A stretch of 7,411 bases of DNA, taken from IMG/VR virus record IMGVR_UViG_2698536341_000008. The stretch is one strand, 5' to 3'. The notes below the pieces were generated by a model. It ran no database searches and was not told the DNA's origin. It worked only from the letters and a program-made list of their open reading frames with translations. Of this stretch, positions 1 to 7,411 are shown one piece after another. Source of the DNA: a virus (taxonomy: Duplodnaviria; Heunggongvirae; Uroviricota; Caudoviricetes). Numbering within the stretch: position 1 is the stretch's first letter; each line of letters begins with the position of its first letter. The position numbers and the translations under genes were made by a program.

Positions 1-251
1 CCCCGTCAGTAGCTGAACAGGAGGGACAGCTGATAGAAACAGAAGCCACTGGAGCACCTCAAAAACACCATCATACACTAAATCAGTAAGTTGGCAGCAT
101 CACCGCTACATTCAATAGAATTCTGGACGGTTTTGATATCTCTGATGAAGTTACGCCAAAGAACCTTAAATTTAAAAATAAATATTGCGTATCATCTATT
201 GATGATGAGTAAACAACAGGAATTGTTTCGGTATAACTTCTGGAGTTTTCT

Positions 252-425
252 ATGGAAGATCAAAAAGCAACCAAGCCACAGGTTAAGTTCGACACAATGA
301 AAGCATTCATAGGTATGGGTGCTGCTGTTGAAGTTCTGATGAAGGCTGCTCCTAATGCGTTCACTCACGCTACTGTCTCTGGTAAAGAGCAGCAGGGTAA
401 GCTTCGTCGTCGCAAAGCAGCATGA
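252..425 (+). CDS. Small hypothetical protein, 57 aa (MEDQKATKPQVKFDTMKAFIGMGAAVEVLMKAAPNAFTHATVSGKEQQGKLRRRKAA); absent from the ORF track
   Basis: ATG at 252 preceded by GGAG (242-245) with a 6-nt spacer; strong G-first codon periodicity; stop at 423-425 followed 20 nt later by a strong intrinsic terminator. Alternative internal start ATG 297 (42 aa). Function unknown. Confidence 0.35.
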   Translation: MEDQKATKPQVKFDTMKAFIGMGAAVEVLMKAAPNAFTHATVSGKEQQGKLRRRKAA

Positions 426-444
426 TCATAGCTGGTGCTTTTTG

Positions 445-471
445 AAAACCCGCCTTTAGGCGGGTTTTTTC
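445..471. terminator. Bidirectional rho-independent terminator between convergent genes
   Basis: GC stem CCCGCC (449-454) / GGCGGG (459-464) with loop TTTA, extended by A-run 445-448 and T-run 465-470. The T6 tract serves the plus strand; the A-run gives a shorter U-tract on the minus strand. It sits between the stop of the + small gene (425) and the stop of the - gene (473). Confidence 0.7.
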
Positions 472-472
472 T

Positions 473-754
473 TTAGTGATGTTCTTTGCCCTTCTGTTTG
501 CCTGTTCTGACCTGTTCCCACTCGATACGTCCTTCTTCTCGTCTTTTGTCTATGTATTCCGCAAGATCCTGAATATTGATGCAACGTTTTGCTTTTTGTG
601 ATGTGCCGATGCGATATGTTGGAACGGGCAACTTACAAGCGTTTGCTTTTGCTTCTGCTGTGGCTGGACTCATACCAAAGTACTTTTGGCTAACTGCTGA
701 GAGTTCAATGTTTGAGGTATTGAATTCAGCCATCAGTAAAAACAAGGTGTTCAT
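473..754 (-). CDS. Excisionase-like (Xis/RDF-type) small DNA-binding protein, about 93 aa; start uncertain, ORF track extends to 829 with a TTG start
   Basis: Segment SQKYFGMSPATAEAKANACKLPVPTYRIGTSQKAKRCINIQDLAEYIDKRRE follows the pattern I recall for small winged-helix excisionases (Tn916 Xis-like layout). Preferred start ATG 754 has GGAGAA 5-6 nt upstream; the 829 start would overlap the upstream gene by 35 nt. Last gene of the leftward operon, followed by a terminator. Family assignment is from memory, not a search. Confidence 0.45.
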   Translation of the reverse strand: MNTLFLLMAEFNTSNIELSAVSQKYFGMSPATAEAKANACKLPVPTYRIGTSQKAKRCINIQDLAEYIDKRREEGRIEWEQVRTGKQKGKEHH

Positions 755-794
755 AAATTTCTCCATTATCCCGGCTGCACCCGAGGGTAATATA

Positions 795-1661
795 TTAATT
801 AATAGCATCTTTGCTCTGAAGTACAGCAAATGCCATTAATACCTCTAAAGTATATCGTCTATAAAACTTAACGAATCCAACATAAAAAACATAGACGAAG
901 AAAAAGCTAAGTAGCGTCGAAATAGAAATATAAGACACCGCCCCACCTTCTATAGCACGATAAATTAATGTTAGAAATGATATCCAAAATGTAATTACAA
1001 ATACTAAACAAATATTTCTGCAAAAACCATATAATGCAACATAGTTTTGAATTTTTGTTTGATGTTGATTAGAAAATTCATAGACGTAATGATAAGCCAA
1101 TCTGAAAAGATCATCATGAAGACCTGTCCTGATGTTTAATAATTTATCGTCTATTCTGAATTTTTTTTCATAACCTTCTTTGATCATTAGCCATGTGGTA
1201 TTAGCTAATTGAAATGGCAATGATTGTGAATAACATAGTTTTTGAGTGGCGTAATCCCATGGTATTATCGGGAATAACATTACTTTGATTATGCAGTATT
1301 TTATTTTTCTCTTTGTGTCTTCGTTCTGTTTGTCACTTGATGGTGTTAAGACGTTTTTTTTGTCATCTGATAACTTATTAAATAGATATTCTGACGGATA
1401 TTGCAATTCTTCGTTCATATATTTTTCAATAAAAAATGCGGATGTGATAGATATAAAGTGTCCAGCTATGTAAGATATGATTACTATTGAACCATAGTTC
1501 AAAATGCCAAAGATTTGACTTTGACCTCTGAGCAATTCAGTTAAGTCAATAACAATATCTAGATCGAATGTCAAACCACAGAAATACATTAATAGGATAA
1601 AAAAACCACCTGGTATTAAATATCCAAGAAAGTCATAGAATGAGAATGGATTTTGATTCAT
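795..1661 (-). CDS. Integral membrane protein of unknown function (about 288 aa, two N-terminal and two C-terminal hydrophobic helices flanking a ~140-aa soluble domain); AT-rich moron
   Basis: Long minus-strand ORF. ATG at 1661 with GGAGAG 5 nt upstream (track start 1685 is TTG). Four hydrophobic segments, e.g. FLGYLIPGGFFILLMYFCGL, IFGILNYGSIVIISYIAGHFISITSAFFI, LYGFCRNICLVFVITFWISFLTLIY, ISISTLLSFFFVYVFYVGFV. GC content roughly 25-30% versus about 50% in flanking genes. Confidence 0.7.
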   Translation of the reverse strand: MNQNPFSFYDFLGYLIPGGFFILLMYFCGLTFDLDIVIDLTELLRGQSQIFGILNYGSIVIISYIAGHFISITSAFFIEKYMNEELQYPSEYLFNKLSDDKKNVLTPSSDKQNEDTKRKIKYCIIKVMLFPIIPWDYATQKLCYSQSLPFQLANTTWLMIKEGYEKKFRIDDKLLNIRTGLHDDLFRLAYHYVYEFSNQHQTKIQNYVALYGFCRNICLVFVITFWISFLTLIYRAIEGGAVSYISISTLLSFFFVYVFYVGFVKFYRRYTLEVLMAFAVLQSKDAIN

Positions 1662-1769
1662 TGTTGCTCTCCAATAATTTTTCAATTTGTAATATAACCT
1701 ATATCTATATGTTAATAAATTACTTATATGTTCTTTTATGGCAGAGTTTGAATTCGTACGTGCTGATTT

Positions 1770-2294
1770 TTACGACTCAGTTAACTCTTTAAAGCGTTCC
1801 ATAAACATCCCATAGGCATGGCCTGGCGACAGTGGAATAACTTTGAACATCTCTGTTGCCGGGATACCTTCCAGTACAGGCCAGAAAGAGCCATCATCAA
1901 GCCCGAGATCGCGGCGTTCGGTTGCCAGCATGATGAGATCGGCATATTTCACAGGCGTGCTCATAACCGTGGGTAACCCGTATTTCTCACGGATTACGGC
2001 GTCTATTTTTTCTTCCATCCGTTTATAGTCAGGAAGAAGACGTTTCAGCGGCGTGGGGATGTCCTGGCAATACGCTTCTGTTGCATCATGCATTAACGCT
2101 TCAAAAGCAAATTCCTGCGGCACCAGCTGGCTGCAAAGCACCGCATGTTGGGCGACACTGTAGAAGTGTGAAAGATGACCGGCAAAGCGACAGATATTTG
2201 AAAGGGAAACCGCGATATCGTTAATCACGATGTCGTCTTTATTTATCCTGTCATAATAAAAATGCTTCCCGGAAAAAGTTTTAATAAATGACAT
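1770..2294 (-). CDS. HD-domain phosphohydrolase, YfdR-like 5'-deoxynucleotidase family (prophage-encoded)
   Basis: HD signature ...FEALMHDATEAY... plus upstream His-containing motif (RFAGHLSHFYSVAQHAV). ATG 2294 (MSFIKTF...) has GGAG 6 nt upstream; track start 2324 is GTG, 10 codons further up. Family recalled from memory. Confidence 0.7.
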   Translation of the reverse strand: MSFIKTFSGKHFYYDRINKDDIVINDIAVSLSNICRFAGHLSHFYSVAQHAVLCSQLVPQEFAFEALMHDATEAYCQDIPTPLKRLLPDYKRMEEKIDAVIREKYGLPTVMSTPVKYADLIMLATERRDLGLDDGSFWPVLEGIPATEMFKVIPLSPGHAYGMFMERFKELTES

Positions 2295-2387
2295 TTTGTT
2301 CTCCGCGTATATGTGCTGCACCACGCTGAATTCTGGTAAAAGGAAGCCCTCACCATCCGGCGATTATTGAGTCAATTACGTTTCCAT

Positions 2388-2409
2388 AAATGCCCCCGCA
2401 GGGGCATTT
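2388..2409. other. Perfect 9-bp hairpin (AAATGCCCC-CGCA-GGGGCATTT) in the intergenic region, no adjacent U-tract
   Basis: Inverted repeat read directly: 2388-2396 pairs with 2401-2409, 4-nt loop. No T-run on either strand, so not a canonical terminator; possible processing or protein-binding site. Confidence 0.4.
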
Positions 2410-2421
2410 GCAGTAATGAAA

Positions 2422-3246
2422 TCAGGCGGTGAAAGTACCAATAAAGGTTTCTACTTTGCTGTCTTTGAATTTCTCAACAAGCAGATCACGAAATTCGTTA
2501 GCCATTTCTTCCTGCACCGCCTCCAGCTGAATAATGCGCAGAACCAGTACAGGACGATCGCCAGTGATAATGCTGAGGCGTAATTTAAATGGACGTTCTT
2601 TCAGACCTTCAAACGGAACGCATTTAAATTCAAATGCCACTGGCATAATATCTTTGGTTTTCGCTTCGACAGACTCCATCAGGGAGCGTTTGCCGCTGAA
2701 GTCATTATCTTCAAAATCAGCGGTCTGGTTTGCTTCAATCGTGATTTTACGGACAGCCGCAGCCGCTTTTGTTGCCTGAATAGCGTCACCATTAGCATCA
2801 AAGCCCACAAGGTAGTCGGCCCAGTCTTCAATCCATTCTGCCAGTGACTTCTGGGAATGACGCTCGCCATTAACAGACAACAGAGCAGAGAACGGTGCTG
2901 TCTTTTTCAGTTTGAGAGTGGCAGTGTTATCTGCGTGACCTGGCTCATCAATAGTACCCAGGTTAAGCACACTGACGGCACGCATATTATCGGCATCGAT
3001 AAAGCAGCGGGTGCCTTCATCTGCAAGATCTTTAGAATAACGAGTAAAGTCATCGATGCTGGCAGTGGAAAGCGCACCACGGAAACGGAAACGATTTAAA
3101 TTAAATTTTTCCAGATCATGAATGCGGAAATTCTCAGGCAATGCCACAGCATCGGCACCAATCTTACTGATAATTTCATTAACACCCTGAGCAGAAATAA
3201 GGGCATGGATTTGATTAATTGCGGTTGCGTCTAAGTTCTGAGACAT
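2422..3246 (-). CDS. DUF2303-family prophage protein, YfdQ-like (274 aa)
   Basis: Uninterrupted 274-aa ORF; ATG 3246 with GAGGA 6 nt upstream. Length and sequence resemble my memory of E. coli prophage protein YfdQ; function unknown. Confidence 0.65.
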
Positions 3247-3311
3247 AATAAGTCCTCACTATATAAAAATATTCAGTGATGAGAGAAATAATCAGTTTAT
3301 TAAAAACGATA

Positions 3312-3674
3312 TTAATGACCTGCTGCGCGGAGTTTTCCGTCAGGTTCACCGGCAAGAGTCAGTAATTGTCCCTGGTCTTCCTGCAGAATAGTCAGGCGAC
3401 CACCGCGATTGACATACATCGGCGTTTCGGTGGTGTCTTCTTCGGAAATTTTCCCGCGGTTAGTCGGGCGAACATATGAGAGTTTGTGTTTGATTTTCAC
3501 ACGGTTCTCATCAAATGGTTCGATTTCCAGGTTGAGCGAGACCTTACCTTTGGTTTTCGTATTCATCACACCGGAAGCGACTTCACTGAGAACAGCGCCG
3601 ATTTTGGTTTCAAATACGCCGCCGTCCAGCTCCCCGATAAATGCCTGCACATCAGTACTGCGTTCGCTAGCCAT
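3312..3674 (-). CDS. Hypothetical prophage early protein, 120 aa (first gene of the leftward operon; YfdP-like size and position)
   Basis: ATG 3674 (MASERSTDVQAFIGELDGGVFETKIG...) with GAGGAG at 3682-3687 and a 7-nt spacer. The ORF-track extension to 3860 adds a Cys/Arg/Gly-rich, non-protein-like N-terminus with no RBS and is treated as leader. Confidence 0.7.
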   Translation of the reverse strand: MASERSTDVQAFIGELDGGVFETKIGAVLSEVASGVMNTKTKGKVSLNLEIEPFDENRVKIKHKLSYVRPTNRGKISEEDTTETPMYVNRGGRLTILQEDQGQLLTLAGEPDGKLRAAGH

Positions 3675-3722
3675 TTTGCTGCTCCTCATCATATCGACCC
3701 TGCAAGGTCGGTTGGTTTCTCC

Positions 3723-3811
3723 ACAAAACAGAGAAGAACACCTGCGGTGGCAGCCGCCCGGATGGATTGGGTTATGAGCCCGTCGGCCGGTGATGCTCTT
3801 CTCTGTTTTGT
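3723..3811. repeat. 15-bp perfect inverted repeat (ACAAAACAGAGAAGA ... TCTTCTCTGTTTTGT) forming a long stem with a 59-nt structured loop
   Basis: Read directly: 3723-3737 is the exact reverse complement of 3797-3811. Lies immediately downstream (minus-strand sense) of the leader terminator U-tract and about 35 nt upstream of the RBS of the 120-aa gene. Confidence 0.8.
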
Positions 3812-3857
3812 AAAAAGAGCGGTACCAGCCGGAAGCAAGTGTACAAACTGGTACCGC
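3811..3857 (-). terminator. Candidate intrinsic terminator inside the early-left leader (10-bp GC-rich stem GCGGTACCAG/CTGGTACCGC followed by UCUUUUUA on the minus strand)
   Basis: Perfect 10-bp inverted repeat 3819-3828 / 3848-3857 with a 19-nt loop; plus-strand A-run 3811-3818 gives the U-tract on the minus-strand transcript. The loop is longer than in typical terminators, so efficiency is uncertain. Confidence 0.5.
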
Positions 3858-4288
3858 CAAAGCAGTGGCTGTTGTGGTGACCGGTGCTGATCTCCGGCTT
3901 GCGGTTATTTCAGACTCTCACGGGCGTTTAATTGCCCCGCCGAACAGCTCTTTTCCGCAATAGCTGCAATGTCTTTCGCGCATCAGCCTGCGCATTCACC
4001 ACAACGCTGAGAGCACTTAGCCAGTTACGGCACCACACTTTGTCGCGGTTCCATAAATGCCCTCATCGTTGCACCCTGGTCTCTTCCCAGGTGTCAAACC
4101 GAACCGCCACGCTGGTTAGGCGTCTTATCAGCATCATCATTGACTTGCACATTCCGGCTACCTGGTTTGTTTGCTCGAGCAAGGAGTGGATTGTCCCCTT
4201 TAACGTCCCCAGACCGCTAACGACGCATGTGCCATACGCCGTGTTACAACCAAATTTTGTTAGTACCTTGTTTGTTTGTCTGGAAAGA

Positions 4289-4341
4289 AAGATAAAATGA
4301 AGTTGCGCATTATGCAAGTGTTTTTATTGCGAGATATGCAA
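4289..4341 (-). promoter_or_regulatory. pL-like early-left promoter with two operator-like 15-bp sites (OL)
   Basis: Two copies of TTGCG-N5-(A/T)GCAA-type imperfect palindromes at 4303-4317 (TTGCGCATTATGCAA) and 4327-4341 (TTGCGAGATATGCAA), matching a site in the cI-cro intergenic region (5110-5124). On the minus strand: -35 TTGCAT (4312-4317), 17-nt spacer, -10 TATCTT (4289-4294). Confidence 0.45.
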
Positions 4342-4354
4342 TTTAAAGGGTAAT

Positions 4355-4376
4355 GAAAAGCCACCTTTGGGTGGCT
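4355..4376 (-). terminator. Intrinsic terminator downstream of the repressor gene
   Basis: Stem AGCCACC (4359-4365) / GGTGGCT (4370-4376), loop of 4 nt, followed on the minus strand by UUUUC (plus A-run 4355-4358); 20 nt past the repressor stop codon. Confidence 0.6.
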
Positions 4377-4396
4377 AATTGATGAGGAGGTAAGGG

Positions 4397-5089
4397 TTAA
4401 TTGTGTCGCTTAAGGGTTTGTGACTGGCTGATTAAGACCTTTCCAAAGACCATAAACCGGTGTTCATTTTCGCTGGTAATTCCCCATTCACGGTAAATCT
4501 GGTTATCAGAAATCACCAGTAGTTTGTCAGGTATCATTTGCAGTCGTTTGACATAAATTTTATCATCAAAACCAAATACATAGATACCATCTCCATCAAA
4601 CTGATTGATACTGACATCAACGAAGATGAGATCTCCTGGCTCAATGGTTGGACACATACTGTCCCCACGAACGTTGATAACTTTAATGTGATTGGCTGGC
4701 CGTCCGCCAAACATCGATACAGCATTATCAGTTCTGTATTCAATGGCATGAATCACATCAATGACATCACCGCCCTGGATAAGGCCATTTCCCGCACTGG
4801 CACTGACATCCAGCATTTCAATACGGAATACATCCTTCACCTGCGCAACATCCTCACTAATACTGTTTTTAAATACAGTATTACTTTTGACGTCTGAGGT
4901 AAAGAGATCAGCAATATCAACACCTAAGCTCCTGGCAATATTACTCAGGGCTTGTTCAGTGAATTGTTTCTGCTTACCTGTTTCCAGGCGTGAGATATTC
5001 GCCGCATCCACTCCTATTGCTTCAGCGAGATCGGCGATTTTCATGTTCTTCGCCTGGCGAAGTTGTCTGACTCGGTTTCCTATGTTCAT
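4397..5089 (-). CDS. cI: CI/LexA-type prophage repressor: N-terminal XRE-family HTH plus C-terminal S24 peptidase (autocleavage) domain, 230 aa
   Basis: N-terminus IGNRVRQLRQAKNMKIADLAEAIGVDAANISRLETGK resembles 434/P22 repressor HTH. C-terminal domain carries the Ser/Lys dyad motifs GDSM (..VRGDSMCPTIEPGDLIFVD..) and ..YVKRLQ.. / ..FGKVLIS... Candidate Ala-Gly cleavage site in the linker (SASAGNG). Divergent from the cro-like gene. Confidence 0.9.
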   Translation of the reverse strand: MNIGNRVRQLRQAKNMKIADLAEAIGVDAANISRLETGKQKQFTEQALSNIARSLGVDIADLFTSDVKSNTVFKNSISEDVAQVKDVFRIEMLDVSASAGNGLIQGGDVIDVIHAIEYRTDNAVSMFGGRPANHIKVINVRGDSMCPTIEPGDLIFVDVSINQFDGDGIYVFGFDDKIYVKRLQMIPDKLLVISDNQIYREWGITSENEHRFMVFGKVLISQSQTLKRHN

Positions 5090-5186
5090 GCGTTTATTAC
5101 ATTTCTTTATTGCGCGTTAAGCAAATCAACTTGCGCAAAATATTTGCGTGAAATAATATGCTCATCACGCAATATGTGGAGGTAAT
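5090..5186. promoter_or_regulatory. Divergent PRM/PR-like promoter-operator region between repressor and cro-like gene
   Basis: Operator-like site TTGCGCGTTAAGCAA at 5110-5124 plus TTGCG repeats at 5131-5135 and 5144-5148. Candidate PR: -35 TTGCGC (5131-5136), 17-nt spacer, -10 TAATAT (5154-5159). GGAGG (5178-5182) precedes the cro ATG. No Shine-Dalgarno precedes the repressor ATG. Confidence 0.6.
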
Positions 5187-5447
5187 ATGCAATCACCATT
5201 ACGGAATGTGCGTAAGACGCACGGATTTACTTTGCAGCATGTTGCTGCTGGCGTTCAGGTCAATCCAGCGACGCTGAGTCGTATTGAAAGACTGGAACAA
5301 ATTCCATCTATCGATCTTGCAGAACGTCTGGCCAATTTTTTTAAGGGTGAAATCAGCGAAATGCAGATTCTTTATCCGGCACGTTTTCAATCTAGCCAAA
5401 ACCAGAATGGGTTTAAACCACAGGAACAGGAGGTAAGCCGTGGGTAA
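5187..5447 (+). CDS. cro: Cro-like XRE-family HTH regulator (86 aa)
   Basis: HTH segment FTLQHVAAGVQVNPATLSRIERLEQ; GGAGG 4 nt upstream of ATG; divergent from the repressor; 3' end overlaps the next gene start by 8 nt. Confidence 0.8.
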   Translation: MQSPLRNVRKTHGFTLQHVAAGVQVNPATLSRIERLEQIPSIDLAERLANFFKGEISEMQILYPARFQSSQNQNGFKPQEQEVSRG

Positions 5448-5997
5448 TCATAACTGGAAAGTGGAAAAACAGCCTGAGTGGTACGTGAAAGCTGTCAGAA
5501 AAACTATCGCGGCGTTGCCGGAGGGTTACGCTGAAGCTGCTGAGTGGCTGGATGTAACAGAGAACGCATTATTTAACCGCCTTCGTGCCGATGGCGATCA
5601 GATTTTCCCGCTGGGATGGGCAATGATTTTACAACGTGCTGGTGGCACTCACTTCATTGCTGACGCTGTGGCGCAGTCTGCAAATGGCGTCTTTGTGTCT
5701 CTTCCTGACGTCGAGGATGTGGACAATGCCGATATTAACCAGCGTTTACTGGAAGTCATTGAACAGATCGGCAGTTATTCAAAACAGATTCGTTCAGCAA
5801 TCGAAGACGGTGTAGTGGAACCGCATGAGAAGACAGCAATTAACGACGAACTGTATCTTTCAATTTCGAAGCTCCAGGAGCATGCAGCACTGGTCTACAA
5901 AATCTTCTGCGCTCCAGAAAATAGTAACGCCCGCGAGTGTGCAGCTCCGGGCGTCGTGGCGTCGATTGCTTCTGGTTGTGGAGAAACTAACGCATGA
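5440..5997 (+). CDS. CII-position regulatory protein (185 aa) with HTH-like segment; function inferred from position only
   Basis: GTG start 5440 preceded by AGGAGG (5428-5433) with a 6-nt spacer; translationally coupled to cro upstream and to the next gene downstream (ATGA overlap at 5994-5997). HTH-like stretch AEAAEWLDVTENALFNRL. Family not confidently recognised. Confidence 0.6.
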   Translation: MGNHNWKVEKQPEWYVKAVRKTIAALPEGYAEAAEWLDVTENALFNRLRADGDQIFPLGWAMILQRAGGTHFIADAVAQSANGVFVSLPDVEDVDNADINQRLLEVIEQIGSYSKQIRSAIEDGVVEPHEKTAINDELYLSISKLQEHAALVYKIFCAPENSNARECAAPGVVASIASGCGETNA

Positions 5998-7154
5998 ATA
6001 GTTTAACGGCAAATAACCGTTTGTCGCAACAGCTGGTGGTCAGCGTCGCTGAACACCTGTTGTTACGGCATGAATGCAGATTACCAAATCACCTGGCTGT
6101 AAGTAACCACAGAGAACTTTACCTGACTGTGGGGGGCGAGTTGTGCAGGAACTTAACCGCTGGTTTCGTGACGGAAGAGGGCTTTATGTCCATGTTATTC
6201 GTTGGGAGCCAGAAACACAGCGCGTTATCTATCTTCGCAAAGACTACCCGCATGAGTGCTTTAGTCCTTTGTGGAAATTCAGGCGTGATTTTGTTGAGTG
6301 TGAAGGACCACCAGCATATTGATTCTGCAATTCCGGGACGTTACACTGCTCAGGCACCTTATAAAGCGGGTGCCGGGATTGGCGTCCTGAAATTGTCAAC
6401 GGCGATGTATGACGCGCCAGCGTCTTTTTTATCGTCCGCATTTGCTCACATCCAGATTATGGTGGGCTGGGCGGGGGCACCGAAAGGTGCGCCGGTCTCC
6501 GTTGACGCCGGTTACGCCAACCCCGTCCAGTTCACCACCAGTGAAATTGGCGTTTCCGGTGGTGGAAGTTTTTCACTGTCAACGGAGGCTGCCATCATGG
6601 CTACGATCCCAGCCCTCACTCAACCTGAAATCACCATTGACAACGGCCAGGCCGTTACCACTTCTTTGGCTGTTGCCAACTTCTTCTCCAAGCGTCACGA
6701 CGATGTGCTGAAAAAGATCCGCACTCTGGATTGTTCCCCAGAGTTTTGTGCCCGCAATTTTGCGGAGACATCGATTTCGGTAAATCAACCGAACGGTGGT
6801 ACACGCAAGCTCCCTTGCTATCAAATCACACGAGACGGTTTTGCGTTTCTTGCTATGGGTTTCACGGGTAAACGTGCTGCCCGGTTCAAAGAGGCATACA
6901 TAAATGCCTTTAACCAGATGGAGAAACAGCTTTCAAAGCCCGCTGTACCGAGCGACGTTGCACATAACGCCAGCGTTCTCTGTTCCTACATTTCATCAAT
7001 TCATCAGGTCTGGCTGCAGCAGCTTTATCCTATGTTGGCAAAAGCCGAATCTCCGCTGGCTGTTAGCTTATATGACTATATTAATGATGCTTCGGCGCTG
7101 GCCTGTCTCATAAATTTGTCGCTGAACCCTTCAGAGGTAAGGGGGCGCAAATGA
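5994..7154 (+). CDS. Rha-family phage regulatory protein (Rha domain in residues ~202-310) with an unusual ~200-aa N-terminal extension; alternative start at ATG 6597 would give a 186-aa Rha-only protein
   Basis: Rha signature as I recall it: TQPEITIDNGQAVTTSLAVANFFSKRHDDVLKKIRTLDCSPEF...YQITRDGFAFLAMGFTGKRAARFKEAYINAFNQME. ATG 5994 overlaps the upstream stop (ATGA). Frame 0 stays open with strong G-first periodicity over 6323-6596. A near-perfect internal RBS (GGAGG 6584-6588, 8-nt spacer) precedes Met-202 exactly at the Rha domain start. Confidence 0.6.
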   Translation: MNSLTANNRLSQQLVVSVAEHLLLRHECRLPNHLAVSNHRELYLTVGGELCRNLTAGFVTEEGFMSMLFVGSQKHSALSIFAKTTRMSALVLCGNSGVILLSVKDHQHIDSAIPGRYTAQAPYKAGAGIGVLKLSTAMYDAPASFLSSAFAHIQIMVGWAGAPKGAPVSVDAGYANPVQFTTSEIGVSGGGSFSLSTEAAIMATIPALTQPEITIDNGQAVTTSLAVANFFSKRHDDVLKKIRTLDCSPEFCARNFAETSISVNQPNGGTRKLPCYQITRDGFAFLAMGFTGKRAARFKEAYINAFNQMEKQLSKPAVPSDVAHNASVLCSYISSIHQVWLQQLYPMLAKAESPLAVSLYDYINDASALACLINLSLNPSEVRGRK

Positions 7155-7375
7155 TCCGGAATATTTTCAAACGGTTTACCAATCATACTTTCCGTTGTCC
7201 TCGTCCGGGTCAGTGGTACACCACGCCTGCTGGGCATGTTCTACGTGTTAGCCTGGTTGACCGTGAATGTCAGAAGGTGGTTTGTGAACCGCTGGGCCGT
7301 AATTACCGCGTCAGTATGCCGCTTATAGCCTTTTGCTCCGGAAAAATGTTTAAGCGTCTGGGAGGTGTGGCGTGA
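7151..7375 (+). CDS. Hypothetical protein, 74 aa, translationally coupled to the Rha-domain gene
   Basis: ATG 7151 overlaps the upstream TGA (ATGA); AGGGGG 5 nt upstream; no recognisable domain (MIRNIFKRFTNHTFRCPRPGQWYTTPAGHVLRVSLVDRECQKVVCEPLGRNYRVSMPL...). Confidence 0.5.
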   Translation: MIRNIFKRFTNHTFRCPRPGQWYTTPAGHVLRVSLVDRECQKVVCEPLGRNYRVSMPLIAFCSGKMFKRLGGVA

Positions 7376-7411
7376 ACTGTTTTCAGTTTGTGTGCGGATG
7401 TGCTTTCGATA
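7372..7411 (+). CDS. 5' end of a downstream gene truncated by the window edge (GTG start; N-terminus VNCFQFVCGCAFD...)
   Basis: GGAGG at 7361-7365 with a 6-nt spacer before GTG 7372, which overlaps the upstream stop (GTGA); open to the end of the window. Only 13 codons visible. Confidence 0.35.
   Translation, partial: MNCFQFVCGCAFD

Follow-up and report, generated by a model that had tools for sequence, protein, structure and literature searches.

The gene at 795–1661 of the window (the whole 7,411-nt stretch of viral DNA analyzed here) moves horizontally as a single-gene module of ∼0.9–1.0 kb. Its family behaves as adaptive mobile cargo, occurring in a prophage slot, a phage hotspot and an integron cassette and embedded among restriction–modification (R-M) genes. 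In the window, which comes from an E. coli prophage, the gene is the final one of the leftward early operon before xis, which follows it directly. The product is predicted to be an all-helical inner-membrane protein with four transmembrane (TM) helices. Profile matches suggest that it is a remote relative, at the superfamily level only, of Csx27, an accessory protein of type VI-B CRISPR systems. An anti-phage role for the protein, by abortive infection or exclusion, is plausible.

The coding sequence lies on the minus strand and specifies 288 aa (Table 1). The longest reading of the frame, 795–1685, begins at a TTG. We placed the start at the ATG at 1661, because all homologs begin at the equivalent ATG (M-N/T/S-Q-N-P-F...) and GGAGAG lies 5 nt before it. 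The coordinates given in the initial annotation, 795–1661, agree with the ATG, the Shine–Dalgarno element and the homolog starts. A chance ORF is improbable: at the same composition, a run of 288 stop-free codons has a probability of ∼4e-11. Comparison with two alleles gave dN/dS values of 0.17–0.23 for the whole protein and 0.02–0.09 within motifs, and no region exceeded 1, hence positive selection is without support. The ORF is a true gene on which purifying selection acts. Its PHROG (12528) has no annotated function, and literature searches on its accessions, its UniProt id or its PHROG returned no mention of the protein. The low GC noted earlier (25–30% versus ∼50%) is real: GC is 0.300 in the ORF versus 0.468 in the remaining window, and GC3 is 0.26 versus 0.41–0.52 in adjoining genes. 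The low-GC block extends from ∼790 to ∼1780.

Table 1. Features of the gene, its product and the surrounding locus (positions in the window)
Feature	Position	Strand	Remarks
GC-rich hairpin with flanking A and T runs	444–469		Bidirectional terminator-like; end of leftward operon
Excisionase, PrtN family (PF11112; phrog_1300)	473–754	minus	40 nt downstream of gene, same strand
Segment common to Salmonella prophage	752–1674		86% nt identity; ORF, RBS and 43 bp downstream
Swapped module	784–1774		Missing in O157 EC4115 and ETEC H10407 relatives
Predicted four-TM inner-membrane protein, CDS	795–1661	minus	RefSeq WP_001075213.1 'hypothetical protein'; PHROG 12528
Predicted cytoplasmic C-terminal helix extension	798–863	minus	Conserved motif FxKFYRRxxLExLMA, aa 263–277
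Predicted TM3–TM4 long helical hairpin, aa 207–266	864–1043	minus	Invariant G212, R215, W226
Predicted cytoplasmic helical domain, aa 80–206	1044–1424	minus	Model and charge statistics
Predicted TM2, aa 55–79	1425–1499	minus	Invariant Y64, G67, H68, S74, E79
Predicted TM1, aa 10–31	1569–1634	minus	Hydropathy and AlphaFold model
AT-rich 113-bp spacer, yfdR stop to start codon	1662–1774	minus	Weak sigma-70-like site only
Shine–Dalgarno GGAGAG	1667–1672	minus	5 nt before ATG, read directly from sequence
yfdR, HD-domain 5'-deoxynucleotidase	1770–2294	minus	Upstream neighbor, same strand

The borders of the swapped module are sharp. In relatives without the gene, homology stops at 783 and resumes from 1775, and the slot holds yfdS/yfdT or exonuclease genes (K-12, O157 and ETEC compared). 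A Salmonella prophage that is otherwise unrelated has only 752–1674 in common with the window; there, the gene directly follows cI, the position occupied in lambda by rexAB. Of 5426 complete E. coli genomes, 205 (∼4%) have the gene and 3029 have the yfdR-yfdQ backbone; more than 1000 Salmonella contigs also carry the gene. In every one of ∼50 lambdoid contigs, the next gene downstream is xis (or xis-int), and at least five different xis/int pairs are represented. Atypical composition and presence/absence polymorphism among homologous phages, by which a moron is recognized, are thus both seen. Given the breakpoints, the counts of 205 versus 3029 genomes and the presence of the module in other phage backbones, it is well supported that the gene is a separately acquired moron in the yfdS/yfdT slot.

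Separate acquisition had been proposed in the initial annotation, and the GC gap, the breakpoints and the presence/absence pattern across relatives bear it out. The location given there, between an HD-domain gene and an excisionase-like gene, also holds, the two being yfdR and a PrtN-type excisionase. The comparison made there with yfdS/yfdT proved right: in K-12 CPS-53, both genes lie in this slot, between yfdR and the excisionase gene. The likeness is one of position. yfdS and yfdT encode small soluble proteins, have normal GC and are unrelated to the window protein; yfdS overlaps yfdR and is translationally coupled to it, unlike the window gene with its 113-bp spacer. The window gene is a replacement for yfdS/yfdT and does not resemble them.

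How the gene is expressed bears on whom it serves. The spacer contains a weak sigma-70-like match (–35 TTATTA, 1713–1718; –10 TATATT, 1691–1696; 8/12). A promoter scan, together with the upstream regions of seven homologs, gave no conserved promoter, the upstream regions being unrelated, and a terminator scan found none between the gene and xis. Lacking a convincing promoter or terminator of its own, the gene may be transcribed from pL only, after induction, which would give the lysogen no protection. One alternative is an early function of the phage itself, expressed from a pL-type transcript upon induction or infection and replacing yfdS/yfdT-type genes, such as host takeover, membrane remodeling, or control of division or replication. 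The gene is co-directional with yfdP-yfdQ-yfdR and xis, stands 40 nt from the latter, has no strong promoter or terminator and replaces yfdS/yfdT. Moreover, chromosomal replication is reported to be inhibited at initiation when yfdQ-yfdR-yfdS-yfdT are overexpressed, and YfdR to bind DnaA (PMC4776307), suggesting that the slot is part of an early module directed at the host. Yet the family is mostly non-phage and pan-bacterial, and such a function would be senseless in integron cassettes, islets and R-M operons. P2-like phages carry their homolog in an accessory hotspot, not among the early genes, and the Salmonella phage has it beside cI. We consider an early phage function unlikely.

A confident AlphaFold model of the protein (pLDDT 87.6, pTM 0.86) and hydropathy place the four predicted TM helices at aa ∼10–31, ∼55–79, ∼207–238 and ∼243–266. 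The pairing described in the initial annotation, two helices at the N-terminus and two at the C-terminus, stands; the middle domain, put there at ∼140 aa, is ∼125 aa in the model and helical. Both termini and this domain are predicted to be cytoplasmic. For the central domain, this placing is consistent with its net charge of +5.9 in positive-inside statistics (n = 127 members), where the C-tail scored +1.9 and loop 1 –1.7. A search with the model found no relative of the fold in two libraries (solved structures and viral predicted structures).

At ∼30% pairwise identity, 35 residues are invariant, and these cluster at the predicted cytoplasmic face of the membrane. The charged ones in the inner leaflet are D10, E79, H191, E195, H200, K203, R215, K265 and E273. 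An invariant N-terminal motif, NPFSxYDFLGYxxPG (aa 4–18), precedes TM1, and a polar stripe in TM2, H68-S71-S75-E79, reaches toward the cytoplasmic face. The cytoplasmic domain has a conserved YPS motif (aa 88–90), a variable stretch (aa ∼95–182) and a conserved motif before TM3, DxFRxxYHYxxExxxxHxxKxQNY (aa 184–207). Constraint is lowest at the periplasmic end of the TM3–TM4 hairpin (aa ∼217–255), where dN/dS is 0.5–0.86.

A small multi-TM membrane protein of a phage could act in lysis, as a holin-like protein or lysis regulator. Homology of this kind had been named in the initial annotation as evidence against a defense role, and we looked for it: no match to a holin, spanin or antiholin was found in Pfam, PHROGs or NCBIfam. 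The gene lies at the opposite end of the prophage, beside xis and outside any lysis cassette, and holins do not resemble a 288-aa protein whose cytoplasmic domain is large. Most family members, too, are chromosomal and non-phage. A lysis function is scarcely credible.

As the initial annotation had it, the protein belongs to no recognizable family in the sense that the family is without a name and without a Pfam or NCBIfam model. It does, however, give a reproducible distant match to Csx27. The PADLOC Csx27 HMM (PDLC01605) matched the window protein with an E value of 1.8e-5, and it matched 19/19 close and 58/70 diverse members, with a best E value of 2.2e-10. The alignment spans all four TMs (profile positions 4–193 of 206) and skips a helical insertion of ∼90–100 aa between TM2 and TM3. 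A related model, 'tm_4', matched 16/70 diverse members, and three unrelated multi-TM hotspot proteins, used as controls, gave no Csx27 match. Like the window protein, Csx27 (type VI-B1; Smargon et al. 2017) has four predicted TM helices. It is a protein of ∼200 aa, whereas the window protein has 288 aa with an inserted domain, predicted to be cytoplasmic and helical. Context differs as well: Csx27 stands beside cas13b, whereas members of the window family stand alone in prophages, integrons and islets. No cas13b or CRISPR array was found near the gene, the window and the strain E2 locus containing prophage genes only.

Csx27 acts in E. coli as a repressor of Cas13b interference (10.1101/092577); no pore or effector has been demonstrated for it, and its mechanism is not established (PMC13288109). 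In a genome context without Cas13b, this sole known activity is inapplicable here. The window protein could instead have inherited from the Csx27 family some other membrane function involving nucleic acids, as a DNA/RNA channel or regulator, or as a damper of a host defense system. The reproducible profile similarity and the Cas13b repression are consistent with this, as are the several members located beside DNA methylase, type I R-M or MADS genes. Two papers (PMC7642515, PMC11662929) describe Csx27-family proteins as predicted ssDNA channels (Makarova et al. 2019) tied to transformation and DNA-modification genes. But the channel idea is a prediction only, E values of 1e-5 to 1e-10 mark the similarity as remote, and the family has an extra domain. 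Nor is there a conserved cas13b partner, and DprA/ComF, ubiquitin-like and WYL proteins were absent as recurring partners from a Pfam census of neighbors. We regard such a function as very unlikely.

Other matches were few. A hit to SieB (PF14163) scored 18.8 bits against a cut-off of 26 (E 1.3e-3), covered 55 residues and occurred in 1/19 members; an NCBIfam 'daptide intramembrane metalloprotease' hit reached E 0.022 and 13.9 bits, where the cut-off is 300; and growth-hormone structures in the PDB matched with E values of 0.03–1.2. We attribute all three to chance. Among 5027 PADLOC models, the only match besides Csx27 and tm_4 was a weak one to PDC-M48A; there was none to RexB, Csx28, KwaA, ZorA/B or PycTM, and the RexB model recognized a RexB-like positive control. 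PDC-M48A pairs a Lactamase_B protein with a 162-aa four-TM protein (P2-hotspot system #34 of Rousset 2022). The latter resembles the family in being a small four-TM protein of the P2 hotspot, in its N-terminal motif (YNIFNNLFPGALF against YDFLGYLIPGGFF) and in a TM2 motif, G-x-x-x-S...E. The likeness is weak: hhalign gave E 9e-4 and a probability of 23%, over the first half only, and 4/70 members matched weakly. PDC-M48A is without the central domain, is partnered with a metallo-beta-lactamase-fold protein and is an unvalidated candidate.

A much closer relative is found in P2-like prophages of E. coli, in the gpQ-gpA defense hotspot, where Rousset et al. (2022) validated several defense systems (PMC9122126). 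Together with a DUF4760 gene, this homolog constitutes their System #3, which was counted 1102 times in P2-like prophages of E. coli (PMC9122126, Table S5B), and it ranks third by frequency among the cargoes of the hotspot. Protein 2 of System #3 is a true homolog of the window protein: the two are 44% identical along their whole length (BLASTP 4e-66) and agree in their motifs and in the four TM helices, and both genes are phage cargo in a variable slot. The slots differ, the window gene adjoining xis. In P2-like phages, the homolog is always preceded by the DUF4760 protein, which has 165 aa and a single TM. We sought DUF4760 in the window and at every other locus examined and found it only in P2-like phages; it has no PADLOC match. 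Rousset et al. list neither the window protein nor the hotspot homolog among the systems that they cloned or tested (PMC9122126).

Clustered at 50% identity, the family as a whole forms about 960 groups spread over many bacterial phyla, and most members are chromosomal and non-phage, including ones from an Acholeplasmataceae MAG and from Firmicutes. Low GC is a general trait: members were GC-poorer than their flanks in 75/76 loci across phyla (mean –0.10, p ∼7e-31 versus control ORFs). BLASTP clustering of the ±4 neighbors at 78 genome loci revealed no conserved partner, and Pfam and PADLOC scans found the ±1 neighbors to be heterogeneous, with no dominant family. Only a handful of the 145 immediate neighbors matched known defense models. 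Some homologs nonetheless occupy sites of a defense type, after the S subunit of a type I R-M system or beside a C5 methylase, mad3/mad5 or PIN_8 gene. One member shares an integrative element with genes for Halo_RE, NYN, WYL, AAA and Dcm/Vsr proteins, the WYL gene being 7 kb away. Another, at 7001–7867 of its contig (L096), is an integron cassette, an assignment that rests on attC-type sites and the layout of the array: attC-like copies flank it at 6959–6978 and 7872–7891, and the repeat, ending in GGCGTTA(G/T), recurs in 11 copies between consecutive small co-directional ORFs. Two reports describe integron cassettes that encode phage defense (10.1101/2024.07.02.601719, PMC12614218).

Other neighborhoods are ordinary, among them fabA-fabB with amino-acid biosynthesis genes, a urease operon and a FAA hydrolase gene. 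About 10% of the immediate neighbors encode enzymes of polysaccharide synthesis (GT1, GT2, WecG, epimerase, dehydratase). This raises the possibility of lysogenic conversion by envelope modification, or of an accessory membrane enzyme that acts in the inner leaflet on lipids or surface-polysaccharide precursors and alters the cell surface, with effects on serotype, phage receptor or stress tolerance. Serotype-conversion genes (gtrABC, oac) classically adjoin int/xis in temperate enterobacterial phages, much as the window gene adjoins xis, and O-antigen genes are typically low in GC, as this gene is. In addition, one member follows fabA-fabB, and the invariant polar residues at the predicted membrane–cytoplasm interface look enzyme-like. 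However, none of 19 members has a Pfam or NCBIfam match to GtrA/B/C or to an Oac-type acyltransferase-3 (Acyl_transf_3), and no similarity was found to Wzy/Wzx, PAP2, CDP-alcohol transferases or any Pfam/NCBIfam enzyme family. There is no conserved enzymatic partner in the 78 loci, most contexts are not polysaccharide loci, and members span very different envelope types, those of the Acholeplasmataceae MAG and of Firmicutes included. Envelope modification is decidedly unlikely.

Among proteins of temperate phages, RexB of lambda, SieB of lambda and P22, and SieA of P22 invite comparison. All are multi-TM inner-membrane proteins encoded near the immunity or early-left region; RexB has four TM helices, like the window protein, and the Salmonella relative has its gene where lambda has rexAB. 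None has a sequence relationship to the window protein, which is larger, has a conserved domain of predicted cytoplasmic location and would act without need of a RexA-like partner. By analogy, they are possible functional counterparts. We also considered SNIPE (PD-lambda-1; Saxton et al. 2026, PMC13190303), a single-gene defense of the inner membrane whose functional domains are cytoplasmic and which acts at phage-DNA entry, on account of the invariant His/Asp/Glu at the membrane. Its architecture is unrelated and its domains are absent here, so SNIPE may serve as a mechanistic precedent only.

These comparisons bear on classical superinfection exclusion, in which the protein would constitutively block genome entry through the injection machinery or a host channel and the cell would survive, as with P22 SieA, T4 Imm and HK97 gp15, and with SNIPE as regards the place of action. 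In keeping with this, the predicted inner-membrane protein is encoded beside the immunity/integration region of temperate phages, and its least constrained portions are loop 1 and the periplasm-facing end of TM3–TM4, the side that would contact an injection apparatus. Defense at the inner-membrane injection site has a precedent in SNIPE (PMC13190303). What is conserved across phyla, however, is the cytoplasmic face, with its invariant His, Asp, Glu, Lys and Arg, which fits a biochemical activity common to all members better than it fits the recognition of ejection proteins from a single phage. Moreover, there is no similarity to the SieA, SieB, Imm or gp15 families, the SieB hit being sub-threshold, and SNIPE's domains are missing. 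Classical exclusion is, in our judgment, quite unlikely.

The explanation we favor, tentatively and at somewhat less than an even chance, is that the gene is accessory cargo, of use to the lysogen or carrier element through a protein that counters other phages at the inner membrane. Contextual support for an anti-phage role comes from the cargo of the P2 hotspot, the integron cassette, the R-M, MADS and methylase neighbors, the defense-rich element and the homology to Csx27; members in housekeeping or polysaccharide neighborhoods weaken it. The most likely design would be a sensor and effector in one protein. The variable cytoplasmic domain would sense a cue of infection, and the conserved TM bundle, with its polar stripe (H68-S71-S75-E79) and the charged ring of the inner leaflet, would be the effector. 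The latter might perturb the membrane, through an ion or proton leak or an activity directed at lipids or at DNA at the entry site, and the outcome would be abortive infection or exclusion.

A broader proposal, which we hold to be doubtful, is that the family represents pan-bacterial single-gene membrane immune effectors, with a fold absent from the solved and viral predicted structures, a conserved catalytic or gating site in the inner leaflet and a place as the free-living sister of Csx27. If true, its activity, once worked out, would reveal a new stand-alone mode of defense that prophages, P2 hotspots and integrons carry, and would explain the role of Csx27 in type VI-B CRISPR systems. As a defense or exclusion factor, the protein would be a compact one-gene membrane system and would offer a way into how Csx27-type proteins work. 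If it is not one, the gene would still be among the more abundant unexplained cargo genes of prophages in Enterobacteriaceae.

On the minus strand, one long frame would span 795–1685 if started at TTG. All homologues of its product start with M-(N/T/S)-Q-N-P-F, and GGAGAG lies 5 bases upstream of an ATG at 1661. Hence the gene covers 795–1661 and encodes 288 amino acids, in agreement with the initial annotation. Its GC content is 0.300 (GC3, 0.26), versus 0.468 for the remaining window (GC3 of adjacent genes, 0.41–0.52), which bears out the AT-richness noted earlier; the low-GC block extends from ∼790 to ∼1780. At this composition, 288 codons would stay open by chance with a probability of ∼4e-11, and dN/dS against two alleles is 0.17–0.23. 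Thus, the gene is real and under purifying selection. The HD-domain and excisionase-like genes between which it had been placed are YfdR and a PrtN-family excisionase.

Features of the window and conserved motifs of the encoded protein
Feature	Position	Strand	Basis
The gene	795–1661	minus	ORF list; ATG and GGAGAG; homologue starts
YfdR, HD 5'-deoxynucleotidase	flanks the gene, upstream		annotation/profile matches
PrtN-family excisionase	other flank of the gene		
YfdQ, YfdP, cI-type S24 repressor, cro, cII, Rha-type gene	farther right		
ORF	3932–4300	plus	
ORF	4063–4317	minus	
isrK sRNA	6354–6430	plus	Rfam, 62 bits
C4 antisense RNA	6455–6542	plus	Rfam, 81 bits
NPFSxYDFLGYxxPG	N-terminal		
Y64/G67/H68/S74/E79	TM2		
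YPS	after TM2		
DxFRxxYHYxxExxxxHxxKxQNYVALYGFxR	runs into TM3		
FxKFYRRxxLExLMA	after TM4		

It is established that the gene forms a discrete module, that this module is mobile, and that the prophage slot it fills has variable contents. The yfdR–yfdQ backbone is present in 3029 of 5426 complete E. coli genomes, with similarity ending at the yfdR stop codon; the gene itself is found in 205 (24 at ≥99% identity, 181 with an allele at 80–90%). By BLASTN, relatives in O157:H7 EC4115 and ETEC H10407 align with the window up to 783 and resume at 1775, and carry in between a yfdS-like gene, hypothetical genes and a 3'-5' exonuclease. K-12 CPS-53 has both yfdS and yfdT in this slot, in line with the initial annotation. 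A Salmonella prophage of another backbone (cI, 47-aa ORF, gene, xis, int; no yfdPQR) shares only 752–1674 with the window, that is, the ORF and its ribosome-binding site. In ∼50 lambdoid IMG/VR contigs the gene is always last before xis(-int), next to at least five different xis/int pairs, and the upstream gene varies (yfdR, cI or ParB-like); the same position is seen in Enterobacter prophages and Klebsiella phage P7641. Low GC, the breakpoints at 783 and 1775, and presence/absence among relatives all support the proposed separate acquisition. In the strain E2 lineage the PrtN-type xis has no adjacent integrase; the N53, Salmonella and Enterobacter versions are xis-int.

Within the window, we found no terminator between the gene and xis and no strong promoter of its own, the best candidate being an 8/12 sigma-70-like match (113-bp AT-rich spacer). 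Because the gene sits in a pL-type operon without a clear promoter and takes the place of yfdS/yfdT, an early function of the phage's own is a serious rival explanation for this particular phage. The title of PMC4776307 places yfdS and yfdT in a gene cluster that, when overexpressed, blocks the initiation of replication. Yet such a function leaves the non-phage majority of the family unexplained.

The left end of the prophage has a second cargo slot: in the otherwise collinear ETEC H10407 prophage, a CoiA-like gene (705–1739 of that locus), for which PADLOC gave no match, is inserted exactly at a terminator-like hairpin at 444–469 (window 443–452). In strain E2 (window 1–425; 7072–8631 of locus L001), the prophage end adjoins a dusA fragment; on the opposite strand it has a gene for a Panacea-domain protein and two small hypothetical genes. 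Between yfdP and the cI-type repressor, ∼0.7 kb (∼3680–4396) of comparatively GC-rich DNA (0.53–0.55), with two ORFs and no RefSeq gene, presumably holds the leftward operator and promoter. In RefSeq, the whole of ORF 5994–7154 (386 aa) is annotated as one 'Rha family phage regulatory protein'. The isrK and C4 RNA genes lie within it, overlapping its Pfam 'Phage_ASH' match (aa 117–212), and its 5' half is probably a noncoding P1/P7-type c4/isrK antirepressor-control leader.

Pfam and NCBIfam have no model for the family. PHROG 12528, labelled 'unknown function', matches the protein end to end, every database name is 'hypothetical protein', and a literature search by the protein's accessions found no mention. 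The family is undescribed except for one catalogue line on the P2 homologue, although a 2019 survey of the Csx27 family may already cover it. When 1.84 billion cluster representatives were searched with a profile, 960 clusters reached E ≤ 1e-3 and 493 reached E ≤ 1e-10, almost all of them full-length (270–300 aa). In a one-genome-per-species scan, members occurred in Gamma-, Beta- and Deltaproteobacteria, Bacteroidota, Firmicutes, Acidobacteria, Chloroflexi, Gemmatimonadota and others. An E. coli 'plasmid' record of 44.6 kb (NZ_CP148393.1), non-mobilizable and possibly a phage-plasmid or excised prophage, has a homologue of 77% identity at 13509–14372, and a 599-kb Vibrio replicon has one of 37%.

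Across this range the gene is solitary and horizontally moving. No conserved neighbor was seen in 78 loci from different species, and in 75 of 76 loci the gene has a lower GC content than its flanks (mean –0.10; extreme –0.28, in Pseudomonas), versus +0.006 for control ORFs (p ∼7e-31). Neighbors are never homologous but are mostly co-directional (66/71 upstream, 55/74 downstream); insertion tends to be within runs of co-directional genes or at their ends. Several settings are typical of defence genes or mobile elements. In the P2 gpQ–gpA hotspot, a 165-aa single-TM DUF4760 protein always precedes the gene (e.g. 6464–6961 in L102/L103; also L156–L162), and nowhere else among the loci examined; this protein may be a partner or separate hitch-hiking cargo. 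The pair is System #3 of Rousset et al. 2022 (PMC9122126), and its 1102 occurrences rank it third among the contents of a hotspot where that study validated several defence systems; it is absent from the systems cloned there. In a chromosomal integron (L096, 5500–14867), the gene is one cassette (7001–7867) between attC-like repeats, 11 copies of which, ending GGCGTTA(G/T), separate consecutive small co-directional ORFs (NADAR, RraB, NTP_transf_6, acetyltransferases, unknowns). Integron cassettes have been reported to encode phage defence (10.1101/2024.07.02.601719, PMC12614218). One member directly follows a type I R-M specificity subunit, another shares an integrative element with genes for restriction, NYN, WYL and AAA proteins, and others adjoin a C5 methylase, mad3/mad5, PIN_8, an integrase or a transposase. 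Further members have ordinary surroundings: one lies behind fabA–fabB amid genes for amino-acid biosynthesis, another forms an islet beside a urease operon, and a third adjoins an FAA hydrolase gene. About one-tenth of immediate neighbors are polysaccharide-synthesis enzymes; an envelope-modifying enzyme is a minor rival explanation.

It is likewise established that the product is an inner-membrane protein with four TM helices and a helical domain in the cytoplasm. Hydropathy gave four hydrophobic segments, and an AlphaFold model has helices at 6–31, 52–86, 198–238 and 243–287 with a helical domain in between. The two N-terminal and two C-terminal TM helices first described are thereby upheld, but the soluble domain is ∼125 rather than ∼140 aa. 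No relative of solved structure was found. In 127 family sequences, which share ∼30% identity pairwise, 35 positions never vary. Family-wide positive-inside statistics (net charge: central domain, +5.9; C-tail, +1.9; loop 1, –1.7) put the central domain and the N- and C-termini on the cytoplasmic side, so that essentially all conserved polar residues would line the cytoplasmic membrane face. Loop 1, residues ∼95–182 and the periplasmic end of the TM3–TM4 hairpin are variable, the last having the highest dN/dS (0.5–0.86); no region exceeded 1 in a region-by-region comparison.

The initial annotation recognized no family, which holds for Pfam and NCBIfam, yet a remote match to Csx27 is reproducible. 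The PADLOC Csx27 model matches the window protein across TM1–TM4 (E 1.8e-5), as well as 19 of 19 close and 58 of 70 diverse members (best E 2.2e-10); a sister model, tm_4, matches 16 of the 70. Three unrelated AT-rich multi-TM phage-hotspot proteins gave no Csx27 match, and the RexB-like one among them was correctly recognized by the RexB model; the signal is therefore not general TM bias. Csx27, too, is predicted to have four TM helices, and in E. coli it represses interference by Cas13b (10.1101/092577); how it does so has yet to be explained (PMC13288109). Summaries describe the wider Csx27 family as predicted membrane channels tied to transformation and DNA-modification genes (PMC7642515, PMC11662929). 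Because our family has an inserted cytoplasmic domain and never adjoins cas13b, we regard it as a distant sister of Csx27 rather than Csx27 itself. A SieB match, which would have favored the initial exclusion proposal, fell short of the threshold and appeared in just 1 of 19 members. System #34 of the P2 hotspot (Table S5B of Rousset et al. 2022) pairs a Lactamase_B protein with a four-TM protein of 162 aa, which is the PADLOC candidate PDC-M48A (E 9.5e-51). The latter marginally resembles the family in its N-terminal and TM2 motifs, a hint that small four-TM hotspot proteins may form a wider superfamily.

From these data we infer, tentatively, that an anti-phage role is the likeliest function. 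The gene occurs with validated defence hotspots and mobile cargo platforms, needs no partner, and has a polar inner-leaflet site conserved across phyla, as would fit a universal target, in an otherwise variable protein. This conservation pattern is a poorer fit to a protein that purely blocks injection, a possible alternative; a lysis function is effectively excluded. The most probable design for an anti-phage protein would be a one-protein sensor–effector that, on infection, perturbs or acts at the membrane. The family's mixed neighborhoods weaken the anti-phage reading. That prophages carry cargo genes for Abi or membrane-exclusion proteins is already known. The present family is abundant, clean and amenable to testing, has an unexplained conserved site, and is linked to an unsolved CRISPR accessory protein.

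Follow-up and report, generated by a model that had tools for sequence, protein, structure and literature searches.

Prophage CPS-53 (KplE1) of Escherichia coli K-12 carries the gene series yfdP-yfdQ-yfdR-yfdS-yfdT, where YfdR is annotated as a 5′-deoxynucleotidase, YfdQ as a DUF2303 protein, and yfdS encodes a DUF551 protein. The yfd cluster is common in the early-left operons of lambdoid phages (2025 paper, PMC12315714). K-12 YfdR is described as a dNMP 5′-phosphohydrolase of weak activity and low affinity (Zimmerman 2008, as cited in PMC4776307), and its nucleotide affinity is cited there as far below that of YfbR. The protein also binds DnaA domain I, via Phe46 (PMC4776307). Multicopy yfdQ and yfdR, together with either yfdS or yfdT, one of which is needed for the suppression phenotype, inhibit initiation at oriC (Noguchi & Katayama 2016, PMC4776307). 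This phenotype is found only on multicopy supply; deletion of yfdQRST has no effect, pull-downs displayed no high-affinity binding of YfdQ to YfdR or DnaA, and the phenotype is possibly an artefact according to its own authors (PMC4776307). [quoted passage not shown]

The window analyzed here is a 7,411 nt stretch of DNA from a tailed phage (IMG/VR record IMGVR_UViG_2698536341_000008). The initial annotation placed two open reading frames at positions 1770–3246, a YfdR-like HD-domain 5′-deoxynucleotidase and a YfdQ-like DUF2303 protein, and noted the same pairing in KplE1. Both open reading frames exist, on the minus strand; the family assignments hold, and CPS-53 has the same genes in the same order. 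The statement that the pair is uncharacterized is overstated, as the K-12 copies have been studied (PMC4776307) and the frequency of the cluster has been noted (PMC12315714).

Gene content and linkage of the yfdP-yfdQ-yfdR cassette

The window derives from a lambdoid prophage whose early-left operon has a cassette of three genes, yfdP-yfdQ-yfdR; the interval 1770–3246 covers the final two. The yfdP gene lies outside of this interval and was not reported initially. The coding features are as follows.

1770..2294, minus strand: yfdR, predicted HD-domain 5′-deoxynucleotidase of 174 aa (RefSeq start, PHROG 318, K-12 identity)
2422..3246, minus strand: yfdQ, DUF2303 protein of 274 aa (PF10065, PHROG 210, K-12 identity)
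3312..3674, minus strand: yfdP, protein of 120 aa (PHROG 204; precomputed Pfam family PF27127)
4397..5089, minus strand: cI-like S24/HTH repressor (immunity-region context)

The YfdP, YfdQ and YfdR sequences are 99%, 99% and 95% identical to the CPS-53 proteins, respectively. CPS-53 runs on into yfdS and yfdT. The prophage analyzed here does not, and tblastn against the window and the surrounding 19-kb locus (L001) gave no match to either gene; yfdR is followed instead by a gene for a 288 aa AT-rich membrane protein and then by xis. Phage mEp460 has both yfdS and yfdT. No recognizable Rec genes were found in the window by profile searches and annotation, and the prophage belongs to a type whose early-left operon is without a recognizable Rec module.

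The yfdPQR module is already known and is not new. All three genes have RefSeq names, and DNA with the three genes was detected in 2456 of the 5426 complete E. coli genomes; mEp460, SfV, cdtI and Stx phages have it as well. The finding as initially posed therefore re-identifies annotated and very common prophage genes with studied K-12 copies, and for this reason matters little alone.

YfdR matches PHROG 318, "deoxyribonucleoside 5′ monophosphate phosphatase", over its full length (E = 8.5e-109). The match to the Pfam YfbR-like family PF12917 is above the cutoff (27.3 bits, cutoff 25.9) but covers only residues 51–114. The allele differs from K-12 YfdR at 8 of 173 aligned residues. The start codon is taken from RefSeq, an ATG at position 2294 preceded by GGAG; a GTG at 2324 has no Shine-Dalgarno sequence and is probably wrong as a start. 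The H...HD...D metal-binding motif of the HD superfamily is present (H50, H69-D70, D119), and residues R36, H50, H69, D70, E73, D78, D119 and E126 are at least 97% conserved among 95 distinct homologues. As judged from the sequence, every catalytic residue of the HD phosphohydrolases is retained. The nearest solved relative is Atu1052 (PDB 2gz4, E = 1e-11). A dNMP 5′-phosphatase activity (EC 3.1.3.89) is predicted for this allele, as is DnaA domain I binding by analogy with the K-12 protein. Manipulation of the nucleotide pool by YfdR may be possible because the catalytic residues are conserved. HD hydrolases of the YfdR family are found in 336 phage records, large virulent phages among them, and the family is widespread in phages that have no YfdQ; the distributions of the two families are largely separate.

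YfdQ displays similarity to PF10065 over residues 7–272 of 274 (profile positions 2–269 of 269, E = 1.2e-92) and to PHROG 210 (E = 1.9e-120). A homologue from a CP2-like Xanthomonas podophage has been solved as PDB 9o7m, an entry with 36 YfdQ chains. A full-text literature search did not find a paper that describes this entry; a preprint on ΦXacm4-11 was considered as the source and rejected, as it deals with another, T7-like phage and lists different PDB codes. YfdP is absent from the PDB and thus 9o7m contains no YfdP homologue. The AF2 model of YfdQ gave no significant fold match and that of YfdP gave none. The models are unlike the Rad52/RecT/Erf, RecA and Gp2.5 folds, and neither protein displays sequence or fold similarity to annealing proteins (Rad52/RecT/Erf, Sak4, Gp2.5). 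Both are acidic, with pI values of 5.0 and 5.7.

Conserved linkage of yfdQ with yfdR was only partly borne out, the invariant linkage being that of yfdP with yfdQ. The yfdP gene is immediately upstream of yfdQ in 79 of 79 assessable genome loci, 80 of 80 viral loci and 8 of 8 distant phages, whereas yfdR follows yfdQ in about 59 of 80 genome loci and 67 of 80 viral loci and is facultative; it is absent after yfdQ from all eight divergent genome loci and all eight distant phages. Loci with yfdR are titled as Enterobacterales, with the exception of two titled as other taxa (L130 and L137). A first scan of IMG/VR returned near-identical loci only, and a second one, run with divergent queries, was again made up largely of enterobacterial loci; more diverse loci were obtained from the genome collection and annotated phage records. 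YfdP-YfdQ holds together as an invariant pair of genes in distantly related phages, and the directly upstream position of yfdP is proposed here as a feature of DUF2303/YfdQ loci. The yfdR gene is an optional third gene, with a conserved hairpin between it and yfdP-yfdQ. Typical neighbors of yfdP-yfdQ are genes for SSB, a DEDDh/Rv2179c-like exonuclease, RecT, Erf and RecE. ArgO145, CP2, BA3 and JC1 have the cassette alongside a complete RecT or Erf module. In the loci examined yfdQ is always in the early/replication region and never among structural genes.

Putative operators, leader RNA and hairpins

The early-left operon position given initially agrees with the data: yfdQ and yfdR are downstream of the cI-like repressor gene on the minus strand, and operator-like palindromes are found at 4341–4303. 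The control features are listed below.

4341–4327 and 4317–4303, minus strand: two 15-bp operator-like palindromes, TTGCATATCTCGCAA and TTGCATAATGCGCAA (putative oL/pL)
3812..3858, minus strand: terminator-like hairpin GGCGGTACCAG...CTGGTACCGC with a trailing TCTTTTT, just 5′ of the leader
3689..3817, minus strand: structured leader RNA just 5′ of yfdP, supported by covariation
2388..2409, minus strand: GC-rich hairpin AAATGCCCC-TGCG-GGGGCATTT, 12 nt past the yfdQ stop codon in the 127-nt yfdQ-yfdR spacer

The TTGC..GCAA operator motif recurs in the cI-cro spacer as the related sequence TTGCGCGTTAAGCAA. Placement of yfdPQR together with the palindromes fits a pL-type early-left operon. A plus-strand open reading frame at 3932–4300 is annotated in mEp460; it has no Pfam match, is not called by PGAP and is doubtful.

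The terminator-like hairpin and the structured leader are located between the operators and yfdP. An equivalent GC hairpin and T-run precede the leader in many other loci. The leader displays a stem of about 24 bp around two inner hairpins, followed by the conserved sequence GUGGAGAAAC and a small hairpin. With its covariance model, R1, the minus strand reaches 122.6 bits and the plus strand 32.9 bits. Across an alignment of 31 sequences, pairing holds in 97.4% of cells and compensatory changes are seen at 16 pairs; none of 500 shuffles attained the observed level, and slid controls are 43%–52% paired. No Rfam family matches the leader at E ≤ 1, and no second copy was found in the 2.3 kb of the rightward operon within the window. 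CPS-53 has neither an immunity region nor a structured leader upstream of yfdP.

The hairpin after yfdQ is found in most of 72 distinct loci, with or without yfdR following, and its stem sequence differs between them. It may be a weak terminator or a stabilizer, since a clean U-run is missing.

Possible function of the cassette

The following mechanism is proposed. Once repression is lifted, transcription that leaves the operator region leftward would meet the terminator-like hairpin and then the structured leader; transcripts that pass the leader would allow expression of YfdP and YfdQ, and YfdR would be made by read-through of the hairpin after yfdQ. YfdP and YfdQ would most likely act as a joint oligomeric accessory in phage DNA replication/recombination or in takeover of host replication. 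To this YfdR could add dNMP dephosphorylation and, by occupancy of DnaA domain I, a damping of host oriC initiation. The module would therefore be an accessory for host takeover and DNA metabolism rather than a dedicated YfdQ-YfdR pair for nucleotide pools or counter-defence. The explanation as a whole is tentative and falls a little short of an even chance. It is weakened because the initiation phenotype needed yfdS/yfdT, both absent here, where of the YfdQRST inhibitor only yfdQ and yfdR are present; it is weakened also because that phenotype appears in multicopy only, the yfdQRST deletion is silent and pull-downs gave no high-affinity YfdQ binding.

The pair as initially described would alter dNMP/dNTP pools early or counter nucleotide-based host defences, which now appears unlikely. 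The catalytic residues of YfdR are under purifying selection, the 336 phage records fit a general role in nucleotide metabolism, and the annotated pre-early Dmp of phage T5 is a functional precedent. However Dmp is not homologous to YfdR, and the K-12 enzyme has, according to the work cited in PMC4776307, the low nucleotide affinity noted above. YfdQ is moreover untied to YfdR, with YfdP as its invariant partner. Counter-defence found no support: YfdP, YfdQ and YfdR gave no PADLOC match at E ≤ 0.01 and there is no defence-related context, although the PADLOC result is weak evidence because PADLOC covers defence systems and not anti-defence proteins. The position of the cassette, where lambda has its recombination genes, and the lack of recognizable Rec genes in the window are consistent with a different role, that of an unrecognized recombination/repair module (annealing or end-binding) in which YfdP-YfdQ, with or without YfdR, replaces the missing Rec functions. 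The SSB and exonuclease genes that adjoin the cassette in many phages, the large oligomer of the YfdQ homologue (36 chains in 9o7m), the weak MMS and H2O2 sensitivity cited in PMC4776307, and the DNA-associated role suggested by the authors of the JC1 paper also point this way. Such a replacement is nevertheless quite improbable given the complete RecT/Erf modules that accompany the cassette in four phages (an argument already made in PMC12315714), the dissimilarity of both models to the known folds and the acidic nature of both proteins.

YfdQ might also be packaged in the virion as a DNA-associated protein that enters with the genome, e.g. for protection of DNA ends. Mass spectrometry of CsCl-purified virions of Burkholderia podophage JC1 revealed its DUF2303 protein, gp10 (JC1 paper), and the homologue solved in 36 copies is likewise from a podophage; but the JC1 signal is low (5 peptides, score 13) and the gene is never located among structural genes, which makes packaging very doubtful. 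A joint reading takes YfdP-YfdQ as a self-contained, uncharacterized phage machine to which YfdR and the leader RNA were added in enterobacterial lambdoid phages. YfdP would be a small helix-plus-sheet protein and its DUF2303 partner a protein of unmatched fold that forms very large oligomers, with DNA ends, DNA intermediates or host replication as their joint target. The carriers would be temperate and virulent phages of Gammaproteobacteria and, from the literature, of Burkholderia, with the genes beside those for replication and recombination; YfdR would link the machine to DnaA and dNMP pools, and the new leader RNA at 3689–3817 would control how early-left transcription enters the cassette. 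This joint reading is possible but rather speculative.

The unit to study is yfdP-yfdQ and not yfdQ-yfdR; yfdR is an add-on almost confined to Enterobacterales, with an enzyme site that is predicted to be intact. The only published phenotype required yfdS/yfdT; a prophage that has neither therefore provides a natural setting in which to test whether the phenotype mirrors phage function. The leader RNA and the hairpin after yfdQ offer handles on control of the early-left operon in N-less lambdoid phages.

Comparison with known systems

YfbR, the E. coli 5′-deoxynucleotidase of the 5DNU family (PDB 2paq), shares with YfdR the superfamily of HD-domain metal-dependent phosphohydrolases, and in an alignment the H...HD...D motif and an HDAxE-x4-D segment match. 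The sequence relation is marginal (phmmer E = 0.31), and Atu1052 is closer. YfdR is not a YfbR ortholog, as its score with the NCBIfam equivalog NF003009 is 22.1 bits, where the cutoff is 122; it represents a paralogous family. Phage T5 Dmp, a pre-early deoxynucleoside-5′-monophosphatase, has the same annotated activity and is a functional analog only; homology was rejected (BLASTP E = 3.8), and Dmp has no HD domain.

Lambda P and Bacillus subtilis SirA likewise bind DnaA and lower oriC initiation, a comparison made by the authors of PMC4776307. These proteins are unrelated to YfdR. Lambda P contacts domain III of DnaA and serves as the helicase loader, whereas YfdR binds domain I and is an enzyme.

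The put RNAs of HK022 are processive antiterminators of an N-less lambdoid phage, and put-like antitermination in relatives is a speculation of PMC12315714. The leader described here is similarly a multi-stem element in the early-left transcript of N-less phages. The early region of HK022 scores at most 11 bits against model R1 with filters off, i.e. there is no detectable similarity. The leader is 131 nt long and has two hairpins inside an outer stem, whereas HK022 put is about 70 nt with two stems, and unlike put the leader is located after, not before, the terminator-like hairpin.

Immunity and early region of the prophage

The window, 7.4 kb long, spans the immunity and early region of a lambdoid prophage. 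It shares ~99.9% identity with prophages of many E. coli chromosomes and ~95% with mEp460 and several Stx2-converting phages.

Features of the window (minus-strand features in order of transcription)
4397–5089, minus strand, cI-like S24/HTH repressor
between the cI-like repressor and yfdP, minus strand, ORF-free stretch of ~720 nt
3312–3674, minus strand, yfdP
2422–3246, minus strand, yfdQ
1770–2294, minus strand, yfdR
795–1661, minus strand, AT-rich 288-aa gene
473–754, minus strand, PrtN-type excisionase
plus strand, cro-like, cII/YmfL-like and Rha/Ash genes

Just downstream of cI, at positions 4341–4303, are two palindromes that resemble operators, TTGCATATCTCGCAA and TTGCATAATGCGCAA. These are 15 bp long, of the form TTGC-N7-GCAA, and their TTGC..GCAA core is shared with the palindromes of the cI–cro spacer (5106–5150). 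For this immunity type, the sites at 4303–4341 and 5106–5150 are candidate operators (oL and oR). The sequence is consistent with the early-left operon placement proposed in the initial annotation. A consensus scan showed no promoter-like site between 4341–4303 and yfdR.

The 795–1661 gene is predicted to encode a 288 aa multi-pass membrane protein. It has a GC content of 29–31% and lies between yfdR and xis, a site occupied instead by yfdS/yfdT and other genes in CPS-53 (the KplE1 prophage remnant of E. coli K-12) and mEp460. The product matches PHROG 12528 (unknown function) and shows weak matches only, to SieB (E 1.4e-3) and Csx27 (E 1.8e-5). The gene looks like a moron, possibly with a role in superinfection exclusion.

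In E. coli E2, a Panacea-domain protein gene is found immediately left of the window, at the prophage end (positions 5120–5692 of the 19-kb locus L001, which holds the window). It adjoins the truncated tRNA-dihydrouridine synthase gene that borders the prophage in this strain, and no integrase is annotated on this side of the prophage in L001.

Rfam searches of the plus strand show strong matches to isrK (6354–6430, 62 bits) and to C4 antisense RNA (6455–6542, 81 bits); a weak match to the c4 a1/b1 target is at 6341–6393. All three are within the 5994–7154 open reading frame, annotated in RefSeq as a single 386 aa Rha-family protein, and they coincide with its Pfam "Ash" segment at residues 117–212. 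This suggests that an antisense-RNA immunity circuit of the P1/P7 or Gifsy type controls the Rha/antirepressor gene; the open reading frame may be non-coding in its N-terminal part.

YfdP, YfdQ and YfdR

Both open reading frames named in the initial annotation are real and belong to the families assigned there. YfdQ matches DUF2303 over its full length (PF10065, E 1.2e-92) and has 99% identity to K-12 YfdQ. YfdR matches PHROG 318 (E 8.5e-109) and is 95% identical to K-12 YfdR; it narrowly passes the Pfam YfbR-like threshold (27.3 vs 25.9 bits) and fails the cutoff of the NCBIfam YfbR equivalog. Its similarity to YfbR itself is only marginal, and its closest relative among solved structures is Atu1052, an uncharacterised protein (2gz4, E 1e-11). 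The yfdR start is probably ATG 2294, because a GGAG is present upstream of this codon and none is present upstream of GTG 2324. Residues R36, H50, H69, D70, E73, D78, D119 and E126 are retained in at least 97% of 95 distinct YfdR homologues (down to 50% identity), and conservation of this kind therefore indicates that the enzyme site is under selection. The YfdP model (pLDDT 66) predicts a long helix and a three-stranded sheet, for which no match to known folds was found.

Of 5426 complete E. coli genomes, 2456 contain the yfdP-yfdQ-yfdR DNA at a coverage of at least 80%. YfdQ homologues are found in 184 phage records, and in a set of 1.84 billion proteins DUF2303 is represented by 1783 sequences at 50% identity; the best 150 of these are single-domain proteins, mostly of ~250–300 aa, with a few shorter fragments.

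The initial annotation took YfdQ and YfdR as the pair; the constant partner of YfdQ is instead YfdP. A scan of one genome per species gave 80 loci, in which YfdQ identity ranges between 41% and 99%. A YfdP homologue is directly upstream of YfdQ in 79 of these, the remaining locus being cut by a contig end, whereas a YfdR homologue is downstream in 59. YfdR is missing from 13 enterobacterial loci and from every one of the eight loci whose YfdQ diverges most (Marinobacter, Photobacterium, Hahella, Kistimonas, Pontibacterium and an unclassified MAG). Among 80 IMG/VR loci, YfdP occurs in 80 and YfdR in 67. In eight of eight distant annotated phages (ArgO145, Vibrio 34E29.1, Vibrio D93, Xanthomonas CP2, Pseudomonas PG1, Thalassomonas BA3, Psychrobacter Psymv2 and Acinetobacter fJoAci01) the open reading frame immediately preceding YfdQ is homologous to YfdP (E 1e-19 to 3e-48), and in none is YfdR adjacent to YfdQ. 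YfdR-family proteins occur in 336 phage records, including large virulent phages of Caulobacter, Bacillus and Stenotrophomonas, which are not among the host groups listed for the 184 YfdQ-bearing records. Thus YfdP-YfdQ is the invariant unit, and YfdR appears to be a separate module, added to it in enterobacterial lambdoids.

Loci of Atlantibacter, Serratia, Symbiopectobacterium, Acerihabitans and Limnobaculum (L095, L096, L097, L108 and L136) carry an additional gene between yfdQ and yfdR. Its product (175–369 aa) has tandem "GTGITSLPEGLSVGGSLDL" leucine-rich-type repeats in variable number.

RNA elements bordering yfdP-yfdQ

A structured element of 129 nt (3689–3817, minus strand) is directly 5′ of yfdP and is preceded by a terminator-like hairpin and T-run at 3812–3858. 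It displays a stem of ~24 bp around two hairpins, followed by a GUGGAGAAAC motif and a small hairpin. With a covariance model derived from ten sequences, 47 of the sequences searched give a match on the operon strand, including the window and mEp460, and all matches fall in the ~200 nt upstream of yfdP. The top score is 150 bits, vs at most 41 on the opposite strand; the window scores 122.6 bits on the minus strand and 32.9 on the plus strand. In a 31-sequence alignment, which was fitted to the model, pairing is seen in 97.4% of cells and compensatory changes in 16 of 43 pairs; none of 500 shuffles reaches this, and slid controls pair at 43–52%. The leader has no Rfam family and resembles neither HK022 put nor the rest of the HK022 early region. 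It is missing from K-12 CPS-53 and from phages in which another gene comes between the immunity region and yfdP. One speculation is that it may be a control point for early-left transcription entering the cassette in these N-less phages.

A GC-rich hairpin (2388–2409, minus strand) is located 12 nt past the yfdQ stop codon. A hairpin of varying stem sequence is at this position in most of 72 distinct loci, with or without yfdR downstream, including loci without yfdR at 41–46% YfdQ identity. It is probably a weak terminator or transcript-end stabiliser bounding yfdP-yfdQ, and would mark the end of that unit.

Possible functions and the K-12 copies

The yfdP-yfdQ unit sits among DNA replication and recombination genes. 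At loci without YfdR the next gene is often an SSB with a C-terminal DDIPF tail or an Rv2179c-like/DEDDh exonuclease. The gene order is gam-recT-exo-ssb-yfdP-yfdQ in ArgO145, erf-recE-yfdP-yfdQ in BA3, and DnaQ-like exonuclease, yfdP, yfdQ, ssb in Vibrio 34E29.1; in CP2, yfdP-yfdQ is followed by erf, exonuclease, endonuclease and ssb. Since it coexists with known annealing proteins, the unit is probably not an annealing-protein replacement. A 2025 paper (PMC12315714), which describes the cluster as frequent in early-left operons of lambdoids, likewise considers hidden recombination genes an unlikely identity for two yfd cluster genes, as ArgO145 carries the cluster together with a full Rec module.

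The best-supported reading of these and the published facts is that YfdR would act as an HD dNMP phosphohydrolase and would in addition bind DnaA domain I, and that YfdP and YfdQ would be a separate, probably oligomeric accessory in phage DNA metabolism or host-replication takeover. The nucleotide-pool role raised in the initial annotation is possible for YfdR alone, whose enzyme site is conserved. Noguchi and Katayama (PMC4776307), citing Zimmerman 2008, describe YfdR as a YfbR structural homologue of much lower nucleotide affinity. T5 Dmp was rejected as a homologous precedent: it carries the same activity annotation, but its sequence is unrelated. Counter-defence, also proposed there, gains no support, PADLOC giving no match for YfdP, YfdQ or YfdR.

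In K-12, yfdQ-yfdR-yfdS-yfdT suppresses hda-185 when supplied in multicopy; yfdQ and yfdR with yfdS or yfdT form the minimal set, yfdP is dispensable, gene deletion gives no phenotype, and the authors concede that overexpression may have produced an artefact (PMC4776307). Transfer of an "initiation inhibitor" function to this prophage is doubtful, because the required yfdS and yfdT are absent (tblastn of the window and the 19-kb L001) and because the invariant partner yfdP was dispensable in that assay. The description of the genes as uncharacterised is therefore only partly right: the K-12 copies have been studied and the cluster has been noted, while two cluster genes are without known function (PMC12315714).

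The observation is thus confirmed, and its interpretation is supported in part. The feature itself is not new and is already annotated: all three genes carry RefSeq names, and the pairing does recur in CPS-53/KplE1, where the gene order is the same.

Follow-up and report, generated by a model that had tools for sequence, protein, structure and literature searches.

Several discrete RNAs are known from the promoter-proximal, terminator-bounded leaders of antitermination-controlled operons, among them lambda 6S RNA, StxS (PR'-tR') and DicF (early operon). The C4 antisense RNA of the phages P1 and P7 (RF01695) is cut out of a longer early transcript by RNase P; it has a long closing stem around two hairpins, one of which reads GCCGG...CCGG, and its loops pair with an mRNA target. 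The put RNA of HK022, of ~70 nt, consists of two adjacent open stem-loops in a V shape and has no closing helix (PMC9378689), and a put-like mechanism was raised by Casjens and colleagues for the N-less phage group to which the locus described here belongs (PMC12315714). GOLLD and ROOL are structured RNAs of prophages that are often located near tRNA genes and are possibly co-transcribed with them (PMC5737381). Downstream of the CI repressor of ST64B, two genes and the ncRNA STnc1310 show strong expression when inducing stresses are applied (PMC7067206); STnc1310 was placed on the ST64B leader considered below by its description, not by coordinates.

The locus that was compared with these systems lies in a 7,411-nt stretch of Caudoviricetes DNA (the window), between the stop codon of the repressor gene at 4397 and the ATG of yfdP at 3674. 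This gap (3675-4396) had been described in a first-pass annotation as ORF-free, higher in GC than its neighbours and dense in inverted repeats, and all three descriptions were borne out. A conserved ORF is absent, RefSeq/PGAP annotates zero features and Pfam matches were not obtained for the mechanical ORFs of the gap (122 aa on the plus strand; 84, 49 and 36 aa on the minus strand). In diverged homologues the corresponding ORFs are fragmentary or interrupted by stops, and yfdP is open over its full length at 48-67% amino acid identity. The GenBank record of mEp460 carries two annotated hypothetical ORFs within the gap. GC content is 0.53-0.555 over 3600-4200 and 0.38-0.47 in both flanks; two perfect 10-nt inverted-repeat pairs and one 25-nt arm pair are present, and the local folds of hairpins X2, X1 and the leader terminator are far better than those of shuffled sequences (z -6.8, -5.6 and -4.8, respectively). 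The gap is made up of several structured RNA modules, all on the minus strand, in the order A, X1, E1, terminator, X2. The features of the gap and its borders are the following.

4359-4376, minus strand: intrinsic terminator of the cI-like repressor gene, found by terminator scan (AGCCACC-CAAA-GGUGGCU followed by UUUUC)
4303-4317 and 4327-4341, no strand assigned: OL region with two operator-like palindromes TTGCGN6GCAA, found by pattern search
4289-4317, minus strand: putative pL, read from the sequence, with -35 TTGCAT (4317-4312), a 17-nt spacer and -10 TATCTT (4294-4289)
4075-4242, minus strand: module A, a structured RNA of ~170 nt, defined by homologues and covariation
4001-4072, minus strand: X1, a long imperfect hairpin GCAACGAUGAGGGCAUU ... 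AGUGCUCUCAGCGUUG enclosing a small hairpin, defined by fold and recurrence
3871-4005, minus strand: E1, a cloverleaf (four-way junction) RNA, defined by covariance model R1, covariation and MFE fold
3811-3858, minus strand: intrinsic-terminator-type hairpin with a 13-bp stem (3858-3846 with 3830-3818), a 15-nt loop and CUUUUUA (3817-3811)
3720-3814, minus strand: X2, a 23-bp stem enclosing a three-way junction, defined by fold and conservation
3682-3712, minus strand: small hairpin (3712-3693) and Shine-Dalgarno sequence GAGGAG (3687-3682) before the yfdP ATG, from scan and fold
3312-3674, minus strand: yfdP, by annotation the first early-left operon gene, followed by yfdQ (2422-3246) and yfdR (1770-2324)

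Rfam searches of the whole window at gathering thresholds returned only isrK and C4, both outside the gap; permissive scans of 3500-4500 and 3800-4100 gave matches at chance level only, and none of the gap modules reached a family of Rfam 15. In 28 related loci, Rfam detected tRNAs and nothing over A, X or E1. A tRNA search with ARAGORN found none, and a literature search with literal sequence strings gave no match. Resemblances to hammerhead, twister, HDV-like, cobalamin and SRP RNAs, confined to short words, were dismissed, as Rfam matches were absent. At least 80% of the gap stretch is present in 808 of 5426 complete E. coli genomes, and E1 and its partners (module A and the X hairpins) are at least partly present in 3020 of the 5426. 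E1, module A and the X hairpins appear to be unannotated RNA families. The first-pass annotation had offered a ncRNA as one option among several; this option is supported, as the gap holds at least four conserved structured-RNA modules with covariation, a stronger case than could be made from the window itself.

The terminator of the repressor gene directly follows its stop codon. The pL-like operators proposed in the first-pass annotation are seen as operator-like palindromes, with their positions corrected to those given above; a third palindrome of the same pattern is located at pR (5110-5124), and ST64B has an operator of this type at the equivalent place. The putative pL is a weak match to the consensus (7/12) and was missed by a consensus promoter scan; judged by its elements, transcription would start at ~4281.

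In E1, the closing helix P1 (7-9 bp) is formed by GUUGUGGUG and CACCACAAC. P2 (GCGCA-GGCUGA-UGCGC, 3993-3978) is followed by a variable arm, P3 (GCCGG-AGAUCAGCA-CCGGU, 3898-3880) abuts P1, and the loops of P2 and P3 are complementary (GCUG:CAGC). Covariance model R1, which was built without the window, scored E1 with 61.2 bits (E 9e-15) at 3872-4004, and the MFE fold of the region reproduces the cloverleaf. In the whole window R1 matched just once, at this place on the pL side; the pR side gave no copy. The covariation analysis across homologues that had been suggested at the outset was run, and helices of both E1 and module A covary. For E1, 94.7% of cells were paired in alignment A2, with double changes in 11 of 22 pairs, and in an independent set of bacterial-genome loci 95.4% were paired, with double changes in 14 of 18 pairs; for both alignments, the score was reached by 0 of 500 shuffles and slid controls gave 25-53% pairing. 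G.U pairs are common and compensatory changes abundant, which identifies both the strand of E1 and its nature as an RNA. Its length ranges from 78 nt, the minimal form, to 369 nt.

Module A consists of hairpin H1, a long-range stem around the invariant GGUAGCCGGAAUGUGCAAG, a hairpin with the loop CUAACCA, which can pair with a downstream GGUU as a candidate pseudoknot, and a further hairpin, CCUGG-GAAGAGA-CCAGG. Homologues were found in the trnI-ban spacer of P1, upstream of tRNA-Arg in phiV10 and Tyrion, in the related locus L028 and in others. In alignment A5, 98.3% of cells were paired, double changes occurred in 9 of 28 pairs and the score was reached by 0 of 500 shuffles. The fold of X1 has an energy of -42.3 kcal/mol, and elements of its type recur in many phages with compensatory variants, some with inserts that include T-arm-like and anticodon-arm-like pieces. 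A comparison of cognate with non-cognate pairing in the X stem (9.97 versus 8.80 of 13 pairs) was weakly discriminating because most copies share their sequence; the case for X is carried by its folding energy and by a few variants that are clearly compensatory. The 3' strand of X1 overlaps the 5' strand of P1 by about 4-6 nt. Alongside E1, module A is present in 12 of 208 loci and X in 47 of 208, and since the modules occur together in only a minority of loci, a single large RNA comprising A, X and E1 was rejected.

With HK022 put, the locus shares that an RNA is encoded in the early leader of an N-less lambdoid phage, upstream of terminators. However, put, which acts in cis on the beta' zinc-binding domain of RNA polymerase and thereby suppresses pausing and termination, starts at or near +1 and is found at both pL and pR, whereas E1 is single and lies ~275 nt from the putative start; E1 is a closed four-way junction with a P1 of 8-9 bp rather than two open stem-loops, and it also occurs outside operon leaders. 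Short-word blastn of 3601-4400 against the nun-cI-cro region of HK022 gave only chance matches of 9-15 nt, and the putL sequence of HK022, when read directly, showed no similarity to the gap. The likeness to put that had been considered for the leader was thus rejected, on architecture, on sequence and on the lack of a copy at the second promoter.

A likeness was found to STnc100 (RF02076), a gammaproteobacterial sRNA. Its consensus shares the layout of E1, with a closing helix caUGGUG/CACCAug, a GAAU junction, a 5' hairpin and variable hairpins, and a comparison of the consensus lines placed its 3' hairpin CCGGG-AGGCA-CCCGG against the closing helix, as in E1. A sister variant of E1 (type 2), present in SfV, ST64B and P1, resembles STnc100 below threshold: type-2 E1 of ST64B matched model positions 31-147 with 35.1 bits (E 3e-6), below the curated gathering threshold of 47 bits. 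The E1 model in turn detected type-2 copies weakly (20-22 bits), and the STnc100 model did not match E1 of the window even at E<=10 with a 301-nt query. The P2 and P3 loops of E1 read AGGCUGAU and AGAUCAGCA, those of STnc100 GuGCGG and AGGCA, and the complementarity between the two loops is specific to type 1.

E1 also resembles tRNA in its cloverleaf, in which P1 of 7-9 bp is followed by a 3-nt junction, an arm of 4-5 bp carries a loop of 6-8 nt and a 5-bp arm is stacked directly on P1. Its loops can pair like the elbow formed by the D-loop and T-loop, and E1 is co-located and co-oriented with tRNA genes. In contrast to tRNA, it lacks the D-loop and T-loop consensus, and neither ARAGORN nor the Rfam tRNA model gave a match; E1 is tRNA-shaped and, in its minimal form, tRNA-sized, with loops that are not those of tRNA. 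CCA follows P1 in 28 of 103 copies, an enrichment too far from universal to make a case for aminoacylation or CCA-dependent processing. The variable arm of one E1 copy holds D- and T-arm sequence and scored 34 bits as a partial tRNA. For this reason the Y RNA YrlA was considered; it was rejected as its motif GNCGAAN0-1G is absent from E1. The tRNA-like domain of tmRNA was another tRNA mimic compared on cloverleaf topology.

The long closing stem around two hairpins recalls C4, a true copy of which is present in the window at 6455-6542. The C4 model found no match in 3500-4500, which led us to reject membership of E1 in this family, and the two loops of E1 pair with each other rather than with an mRNA target. 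With lambda 6S, StxS and DicF the E1 leader shares the principle and no sequence relation; Rfam gave no match to DicF, StxS or related families in the window. IpeX of K-12 DLP12 was rejected as a relative, since E1, X and A are absent from the Q-essD region. In Proteobacteria phages, A, X and E1 hold a context like that of GOLLD and ROOL, from which they differ in that there is no Rfam match, that the modules are separable rather than one obligate fold and that the host range is another.

Within the leader, the terminator-like minus-strand hairpin of the first-pass annotation is present (3811-3858). It is a GC-rich hairpin directly before a U-run on the transcribed strand, the sequence hallmark of an intrinsic terminator, with a folding energy of -21.2 kcal/mol; an automatic terminator scan missed it because its loop limit was 8 nt. 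In 9 of 9 scanned diverged yfdP-linked loci, a hairpin with a U-run precedes the yfdP start by 23-166 nt, with stems of different, covarying sequence, and by inspection SfV and ST64B have the same arrangement. The puzzle of a terminator ahead of the first gene is therefore real and conserved, and read-through or antitermination is a genuine issue. As had been noted, no N-like gene occupies the slot; its first gene is yfdP, which has no Pfam match and no arginine-rich N motif. Between terminator and yfdP lies X2 (-47.3 kcal/mol), whose stem, earlier given as 15 bp, measures 23-25 bp. Its arm 3781-3769, GGGCUCAUAACCC, is presumably identical to the anticodon stem-loop of initiator tRNA-fMet. X2 is kept alongside yfdP in SfV, ST64B and the relatives L026 and L028, and the X inserts of other phages, P1-like ones among them, contain a similar motif, ACGGGNYCAUANCCCAAUC. 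The small hairpin at 3712-3693 folds no better than shuffled sequences (z -0.6). L028 and L026, homologues of only ~70% identity, preserve the order pL, X, E1, terminator, X2, yfdP, and SfV and ST64B have the same order with the variant E1.

A 22-nt core of E1 was found as exact matches in >120 viral contigs and in 117 bacterial species, including phages of alpha-, beta- and gamma-proteobacteria. Carriers of E1, A or X comprise P1-like phage-plasmids, lytic phages of Klebsiella, Escherichia and Salmonella, and alpha-, beta- and gamma-proteobacterial prophages. The settings of E1 are pL leaders, late leaders between Q and lysis genes, and the neighbourhood of tRNA genes, there always on the tRNA strand: of 103 copies, 17 had a tRNA within 400 nt on their own strand and none had one antisense. 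In about 41 of 224 loci, E1 follows a cI-type repressor gene of the same strand; in 23 of 224 it lies between Q antiterminator genes and holin/endolysin, the position of lambda 6S and StxS. The same modules flank real tRNA genes in P1, RCS47, phiV10-like phages, swi2 and many IMG/VR contigs. The lytic phages swi2 and Klebsiella 6991 carry X and E1 on the strand opposite to the flanking structural genes. The longest ORF lies on the E1 strand in 119 of 183 loci downstream and in 117 of 177 upstream, the same proportion, in a test that is crude, since it considers the longest ORF and GC-rich genomes contain shadow ORFs. Many copies begin 6-8 nt after a -10-like hexamer and many stand at the very 5' end of transcription units; several loci have a terminator after E1 and, behind it, a new promoter, and in other phages the modules are also found without any terminator.

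Our preferred explanation, to which we give about an even chance, is that the gap encodes stable structured RNAs, transcribed leftwards as a cassette within the pL leader. On loss of the repressor, the putative pL would transcribe module A, X1 and E1, and most polymerases would halt at the 3858-3811 terminator, yielding an RNA of ~470 nt, which the long X stems would probably allow to be cut into smaller stable pieces, with RNase III and RNase P as candidates only. The fraction that reads through would carry X2 as 5' UTR and express yfdP-yfdQ-yfdR, so that the positionally conserved terminator most likely gates read-through into these genes. Being common to phage tRNA islands and Q-lysis leaders, the modules behave as portable RNA genes, not as a dedicated operon regulator. 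The opposite-strand copies, the neutral ORF orientation, the terminators of its own and the co-orientation with tRNA suggest autonomy of E1, whose most likely mode of action, in trans or as a self-contained RNA, would be on some conserved component of the host. The preserved leader order, the terminator in 9 of 9 diverged yfdP loci and the expression seen downstream of CI in ST64B also speak for the explanation. Counting against a stable-RNA cassette are the weakness of the pL match, which the promoter scan did not call, and the order of E1-type RNA, terminator and operon, which equally fits a cis antiterminator in N-less lambdoids.

Such a cis antiterminator is the rival we take most seriously, although we consider it rather unlikely. 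E1, with or without X, would bind RNA polymerase or a host elongation factor while on the nascent transcript and carry it through 3858-3811 and later terminators, replacing N and nut as put does, with an unrelated RNA. The phage family lacks N, Casjens and colleagues considered a put-like mechanism for it (PMC12315714), E1 of type 1 or 2 always precedes the conserved terminator (the window, L028, L026, L064, SfV and ST64B), and the many copies at the extreme 5' end of transcription units would suit this role, as would the identity of the 22-nt core across phages of very different Proteobacteria, to be expected if it bound a conserved host machine, for example RNA polymerase. Set against this are the lack of likeness to put in sequence or architecture, the single copy in the window with none on the pR side, the stand-alone copies opposite to their neighbour genes in lytic phages, the roughly one third of copies that face a convergent downstream ORF, the copies that precede a terminator and a fresh promoter, and the 23 loci in Q-controlled late leaders, where an RNA antiterminator is unneeded. 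It is improbable that the leader is a regulated attenuator, in which a ligand, tRNA or protein would switch the terminator or the competition between X1 and P1 and make early-left expression dependent on a signal. Owing to the overlap of the two elements, CACAAC of X and CACAAC of P1 do compete for one GUUGUG, and with their conserved loops and multiple helices A and E1 look like ligand- or protein-binding RNAs. The terminators of relatives also carry a conserved unpaired GAAGAUAAUGUUCUG and an upstream GCUGUGUGAAGUC, but the window lacks both motifs, no alternative pairing was found that disrupts the terminator stem before it forms, the sole competitor being located downstream, and the modules occur independently of terminators in other phages.

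Slightly less probable again is that the gap is a decayed phage tRNA island, made of pseudo-tRNAs and spacer hairpins that were moved by recombination and are presently functionless here. This would account for the real tRNA genes beside the modules elsewhere, for the tRNA-arm-like pieces in X inserts and for the partial tRNA in an E1 variable arm. It sits poorly with helices that covariation keeps over hundreds of diverged copies, with the exact core in phages of three proteobacterial classes, with the 808 E. coli genomes that hold most of the stretch and with the failure of ARAGORN and the Rfam tRNA model to recognise E1. Least probable, and largely refuted, is a classical nut site served by an unrecognised N-like protein, or a small gene missed in the gap. 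The boxA-like string reported earlier, CGCTCTTTTTA, is literally present, and CGCUCUUUUUA does resemble boxA; however, the string is made up of the 3' strand of the terminator stem and the U-tract, and it is not conserved, reading CGUCCUUUUUA even in SfV, CGCCCUCUUUUUA in L028 and GGGCACCUUUUUUAC in L026. A second candidate, UGCUCUUU, which corresponds to the first 8 nt of rrn boxA, lies in the commonest form of the X 3' strand. As an rrn-type boxA it was rejected, being base-paired and variable among X variants (UGCUCUCA in X1 of the window, UGUUCUCA in phage P1). The boxA-like strings are thus base-paired or within the U-tract, and a boxB (a 5-bp hairpin with a purine-rich pentaloop) is absent after the first, where the 23-bp stem of X2 is found instead. 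With no conserved single-stranded boxA (CGCUCUUUA-like), no boxB and no N-like protein, a lambda-type nut site was rejected, and with it the earlier suggestion of a nut-like site without N. As for a missed gene, the hypothetical ORFs of mEp460 speak for it; the ORFs of the gap are neither conserved nor matched by Pfam, PGAP annotates none, and while comparison of homologue ORFs revealed no conserved protein, the hairpins are conserved in relatives.

An N protein is missing from lambdoid phages of the ST64B/SfV/mEp460 type, and the literature asks how their early-left operon is expressed. Here the slot of nutL and N is occupied by structured RNAs and, after them, a terminator, all of them conserved, which makes this question experimentally concrete. 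A bolder proposal, which we regard as unlikely and put slightly below the cis antiterminator, is that E1 represents a previously unrecognised class of tRNA-shaped phage RNA with an invariant kissing-loop core that docks onto a universally conserved host machine, either as a cis antiterminator or as a tRNA-like decoy. If the former is true, E1 would join put and EAR as a third kind of RNA that antiterminates in cis, acting on RNA polymerase, and would account for read-through of the conserved leader terminator in N-less lambdoid phages. If the latter is true, E1 would lure a tRNA-directed host enzyme or defence nuclease, and the initiator anticodon-arm copy in X2 would have a related role. Annotating these RNAs would clear spurious small ORFs out of phage records, and E1, A and X may be a proteobacterial counterpart of the GOLLD/ROOL puzzle.

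The window covers the immunity region of a lambdoid E. coli prophage (mEp460/SfV/ST64B type) and contains the following features.

1770-2324, minus strand: yfdR
2422-3246, minus strand: yfdQ
3312-3674, minus strand: yfdP
3720-3814, minus strand: hairpin X2 (fold -47.3 kcal/mol)
4001-4072, minus strand: hairpin X1 (fold -42.3 kcal/mol)
start about 4281, leftward: candidate promoter predicted from a weak match (TTGCAT, 17 nt, TATCTT)
4303-4317, 4327-4341 and once more at pR: operator-like palindromes TTGCGN6GCAA, from a motif search
4397-5089, minus strand: HTH and peptidase S24 repressor
5187-5447, plus strand: cro-like gene
5440-5997, plus strand: CII-family gene
5994-7154, plus strand: Rha/antirepressor gene, isrK and C4 RNAs ahead (6354-6542)

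Part of 3600-4400 was matched in 3020 of 5426 complete E. coli genomes, and at least 80% of the stretch in 808. At 795-1685 (minus strand), next to a PrtN-family gene (473-829), lies an AT-rich (28-32% GC) membrane-like ORF of 296 aa with a sub-threshold Pfam match to SieB (superinfection exclusion), which is probably a moron. Rfam placed isrK (6354-6430, 62 bits) and the C4 antisense RNA (6455-6542, 81 bits) inside the 386-aa ORF 5994-7154 (plus strand), named Rha family protein by PGAP. The Phage_ASH Pfam match (aa 117-212) is exactly the translation overlying isrK/C4 and the Rha domain begins at aa 222; the true Rha start is probably near 6597, and Phage_ASH may, at least here, be the translation of an RNA gene.

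The first-pass annotation had described the gap between yfdP and the repressor as a GC-rich, structured leader holding a terminator and neither a credible ORF nor an N-like gene, and this description was confirmed. No Pfam match was obtained in the gap, RefSeq has no annotation there, and the homologues' versions of the gap ORFs are fragmentary or stop-interrupted where diverged, unlike yfdP, which is intact at 48-67% identity in diverged homologues. GC content is 0.53-0.555 against 0.38-0.47 beside the gap, inverted repeats are dense with local folds exceeding shuffled controls by 5-7 standard deviations, and a 13-bp hairpin on the minus strand (3858-3818) is followed by CUUUUUA. Again no N-like gene was found. 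In sensitive BLAST searches of phage genomes the gap fell into blocks that have had different histories. Block 3675-3860 accompanies yfdP (SfV, ST64B). Block 3870-4018 has a 96% identical counterpart in the P1-like phage RCS47, and its two ends (about 30 and 44 nt) recur in lytic phages of Klebsiella, Escherichia and Salmonella with identities of about 90% or more. Block 4078-4255 matches the P1 tRNA-Ile/ban spacer and, in phiV10-like phages, the sequence upstream of tRNA-Arg. In the tRNA-bearing annotated records P1, RCS47, typing phage 9 and swi2, the blocks adjoin tRNA genes on the same strand, corresponding to the window minus strand, the pL direction. In Magnus, Klebsiella 6991 and Tyrion the surroundings of the blocks are poor in genes, and no tRNA is annotated there.

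Module E1 (3871-4005, minus strand) is a cloverleaf RNA. The first homologues aligned had conserved ends and a variable middle with compensatory changes. Its 22-nt core, GUGAAUGCRCAGGCUGAUGYGC, occurs exactly in at least 120 IMG/VR contigs. Exact copies are also present in 117 bacterial species representatives, drawn from Enterobacterales, Burkholderiales, Pseudomonadales, Xanthomonadales, Oceanospirillales, some Alphaproteobacteria and a few other MAGs; nearly every genome has a single copy, as prophages would lead one to expect. A 3' hairpin, GCCGG-AGAUCAGCA-CCGGC, follows 45-520 nt downstream of the core in 120 of 128 instances, and directly after it comes the complement of the 8 nt that precede AAUG. 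The fold reads closing helix P1 (7-9 bp), 3-nt junction, hairpin P2, variable arm and hairpin P3, with P3 stacked directly on P1 and the P2 and P3 loops able to pair via GCUG:CAGC. Among 86 viral sequences (set A2), 94.7% of cells were paired and 11 of 22 pairs had changed on both sides; for 110 hits in bacterial-genome loci (set A4) the values were 95.4% and 14 of 18. The covariation score was reached by 0/500 shuffles in either set, and slid controls gave 25-52% and 30-53%, respectively. Frequent G.U pairs identify the window minus strand as sense. A covariance model derived from 27 of the short copies, the window left out, scored the window E1, its sole copy there, at 61.2 bits (E 9e-15). 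The smallest member has 78 nt, and the arms are of near-tRNA length; E1 was not recognised by ARAGORN or by the tRNA model of Rfam. One variable arm (locus L099, 3978-4026, plus strand) holds canonical tRNA D-arm and T-arm sequence with no anticodon arm, a partial match to Rfam tRNA at 34 bits.

Two further modules are separable from E1: of 208 loci, X precedes it in 47 and A in 12. Module A (4075-4242, minus strand) combines invariant blocks (for example GGUAGCCGGAAUGUGCAAG) with five helices, among them a candidate pseudoknot that changed compensatorily from CACC/GGUG to AACC/GGUU in the window lineage. In 13 sequences 98.3% of cells were paired, 9 of 28 pairs had double changes, and the covariation score was reached by 0/500 shuffles. 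Module X is a recurrent long imperfect hairpin (consensus CACAACAGGUAAGAGCAUU, variable insert, AGUGCUCUUUCCGUUGUG) with clearly compensatory variants, e.g. GAAAUCUGG/CCAGUUUUC and GUUAUCAGG/CCGAUAGUU; the window carries two copies, X1 and X2, and the X1 3' strand and E1 P1 overlap by a few nucleotides. X2 contains GGGCUCAUAACCC (3769-3781, minus strand), which is the anticodon stem-loop of initiator tRNA-fMet, three G-C pairs included. In X inserts of other phages, related ACGGGNYCAUANCCCAAUC motifs retain both CAU and the G-C pairs. In many loci (e.g. L007, L008 and L015) the X 3' strand has its commonest form, AGUGCUCUUUCC, which contains UGCUCUUU, the first 8 nt of rrn boxA; this string is base-paired and is not conserved in other X variants, including window X1 (UGCUCUCA).

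Of 103 unique viral copies of E1, 17 have a same-strand tRNA within 400 nt and none has an antisense one. By clustering of neighbouring ORFs, about 41 of 224 loci have a cI-type repressor upstream of E1 and on its strand, which is the pL-leader arrangement of the window. In 23 of the 224, E1 lies between Q antiterminator genes and holin/endolysin, a promoter-proximal late leader, and in 13-14 it is followed by yfdP/Q/R. In the lytic phages swi2 and Klebsiella 6991, the X and E1 unit is on the opposite strand from the flanking structural genes, and flanking ORFs had no downstream orientation bias (downstream 119 same and 64 opposite; upstream 117 and 60). Many copies start 6-8 nt past a -10-like hexamer, and many have an intrinsic terminator within about 30-90 nt downstream, sometimes with a fresh promoter after it. 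Such contexts are more in keeping with a portable RNA gene than with an obligate regulator of a downstream operon. In P1 (AF234172, locus L004), the ban operon leader holds X hairpins, module A between tRNA-Ile and ban, an E1 copy (3778-3877, 73 bits) that runs antisense to the junction of the ORFs upl and plp, and a copy of the type-2 variant (3495-3616, 22.5 bits) between tciA and upl, both on the locus minus strand; upl and plp are hypothetical and may be by-products of these RNA genes. At another locus (L129), an abiF RNA motif (RF03085, 1269-1305, plus strand, 55 bits) comes directly after an E1 copy (1165-1265), then a strong promoter with operator-like repeats.

Of the identities proposed by the first-pass annotation, only that of a novel ncRNA was upheld. 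HK022 putL, read from its genome, resembles no part of the gap in sequence or architecture, and put membership was rejected. Likewise for nut: the boxA-like string is the terminator 3' arm plus U-tract and changes even in SfV, whose block is 96% identical, and boxB-like hairpin and N-like gene are both absent. The nearest curated Rfam family to E1 is STnc100 (RF02076), which has the same layout. Its model hit the ST64B type-2 element at 35.1 bits (E 3e-6), under the 47-bit threshold, and did not detect the window E1, while the E1 model picks up type-2 copies at 20-22 bits. Given the shared layout and weak cross-detection, E1 looks like a sister class of an already catalogued prophage sRNA. Owen et al. 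(PMC7067206) report that stresses inducing the prophage bring strong expression, in ST64B, of the ncRNA STnc1310 and of two genes lying downstream of the CI repressor; with STnc1310 placed by its description, this would agree with a leftward transcript of the homologous leader that reads through into the homologues of yfdP and yfdQ. GOLLD and ROOL offer a parallel in context: prophage location, tRNA adjacency and a function that is not known (PMC5737381).

The leader order is conserved. Two yfdP-linked homologues (L028 and L026, about 70% identical) have promoter/operators, (A) X and E1, intrinsic terminator, X2 bearing the CAU-loop arm, a small hairpin, SD and yfdP; SfV and ST64B share this order with type 2 as E1, and a third homologue (L064) keeps the terminator and has no X2. 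In 9/9 diverged loci the yfdP start is preceded, at a distance of 23-166 nt, by a strong hairpin with a U-run, the stems differing in sequence and covarying. GAAGAUAAUGUUCUG, common to many of these terminator loops, is unpaired and conserved; it lies in the terminator hairpin, and a conserved GCUGUGUGAAGUC motif just upstream of that hairpin, in L028, L064, L026, SfV and ST64B. The window, with its short terminator loop, has neither motif; the two could be marks of a regulated terminator. An additional terminator-like hairpin with a U-run (GGCGG...CCGCCAGCUUUUU) occurs early in the ST64B leader (L251 2085-2135, minus strand), upstream of X and type-2 E1, and L026 also has one.

Conserved position and covarying stems argue that the terminator is a selected feature, and something must allow passage. 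We consider it about an even chance that the leader is a pL-driven cassette of stable structured RNAs: the putative pL would transcribe them, the conserved terminator would close the cassette and restrict passage into yfdPQR, and the leader RNA may be processed and act in trans. The main rival, that E1-type RNAs act in cis to take polymerase through the leader terminator, appears unlikely; if true, E1 would represent a new class of antiterminator RNA.

Follow-up and report, generated by a model that had tools for sequence, protein, structure and literature searches.

A widespread tRNA-like leader RNA with an initiator anticodon arm at the entry of the early-left operon of lambda-like prophages

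Layout of the early-left leader

The stretch of DNA analysed in this work, 7,411 nucleotides of a virus of the Caudoviricetes (IMG/VR record IMGVR_UViG_2698536341_000008) and called the window below, is the immunity region of a lambda-like prophage. The features that we recognize in it are collected in Table 1. The early-left operon is transcribed from the promoter PL, which is repressed in lysogens. There is no N gene in its usual first position after PL, and a yfdP-like gene is found there instead. Homologues of the product of this gene are annotated as members of the yfdP family, the protein itself has no Pfam match, and a search for its close relatives returned identical copies only. The same order of repressor gene, long leader and yfdP family gene is also annotated in mEp460, ST64B, phiNP and LLS.

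Table 1. Features of the immunity region and of the early-left leader (window positions).
Feature	Position	Strand	Remarks
cI-type repressor gene	4397-5089	minus	
cro-like gene	5187-5447	plus	
CII(CP76)-type gene	5440-5997	plus	
isrK and C4 antisense RNAs	6354-6542		
Terminator left of the repressor gene	4376-4359		operator-like palindromes next to it
Non-coding leader of about 600-700 nt, then yfdP-, yfdQ- and yfdR-like genes		minus	all on the minus strand
Leader terminator hairpin, GCGGUACCAG...CUGGUACCGC	3857-3819	minus	adjoins the 5' side of the element
Terminator U-tract, CUCUUUUU	3812-3818	minus	from the sequence
P1 5' arm, ACAAAACAGAGAAGAGCAUC	3792-3811	minus	includes the 15-nt arm 3797-3811
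Junction A between P1 5' arm and P2	3791	minus	
P2 arm	3758-3790	minus	CCGG/CCGG base helix, internal loop with GA/UC pairs, apical hairpin
Apical hairpin of P2, GGGCUCAUAACCC	3769-3781	minus	CAU at 3776-3774
P3 hairpin, GCGG CUGCCA CCGC	3744-3757	minus	covariation at 2/4 pairs
Junction A between P3 and P1 3' arm	3743	minus	
P1 3' arm, GGUGUUCUUCUCUGUUUUGU	3723-3742	minus	includes the arm 3723-3737
Single-stranded 3' flank, GGAGAAACCAAC	3711-3722	minus	family consensus GGAGAAACUAAC
HP2 hairpin, CGACC UUGCAG GGUCG	3695-3710	minus	between element and ribosome-binding site
yfdP-like first early-left gene, 120 aa	Shine-Dalgarno GAGGAG 3687-3682; ATG 3674-3672	minus	from the ORF list and the sequence

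The structure described here, which we call the element, lies between the leader terminator and the ribosome-binding site of the yfdP-like gene. The arms of the terminator (3848-3857 and 3819-3828) form a perfect 10-bp inverted repeat around a 19-nt loop, and the hairpin is present in the minimum free energy (MFE) fold. Relatives have a hairpin and a U-tract in the same position with stems of different sequence, and in phage LLS the terminator is canonical (9-bp/U6). Both the MFE fold and RNAalifold pair the U-tract with a GGAGA on the 3' side of the element, which adds about 5 pairs to its closing helix; this extension is not retained in promoter-proximal copies. The initial annotation had suggested that the element might be the stem-loop partner of a boxA-like sequence. 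If the GCUCUUUUUAC run 5' of the stem was meant, the suggestion falls, as this run is not conserved as a boxA in relatives, where it reads CCCUUUUUAC or CACUUUUUUAC, and is only the tail of the terminator.

A conserved three-way-junction RNA at the operon entry

At the heart of the element is an inverted repeat with two perfectly complementary arms of 15 nt (3723-3737 and 3797-3811), the pairing of which stretches to 25 nt at 84% complementarity. It is the longest perfect inverted repeat in the window when loops of up to 100 nt are allowed; in 60 dinucleotide-preserving shuffles the longest such repeat measured 8-12, and never more than 12. The arms enclose 59 nt (3738-3796) with a G+C content of 68% (manual count). 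Read along the minus strand, the 5' arm starts directly 3' of the U-tract at 3812-3818, and the 3' arm ends 35 nt before the GAGGAG and 48 nt before the ATG at 3674. The 171-nt stretch that contains the element folds at -73 kcal/mol (z = -6.0).

These results agree well with the initial annotation, which had described a perfect 15-bp stem unlikely to arise by chance, a GC-rich loop of 59 nt, and a location directly after the leader terminator U-tract and about 35 nt ahead of GAGGAG. The checks that it proposed, folding of the minus-strand transcript and a search for compensatory changes in related prophages, come out in favour of a real structure, as the z-score and the alignments described below show. 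The perfection of the stem holds in the window but not across the family: it is peculiar to this E. coli subfamily, and the 11th pair of the helix is a C.C or C.U mismatch in 31 of the 34 representatives. A small hairpin that had been picked out within the loop (CACC-GCA-GGTG) has to be given up, since it is not conserved and competes with helices that are supported by covariation. The inverted repeat is in fact the 20-bp helix P1 of a three-way-junction RNA of about 110 nt, encoded on the minus strand at 3711-3819, and the apparent loop is an ordered pair of helices, P2 and P3.

The evidence for such an RNA comes from its relatives. The region was found in 62 phage records with blastn, and a pattern scan located the element in more than 20 Enterobacterales species, among them members of Citrobacter, Enterobacter, Kosakonia, Mixta, Klebsiella, Leclercia, Phytobacter and Erwinia. 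A scan anchored on the 3' arm alone recovered it from 120 viral contigs. We aligned 23 sequences (alignment A1) and then 34 sequences less than 95% identical to each other (A2). In these, 93.4% and 92.4% of the P1, P2 and P3 cells are paired, and 9 and 12 pairs, respectively, have changed on both sides. None of 500 shuffles reached the observed values of pairing and covariation, and pairing came to only 33-49% when the partner columns were slid as a control. RNAalifold, left to itself, returns the P1/P2/P3 fold. The aligned cells hold 71 G.U against 35 A.C combinations, 19 of the latter at one doubtful pair, and one U.G wobble is retained in 30 of the 34 representatives. A covariance model of the element (R1) gives the minus strand 115 bits and the plus strand 36. 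This excess of G.U over A.C, together with the higher score of the minus strand, indicates that the element acts as RNA.

The alternatives that the site is a protein-binding DNA palindrome or part of a coding ORF can be weighed here. ORFs have been annotated across the element in some records, namely gp36 in mEp460 and ymfH in the e14 prophage of K-12, and the plus strand of the window has ORFs at 3409-3777 and 3486-3890. That said, members of the family range from 106 to 135 nt with length differences that are not multiples of 3, and the spacing between the arms varies from 59 to about 85 nt, which rules out both a dimeric DNA site and a conserved reading frame. The changes are compensatory and the G.U wobbles strand-specific, so that the covariation fits an RNA, and we rejected a protein-coding reading for all of these ORFs. 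The element is made as RNA from the minus strand, and is neither a DNA palindrome nor an ORF.

Its parts have evolved at different rates. P2, with compensatory changes at 5 of its 11 pairs (A2), is the most conserved part, and near-invariance extends to the two junction A's, the GGAGAAAC flank and half of the pairs in P1. The flank hardly changes in either alignment, irrespective of the downstream gene. In the terminator, P3 and HP2, on the other hand, the shape is retained while the sequence drifts. P3 varies in its length, reaching 35-40 nt in some relatives, and in its loop, which may be CUGCCA, UUGCAG, CUUCCUAA or others. A hairpin is retained at the HP2 position whatever the downstream gene, with different stems and a loop that is mostly U(U/G)GCAG. 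We also considered an upstream ORF formed by the conserved GGAG and a UUG/GUG in the HP2 loop, and discarded it for its spacing of 11-19 nt, mixed frames and inconsistent lengths.

The placement of the element is constant. R1 finds one full-length copy each in the window, in every related locus searched and in the whole mEp460 genome, and it finds no second copy in the rightward operon of the window or anywhere else in mEp460 that would be the analogue of putR. In the phage loci searched and in mEp460 the order is always repressor gene, PL, element and first gene. The first genes encode yfdP-like proteins or products starting with MNNPFFKN or MKLPKF; in e14 it is xisE, and elsewhere further leader modules follow. 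Two lineages lack the long leader and the terminator; in them the element comes about 25-30 nt after the promoter and is the sole feature of the leader, as seen at this distance in a Mixta-type prophage. Among 5426 complete E. coli genomes 2809 (52%) carry the element, in up to 5 copies per genome. K-12 carries it in prophage e14, directly upstream of xisE-intE and overlaid by the annotated 'ymfH' ORF (89.5 bits with R1). The element works in cis, once per phage, at the entry of the early-left operon, irrespective of the first gene.

This placement invites comparison with the put RNAs of HK022 and HK639, lambdoid phages that also do without N, in which a structured RNA likewise acts in cis from the beginning of the PL transcript. 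The put consensus consists of stem I (ACGGCGCG...AUGCGUCGG) and stem II (GGCGGG...CGGCAAU), and read-through depends on the zinc-binding domain of the beta-prime subunit. The element could be imagined to work in a similar way, with the nascent three-way junction binding RNA polymerase and making it resistant to pausing and termination, including by Rho, throughout the early-left operon of phages that have no N. The absence of N from its usual position, where the yfdP-like gene now stands first after PL, would suit such a role, as would a promoter-near site at the entry of the operon whatever genes follow, sometimes as the only leader feature. Strong sequence conservation is what would be expected of a contact with a host machine, and the authors of the LLS paper have speculated that phage LLS uses a put-like mechanism (PMC12315714).

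Several findings make put-like antitermination improbable. A covariance model that we built from 14 put sequences (R2) recovers putL of HK022 (94.9 bits), putL of HK639 (90.2 bits) and putR of HK022 (47.3 bits), but at E<=10 it finds nothing in the leader of the window or in six related loci (ST64B, Kp4866-6, phiNP, LLS, e14 and L113). Conversely, R1 has no match in HK022, HK639 or the PL region of lambda. Whereas put has two adjacent stem-loops, occupies about 70 nt and is found in both early operons, the element has another sequence and another architecture, and is present in a single copy with none in the rightward operon. A conserved terminator lies upstream of the element, which therefore cannot rescue transcription from it, and neither in mEp460 nor in LLS do we see a convincing intrinsic terminator downstream of it. 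The 20-bp closing helix can form only once about 110 nt have emerged, in contrast to put, which is a compact RNA. Judged by both models, then, the element is not a put RNA of the HK022 type. The PL-proximal part of the leader (about 4250-4178), which by eye shares ACGGCG..CAUGCGUCG with stem I, was tried as a put site of its own and rejected, the put model being negative there and in the relatives.

We found no earlier description of the element in the searchable literature. A search of the whole window against Rfam 15 returned nothing for the element region at E<=1, and at E<=10 the stretch 3660-3880 gave only noise. As Rfam lacks both put and the lambda N leader, this counts for little as evidence of novelty.

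The initiator anticodon arm and its late-region relative

The tip of P2 reads GAC-GGGCUCAUAACCC-AA, and its inner 13 nt are those of the anticodon stem-loop of E. coli initiator tRNA (13/13), a match that is unique within the window. Beyond the hairpin 3 of 6 flanking bases match tRNA-fMet. Three stem pairs only are shared with the initiator, and the two pairs beneath them differ. Three G-C pairs in the anticodon stem are what sets the initiator apart from elongator tRNAs. The tRNA sequence used as reference is 100% identical to tRNA-Met genes, present in about 4 copies per genome across the 5426 genomes.

Our first scan had used a fixed P2 hairpin, and for this reason the loop statistics were taken from a new sample of 71 distinct sequences, obtained with the 3'-arm anchor and not selected on the P2 hairpin. 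CAU is kept in 67/71, U33 in 65/71 and the GGG/CCC stem in 63/71. The commonest loop is CUCAUAA (41 sequences), followed by CUCAUUC (16), UUCAUAA (4), CUCAUUA (3) and others (7). Position 37 is a purine in just 47/71, and a U in about a third of the PL copies. Rare members have CCU or CAC, or a loop of 6 nt, and the loop of e14 is UUAAUAA. A visual search for segments covarying with the loop variants (CUCAUAA, CUCAUUC, CCCAUCA and CUCCUAA) took in the leader upstream, the GGAGA flank, P3, HP2 and the ribosome-binding site; the only complementarity that turned up was the trivial one between CAU and the AUG of start codons.

The element is not itself a tRNA. ARAGORN predicts no tRNA gene in the window or the related loci, on which ground we rejected a real tRNA gene, and the Rfam tRNA model has no match at E<=10. 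The PL copy shares with tRNA a seven-nt U33 loop on a G-C-rich stem, but has no cloverleaf. There is no NCCA end, the GGAGAAAC flank following in its place, and no T-loop (UUCRANY) arm, from which the P3 loops differ. A comparable arrangement is known from the thrS operator, where, too, a helical arm ahead of a ribosome-binding site displays a copy of an anticodon stem-loop. This operator is recognised by ThrRS, and tRNA-like processing signals are cut by RNase P. In the element, by contrast, it is the initiator that is mimicked, and the downstream genes (yfdP-like, xisE and others) do not encode a cognate synthetase.

A second form of the same core exists elsewhere in phage genomes. R1 first met it in a single Klebsiella-type contig, where a partial second copy follows a gene for a Q antiterminator at a distance of about 230 nt. 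Its core string is present in 98 viral contigs, and in nearly all of them this form, which we call class 2, stands at the end of a tRNA array (Asn, Phe, Thr, Arg or Met), 5-6 nt past its last gene, with the holin and endolysin genes further downstream. It has an end stem of 6-7 bp, the same junction A, the same P2 and a covarying P3, followed by a discriminator base and CCA; NCCA is present in all but 2 of the aligned variants (manual count from the alignment). Class 2 has neither a D-arm nor a T-loop, is missed by ARAGORN and by the Rfam tRNA model, and is annotated in no record. Its divergent members keep CAU, in loops such as UUCAUAC and UUCAUGA or on a GGA/UCC stem, and CAU, U33 and purine 37 are kept even in the most divergent ones. 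With its encoded CCA and the normal 5-6-nt spacing, class 2 takes the next slot in the array of late-region phage tRNA genes downstream of Q, and the spacing, the end stem and the NCCA imply that it is excised by tRNA-processing enzymes. The PL copy differs from phage tRNA genes in being embedded in an mRNA leader and closed by a 20-bp helix.

R1 matches class 2 in 8/8 late-region loci with 22.8-40.5 bits, and the alignment covers model positions 23-85, that is, the top six pairs of P1, junction A, P2 and P3. These matches make the core of the element a homologue of the tRNA-like gene, so far unannotated, that is found behind the tRNA arrays of the late region. The PL element can accordingly be described as a tRNA-like core that has lost its CCA, in which P1 is an acceptor-type stem lengthened to 20 bp and P3 stands at the position of the T-arm. 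The identity with the initiator tRNA is no accident. The element is a widespread, unannotated, tRNA-like leader RNA that carries an initiator anticodon arm.

A core related to a tRNA-like gene elsewhere in phage genomes was likely captured by recombination, and one could ask whether the element is simply a functionless remnant of that event. The degenerate loop of the copy in e14, a defective prophage, points this way. However, in many genera sequence and pairing are conserved far above the level of the terminator, P3 and HP2, and we consider it very improbable that the element is such a remnant or, for the reasons given above, a DNA palindrome or part of an ORF.

What the element may do

The uses proposed in the initial annotation, an RNase III site, an mRNA stabiliser or a protein-binding platform, are all plausible. 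We favour, at a probability of roughly one in three, the reading that the element is a processing and translation punctuation element, by analogy with lambda. The structure in the lambda N leader lies between nutL and the ribosome-binding site of N. Like the element, it directly precedes the first early-left gene within the PL leader, and it has the same topology of a long basal stem with two inner hairpins. It is reportedly cut by RNase III, which is said to activate the translation of N (Steege 1987; Kameyama 1991; Wilson 2002).

In the proposed mechanism, the read-through transcript would be cut at the element by host nucleases whose targets are long duplexes and tRNA shapes: RNase III on P1 and, perhaps, RNase P at the base of P1. 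The cut would detach the terminator-bearing leader, leaving an upstream RNA that ends like a terminated transcript, while the early mRNA would then start just upstream of HP2; this hairpin would stabilise the mRNA and the ribosome-binding site would be left free. The element would thus do the same job, in the same place, as the RNase III structure of the lambda N leader.

A duplex of about 20 bp or more is characteristic of RNase III sites of the lambda N-leader type, and P1 provides 20 bp, or 25 bp with the U-tract/GGAGA extension. The 1x1 mismatch in the centre of P1 in most members is also as in phage RNase III sites. Both position and topology are those of the RNase III structure in lambda, and the class 2 sister form must be excised by tRNA-processing nucleases. 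Against processing, no sequence homology with the N leader of lambda could be detected, R1 finding no match in lambda 34800-35800 even with filters off, and the element is kept in phages with almost no leader, where there is nothing to remove. Some features also differ from the lambda structure: the inner arms of the element are strongly conserved and tRNA-like, a terminator abuts its 5' side, and the distance from the end of the structure to the ribosome-binding site is about 15 nt in lambda and 35 nt here. The PL copy is probably a poor substrate for RNase P, since it has neither NCCA nor a T-loop. RNase III needs little sequence, and for that reason leaves the near-invariance of half of the P1 pairs and of the P2 loop across genera unexplained. 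Nor does processing explain why the anticodon should be CAU. That the CAU loop is so strictly conserved implies that the element also contacts a factor which reads the anticodon arm of the initiator.

The main rival makes this contact the function itself, and it is compatible with processing. The P2 hairpin would be a mimic of the initiator anticodon arm that works by binding a host component that reads tRNA-fMet, with P1 merely clamping the fold. Candidates for the partner are the 30S P site with IF3, MetRS, or an anticodon nuclease specific for tRNA-fMet, for example VapC/MvpT of Shigella and Salmonella. In effect, the hairpin may regulate initiation at the first early gene, or protect the translation of the phage as a decoy or sensor. 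The complete identity of the hairpin with tRNA-fMet, including the three initiator G-C pairs, and the additional matches in the flanking bases argue for this possibility, as does the retention of CAU, U33 and the GGG/CCC stem while the terminator, P3 and HP2 drift freely. Such near-invariance across host genera calls for a contact of this kind and is not explained by RNase III. The range of genera in which the element is conserved (Escherichia, Salmonella, Klebsiella, Enterobacter, Citrobacter, Kosakonia, Mixta and Erwinia) speaks for a partner that is itself conserved among hosts and not for a co-evolving phage protein. Class 2 would fit as well, since it keeps CAU, U33 and purine 37 and has the NCCA end.

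We rate the mimic slightly less probable than processing, and several observations speak against it. Real tRNAs, to our knowledge, always carry a purine at position 37, where about a third of the PL copies have a U, and the rare members with CCU, CAC or a shortened loop, like e14, depart from the anticodon loop of the initiator. The resemblance to tRNA stops after three stem pairs, with no match in the two beneath. One leader copy per transcript would make a poor stoichiometric decoy against thousands of tRNA-fMet molecules, and we found neither an AUG that is conserved at P-site distance from the GGAG flank nor a consistent upstream ORF. A broader proposal can be made that is more tentative still and that we think rather unlikely: that the first RNA made from PL in many N-less lambdoid prophages is a working initiator anticodon-arm mimic which, together with a free, CCA-ended late form, engages a reader of tRNA-fMet and steers or protects initiation.

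For research on these phages, the element is the one constant feature at the entry of the early-left operon, and as such offers a handle on early-left expression without N. It is very common, being carried by about half of the complete E. coli genomes and by many other Enterobacterales, and its presence in the e14 prophage of K-12 makes for easy genetics. If the favoured reading is right and the function is merely processing by RNases, the element still corrects existing annotations and defines a new RNA family for resources such as Rfam. Mimicry of tRNA is a current theme in the conflict between phages and their hosts over defences that target tRNA. The copy of an initiator anticodon arm, and the kinship with a tRNA-like gene that lacks a D-arm, tie the control of phage genes to this theme. 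If the broader proposal is true, these RNAs would make a bacterial case of viral tRNA mimicry that targets initiation.

Leader structures beside the element

The leader that carries the element, a tRNA-like three-way-junction RNA, also contains a second long-range helix (GUUGUGGUGA/UCACCACAAC), which closes off about 115 nt just 5′ of the leader terminator. The words of this helix are also found in ST64B, Kp4866-6, LLS and e14, and in many phages its module (query positions 393-721) co-occurs with both the element and the terminator. The leaders of LLS (CUGGCUG...CAGCCAGCUUUUU) and ST64B (CUGGCGG...CCGCCAGCUUUUU) each have one more hairpin that bears a U-tract. As this lies upstream of the terminator adjoining the element, two or more terminator-like signals precede the first gene in both leaders.

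The PL-proximal leader stretch has ACGGCG...CAUGCGUCG in common with stem I of putL from HK022 and HK639, put being the antiterminator RNA of these phages. A search of this stretch with the put covariance model gave no match.

Positions of the features discussed, by record
Feature	Record	Position	Strand	Details
PL-proximal leader stretch	window	4178-4250	minus	10-bp hairpin
Second long-range helix	window	3871-3880 with 3996-4005	minus
GGUUGUGGAGAAACUAAC	window	5972-5990	plus	end of CII-like gene; ribosome-binding site of next ORF
Mechanical ORF	window	5994-7154
c4 target	window	6341-6393	plus	Rfam, weak match
isrK	window	6354-6430	plus	Rfam, 62 bits
C4 antisense RNA	window	6455-6542	plus	Rfam, 81 bits
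Additional hairpin and U-tract	L004 (LLS)	1190-1240
Additional hairpin and U-tract	L001 (ST64B)	1195-1228
Annotated 'ymfH' ORF	L268 (e14)	2829-3140
Element copy	L268 (e14)	3007-3115		89.5 bits
Heptaloop hairpins	L002 (Kp4866-6)	about 1200-1290
Heptaloop hairpins	L003 (phiNP)	about 1225-1300
tRNA-fMet-like sequence	L054 (MAG contig)	about 3660-3730
Class 2 tRNA-like gene	L396	6278-6349
Class 2 tRNA-like gene	L097	14609-14685
Class 2 tRNA-like gene	L488-L491	about 601-680

Copies in e14 and in a Chryseobacterium-labelled record

In the E. coli K-12-type e14 prophage the element lies beneath the annotated 'ymfH', an ORF that also takes in the terminator and some of the upstream module; 'ymfH' is probably not a real gene. 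The loop of the e14 copy, GGGUUAAUAACCC, is degenerate, and xisE-intE follows directly downstream. Another record, labelled Chryseobacterium sp. (L022), hosts a typical Enterobacterales-type copy and a yfdP-like gene, and its presence there is probably due to a contaminated or mislabelled assembly.

tRNA-like sequences in leaders and late regions

Two hairpins with T-loop-like heptaloops in the Kp4866-6 and phiNP leaders (CUGG UUCGAUU CCAG and UCCG UUCGAUU CGGA) are further tRNA-like pieces in leaders of the element-bearing type; ARAGORN called no tRNA at these hairpins. The element's junction CCCAAUCC is reproduced in a tRNA-fMet-like sequence on a MAG contig, …GUCGGGCUCAUAACCC-AAUCC-UGCUCCCGCAACCA, from which the variable region is missing, as is the T-arm's 5′ half; this may be either a tRNA that was truncated or an artefact of assembly.

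An unannotated tRNA-like gene, class 2, has no D-arm: besides its end stem of 6-7 bp it forms a long arm, whose loop carries CAU, and a third hairpin, after which comes NCCA. It is located 5-6 nt past the last tRNA of late-region arrays, with Q on one side and lysis genes on the other, chiefly in Klebsiella phages. Neither ARAGORN nor the Rfam tRNA model detected it; its core string is present in 98 viral contigs.

The rightward side of the window

The sequence GGUUGUGGAGAAACUAAC nearly duplicates the last part of the 3′ arm of the element together with its flank (family consensus GUUGUGUGGAGAAACUAAC), and may be a mosaic boundary sequence. Further rightward, the isrK, C4 antisense RNA and c4 target matches all fall within one mechanical ORF. 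Because of these matches the first part of this ORF is likely to be non-coding, and it likely forms a P1/P7-type antirepressor immunity region.

Follow-up and report, generated by a model that had tools for sequence, protein, structure and literature searches.

Genes and features of the immunity region

The window, that is the whole stretch of 7411 bp analysed here, carries the gene set of a textbook immunity region. In brief, a repressor gene coding for a protein with S24 and HTH domains is followed by a terminator, the divergent gene encodes an HTH protein of the Cro type, and a CII (CP76) gene is present. Coordinates are given in Table 1.

Table 1. Features of the immunity region, ordered by position in the window
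Feature	Position	Strand	Description
Immunity-specific mosaic segment	4262-5411		PL/OL, cI, OR and most of cro
Putative PL	4289-4317	-	-35 TTGCAT 4317-4312, 17-bp spacer, -10 TATCTT 4294-4289, start near 4282
OL1, probable operator	4303-4317		TTGCGCATTATGCAA on the + strand, TTGCATAATGCGCAA in the cI/PL sense; best PWM match, 20.1
OL2, probable operator	4327-4341		TTGCGAGATATGCAA; second PWM match, 18.1
cI intrinsic-terminator hairpin	4359-4376	-	directly upstream (in the sense of transcription) of OL2/OL1
cI-type repressor, 230 aa	4397-5089	-	N-terminal HTH (helix 3 AANISRLETGKQ) and predicted C-terminal S24 self-cleaving domain
Putative PRM	5096-5124	-	-35 TTGCTT 5124-5119, 17-bp spacer, -10 TGTAAT 5101-5096
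OR3, probable operator	5110-5124		TTGCGCGTTAAGCAA; cI-proximal, overlaps the putative PRM -35; third PWM match, 16.0
OR2, probable half-site	5131-5145		TTGCGCAA (5131-5138) invariant in 31 sequences; TTGCGC is the putative PR -35
Putative PR -10	5154-5159	+	TAATAT, 17 bp after -35 TTGCGC; its end overlaps the first two bases of OR1
OR1, probable operator	5158-5172		ATGCTCATCACGCAA on the + strand, TTGCGTGATGAGCAT in the cI sense; PWM 14.7
Cro-type HTH protein, 86 aa	5187-5447	+	helix 3 PATLSRIERLEQ, Arg32; Pfam HTH_3 4e-9
Candidate fourth right-hand operator	5208-5222		GTGCGTAAGACGCAC, cro codons 8-12; 50 bp centre-to-centre from OR1

The repressor matches Pfam Peptidase_S24 (6e-19) and HTH_3 (1e-10), with HTH_3, HTH_26 and HTH_31 placed on residues 3-64. 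Ten orthologs all keep Ala98-Gly99, Ser143 (GDSM) and Lys180 (VKRLQ), a pattern that points to a predicted S24 self-cleavage domain. Over residues 19-228 the protein shares 44% identity with HK022 CI. In phage 1720a-02, 225 of the 230 cI residues and 82 of the 86 Cro residues are identical to those of the window, and only 3 of the 97 positions of the control region differ.

Conserved 15-mers on both sides of the repressor gene

The original prediction named three 15-mers, TTGCGCATTATGCAA (4303-4317), TTGCGAGATATGCAA (4327-4341) and TTGCGCGTTAAGCAA (5110-5124), as operators at OL and OR, and a shorter palindrome, TTGCTCGAGCAA (4171-4182), as a possible auxiliary site. All four coordinates are exact, and two of the 15-mers do come shortly after the cI terminator hairpin, with the other in the 97-bp cI-cro intergenic region. 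The predicted pattern, TTGCG-N5-WGCAA, occurs three times in the window against 0.08 expected, and none of 200 shuffles reaches three copies, in what is a post hoc test. When every 4-mer dyad of the window with a gap of 1-12 is listed without bias, TTGC-N7-GCAA ties as the most frequent class. Because 59 of 100 shuffles also give some dyad class with at least three copies, the copy number within the window is not significant family-wise and is weak evidence.

As proof of non-randomness, the enumeration of dyads was replaced by a PWM trained on orthologs and by a footprint test of position invariance. The training set consisted of 25 sites, taken only from orthologs with repressors at most 83% identical. 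The three 15-mers take the first three places among the PWM scores of all window positions, and the fourth-best match is OR1, a site that had been missed. The maximum PWM score in shuffled windows has a 95th percentile of 13.3, which OL1, OL2, OR3 and OR1 all exceed; the shuffle median is 8.2. The list of operators given in the original prediction was thus right in its three 15-mers and incomplete at OR, where OR1, OR2 (TTGCGCAA) and the candidate site inside cro were left out. Two weak matches within the Rha gene, at 6958-6972 (12.3) and 6841-6855 (9.4), are under the shuffle threshold. We rejected ATGCGTTTATTACAT (5088-5102), which covers the cI start, as an operator; its score is 7.9, and it is not kept in Kp4871-1.

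We compared 16 loci from Escherichia, Shigella, Salmonella, Klebsiella, Citrobacter, Cronobacter, Trabulsiella, Buttiauxella and Pseudescherichia, with repressors 50-99% identical. Checked in this way in homologous prophages, the 15-mers keep their position beside orthologous repressors in at least nine genera. The OR sites are found at fixed offsets from cI in all 16 loci (-35/-36 from the cI ATG for OR3, -83/-84 for OR1, which always ends GCAT), and both OL sites are found in 14. The half-sites are kept and the central bases are free: information content reaches 1.5-2.0 bits at TTGC and CGCA and falls to 0.5-0.9 in the middle. In 31 distinct 97-nt cI-cro control regions, 23 of the 24 half-site core positions are invariant, compared with 15 of the 73 others (Fisher p = 3e-11).

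Left side

In 13 orthologous loci the cI terminator is likewise followed by a site at the OL1 position, in which the N5 varies, and the terminator itself is annotated at the same position in SfII and Ayreon. OL2 is centred 24 bp upstream of OL1, and its position is conserved in the orthologs at 22-24 bp from OL1. Together the two sites form a second operator cluster across the repressor gene, at the putative leftward early promoter, and this cluster is conserved in 13 orthologs. A PWM scan of the window found no third OL site, so that OL comprises two sites.

The six promoter-proximal bases of OL1 correspond to the putative -35 of PL. In the aligned OL regions of eight divergent orthologs, checked by hand, a -35 of TTGC(A/G)N is followed after 17 bp by a TAT-type hexamer. 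An Rfam scan of the PL leader gave no match.

Right side

The 97-bp cI-cro region is a short divergent control region with dyad sites: OR1, OR3 and, between them, OR2 as a half-site. The second half-site of OR2 is degenerate in the window, where it reads AAATA in the cI sense. Rated as a complete 15-bp site, OR2 scores 8-9 of 10 in the Kp4871-1, phiNP, Eeyore, Buttiauxella, C. amalonaticus and Pseudescherichia loci; in the window's own group it amounts to no more than a half-site. OR1 spans the end of the putative PR -10 and the predicted start near 5166, and TAAYAT is found at the same spacing in orthologs.

The putative PRM -10 ends 6 nt before the cI ATG, for which reason we predict a leaderless cI mRNA that begins with the A of this ATG (5089); there is no Shine-Dalgarno sequence at this position. 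TGTAAT is invariant in the 31 distinct intergenic sequences and lies 6-7 nt from the ATG in 15 of the 16 loci, the exception being ENT47670 with TTGAAT. PL, PR and PRM match the sigma-70 consensus at only 7-8 of 12 positions (7 for PL). Because the consensus scanner called none of them, we infer all three positions. The scanner's single cI-directed promoter, TCCACA-N16-TATTAT (5180-5153), was rejected; orthologs do not conserve it, and it runs into the cro ribosome-binding site.

Immunity segment and specificity

The heteroimmune phage Ayreon matches the window at 1775-4261 (95%) and 5412-6621 (90%), with nothing between. All mapped operators fall within the segment replaced in Ayreon, and a search of two heteroimmune loci for TTGC-N7-GCAW found no copy. 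Operators and repressor thus move together as a single exchangeable immunity module. The proposal that the motif defines immunity specificity agrees with the swapped segment and with the absence of the motif from heteroimmune loci, but goes too far for the half-sites, whose ten bases also occur in phiNP with a repressor 69% identical. The Citrobacter phage phiNP co-resides with 1720a-02 and is cross-repressed by the 1720a-02 Cro (bioRxiv 10.1101/2025.01.01.630987). Since phiNP has the same half-sites, their consensus marks a family of related specificities and not a single immunity group.

The auxiliary palindrome did not hold up. TTGCTCGAGCAA is perfect, has TTGC and GCAA as its outer words like the operators, and begins some 105 nt into the transcript expected from the putative PL, all of which could suit an operator in the PL leader, but the words are separated by 4 bp and not 7, and the site is not among the PWM matches. 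It lies outside the immunity segment. The homoimmune mEp460, with a repressor 99% identical, reads the imperfect TTGCCCGAGCAA at the equivalent position, the homoimmune SfII is without the segment containing it, and the heteroimmune Ayreon has it unchanged. It also falls inside a fragment used as the 'promoter of sRNA-17' (PMC7719688), as seen when sRNA-17 (RS218) was mapped onto the window through its published primers. We regard an operator here as most improbable.

What binds the 15-mers

The short palindromes are very probably the binding sites for the repressor and Cro of a common E. coli prophage and govern its early promoters. PWM and orthologs alike support the three 15-mers of the original prediction as putative cI/Cro operators, with OL by the leftward promoter and OR between cI and cro. 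Published work bears on Cro. The Cro of 1720a-02 represses the phiNP lytic promoter, as seen by qPCR and with a reporter under the phiNP cI-cro control region, and AlphaFold3 models place Cro Arg32 on guanines of a site equal to OR3 (bioRxiv 10.1101/2025.01.01.630987). OR3 matches the Cro site predicted in 1720a-02 '20-39 bases upstream of the lysogenic operon', and the Cro site predicted in phiNP, 12 bp upstream of cro, corresponds to OR1 (bioRxiv 10.1101/2025.01.01.630987).

Two other readings of the 15-mers have to be weighed. The repeated TTGC words might be conserved -35 elements or chance palindromes without a bound protein. PL, PR and PRM would each use a TTGC half-site as -35, and three copies of some 4-mer dyad class are found in 59% of shuffles. 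A role as -35 leaves unexplained why second half-sites (CGCAA/GCAT) are conserved at a spacing of exactly 5 bp, and OL2 and OR1 are not -35 elements. Chance is countered by the PWM, which recovers the same four sites from other genera, and by the invariance of core over non-core positions (p = 3e-11); we consider this reading highly improbable. Alternatively, Cro alone or a host factor might read the sites, and the S24 repressor a different motif that has so far escaped notice. Such a division of labour would fit with the fact that experimental and modelling support exists for Cro only (bioRxiv 10.1101/2025.01.01.630987), and in BLASTP the cI N-terminal domain does not align with Cro. Against this, the sites are on both flanks of the repressor gene, including an OL that Cro alone would not need, and neither the dyad listing nor the 31 control regions revealed a further repeated dyad conserved in these intergenic regions. 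S-R-(L/I)-E is present in helix 3, the recognition helix, of both cI and Cro. The repressor recognition helix (xANISRLETGKQK) is nearly invariant among the orthologs that share the operator consensus, whereas the outlier ENT47670 has GNLSRLERGMQG as helix and ATGCG-N5-CGCAT as sites, so that operator and repressor helix co-vary. A system read by Cro or a host factor only is very unlikely.

We suggest that a lambdoid prophage of the SfII / mEp460 / 1720a-02 / ST64B type has its immunity switch in the window, and put the probability of this full explanation, operators included, at roughly 0.85. In the proposed switch a repressor dimer would bind 15-bp dyad operators with the family consensus TTGCG-N5-CGCAA, and Cro would bind the same operators. 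The half-site TTGC would double as the -35 of all three early promoters and, because of this double use, binding of repressor or Cro would compete directly with RNA polymerase. OL1 would cover the -35 and spacer of PL, with OL2 24 bp upstream, OR1 the last bases of the PR -10 together with the start site, OR2 (no more than a half-site in the window phage) the -35 of PR, and OR3 the -35 of a leaderless PRM. The conserved palindrome inside cro may add an extra downstream site. Repressor binding to the 15-mers, the promoter positions, and any cooperativity and order of site filling are parts of this model, as is an OL-OR loop that may form through the repressor C-terminal domain by analogy with HK022 CI.

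A candidate operator inside cro

Among 31 distinct cro 5' ends, codons 8 and 11 have the only invariant third positions of codons 2-25; the amino acids at these codons vary nonetheless (L/M/V and A/E/S/T). The site reaches the full consensus (TTGCGAAAATCGCAA) in phiNP and Eeyore. In the window its PWM score of 9.1 is not significant alone. We give nearly even odds to a fifth operator within cro, beside the classical OL/OR and upheld by selection on synonymous and even non-synonymous codon choice.

The same bases might instead form a hairpin in the cro mRNA, or be the by-product of a conserved (L/V)RK(S/T/A)(H/Q) peptide, which we hold to be a real possibility though a somewhat doubtful one. 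It would account for a PWM score near the shuffle median (8.2) and for the flagging of the site as a hairpin in our scan, and the outer bases are G and C in the window, which is almost never so in the intergenic operators. It would not account for invariant bases at third-codon positions under varying amino acids (the chance of hitting precisely these two among 24 codons is 1 in 276), nor for Arg codon 9 being always CGN whereas Arg codon 6 mixes CGR and AGR. ST64B and Kp4871-1 carry T at both outer positions, a change that breaks the RNA pair but fits an OR1-type operator. If the operator reading is true, the site could be a downstream clamp or roadblock for PR, an anti-virulence element like the HK022 OFR, or a shared site for cross-regulation between co-resident prophages of the family.

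Comparison with known switches

The switch is of the ordinary lambda style. Its operators had been described in part only, and the operator map yields no new principle for switches of the lambda type. As in lambda, cI and cro are divergent and share dyad operators, several operators flank cI and would overlap PL, PR and PRM, the S24 repressor is by its sequence predicted to be SOS-cleavable, and the cI mRNA is predicted to be leaderless. The operators are 15 bp (5-N5-5), compared with 17 bp in lambda. Where lambda has three operators at both OL and OR, the window has two OL sites and a degenerate OR2. About 850 bp, free of rex genes, separate OL from OR, an untranslated PL leader of about 600 nt stands in place of an N gene, and Cro is of the HTH_3 type (P22/434-like) and not of the lambda-Cro fold. 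OR3 scores higher than OR1 with the PWM (16.0 against 14.7), opposite to the order in lambda; early self-repression would be expected should affinity follow the score. Compared with lambda, the centre of OR2 is some 7 bp more distant from the PRM start, and activation of PRM by OR2-bound repressor should for this reason not be assumed.

HK022 resembles the window in its repressor C-terminal domain (44% identity to HK022 CI), in its short immunity region, with OL and OR about 700 bp apart, and in the 5-N5-5 geometry of its sites, which read TGAAC-N5-GTTCA in its sequence. The N-terminal DNA-binding domain and the half-site sequence differ. HK022 CI loops OL to OR, and an extra operator downstream of OR is involved in immunity (PMC8053113, citing Carlson and Little 1993). 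That operator lies about 300 bp downstream of OR, whereas the candidate in the window is inside cro and 50 bp from OR1.

The 1720a-02 and phiNP control regions are the same system as the window, with one AlphaFold3-predicted Cro site per control region in the preprint, which is without a consensus, OL sites, OR1 and OR2 of 1720a-02, repressor binding or the intragenic site (bioRxiv 10.1101/2025.01.01.630987). Literature searches on SfII and ST64B found no operator description, and none of the operator 15-mers is printed in any paper that we found.

Distribution

The segment 4262-5411 is present in 1041 of 5426 complete E. coli genomes, about one in five. Several Stx2-converting phages have the same immunity module, namely 1720a-02, Stx2a_1447, Stx2a_WGPS2 and phiSTEC1575-Stx2k. 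The operator map gives a sequence basis for the reported Cro-mediated interference between 1720a-02 and phiNP, and together with the consensus it could predict which resident prophages are homoimmune or cross-regulated. It could also guide reporter and induction work on Stx phages and correct annotations of the repressor start codon. RefSeq labels the genes of the module only as 'XRE family transcriptional regulator' and 'helix-turn-helix domain-containing protein'.

Operator sites

The window spans 7411 bp and corresponds to a lambdoid prophage's early region; its immunity genes and control elements are listed in the table below. To the left of the immunity region are approximately 600 nt without a credible ORF, followed leftward by a 120-aa gene, a DUF2303 (YfdQ-like) gene and an HD-domain (YfdR-like) gene.

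Genes, operator sites and putative promoters of the immunity region
Feature	Position	Strand or orientation	Remarks	PWM score (rank)
Repressor (cI), 230 aa	4397-5089	minus	N-terminal HTH and C-terminal Peptidase_S24 domain	
Cro-like protein, 86 aa	5187-5447	divergent from cI	HTH_3	
CII gene, CP76/YmfL-type	5440-5997		downstream of cro	
cI terminator hairpin	4376-4359			
OL1	4303-4317			20.1 (1)
OL2	4327-4341			18.1 (2)
OR3	5110-5124		cI-adjacent	16.0 (3)
OR2	5131-5145		invariant TTGCGCAA	
OR1	5158-5172		ATGCTCATCACGCAA; cro-adjacent	14.7 (4)
Candidate intragenic site	5208-5222		inside cro; GTGCGTAAGACGCAC	9.1
Putative PL	-35 4317-4312; -10 4294-4289		TTGCAT; TATCTT	
Putative PR	-35 5131-5136; -10 5154-5159		TTGCGC; TAATAT	
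Putative PRM	-35 5124-5119; -10 5101-5096		TTGCTT; TGTAAT	

The original prediction named three 15-bp palindromes (OL1, OL2 and OR3) as left and right operators and a 12-bp palindrome as a possible auxiliary site; the coordinates of all four are exact. Its 15-bp pattern, picked post hoc, has three matches in the window against 0.08 expected. In an unbiased count of 4-mer dyads with gaps of 1-12 in the window, TTGC-N7-GCAA tied for first. Since 59% of shuffled windows hold some dyad class with at least three copies, copy number in a single window is not strong evidence.

Searching phage genomes by tblastn with the repressor as query yielded a series of orthologs (ST64B, 83% repressor identity; Klebsiella Kp4871-1, 71%; Citrobacter phiNP, 69%; Eeyore, 67%; Cronobacter ENT47670, 50%). 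Further loci, from a scan of species-representative genomes, are those of Shigella, three Citrobacter, Pseudescherichia, Klebsiella spallanzanii, Trabulsiella and Buttiauxella. The dyads are conserved beside the orthologous repressors of these homologous prophages at fixed offsets: all compared loci have 15-bp dyads at -83/-84, -56/-57 and -35/-36 from the cI ATG, and most have two more approximately 55 and 78 nt past the cI stop, just beyond the terminator. Their consensus is TTGC(G/A)-N5-CGCA(A/T), with 1.5-2.0 bits at the outer four half-site bases, 0.5-0.9 at central positions and 0-0.4 in the flanks. Pooling 80 close relatives from IMG/VR with loci of the same geometry gave 31 distinct 97-nt control regions, in which 23 of 24 core positions are invariant against 15 of the remaining 73 (Fisher p = 2.7e-11).

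A PWM was trained exclusively on 25 sites from orthologs whose repressors show no more than 83% identity, with the window's own group excluded. Its four best matches in the window all score above 13.3, which is the 95th percentile for the highest score per shuffled window; the three predicted operator sites are hence real, and a fourth of the same kind, OR1, was overlooked.

The observation is confirmed, and its partly supported interpretation now extends to a full operator map. OL1 and OL2 are directly downstream of the cI terminator hairpin, 24 bp apart centre to centre; in every locus the OR3-OR2 and OR2-OR1 distances are 21 and 27 bp, respectively. The second half-site of OR2 matches at 8-9/10 in the Klebsiella, phiNP and C. 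amalonaticus types and is degenerate (AAATA) in the window's group. The proposed OL and OR layout stands for its three sites, but its OR list lacked OR1 and the OR2 core. Deviations of each site class are conserved: OR1 always ends in GCAT, and OR3 nearly always starts with TTGC(A/T). In lambda, features of this kind set the differing affinities of repressor and Cro, and by analogy they may tune these affinities here.

Putative promoters and the predicted cI transcript

A consensus promoter scanner called none of PL, PR and PRM in the window, where the sigma-70 match is only 7-8/12. The putative promoters were read from the sequences, as hexamers conserved with the canonical 17-bp spacing in divergent orthologs. 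In all three the -35 hexamer is an operator half-site, so that a protein bound at OL1, OR2 or OR3 would exclude sigma region 4. OR1 would cover the PR start site and the end of its -10 hexamer.

The PRM -10 hexamer does not vary in the 31 control regions. It ends 6 nt 5' of the cI ATG and a Shine-Dalgarno sequence is absent, so a leaderless cI mRNA is predicted, as is known from lambda PRM. It should be noted that the repressors of mEp460 (locus L003, 3199-3846) and phiNP (locus L006, 1546-2196) are annotated from the internal Met16, losing HTH helix 1. We favor the longer, leaderless form because the N-terminus is conserved and TGTAAT lies 6-7 nt before the first ATG.

A candidate site inside cro

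In distant orthologs, cro codons 8-12 hold a full-consensus site, e.g. TTGCGAAAATCGCAA in phiNP and Eeyore. Within codons 2-25 of 31 distinct cro 5' ends, the sole invariant third positions are those of codons 8 and 11, at which the amino acids vary (L/M/V and A/E/S/T). Arg codon 9 is always CGN, and Arg codon 6 is CGR or AGR. The pattern at codons 8, 9 and 11 suggests that selection acts on TGCG-N5-CGCA as a DNA word. This stretch may instead have a role as an RNA hairpin, and because of that and the score of only 9.1 in the window, we put the chance that it is an extra operator at about even.

Immunity specificity

The heteroimmune phage Ayreon is 95% identical to the window over 1775-4261 and 90% over 5412-6621, with unrelated sequence between. 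This delimits the exchangeable immunity segment to 4262-5411, which comprises PL/OL, cI, OR and most of cro and contains all operator sites. TTGC-N7-GCAW has no match in two heteroimmune loci (Ayreon and PhiR34_1) and 2-9 matches in every orthologous locus. The recognition helix, xAN(I/V)SR(L/V)ETGKQK, is almost constant among orthologs having the consensus, whereas ENT47670 has the helix GNLSRLERGMQG and ATGCG-N5-CGCAT sites instead. The suggestion that the motif defines immunity specificity is supported by its place within the swapped segment, but is just partly right because the half-site consensus is common to the co-resident phages 1720a-02 and phiNP. If finer specificity exists, its source must be the central bases, the flanks, the spacing or cooperativity.

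The 12-bp palindrome TTGCTCGAGCAA (4171-4182) fails as an auxiliary operator. We saw its perfect form in this window alone: mEp460 (homoimmune, repressor 99% identical) and the heteroimmune Ayreon both have TTGCCCGAGCAA in its place, and the homoimmune SfII lacks the segment carrying it. It lies outside 4262-5411 and is absent among the PWM matches.

HK022, whose CI C-terminal domain has 44% identity to the window's repressor, has TGAAC-N5-GTTCA-like dyads (locus L018, 1825-1920 and 2615-2760), with the same 5-N5-5 geometry but another half-site. HK022 is reported to show OL-OR looping and to have an additional operator downstream of OR that adds to immunity (PMC8053113).

Immunity-region DNA is 96-99% identical in PhiR63_1, mEp460, phiSTEC1575-Stx2k, 1720a-02 and Stx2a_1447/WGPS2, and 91% in SfII. 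The module was found in 1041 of 5426 complete E. coli genomes. Some complete genomes carry two or three copies (at least 90% identity), which is unexpected if these are strictly homoimmune and fits close but distinct specificities, or defective prophages.

Relation to prior work

In the literature searched, we found none of the operator 15-mers in print, nor a description of these operators in work on SfII, SfIV and ST64B. The closest prior work is a preprint on 1720a-02 and phiNP (10.1101/2025.01.01.630987), which partly anticipates the present map. Between 1720a-02 and the window, 225/230 cI and 82/86 Cro residues are identical, and the control region differs at 3 of 97 positions. In the preprint, AlphaFold3 modelled a Cro dimer at a 20-bp site located 20-39 bp upstream of cI, corresponding to OR3; in phiNP the dimer was placed at a site 12 bp upstream of cro, corresponding to phiNP OR1. 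By reporter and qPCR assays, the same study showed that 1720a-02 Cro represses both the lytic promoter of phiNP and the induction of this phage. These findings support the operator assignment in the window. The switch is a standard lambda-type one within a very common immunity module, and only mildly unusual in its half-sites doubling as -35 hexamers of three promoters, its degenerate OR2 and its candidate intragenic site.

The putative PL leader

The published primers and Northern probe for sRNA-17 of E. coli K1 RS218, an ArcA-modulated sRNA (PMC7719688), all map exactly to 3813-4006 (minus), which makes sRNA-17 part of the untranslated PL leader. It begins approximately 275 nt past the putative PL start and ends at a hairpin and U-run; its "promoter" fragment (4006-4255) includes the palindrome 4171-4182.

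A further element of the leader (about 3711-3858, minus) opens with what resembles an intrinsic terminator, a 10-bp GC hairpin and then CUCUUUUU (3858-3812), and continues with a long hairpin of approximately 25 bp, into which the U-run can pair. The long hairpin is 81-96% identical in SfII, ST64B, phiNP, Eeyore and Citrobacter prophages, and shows a few compensatory changes as well as a variable insert. Rfam gave no match for this leader element, and the phages with the long hairpin are without an N gene. The element may have a function in antitermination or in processing by RNase III. A 122-aa ORF (3932-4300, plus), a "hypothetical protein" in mEp460, is antisense to the leader and sRNA-17, and is probably not a gene.

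Other features of the window

Positions 1-104 lie within the end of an IS1 element, and identity to the window breaks at base 105. These 104 nt are 100% identical to plasmid copies annotated as IS1 family transposase and occur approximately 10 times per E. coli genome; none of the complete E. coli genomes in the collection carries the exact IS1/prophage junction. A 288-aa ORF at 795-1661 (minus), with 30% GC against 44.5% for the window and a weak Pfam match to SieB (superinfection exclusion), resembles a moron and is possibly an exclusion or defence gene.

Rfam matches to isrK (62 bits, 6354-6430) and C4 antisense RNA (81 bits, 6455-6542) lie on the plus strand just 5' of a Rha-family gene (6597-7154), a layout similar to P1 immI or the Gifsy-1 isrK module. 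The mEp460 annotation of 5994-7154 as a single 383-aa "Rha" CDS spans both RNA genes and is probably wrong.

Follow-up and report, generated by a model that had tools for sequence, protein, structure and literature searches.

Where does translation of the Rha regulator of this phage begin, and what is encoded by the 201 codons that precede it in the same reading frame? The window, that is, the whole stretch of 7,411 nucleotides that was analysed (IMG/VR record IMGVR_UViG_2698536341_000008, Caudoviricetes), holds an open reading frame of 386 aa at 5994..7154 (+ strand, as are all features described below), which comes directly from the ORF list and whose ATG, as seen on inspection of the sequence, overlaps the ymfL stop codon in an ATGA. 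The initial annotation had noted this coupled start and, within the frame, a Met-202 preceded by GGAGG at an 8-nt spacer, all of which can be seen in the sequence, and had placed a Rha domain in the C-terminal half, where Pfam finds Phage_pRha at residues 222-311 (E 8e-28). Our analysis leads to a revised view of the locus. The 386-codon gene is an over-extended call whose first 201 codons are no orphan protein; the ORF is very probably a composite frame that crosses a spacer, a DUF4222 gene, a promoter, an isrK-like RNA, a C4 antisense RNA and the targets of that RNA before it enters a 185-aa rha gene.

The rha gene (6597..7154, 185 aa) encodes a putative antirepressor-type regulator with Phage_pRha at its own residues 21-110. 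The Pfam match (PF09669) reaches 97-99 bits against a gathering threshold of 29.9 (E 8e-28 to 2.3e-28), and the product also matches phrog_821 and phrog_518, both 'Rha-like', as well as Ant-type PHROGs. Met-202 of the long ORF is the ATG at 6597, and the GGAGG at 6584-6588 leaves the 8-nt spacer. Wherever the match to a related locus extends as far as residue 1, this methionine and a GAGG/GGAGG are kept in place, in Citrobacter, Edwardsiella, Serratia, Pantoea, Erwinia, Aeromonas and Marinomonas, a conservation of Met-202 and its Shine-Dalgarno sequence that goes far beyond chance. Codon-position entropy is 0.49/0.46/1.09 in rha vs 0.65/0.75/0.75 in the cassette upstream of it; the synonymous share of differing codons is 50% in frame vs 9% out of frame within rha, and 15.3/15.3/15.5% for the three frames of the cassette upstream of Met-202. 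Coding selection starts at Met-202, and there is none upstream of it in the long frame. The strong coding periodicity previously attributed to the upstream codons was a single-sequence impression: comparative tests give no codon-position pattern there, and the codon-usage score in the long frame is +0.22 over 6342-6596, which is mildly coding-like, and about 0 over 5994-6322. Because coding selection begins at Met-202 and because the target box b2 (see below) overlaps the GGAGG, the internal ribosome-binding site is a real, RNA-regulated start, neither a fossil nor a fusion scar. The suggestion that translation genuinely starts at this GGAGG/ATG pair thus holds, with both elements conserved and coding selection beginning there.

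Downstream, rha overlaps by ATGA a gene of 74 aa (7151..7375; phrog_1153, E 4e-44) that is annotated in relatives ahead of a replication gene, and further genes of the early-right operon come next. The upstream part of the long ORF had been regarded as a novel protein at the position of the replication initiator; in relatives, the O-type replication gene sits further downstream.

The 5' end of the long ORF is best understood from its neighbours. The ymfL gene (5440..5997) encodes a CII/CP76-family regulator of 185 aa (Pfam Phage_CP76, E 6.7e-13; ymfL in RefSeq) that is 94% identical to K-12 YmfL. Codons 1-49 of the long ORF (5994..6142), the counterpart of the N-terminal stretch of the K-12 ymfM frame, are a spacer of low conservation that separates ymfL from DUF4222. 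Compared with K-12, the spacer carries 23/18/21 substitutions on codon positions 1/2/3 and indels of 14, 5, 20 and 1 nt, none divisible by three, and a Pfam search of its translation gave no match. The spacer is followed by a 59-aa DUF4222 gene (6143..6322) with a GTG start and a G-rich Shine-Dalgarno sequence 6 nt upstream, read one base ahead of the long-ORF frame (its +2 phase). Its product matches Pfam DUF4222 (PF13973; 51.1 bits, gathering 27, E 9.4e-14) and phrog_1343 (E 2e-36). Substitutions concentrate on the DUF4222 wobble position (14/34/21 against K-12, 3/11/6 against Citrobacter), and diverged copies (42-67% identity), obtained by tblastn against cassette-related loci, keep the motif while the long-ORF frame carries 3-5 stops in two of these loci (L009 and L013). 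A set of 80 viral-contig DUF4222 loci was useless for this frame test because all are 95-98% identical. Present on at least 1000 contigs, DUF4222 is a separate annotated gene in other E. coli and is the real coding frame under codons 50-110 of the long ORF.

Residues 1-90 of the long ORF resemble K-12 YmfM (33% identity over 99 aa), with the likeness confined to the MNSLT encoded in the ymfL overlap and to a block overlapping DUF4222, and with frame-breaking indels in the middle. Homology of the long ORF to YmfM was rejected, as no similarity along the protein was found beyond these overlapping features; neither YmfM nor the long ORF in the YmfM frame has a Pfam match, and ymfN/oweE showed no homology with the long ORF. 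The K-12 prophage e14 shares with the window the order of a cI-like repressor, a cro-like gene and ymfL, followed by an ATGA-coupled ORF in which a DUF4222 ORF is embedded in another frame, at MG1655 coordinates 1204001-1204180. Unlike the window, e14 is deleted downstream and has no isrK/C4/rha cassette, and its ymfM frame ends after 112 codons. With DUF4222 embedded there, the SOS-inducible division inhibition credited to e14 ymfM may in fact be due to another frame, a testable possibility.

Codons 109-201 of the long ORF span a sigma-70 promoter, an isrK-like RNA with its terminator, and a C4 RNA. The PisrK-type promoter (6319..6347) consists of a -35 TTGATT at 6319-6324, a 17-nt spacer and a -10 TACACT at 6342-6347, which ends 6 nt before the transcription start predicted near 6354. 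With 8 of 12 consensus positions it falls below the threshold of a consensus scan and was found by comparative alignment: an identical -35/17 nt/-10 layout lies directly 5' of isrK in 18 loci, in Gifsy-1 and in P4, with unrelated sequence further upstream. The isrK class is an Hfq-binding RNA of 77 nt bounded by its own promoter and a Rho-independent terminator, and both bounds are present in the window at the sequence level. The isrK-like leader RNA (6354..6430), the counterpart of P4 seqA and of the P1 a1/b1 region, matches Rfam isrK (RF01394) with 62.2 bits over 6354-6430 (gathering 50, E 8e-12). It contains box a1 (TTGGCGT, 6379-6385) and box b1 (GTCAACGG, 6395-6402) and is closed by an intrinsic terminator, a hairpin with a T-run at 6411-6430, found by a terminator scan. 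The related family c4-a1b1 (RF03163) counts against the composite-frame reading, with only 22.5 bits at 6341-6393, under its gathering threshold of 46.7; it exceeds gathering in five related loci (L012, L013, L015, L016 and L072) and in Gifsy-1. Activity of PisrK has been demonstrated experimentally in Gifsy-1, the only system in which Hfq binding and trans-activation of the downstream ORF have been shown (PMC4825925).

The leader is followed by a C4-family antisense RNA (6455..6542) that matches Rfam C4 (RF01695) over its full length (81.4 bits, gathering 45, E 2.4e-15). RNAs of the C4 class are processed by RNase P from a longer transcript to a stable species of ~77 nt and repress the downstream gene. 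The fold, a long closing stem and two hairpins, shows double compensatory changes at 18 of 27 pairs in an alignment of 20 sequences that includes P4 and Gifsy-1. Two of its loops, b' (UCUCCGUUGACG, 6496-6507) and the internal loop a' (ACGCCAA, 6514-6520), face a target region on the rha mRNA (6547..6588) made up of box a2 (TTGGCGT, 6547-6553), box b2 (UGUCAACGGAGG, 6577-6588, or 6578-6587 in a narrower delimitation) and the Shine-Dalgarno GGAGG (6584-6588), which b2 overlaps. The b'/b2 duplex comprises 12 bp, 10 of them Watson-Crick and 2 terminal G-U, and the a'/a2 duplex 7 bp; the same loops also pair upstream, b' with b1 and a' with a1. Among 13 loci, loop and target sequences vary, yet they always match within each locus, giving own-locus duplexes of 9-12 bp vs a cross-locus mean of 6.5 bp, and in 12 of the 13, 6-10 nt separate the end of the b2 duplex from the ATG. 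About 30 of the 40 scanned loci, which belong to many genera, have the isrK and C4 elements at a constant distance from the start codon of rha. A processed species of ~80 nt has been reported for the Gifsy-1 C4 homologue (PMC4825925).

The N-terminal 200 aa had been described as matching nothing recognisable. Besides the YmfM likeness, the DUF4222 in another frame and the Rfam isrK and C4 matches, a Pfam profile, Phage_ASH (PF10554), lies on residues 117-212 (76 bits, gathering 26, E 3.7e-21). Since this match continues to residue 212, the domain boundary does not fall exactly at Met-202, as had been stated. On the DNA it runs from 6342 to 6629 and covers exactly the promoter/isrK/C4 cassette, and the Ash domain in the long ORF is the conceptual translation of that cassette. 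No protein-coding selection on the Ash segment in its frame was found by the three-frame synonymous test, by the codon-position pattern or from the stops. A recent Stx-phage preprint still treats Ash as a protein domain of unknown function, and a dual-coding region, in which a real Ash peptide and the overlapping RNAs are both functional, could be argued from the existence of one Pfam and several PHROG families, from a frame that stays open over the cassette throughout the enterobacterial clade, and from the coding-like codon usage. We consider it very improbable: the synonymous share is equal in all three frames, and the compensatory changes in stems and in loop/target pairs freely alter 'Ash' residues. 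Moreover, the ORF to which the family owes its name, the 'cI protein' ORF of P4, overlies the P4 immunity RNA and matches Phage_ASH exactly over the C4-family match; the Gifsy-1 orf45 peptide, encoded over the equivalent RNA, gives no Ash profile match, and the Gifsy-1 authors report conserved nucleotides and variable amino acids (PMC4825925).

The full frame can be followed across relatives. Hundreds of prophages in E. coli, Salmonella and Citrobacter carry it uninterrupted, and all annotated records examined call a long protein of 300-386 aa and annotate none of the RNAs, observations that count against a composite frame. The first 110 residues are 98% identical across 117 full-length database homologues, which says nothing on selection because these homologues are recent relatives. 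In 19 of 30 cassette-bearing loci, by contrast, stops 7-64 codons upstream of the ATG close the Rha frame, and where the upstream frame is open for longer, the extra sequence is an unrelated shadow-frame translation. Upstream frames of 300-400 codons in Edwardsiella, Martelella and Izhakiella were considered as a conserved N-terminal domain and rejected because they are mutually unrelated translations with the look of shadow frames. Sequencing error or an artificial fusion, which would have undermined the initial annotation, is ruled out by the identical open frame in hundreds of independent complete genomes; homologues with one conserved architecture and no internal start would likewise have spoken against it, and what they show is an internal Met and Shine-Dalgarno sequence that are kept and an upstream frame that is often broken.

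A genuine 386-aa fusion of YmfM-like, Ash and Rha parts translated from 5994, possibly with a Rha-only isoform from a retained ribosome-binding site, accounts for the ATGA coupling of the open frame to ymfL, for the many close relatives in which the frame is open and annotated as a single protein, for the coding-like composition of the cassette, and for tandem units that are likewise read through, as ORFs of 592-598 aa. This explanation is nevertheless highly unlikely. Frame-specific selection is found nowhere upstream of Met-202, the selected frame under codons 50-110 is that of DUF4222 and not of the long ORF, and within the ORF lie a promoter and an intrinsic terminator, as well as two structured RNAs whose targets co-vary with them. 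A recent fusion with a fossil ribosome-binding site is not supported, the upstream part being no protein domain. The frame is broken in the 19 loci mentioned above, with upstream extensions that are mutually unrelated. An AlphaFold model of the full ORF (mean pLDDT 34, shallow alignment) gives no fold upstream of Rha: residues 101-212 have a pLDDT of 20-25 and no secondary structure, which with so shallow an alignment lends weak support, and the Rha part reaches 55-59. As to the two isoforms proposed at the outset, the Rha-only protein of 185 aa stands as a conserved protein, and the full-length form of 386 aa is not supported, the frame being so often broken.

A shorter extension deserves separate consideration. 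An AUG at 6459 (Met-156), inside the C4 5' stem, opens 46 codons (6459..6596) and matches the position of the Gifsy-1 orf45 AUG at transcript nt 107 (PMC4825925). This equivalent of the orf45 uORF is open and in frame with rha in 12 of 13 enterobacterial loci, the window included, and since no stop intervenes, a Rha form of 231 aa is possible. Two in-frame Rha isoforms of 231 and 185 aa, with ribosome passage also opening b2 and the Shine-Dalgarno sequence, would be in line with Gifsy-1, where orf45 is translated from the corresponding AUG and anrP expression depends on that translation (PMC4825925), with the missing stop in the window and 11 of the 12 other enterobacterial loci, and with P1 Ant1 and Ant2, which are in-frame isoforms according to the curated record. 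We nonetheless regard this as rather unlikely, given that the 46 codons are without amino-acid-level selection, that membership of the C4 stem already accounts for the conserved AUG, and that no recognisable Shine-Dalgarno sequence lies upstream of 6459. Furthermore, the Gifsy-1 uORF lies in a different frame and terminates at an AUGA, the uORF of one locus (L072) is stopped 9 codons ahead of the ATG, and among the database calls for the locus no pipeline called a 231-aa form. Ribosomes may also enter the long frame at 5994, because its ATG is ATGA-coupled to ymfL. It is conceivable, if improbable, that ribosomes starting at 5994 (on early-right transcripts) or at 6459 override the cassette by blocking terminator and C4 folding, open b2 and the Shine-Dalgarno sequence and yield extended Rha. 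The same DNA could then be an antisense-RNA immunity gene in the lysogen and a translated leader after derepression, a dual role we hold to be equally improbable, and there is a similarly small chance that the open frame across enterobacterial cassettes would, on that account, be no accident.

Based on the above data, and on the homologous systems of P1 (immI), P4 (immunity) and Gifsy-1 (isrK-orf45-anrP), we propose a mechanism for the control of rha. The promoter inside the frame would start transcripts near 6354, and others probably arrive from the early-right operon upstream. Most would end at the isrK terminator, giving a short RNA with boxes a1/b1, and read-through transcripts would carry C4, which may be processed to a stable RNA of ~80-90 nt. 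The C4 loops a' and b' would pair with a2 and b2 on the mRNA, and rha translation would be blocked because b2 overlaps the GGAGG; by polarity, this block probably also reduces the translationally coupled downstream genes. The short a1/b1 RNA could compete for C4 or remodel the leader, turning rha on, and Rha, as a putative antirepressor-type regulator, would favour lytic development. The direction and strength of this regulation are those suggested by the homologous systems.

The consequences extend beyond the window. Thousands of Stx-converting phages and of prophages in E. coli, Shigella and Salmonella carry calls of 382-386 aa named 'Rha family phage regulatory protein / peptidase / antirepressor', which conceal an RNA immunity switch of the P1/P4 type and make the protein 201 residues too long. 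The same DNA has at least three mutually incompatible calls in databases (386, 300 and 185 aa), in addition to stand-alone 'ash family proteins'. For the most part, Phage_ASH and several PHROG families seem to capture the translation of an RNA cassette, which makes Phage_ASH a candidate for retirement or for AntiFam-style flagging. The cassette lies between cro/ymfL and the replication genes, so that an antisense RNA may gate antirepressor expression; C4 may also gate expression of the replication genes, and hence induction, in lambdoid and Stx phages. Immunity would then differ in specificity at the RNA level according to the a'/b' allele.

Among the known systems, the Gifsy-1 isrK-orf45(STnc1160)-anrP locus, in which the AnrP translation start and its RNA control have been studied experimentally (Hershko-Shalev et al. 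2016, PMC4825925), shares with the window the isrK, c4-a1b1 and C4 matches in equal order and spacing, the conserved promoter, a uORF whose AUG lies within the 5' stem of C4, and 54 nt between C4 and the start codon, with a GGAGG-type Shine-Dalgarno sequence. In both, an IsrK terminator is followed by read-through into an antirepressor-like gene, which in Gifsy-1 is a stand-alone AnrP of 187 aa. The two loci differ in that AnrP is an ORF6N-domain protein unrelated to the window Rha (no similarity between the two was found), in that orf45 lies out of frame and closes with AUGA where the window equivalent is in frame and has no stop, and in b' specificity. The Gifsy-1 cassette follows antQ in the late region, unlike that of the window, which lies in the early-right operon. 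The reported effect of Gifsy-1 IsrK is activation through the translated uORF, with no settled role given to the C4-like species (PMC4825925), so the P1 regulatory logic is carried over to this cassette type as a proposal. P4 immunity (seqA - CI RNA - seqC) has the same order, with an isrK-like match at 8615-8692 and a C4-family match at 8420-8507, and its ORF across the C4-family RNA matches Phage_ASH, as do window residues 117-212. In contrast to our proposal for the window, the P4 CI RNA acts mainly by making transcription of the replication operon terminate early (PMC4825925), and the obsolete 'cI protein' ORF is not followed by a Rha gene.

A close parallel in layout is immI of P1 and P7, with the same order of promoter, a1, b1, C4 RNA, a2, b2 and start codon, and the same box lengths of 7 and at least 8 nt. 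P1 and window spacings are 14 vs 16 nt for a1-b1, 4 vs 5 nt from the C4 end to a2, 29 vs 31 nt for a2-b2, and 10 vs 9 nt from the b2 end to the start codon. In P1, too, the first gene under control has a ribosome-binding site that b2 overlies, the controlled product is of antirepressor type, and loop and target sequences serve as specificity determinants. The window departs from P1 in its isrK-type terminator hairpin in the leader, in an effector that is a Rha-domain protein and not ANT/KilAC, and in its location within a lambdoid early-right operon downstream of cro/ymfL and not in a separate C1-controlled operon. It also has no icd: the division-inhibitor gene that P1-type immI places between c4 and the antirepressor gene is absent, rha comes directly after b2 and the Shine-Dalgarno sequence, and DUF4222 and the ymfM frame sit upstream of the cassette. 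BLASTP gave no similarity of Rha to P1 Ant1, and no similarity of DUF4222 to P1 Icd was detected; with none between Rha and AnrP either, proteins do not link these systems. The curated P1 spacings of a1, b1, c4, a2, b2 and icd are almost identical to those of the window, and Met-202 therefore sits at the position of the icd start. The window cassette is a further instance of the P1/P4-type RNA immunity switch, together with a correction to annotation and to Pfam.

The window belongs to an e14-like lambdoid prophage of E. coli, of which it forms the immunity and early-right region, and several complete E. coli chromosomes match it at 99.9% identity. A cI-like XRE/S24 repressor gene (4397..5089, minus strand) precedes a cro-like HTH gene (5187..5447), ymfL (5440..5997) and the long ORF (5994..7154, 386 codons), whose ATG overlaps the ymfL stop in an ATGA. 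This ORF carries GGAGG at 6584-6588, 8 nt before the ATG of Met-202 (6597), as the initial annotation stated; Pfam places Phage_pRha beyond this methionine, at residues 222-311. The 201 codons upstream, taken there for an orphan, are not one: residues 117-212 match Phage_ASH (E 3.7e-21), a DUF4222 ORF lies in another frame, and residues 1-90 resemble YmfM of the K-12 prophage e14 (33% identity), which occupies the same ATGA-coupled place behind ymfL. Nor do they form a novel 200-aa N-terminal protein; the frame passes over a spacer, the DUF4222 gene in its other frame, a promoter and the genes of two RNAs. Near the left end of the window, a strong terminator-like hairpin (AAAACCCGCCTTTAGGCGGGTTTTTT, 446..470, plus strand) lies between ORFs; it explains a group of weak Rfam matches below threshold (rnk_pseudo, RNAI, P9, sroH, Leu_leader). 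Two E. coli genomes (H14, NZ_CP148461.1; H19, NZ_CP074764.1) carry an IS481- or IS3-family element within the region matching 5400-7411, with Rha gene calls annotated beside the transposase.

Two Rfam families lie within the long ORF, on its strand and above their gathering scores: isrK (6354-6430; 62.2 bits, threshold 50), with an intrinsic terminator at its 3′ end (6411-6430), and the C4 antisense RNA (6455-6542; 81.4 bits, threshold 45). A sub-threshold Rfam c4-a1b1 match begins at 6341 and the Pfam Ash match at nt 6342. The loop of C4 hairpin 2, b' (6496-6507), is complementary to b1 (GTCAACGG, 6395-6402) and to b2 (UGUCAACGGAGG, 6577-6588), the latter containing the GGAGG, while the internal loop a' (ACGCCAA, 6514-6520) is complementary to a1 (6379-6385) and a2 (6547-6553), both TTGGCGT. 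Compared with shuffled controls, the leader from isrK to rha is much more strongly folded (z = -5.0).

We gathered 74 loci from other species with the Met-202 product as query and scanned 40. In about 30 of these, isrK and C4 (or the C4-like sRNA-Xcc1) stand directly before the Rha start at a constant distance, in hosts that include Citrobacter, Edwardsiella, Serratia, Pantoea, Izhakiella, Symbiopectobacterium, Erwinia, Aeromonas, Marinomonas and Endozoicomonas. The ATG, preceded at 8-9 nt by GAGG/GGAGG, is kept in every locus whose match reaches residue 1; the internal ribosome-binding site and Met-202 are genuine and make up the conserved rha start, the predicted target of C4. In all loci compared, a sigma-70 promoter (TTGATT/TTGACA, 17 nt, TACACT/TATAGT/TATATT) adjoins the isrK 5′ end, and it is conserved although the DNA further upstream is unrelated. 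The loops a' and b' vary between loci, and a1/a2 and b1/b2 vary in step: across 13 loci the b'-b2 duplex measures 9-12 bp within a locus versus a mean of 6.5 bp between loci, and in 12 of the 13 the own-locus duplex ends 6-10 nt short of the ATG. Among 20 sequences, those of P4 and Gifsy-1 included, 18 of 27 C4 pairs show compensatory double changes. The analysis demonstrates both the sequence elements and their co-variation.

The sRNA-Xcc1 matches (RF02221, Rfam) before Rha genes of Providencia, 'Ca. Phlomobacter' and Marinomonas (loci L014, 1367-1453; L023, 1362-1452; L037, 1358-1442) fall exactly at the C4 position, which suggests that sRNA-Xcc1 is a C4-family RNA; clan CL00128 is not listed for it in the output. 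Tandem isrK-C4-Rha units also exist, the two cassettes differing in a'/b' specificity (L016, isrK 299-376 and C4 406-493, then isrK 1258-1335 and C4 1359-1446; L072, C4 1004-1082 and 1361-1447). In some, the first Rha ORF lacks a stop and continues through the second RNA cassette into the second Rha, giving ORFs of about 600 aa (P0001, 598 aa; P0077, 592 aa).

The coding periodicity reported upstream of Met-202 has some support in single-sequence codon usage over the cassette, but comparative tests reveal no coding selection there. Codon usage of 6342..6596 scores +0.22 in the long-ORF frame versus -0.39 and -0.23 in the remaining two, which points against a non-coding reading. Between loci, entropy at codon positions 1/2/3 is 0.49/0.46/1.09 for rha from 6597 and 0.65/0.75/0.75 for the cassette (6342-6596), and the synonymous share of differing codons in frames 0/+1/+2 is 50%/9%/9% versus 15.3%/15.3%/15.5%. 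These contrasts place the start of protein selection at Met-202. The Rha frame is stopped 7-64 codons before the ATG in 19 of 30 cassette-bearing loci; where it stays open for 100-400 codons, the extra sequences are mutually unrelated and look like shadow frames. In the AlphaFold model, residues 101-212 lack secondary structure and have pLDDT 20-25, a result of little weight because the whole model is poor. Composition-based gene finders are fooled here by G+C-rich structured RNA, and the coding-like composition probably explains both the long gene calls and the initial impression.

Further upstream, codons 1-49 show no periodicity against K-12, and indels there are not multiples of three. Codons 50-110 overlap the 59-aa DUF4222 ORF (6143..6322; Pfam E 9e-14), and their substitutions concentrate at long-ORF position 2, the DUF4222 wobble position (positions 1/2/3: 14/34/21 versus K-12, 3/11/6 versus Citrobacter). 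DUF4222 copies at 42-67% identity retain the motif, two of them with 3-5 stops in the long-ORF frame. In K-12, the 'cell division inhibitor' gene ymfM (b1148) likewise overlaps, in another frame, an unannotated 59-aa DUF4222 ORF (L004 2502..2681 = NC_000913.3 1204001..1204180, plus strand, the counterpart of 6143..6322; Pfam E 8.6e-19) with a TTG start, AAGGAG 7 nt upstream and a stop overlapping the ymfN ATG. Of the two frames, substitution patterns identify DUF4222 as the one under selection. Since the entire ORF was cloned in the ymfM study, and a text search turned up no controls specific to one frame, DUF4222 could be the source of the SfiC filamentation activity.

Gene boundaries in relatives, a comparison the initial annotation proposed, vary within RefSeq: a single 386-aa protein is called in some genomes and DUF4222 plus a 300-aa Rha protein, beginning at Met-87, in others, the long frame being open in all those compared. 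Independent phage annotators called the long form in mEp460, PhiR47_1 and Stx2a_1447. In the window, the Ash profile has its positions 1-43 over the -10 box and isrK and about 48-78 over C4; the translated cassette also appears in several PHROG families. Phage P4 has an ORF that still bears the label 'cI gene product' (8168..8584, minus strand) and matches Phage_ASH positions 44-107 (E 4e-16) over a C4-family match at 8420-8507, with an isrK-like element upstream; judging by its position, this C4-family match is probably CI RNA. The P4 immunity factor is CI RNA, processed from an untranslated transcript (PMC4825925). In a recent preprint on Stx phages, Ash figures as a protein domain of unknown function in fusion with Rha. 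Klebsiella annotations include stand-alone 'ash family proteins' of 69-72 aa; those of K. pneumoniae (WP_419181394.1, WP_228355821.1) probably arose from gene calls on translated C4 cassettes. In every system examined, a subset of the Pfam family, the Ash profile is a translated RNA module. Reading one open frame across non-coding and out-of-frame elements is what produced the 386-aa protein, the 'Ash domain' and the supposed 200-aa N-terminal protein.

By analogy with P1, P4 and Gifsy-1, from which we infer the mechanism, C4 would occlude the rha SD and the isrK/a1b1 leader would modulate this occlusion. Downstream of rha, an ORF at 7151..7375 and then, in relatives (L001 3252..3772; L003 3467..4285), small genes coupled by ATGA or other overlaps lead to a replication (O-like/HTH) gene; given this coupling, C4 control of rha translation could, through polarity, extend to the replication genes, as for P4 CI RNA. 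The curated P1 record gives the same series, a1, b1, c4, a2, b2 and the icd start, with box spacings differing by only 1-2 nt, so that Met-202 sits where P1 has its C4-controlled start codon. Gifsy-1 is the closest experimental system, with isrK, c4-a1b1 and C4 in the window's order, then a GGAGG-type SD and the anrP start. There, PisrK is an active promoter, the IsrK terminator is read through into downstream genes, a 45-codon uORF conserved in nucleotides and not in peptide is translated and coupled to anrP by an AUGA overlap, and processing yields an RNA some 80 nt long (STnc1160), which the authors likened to P4 CI (PMC4825925). In the window, the AUG equivalent to that of the uORF, orf45 (6459, Met-156), shares the rha frame without a stop, so a 231-aa Rha isoform is conceivable. 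The controlled genes differ: AnrP, a stand-alone protein of 187 aa with an ORF6N domain, has no relation to the window's Rha, and P1 Ant1 is of the ANT/KilAC type. As a portable RNA switch, the cassette therefore stands ahead of differing antirepressor-type genes. A C4/isrK cassette controlling such a gene is of an already known kind, to which the window adds a corrected gene and family annotation.
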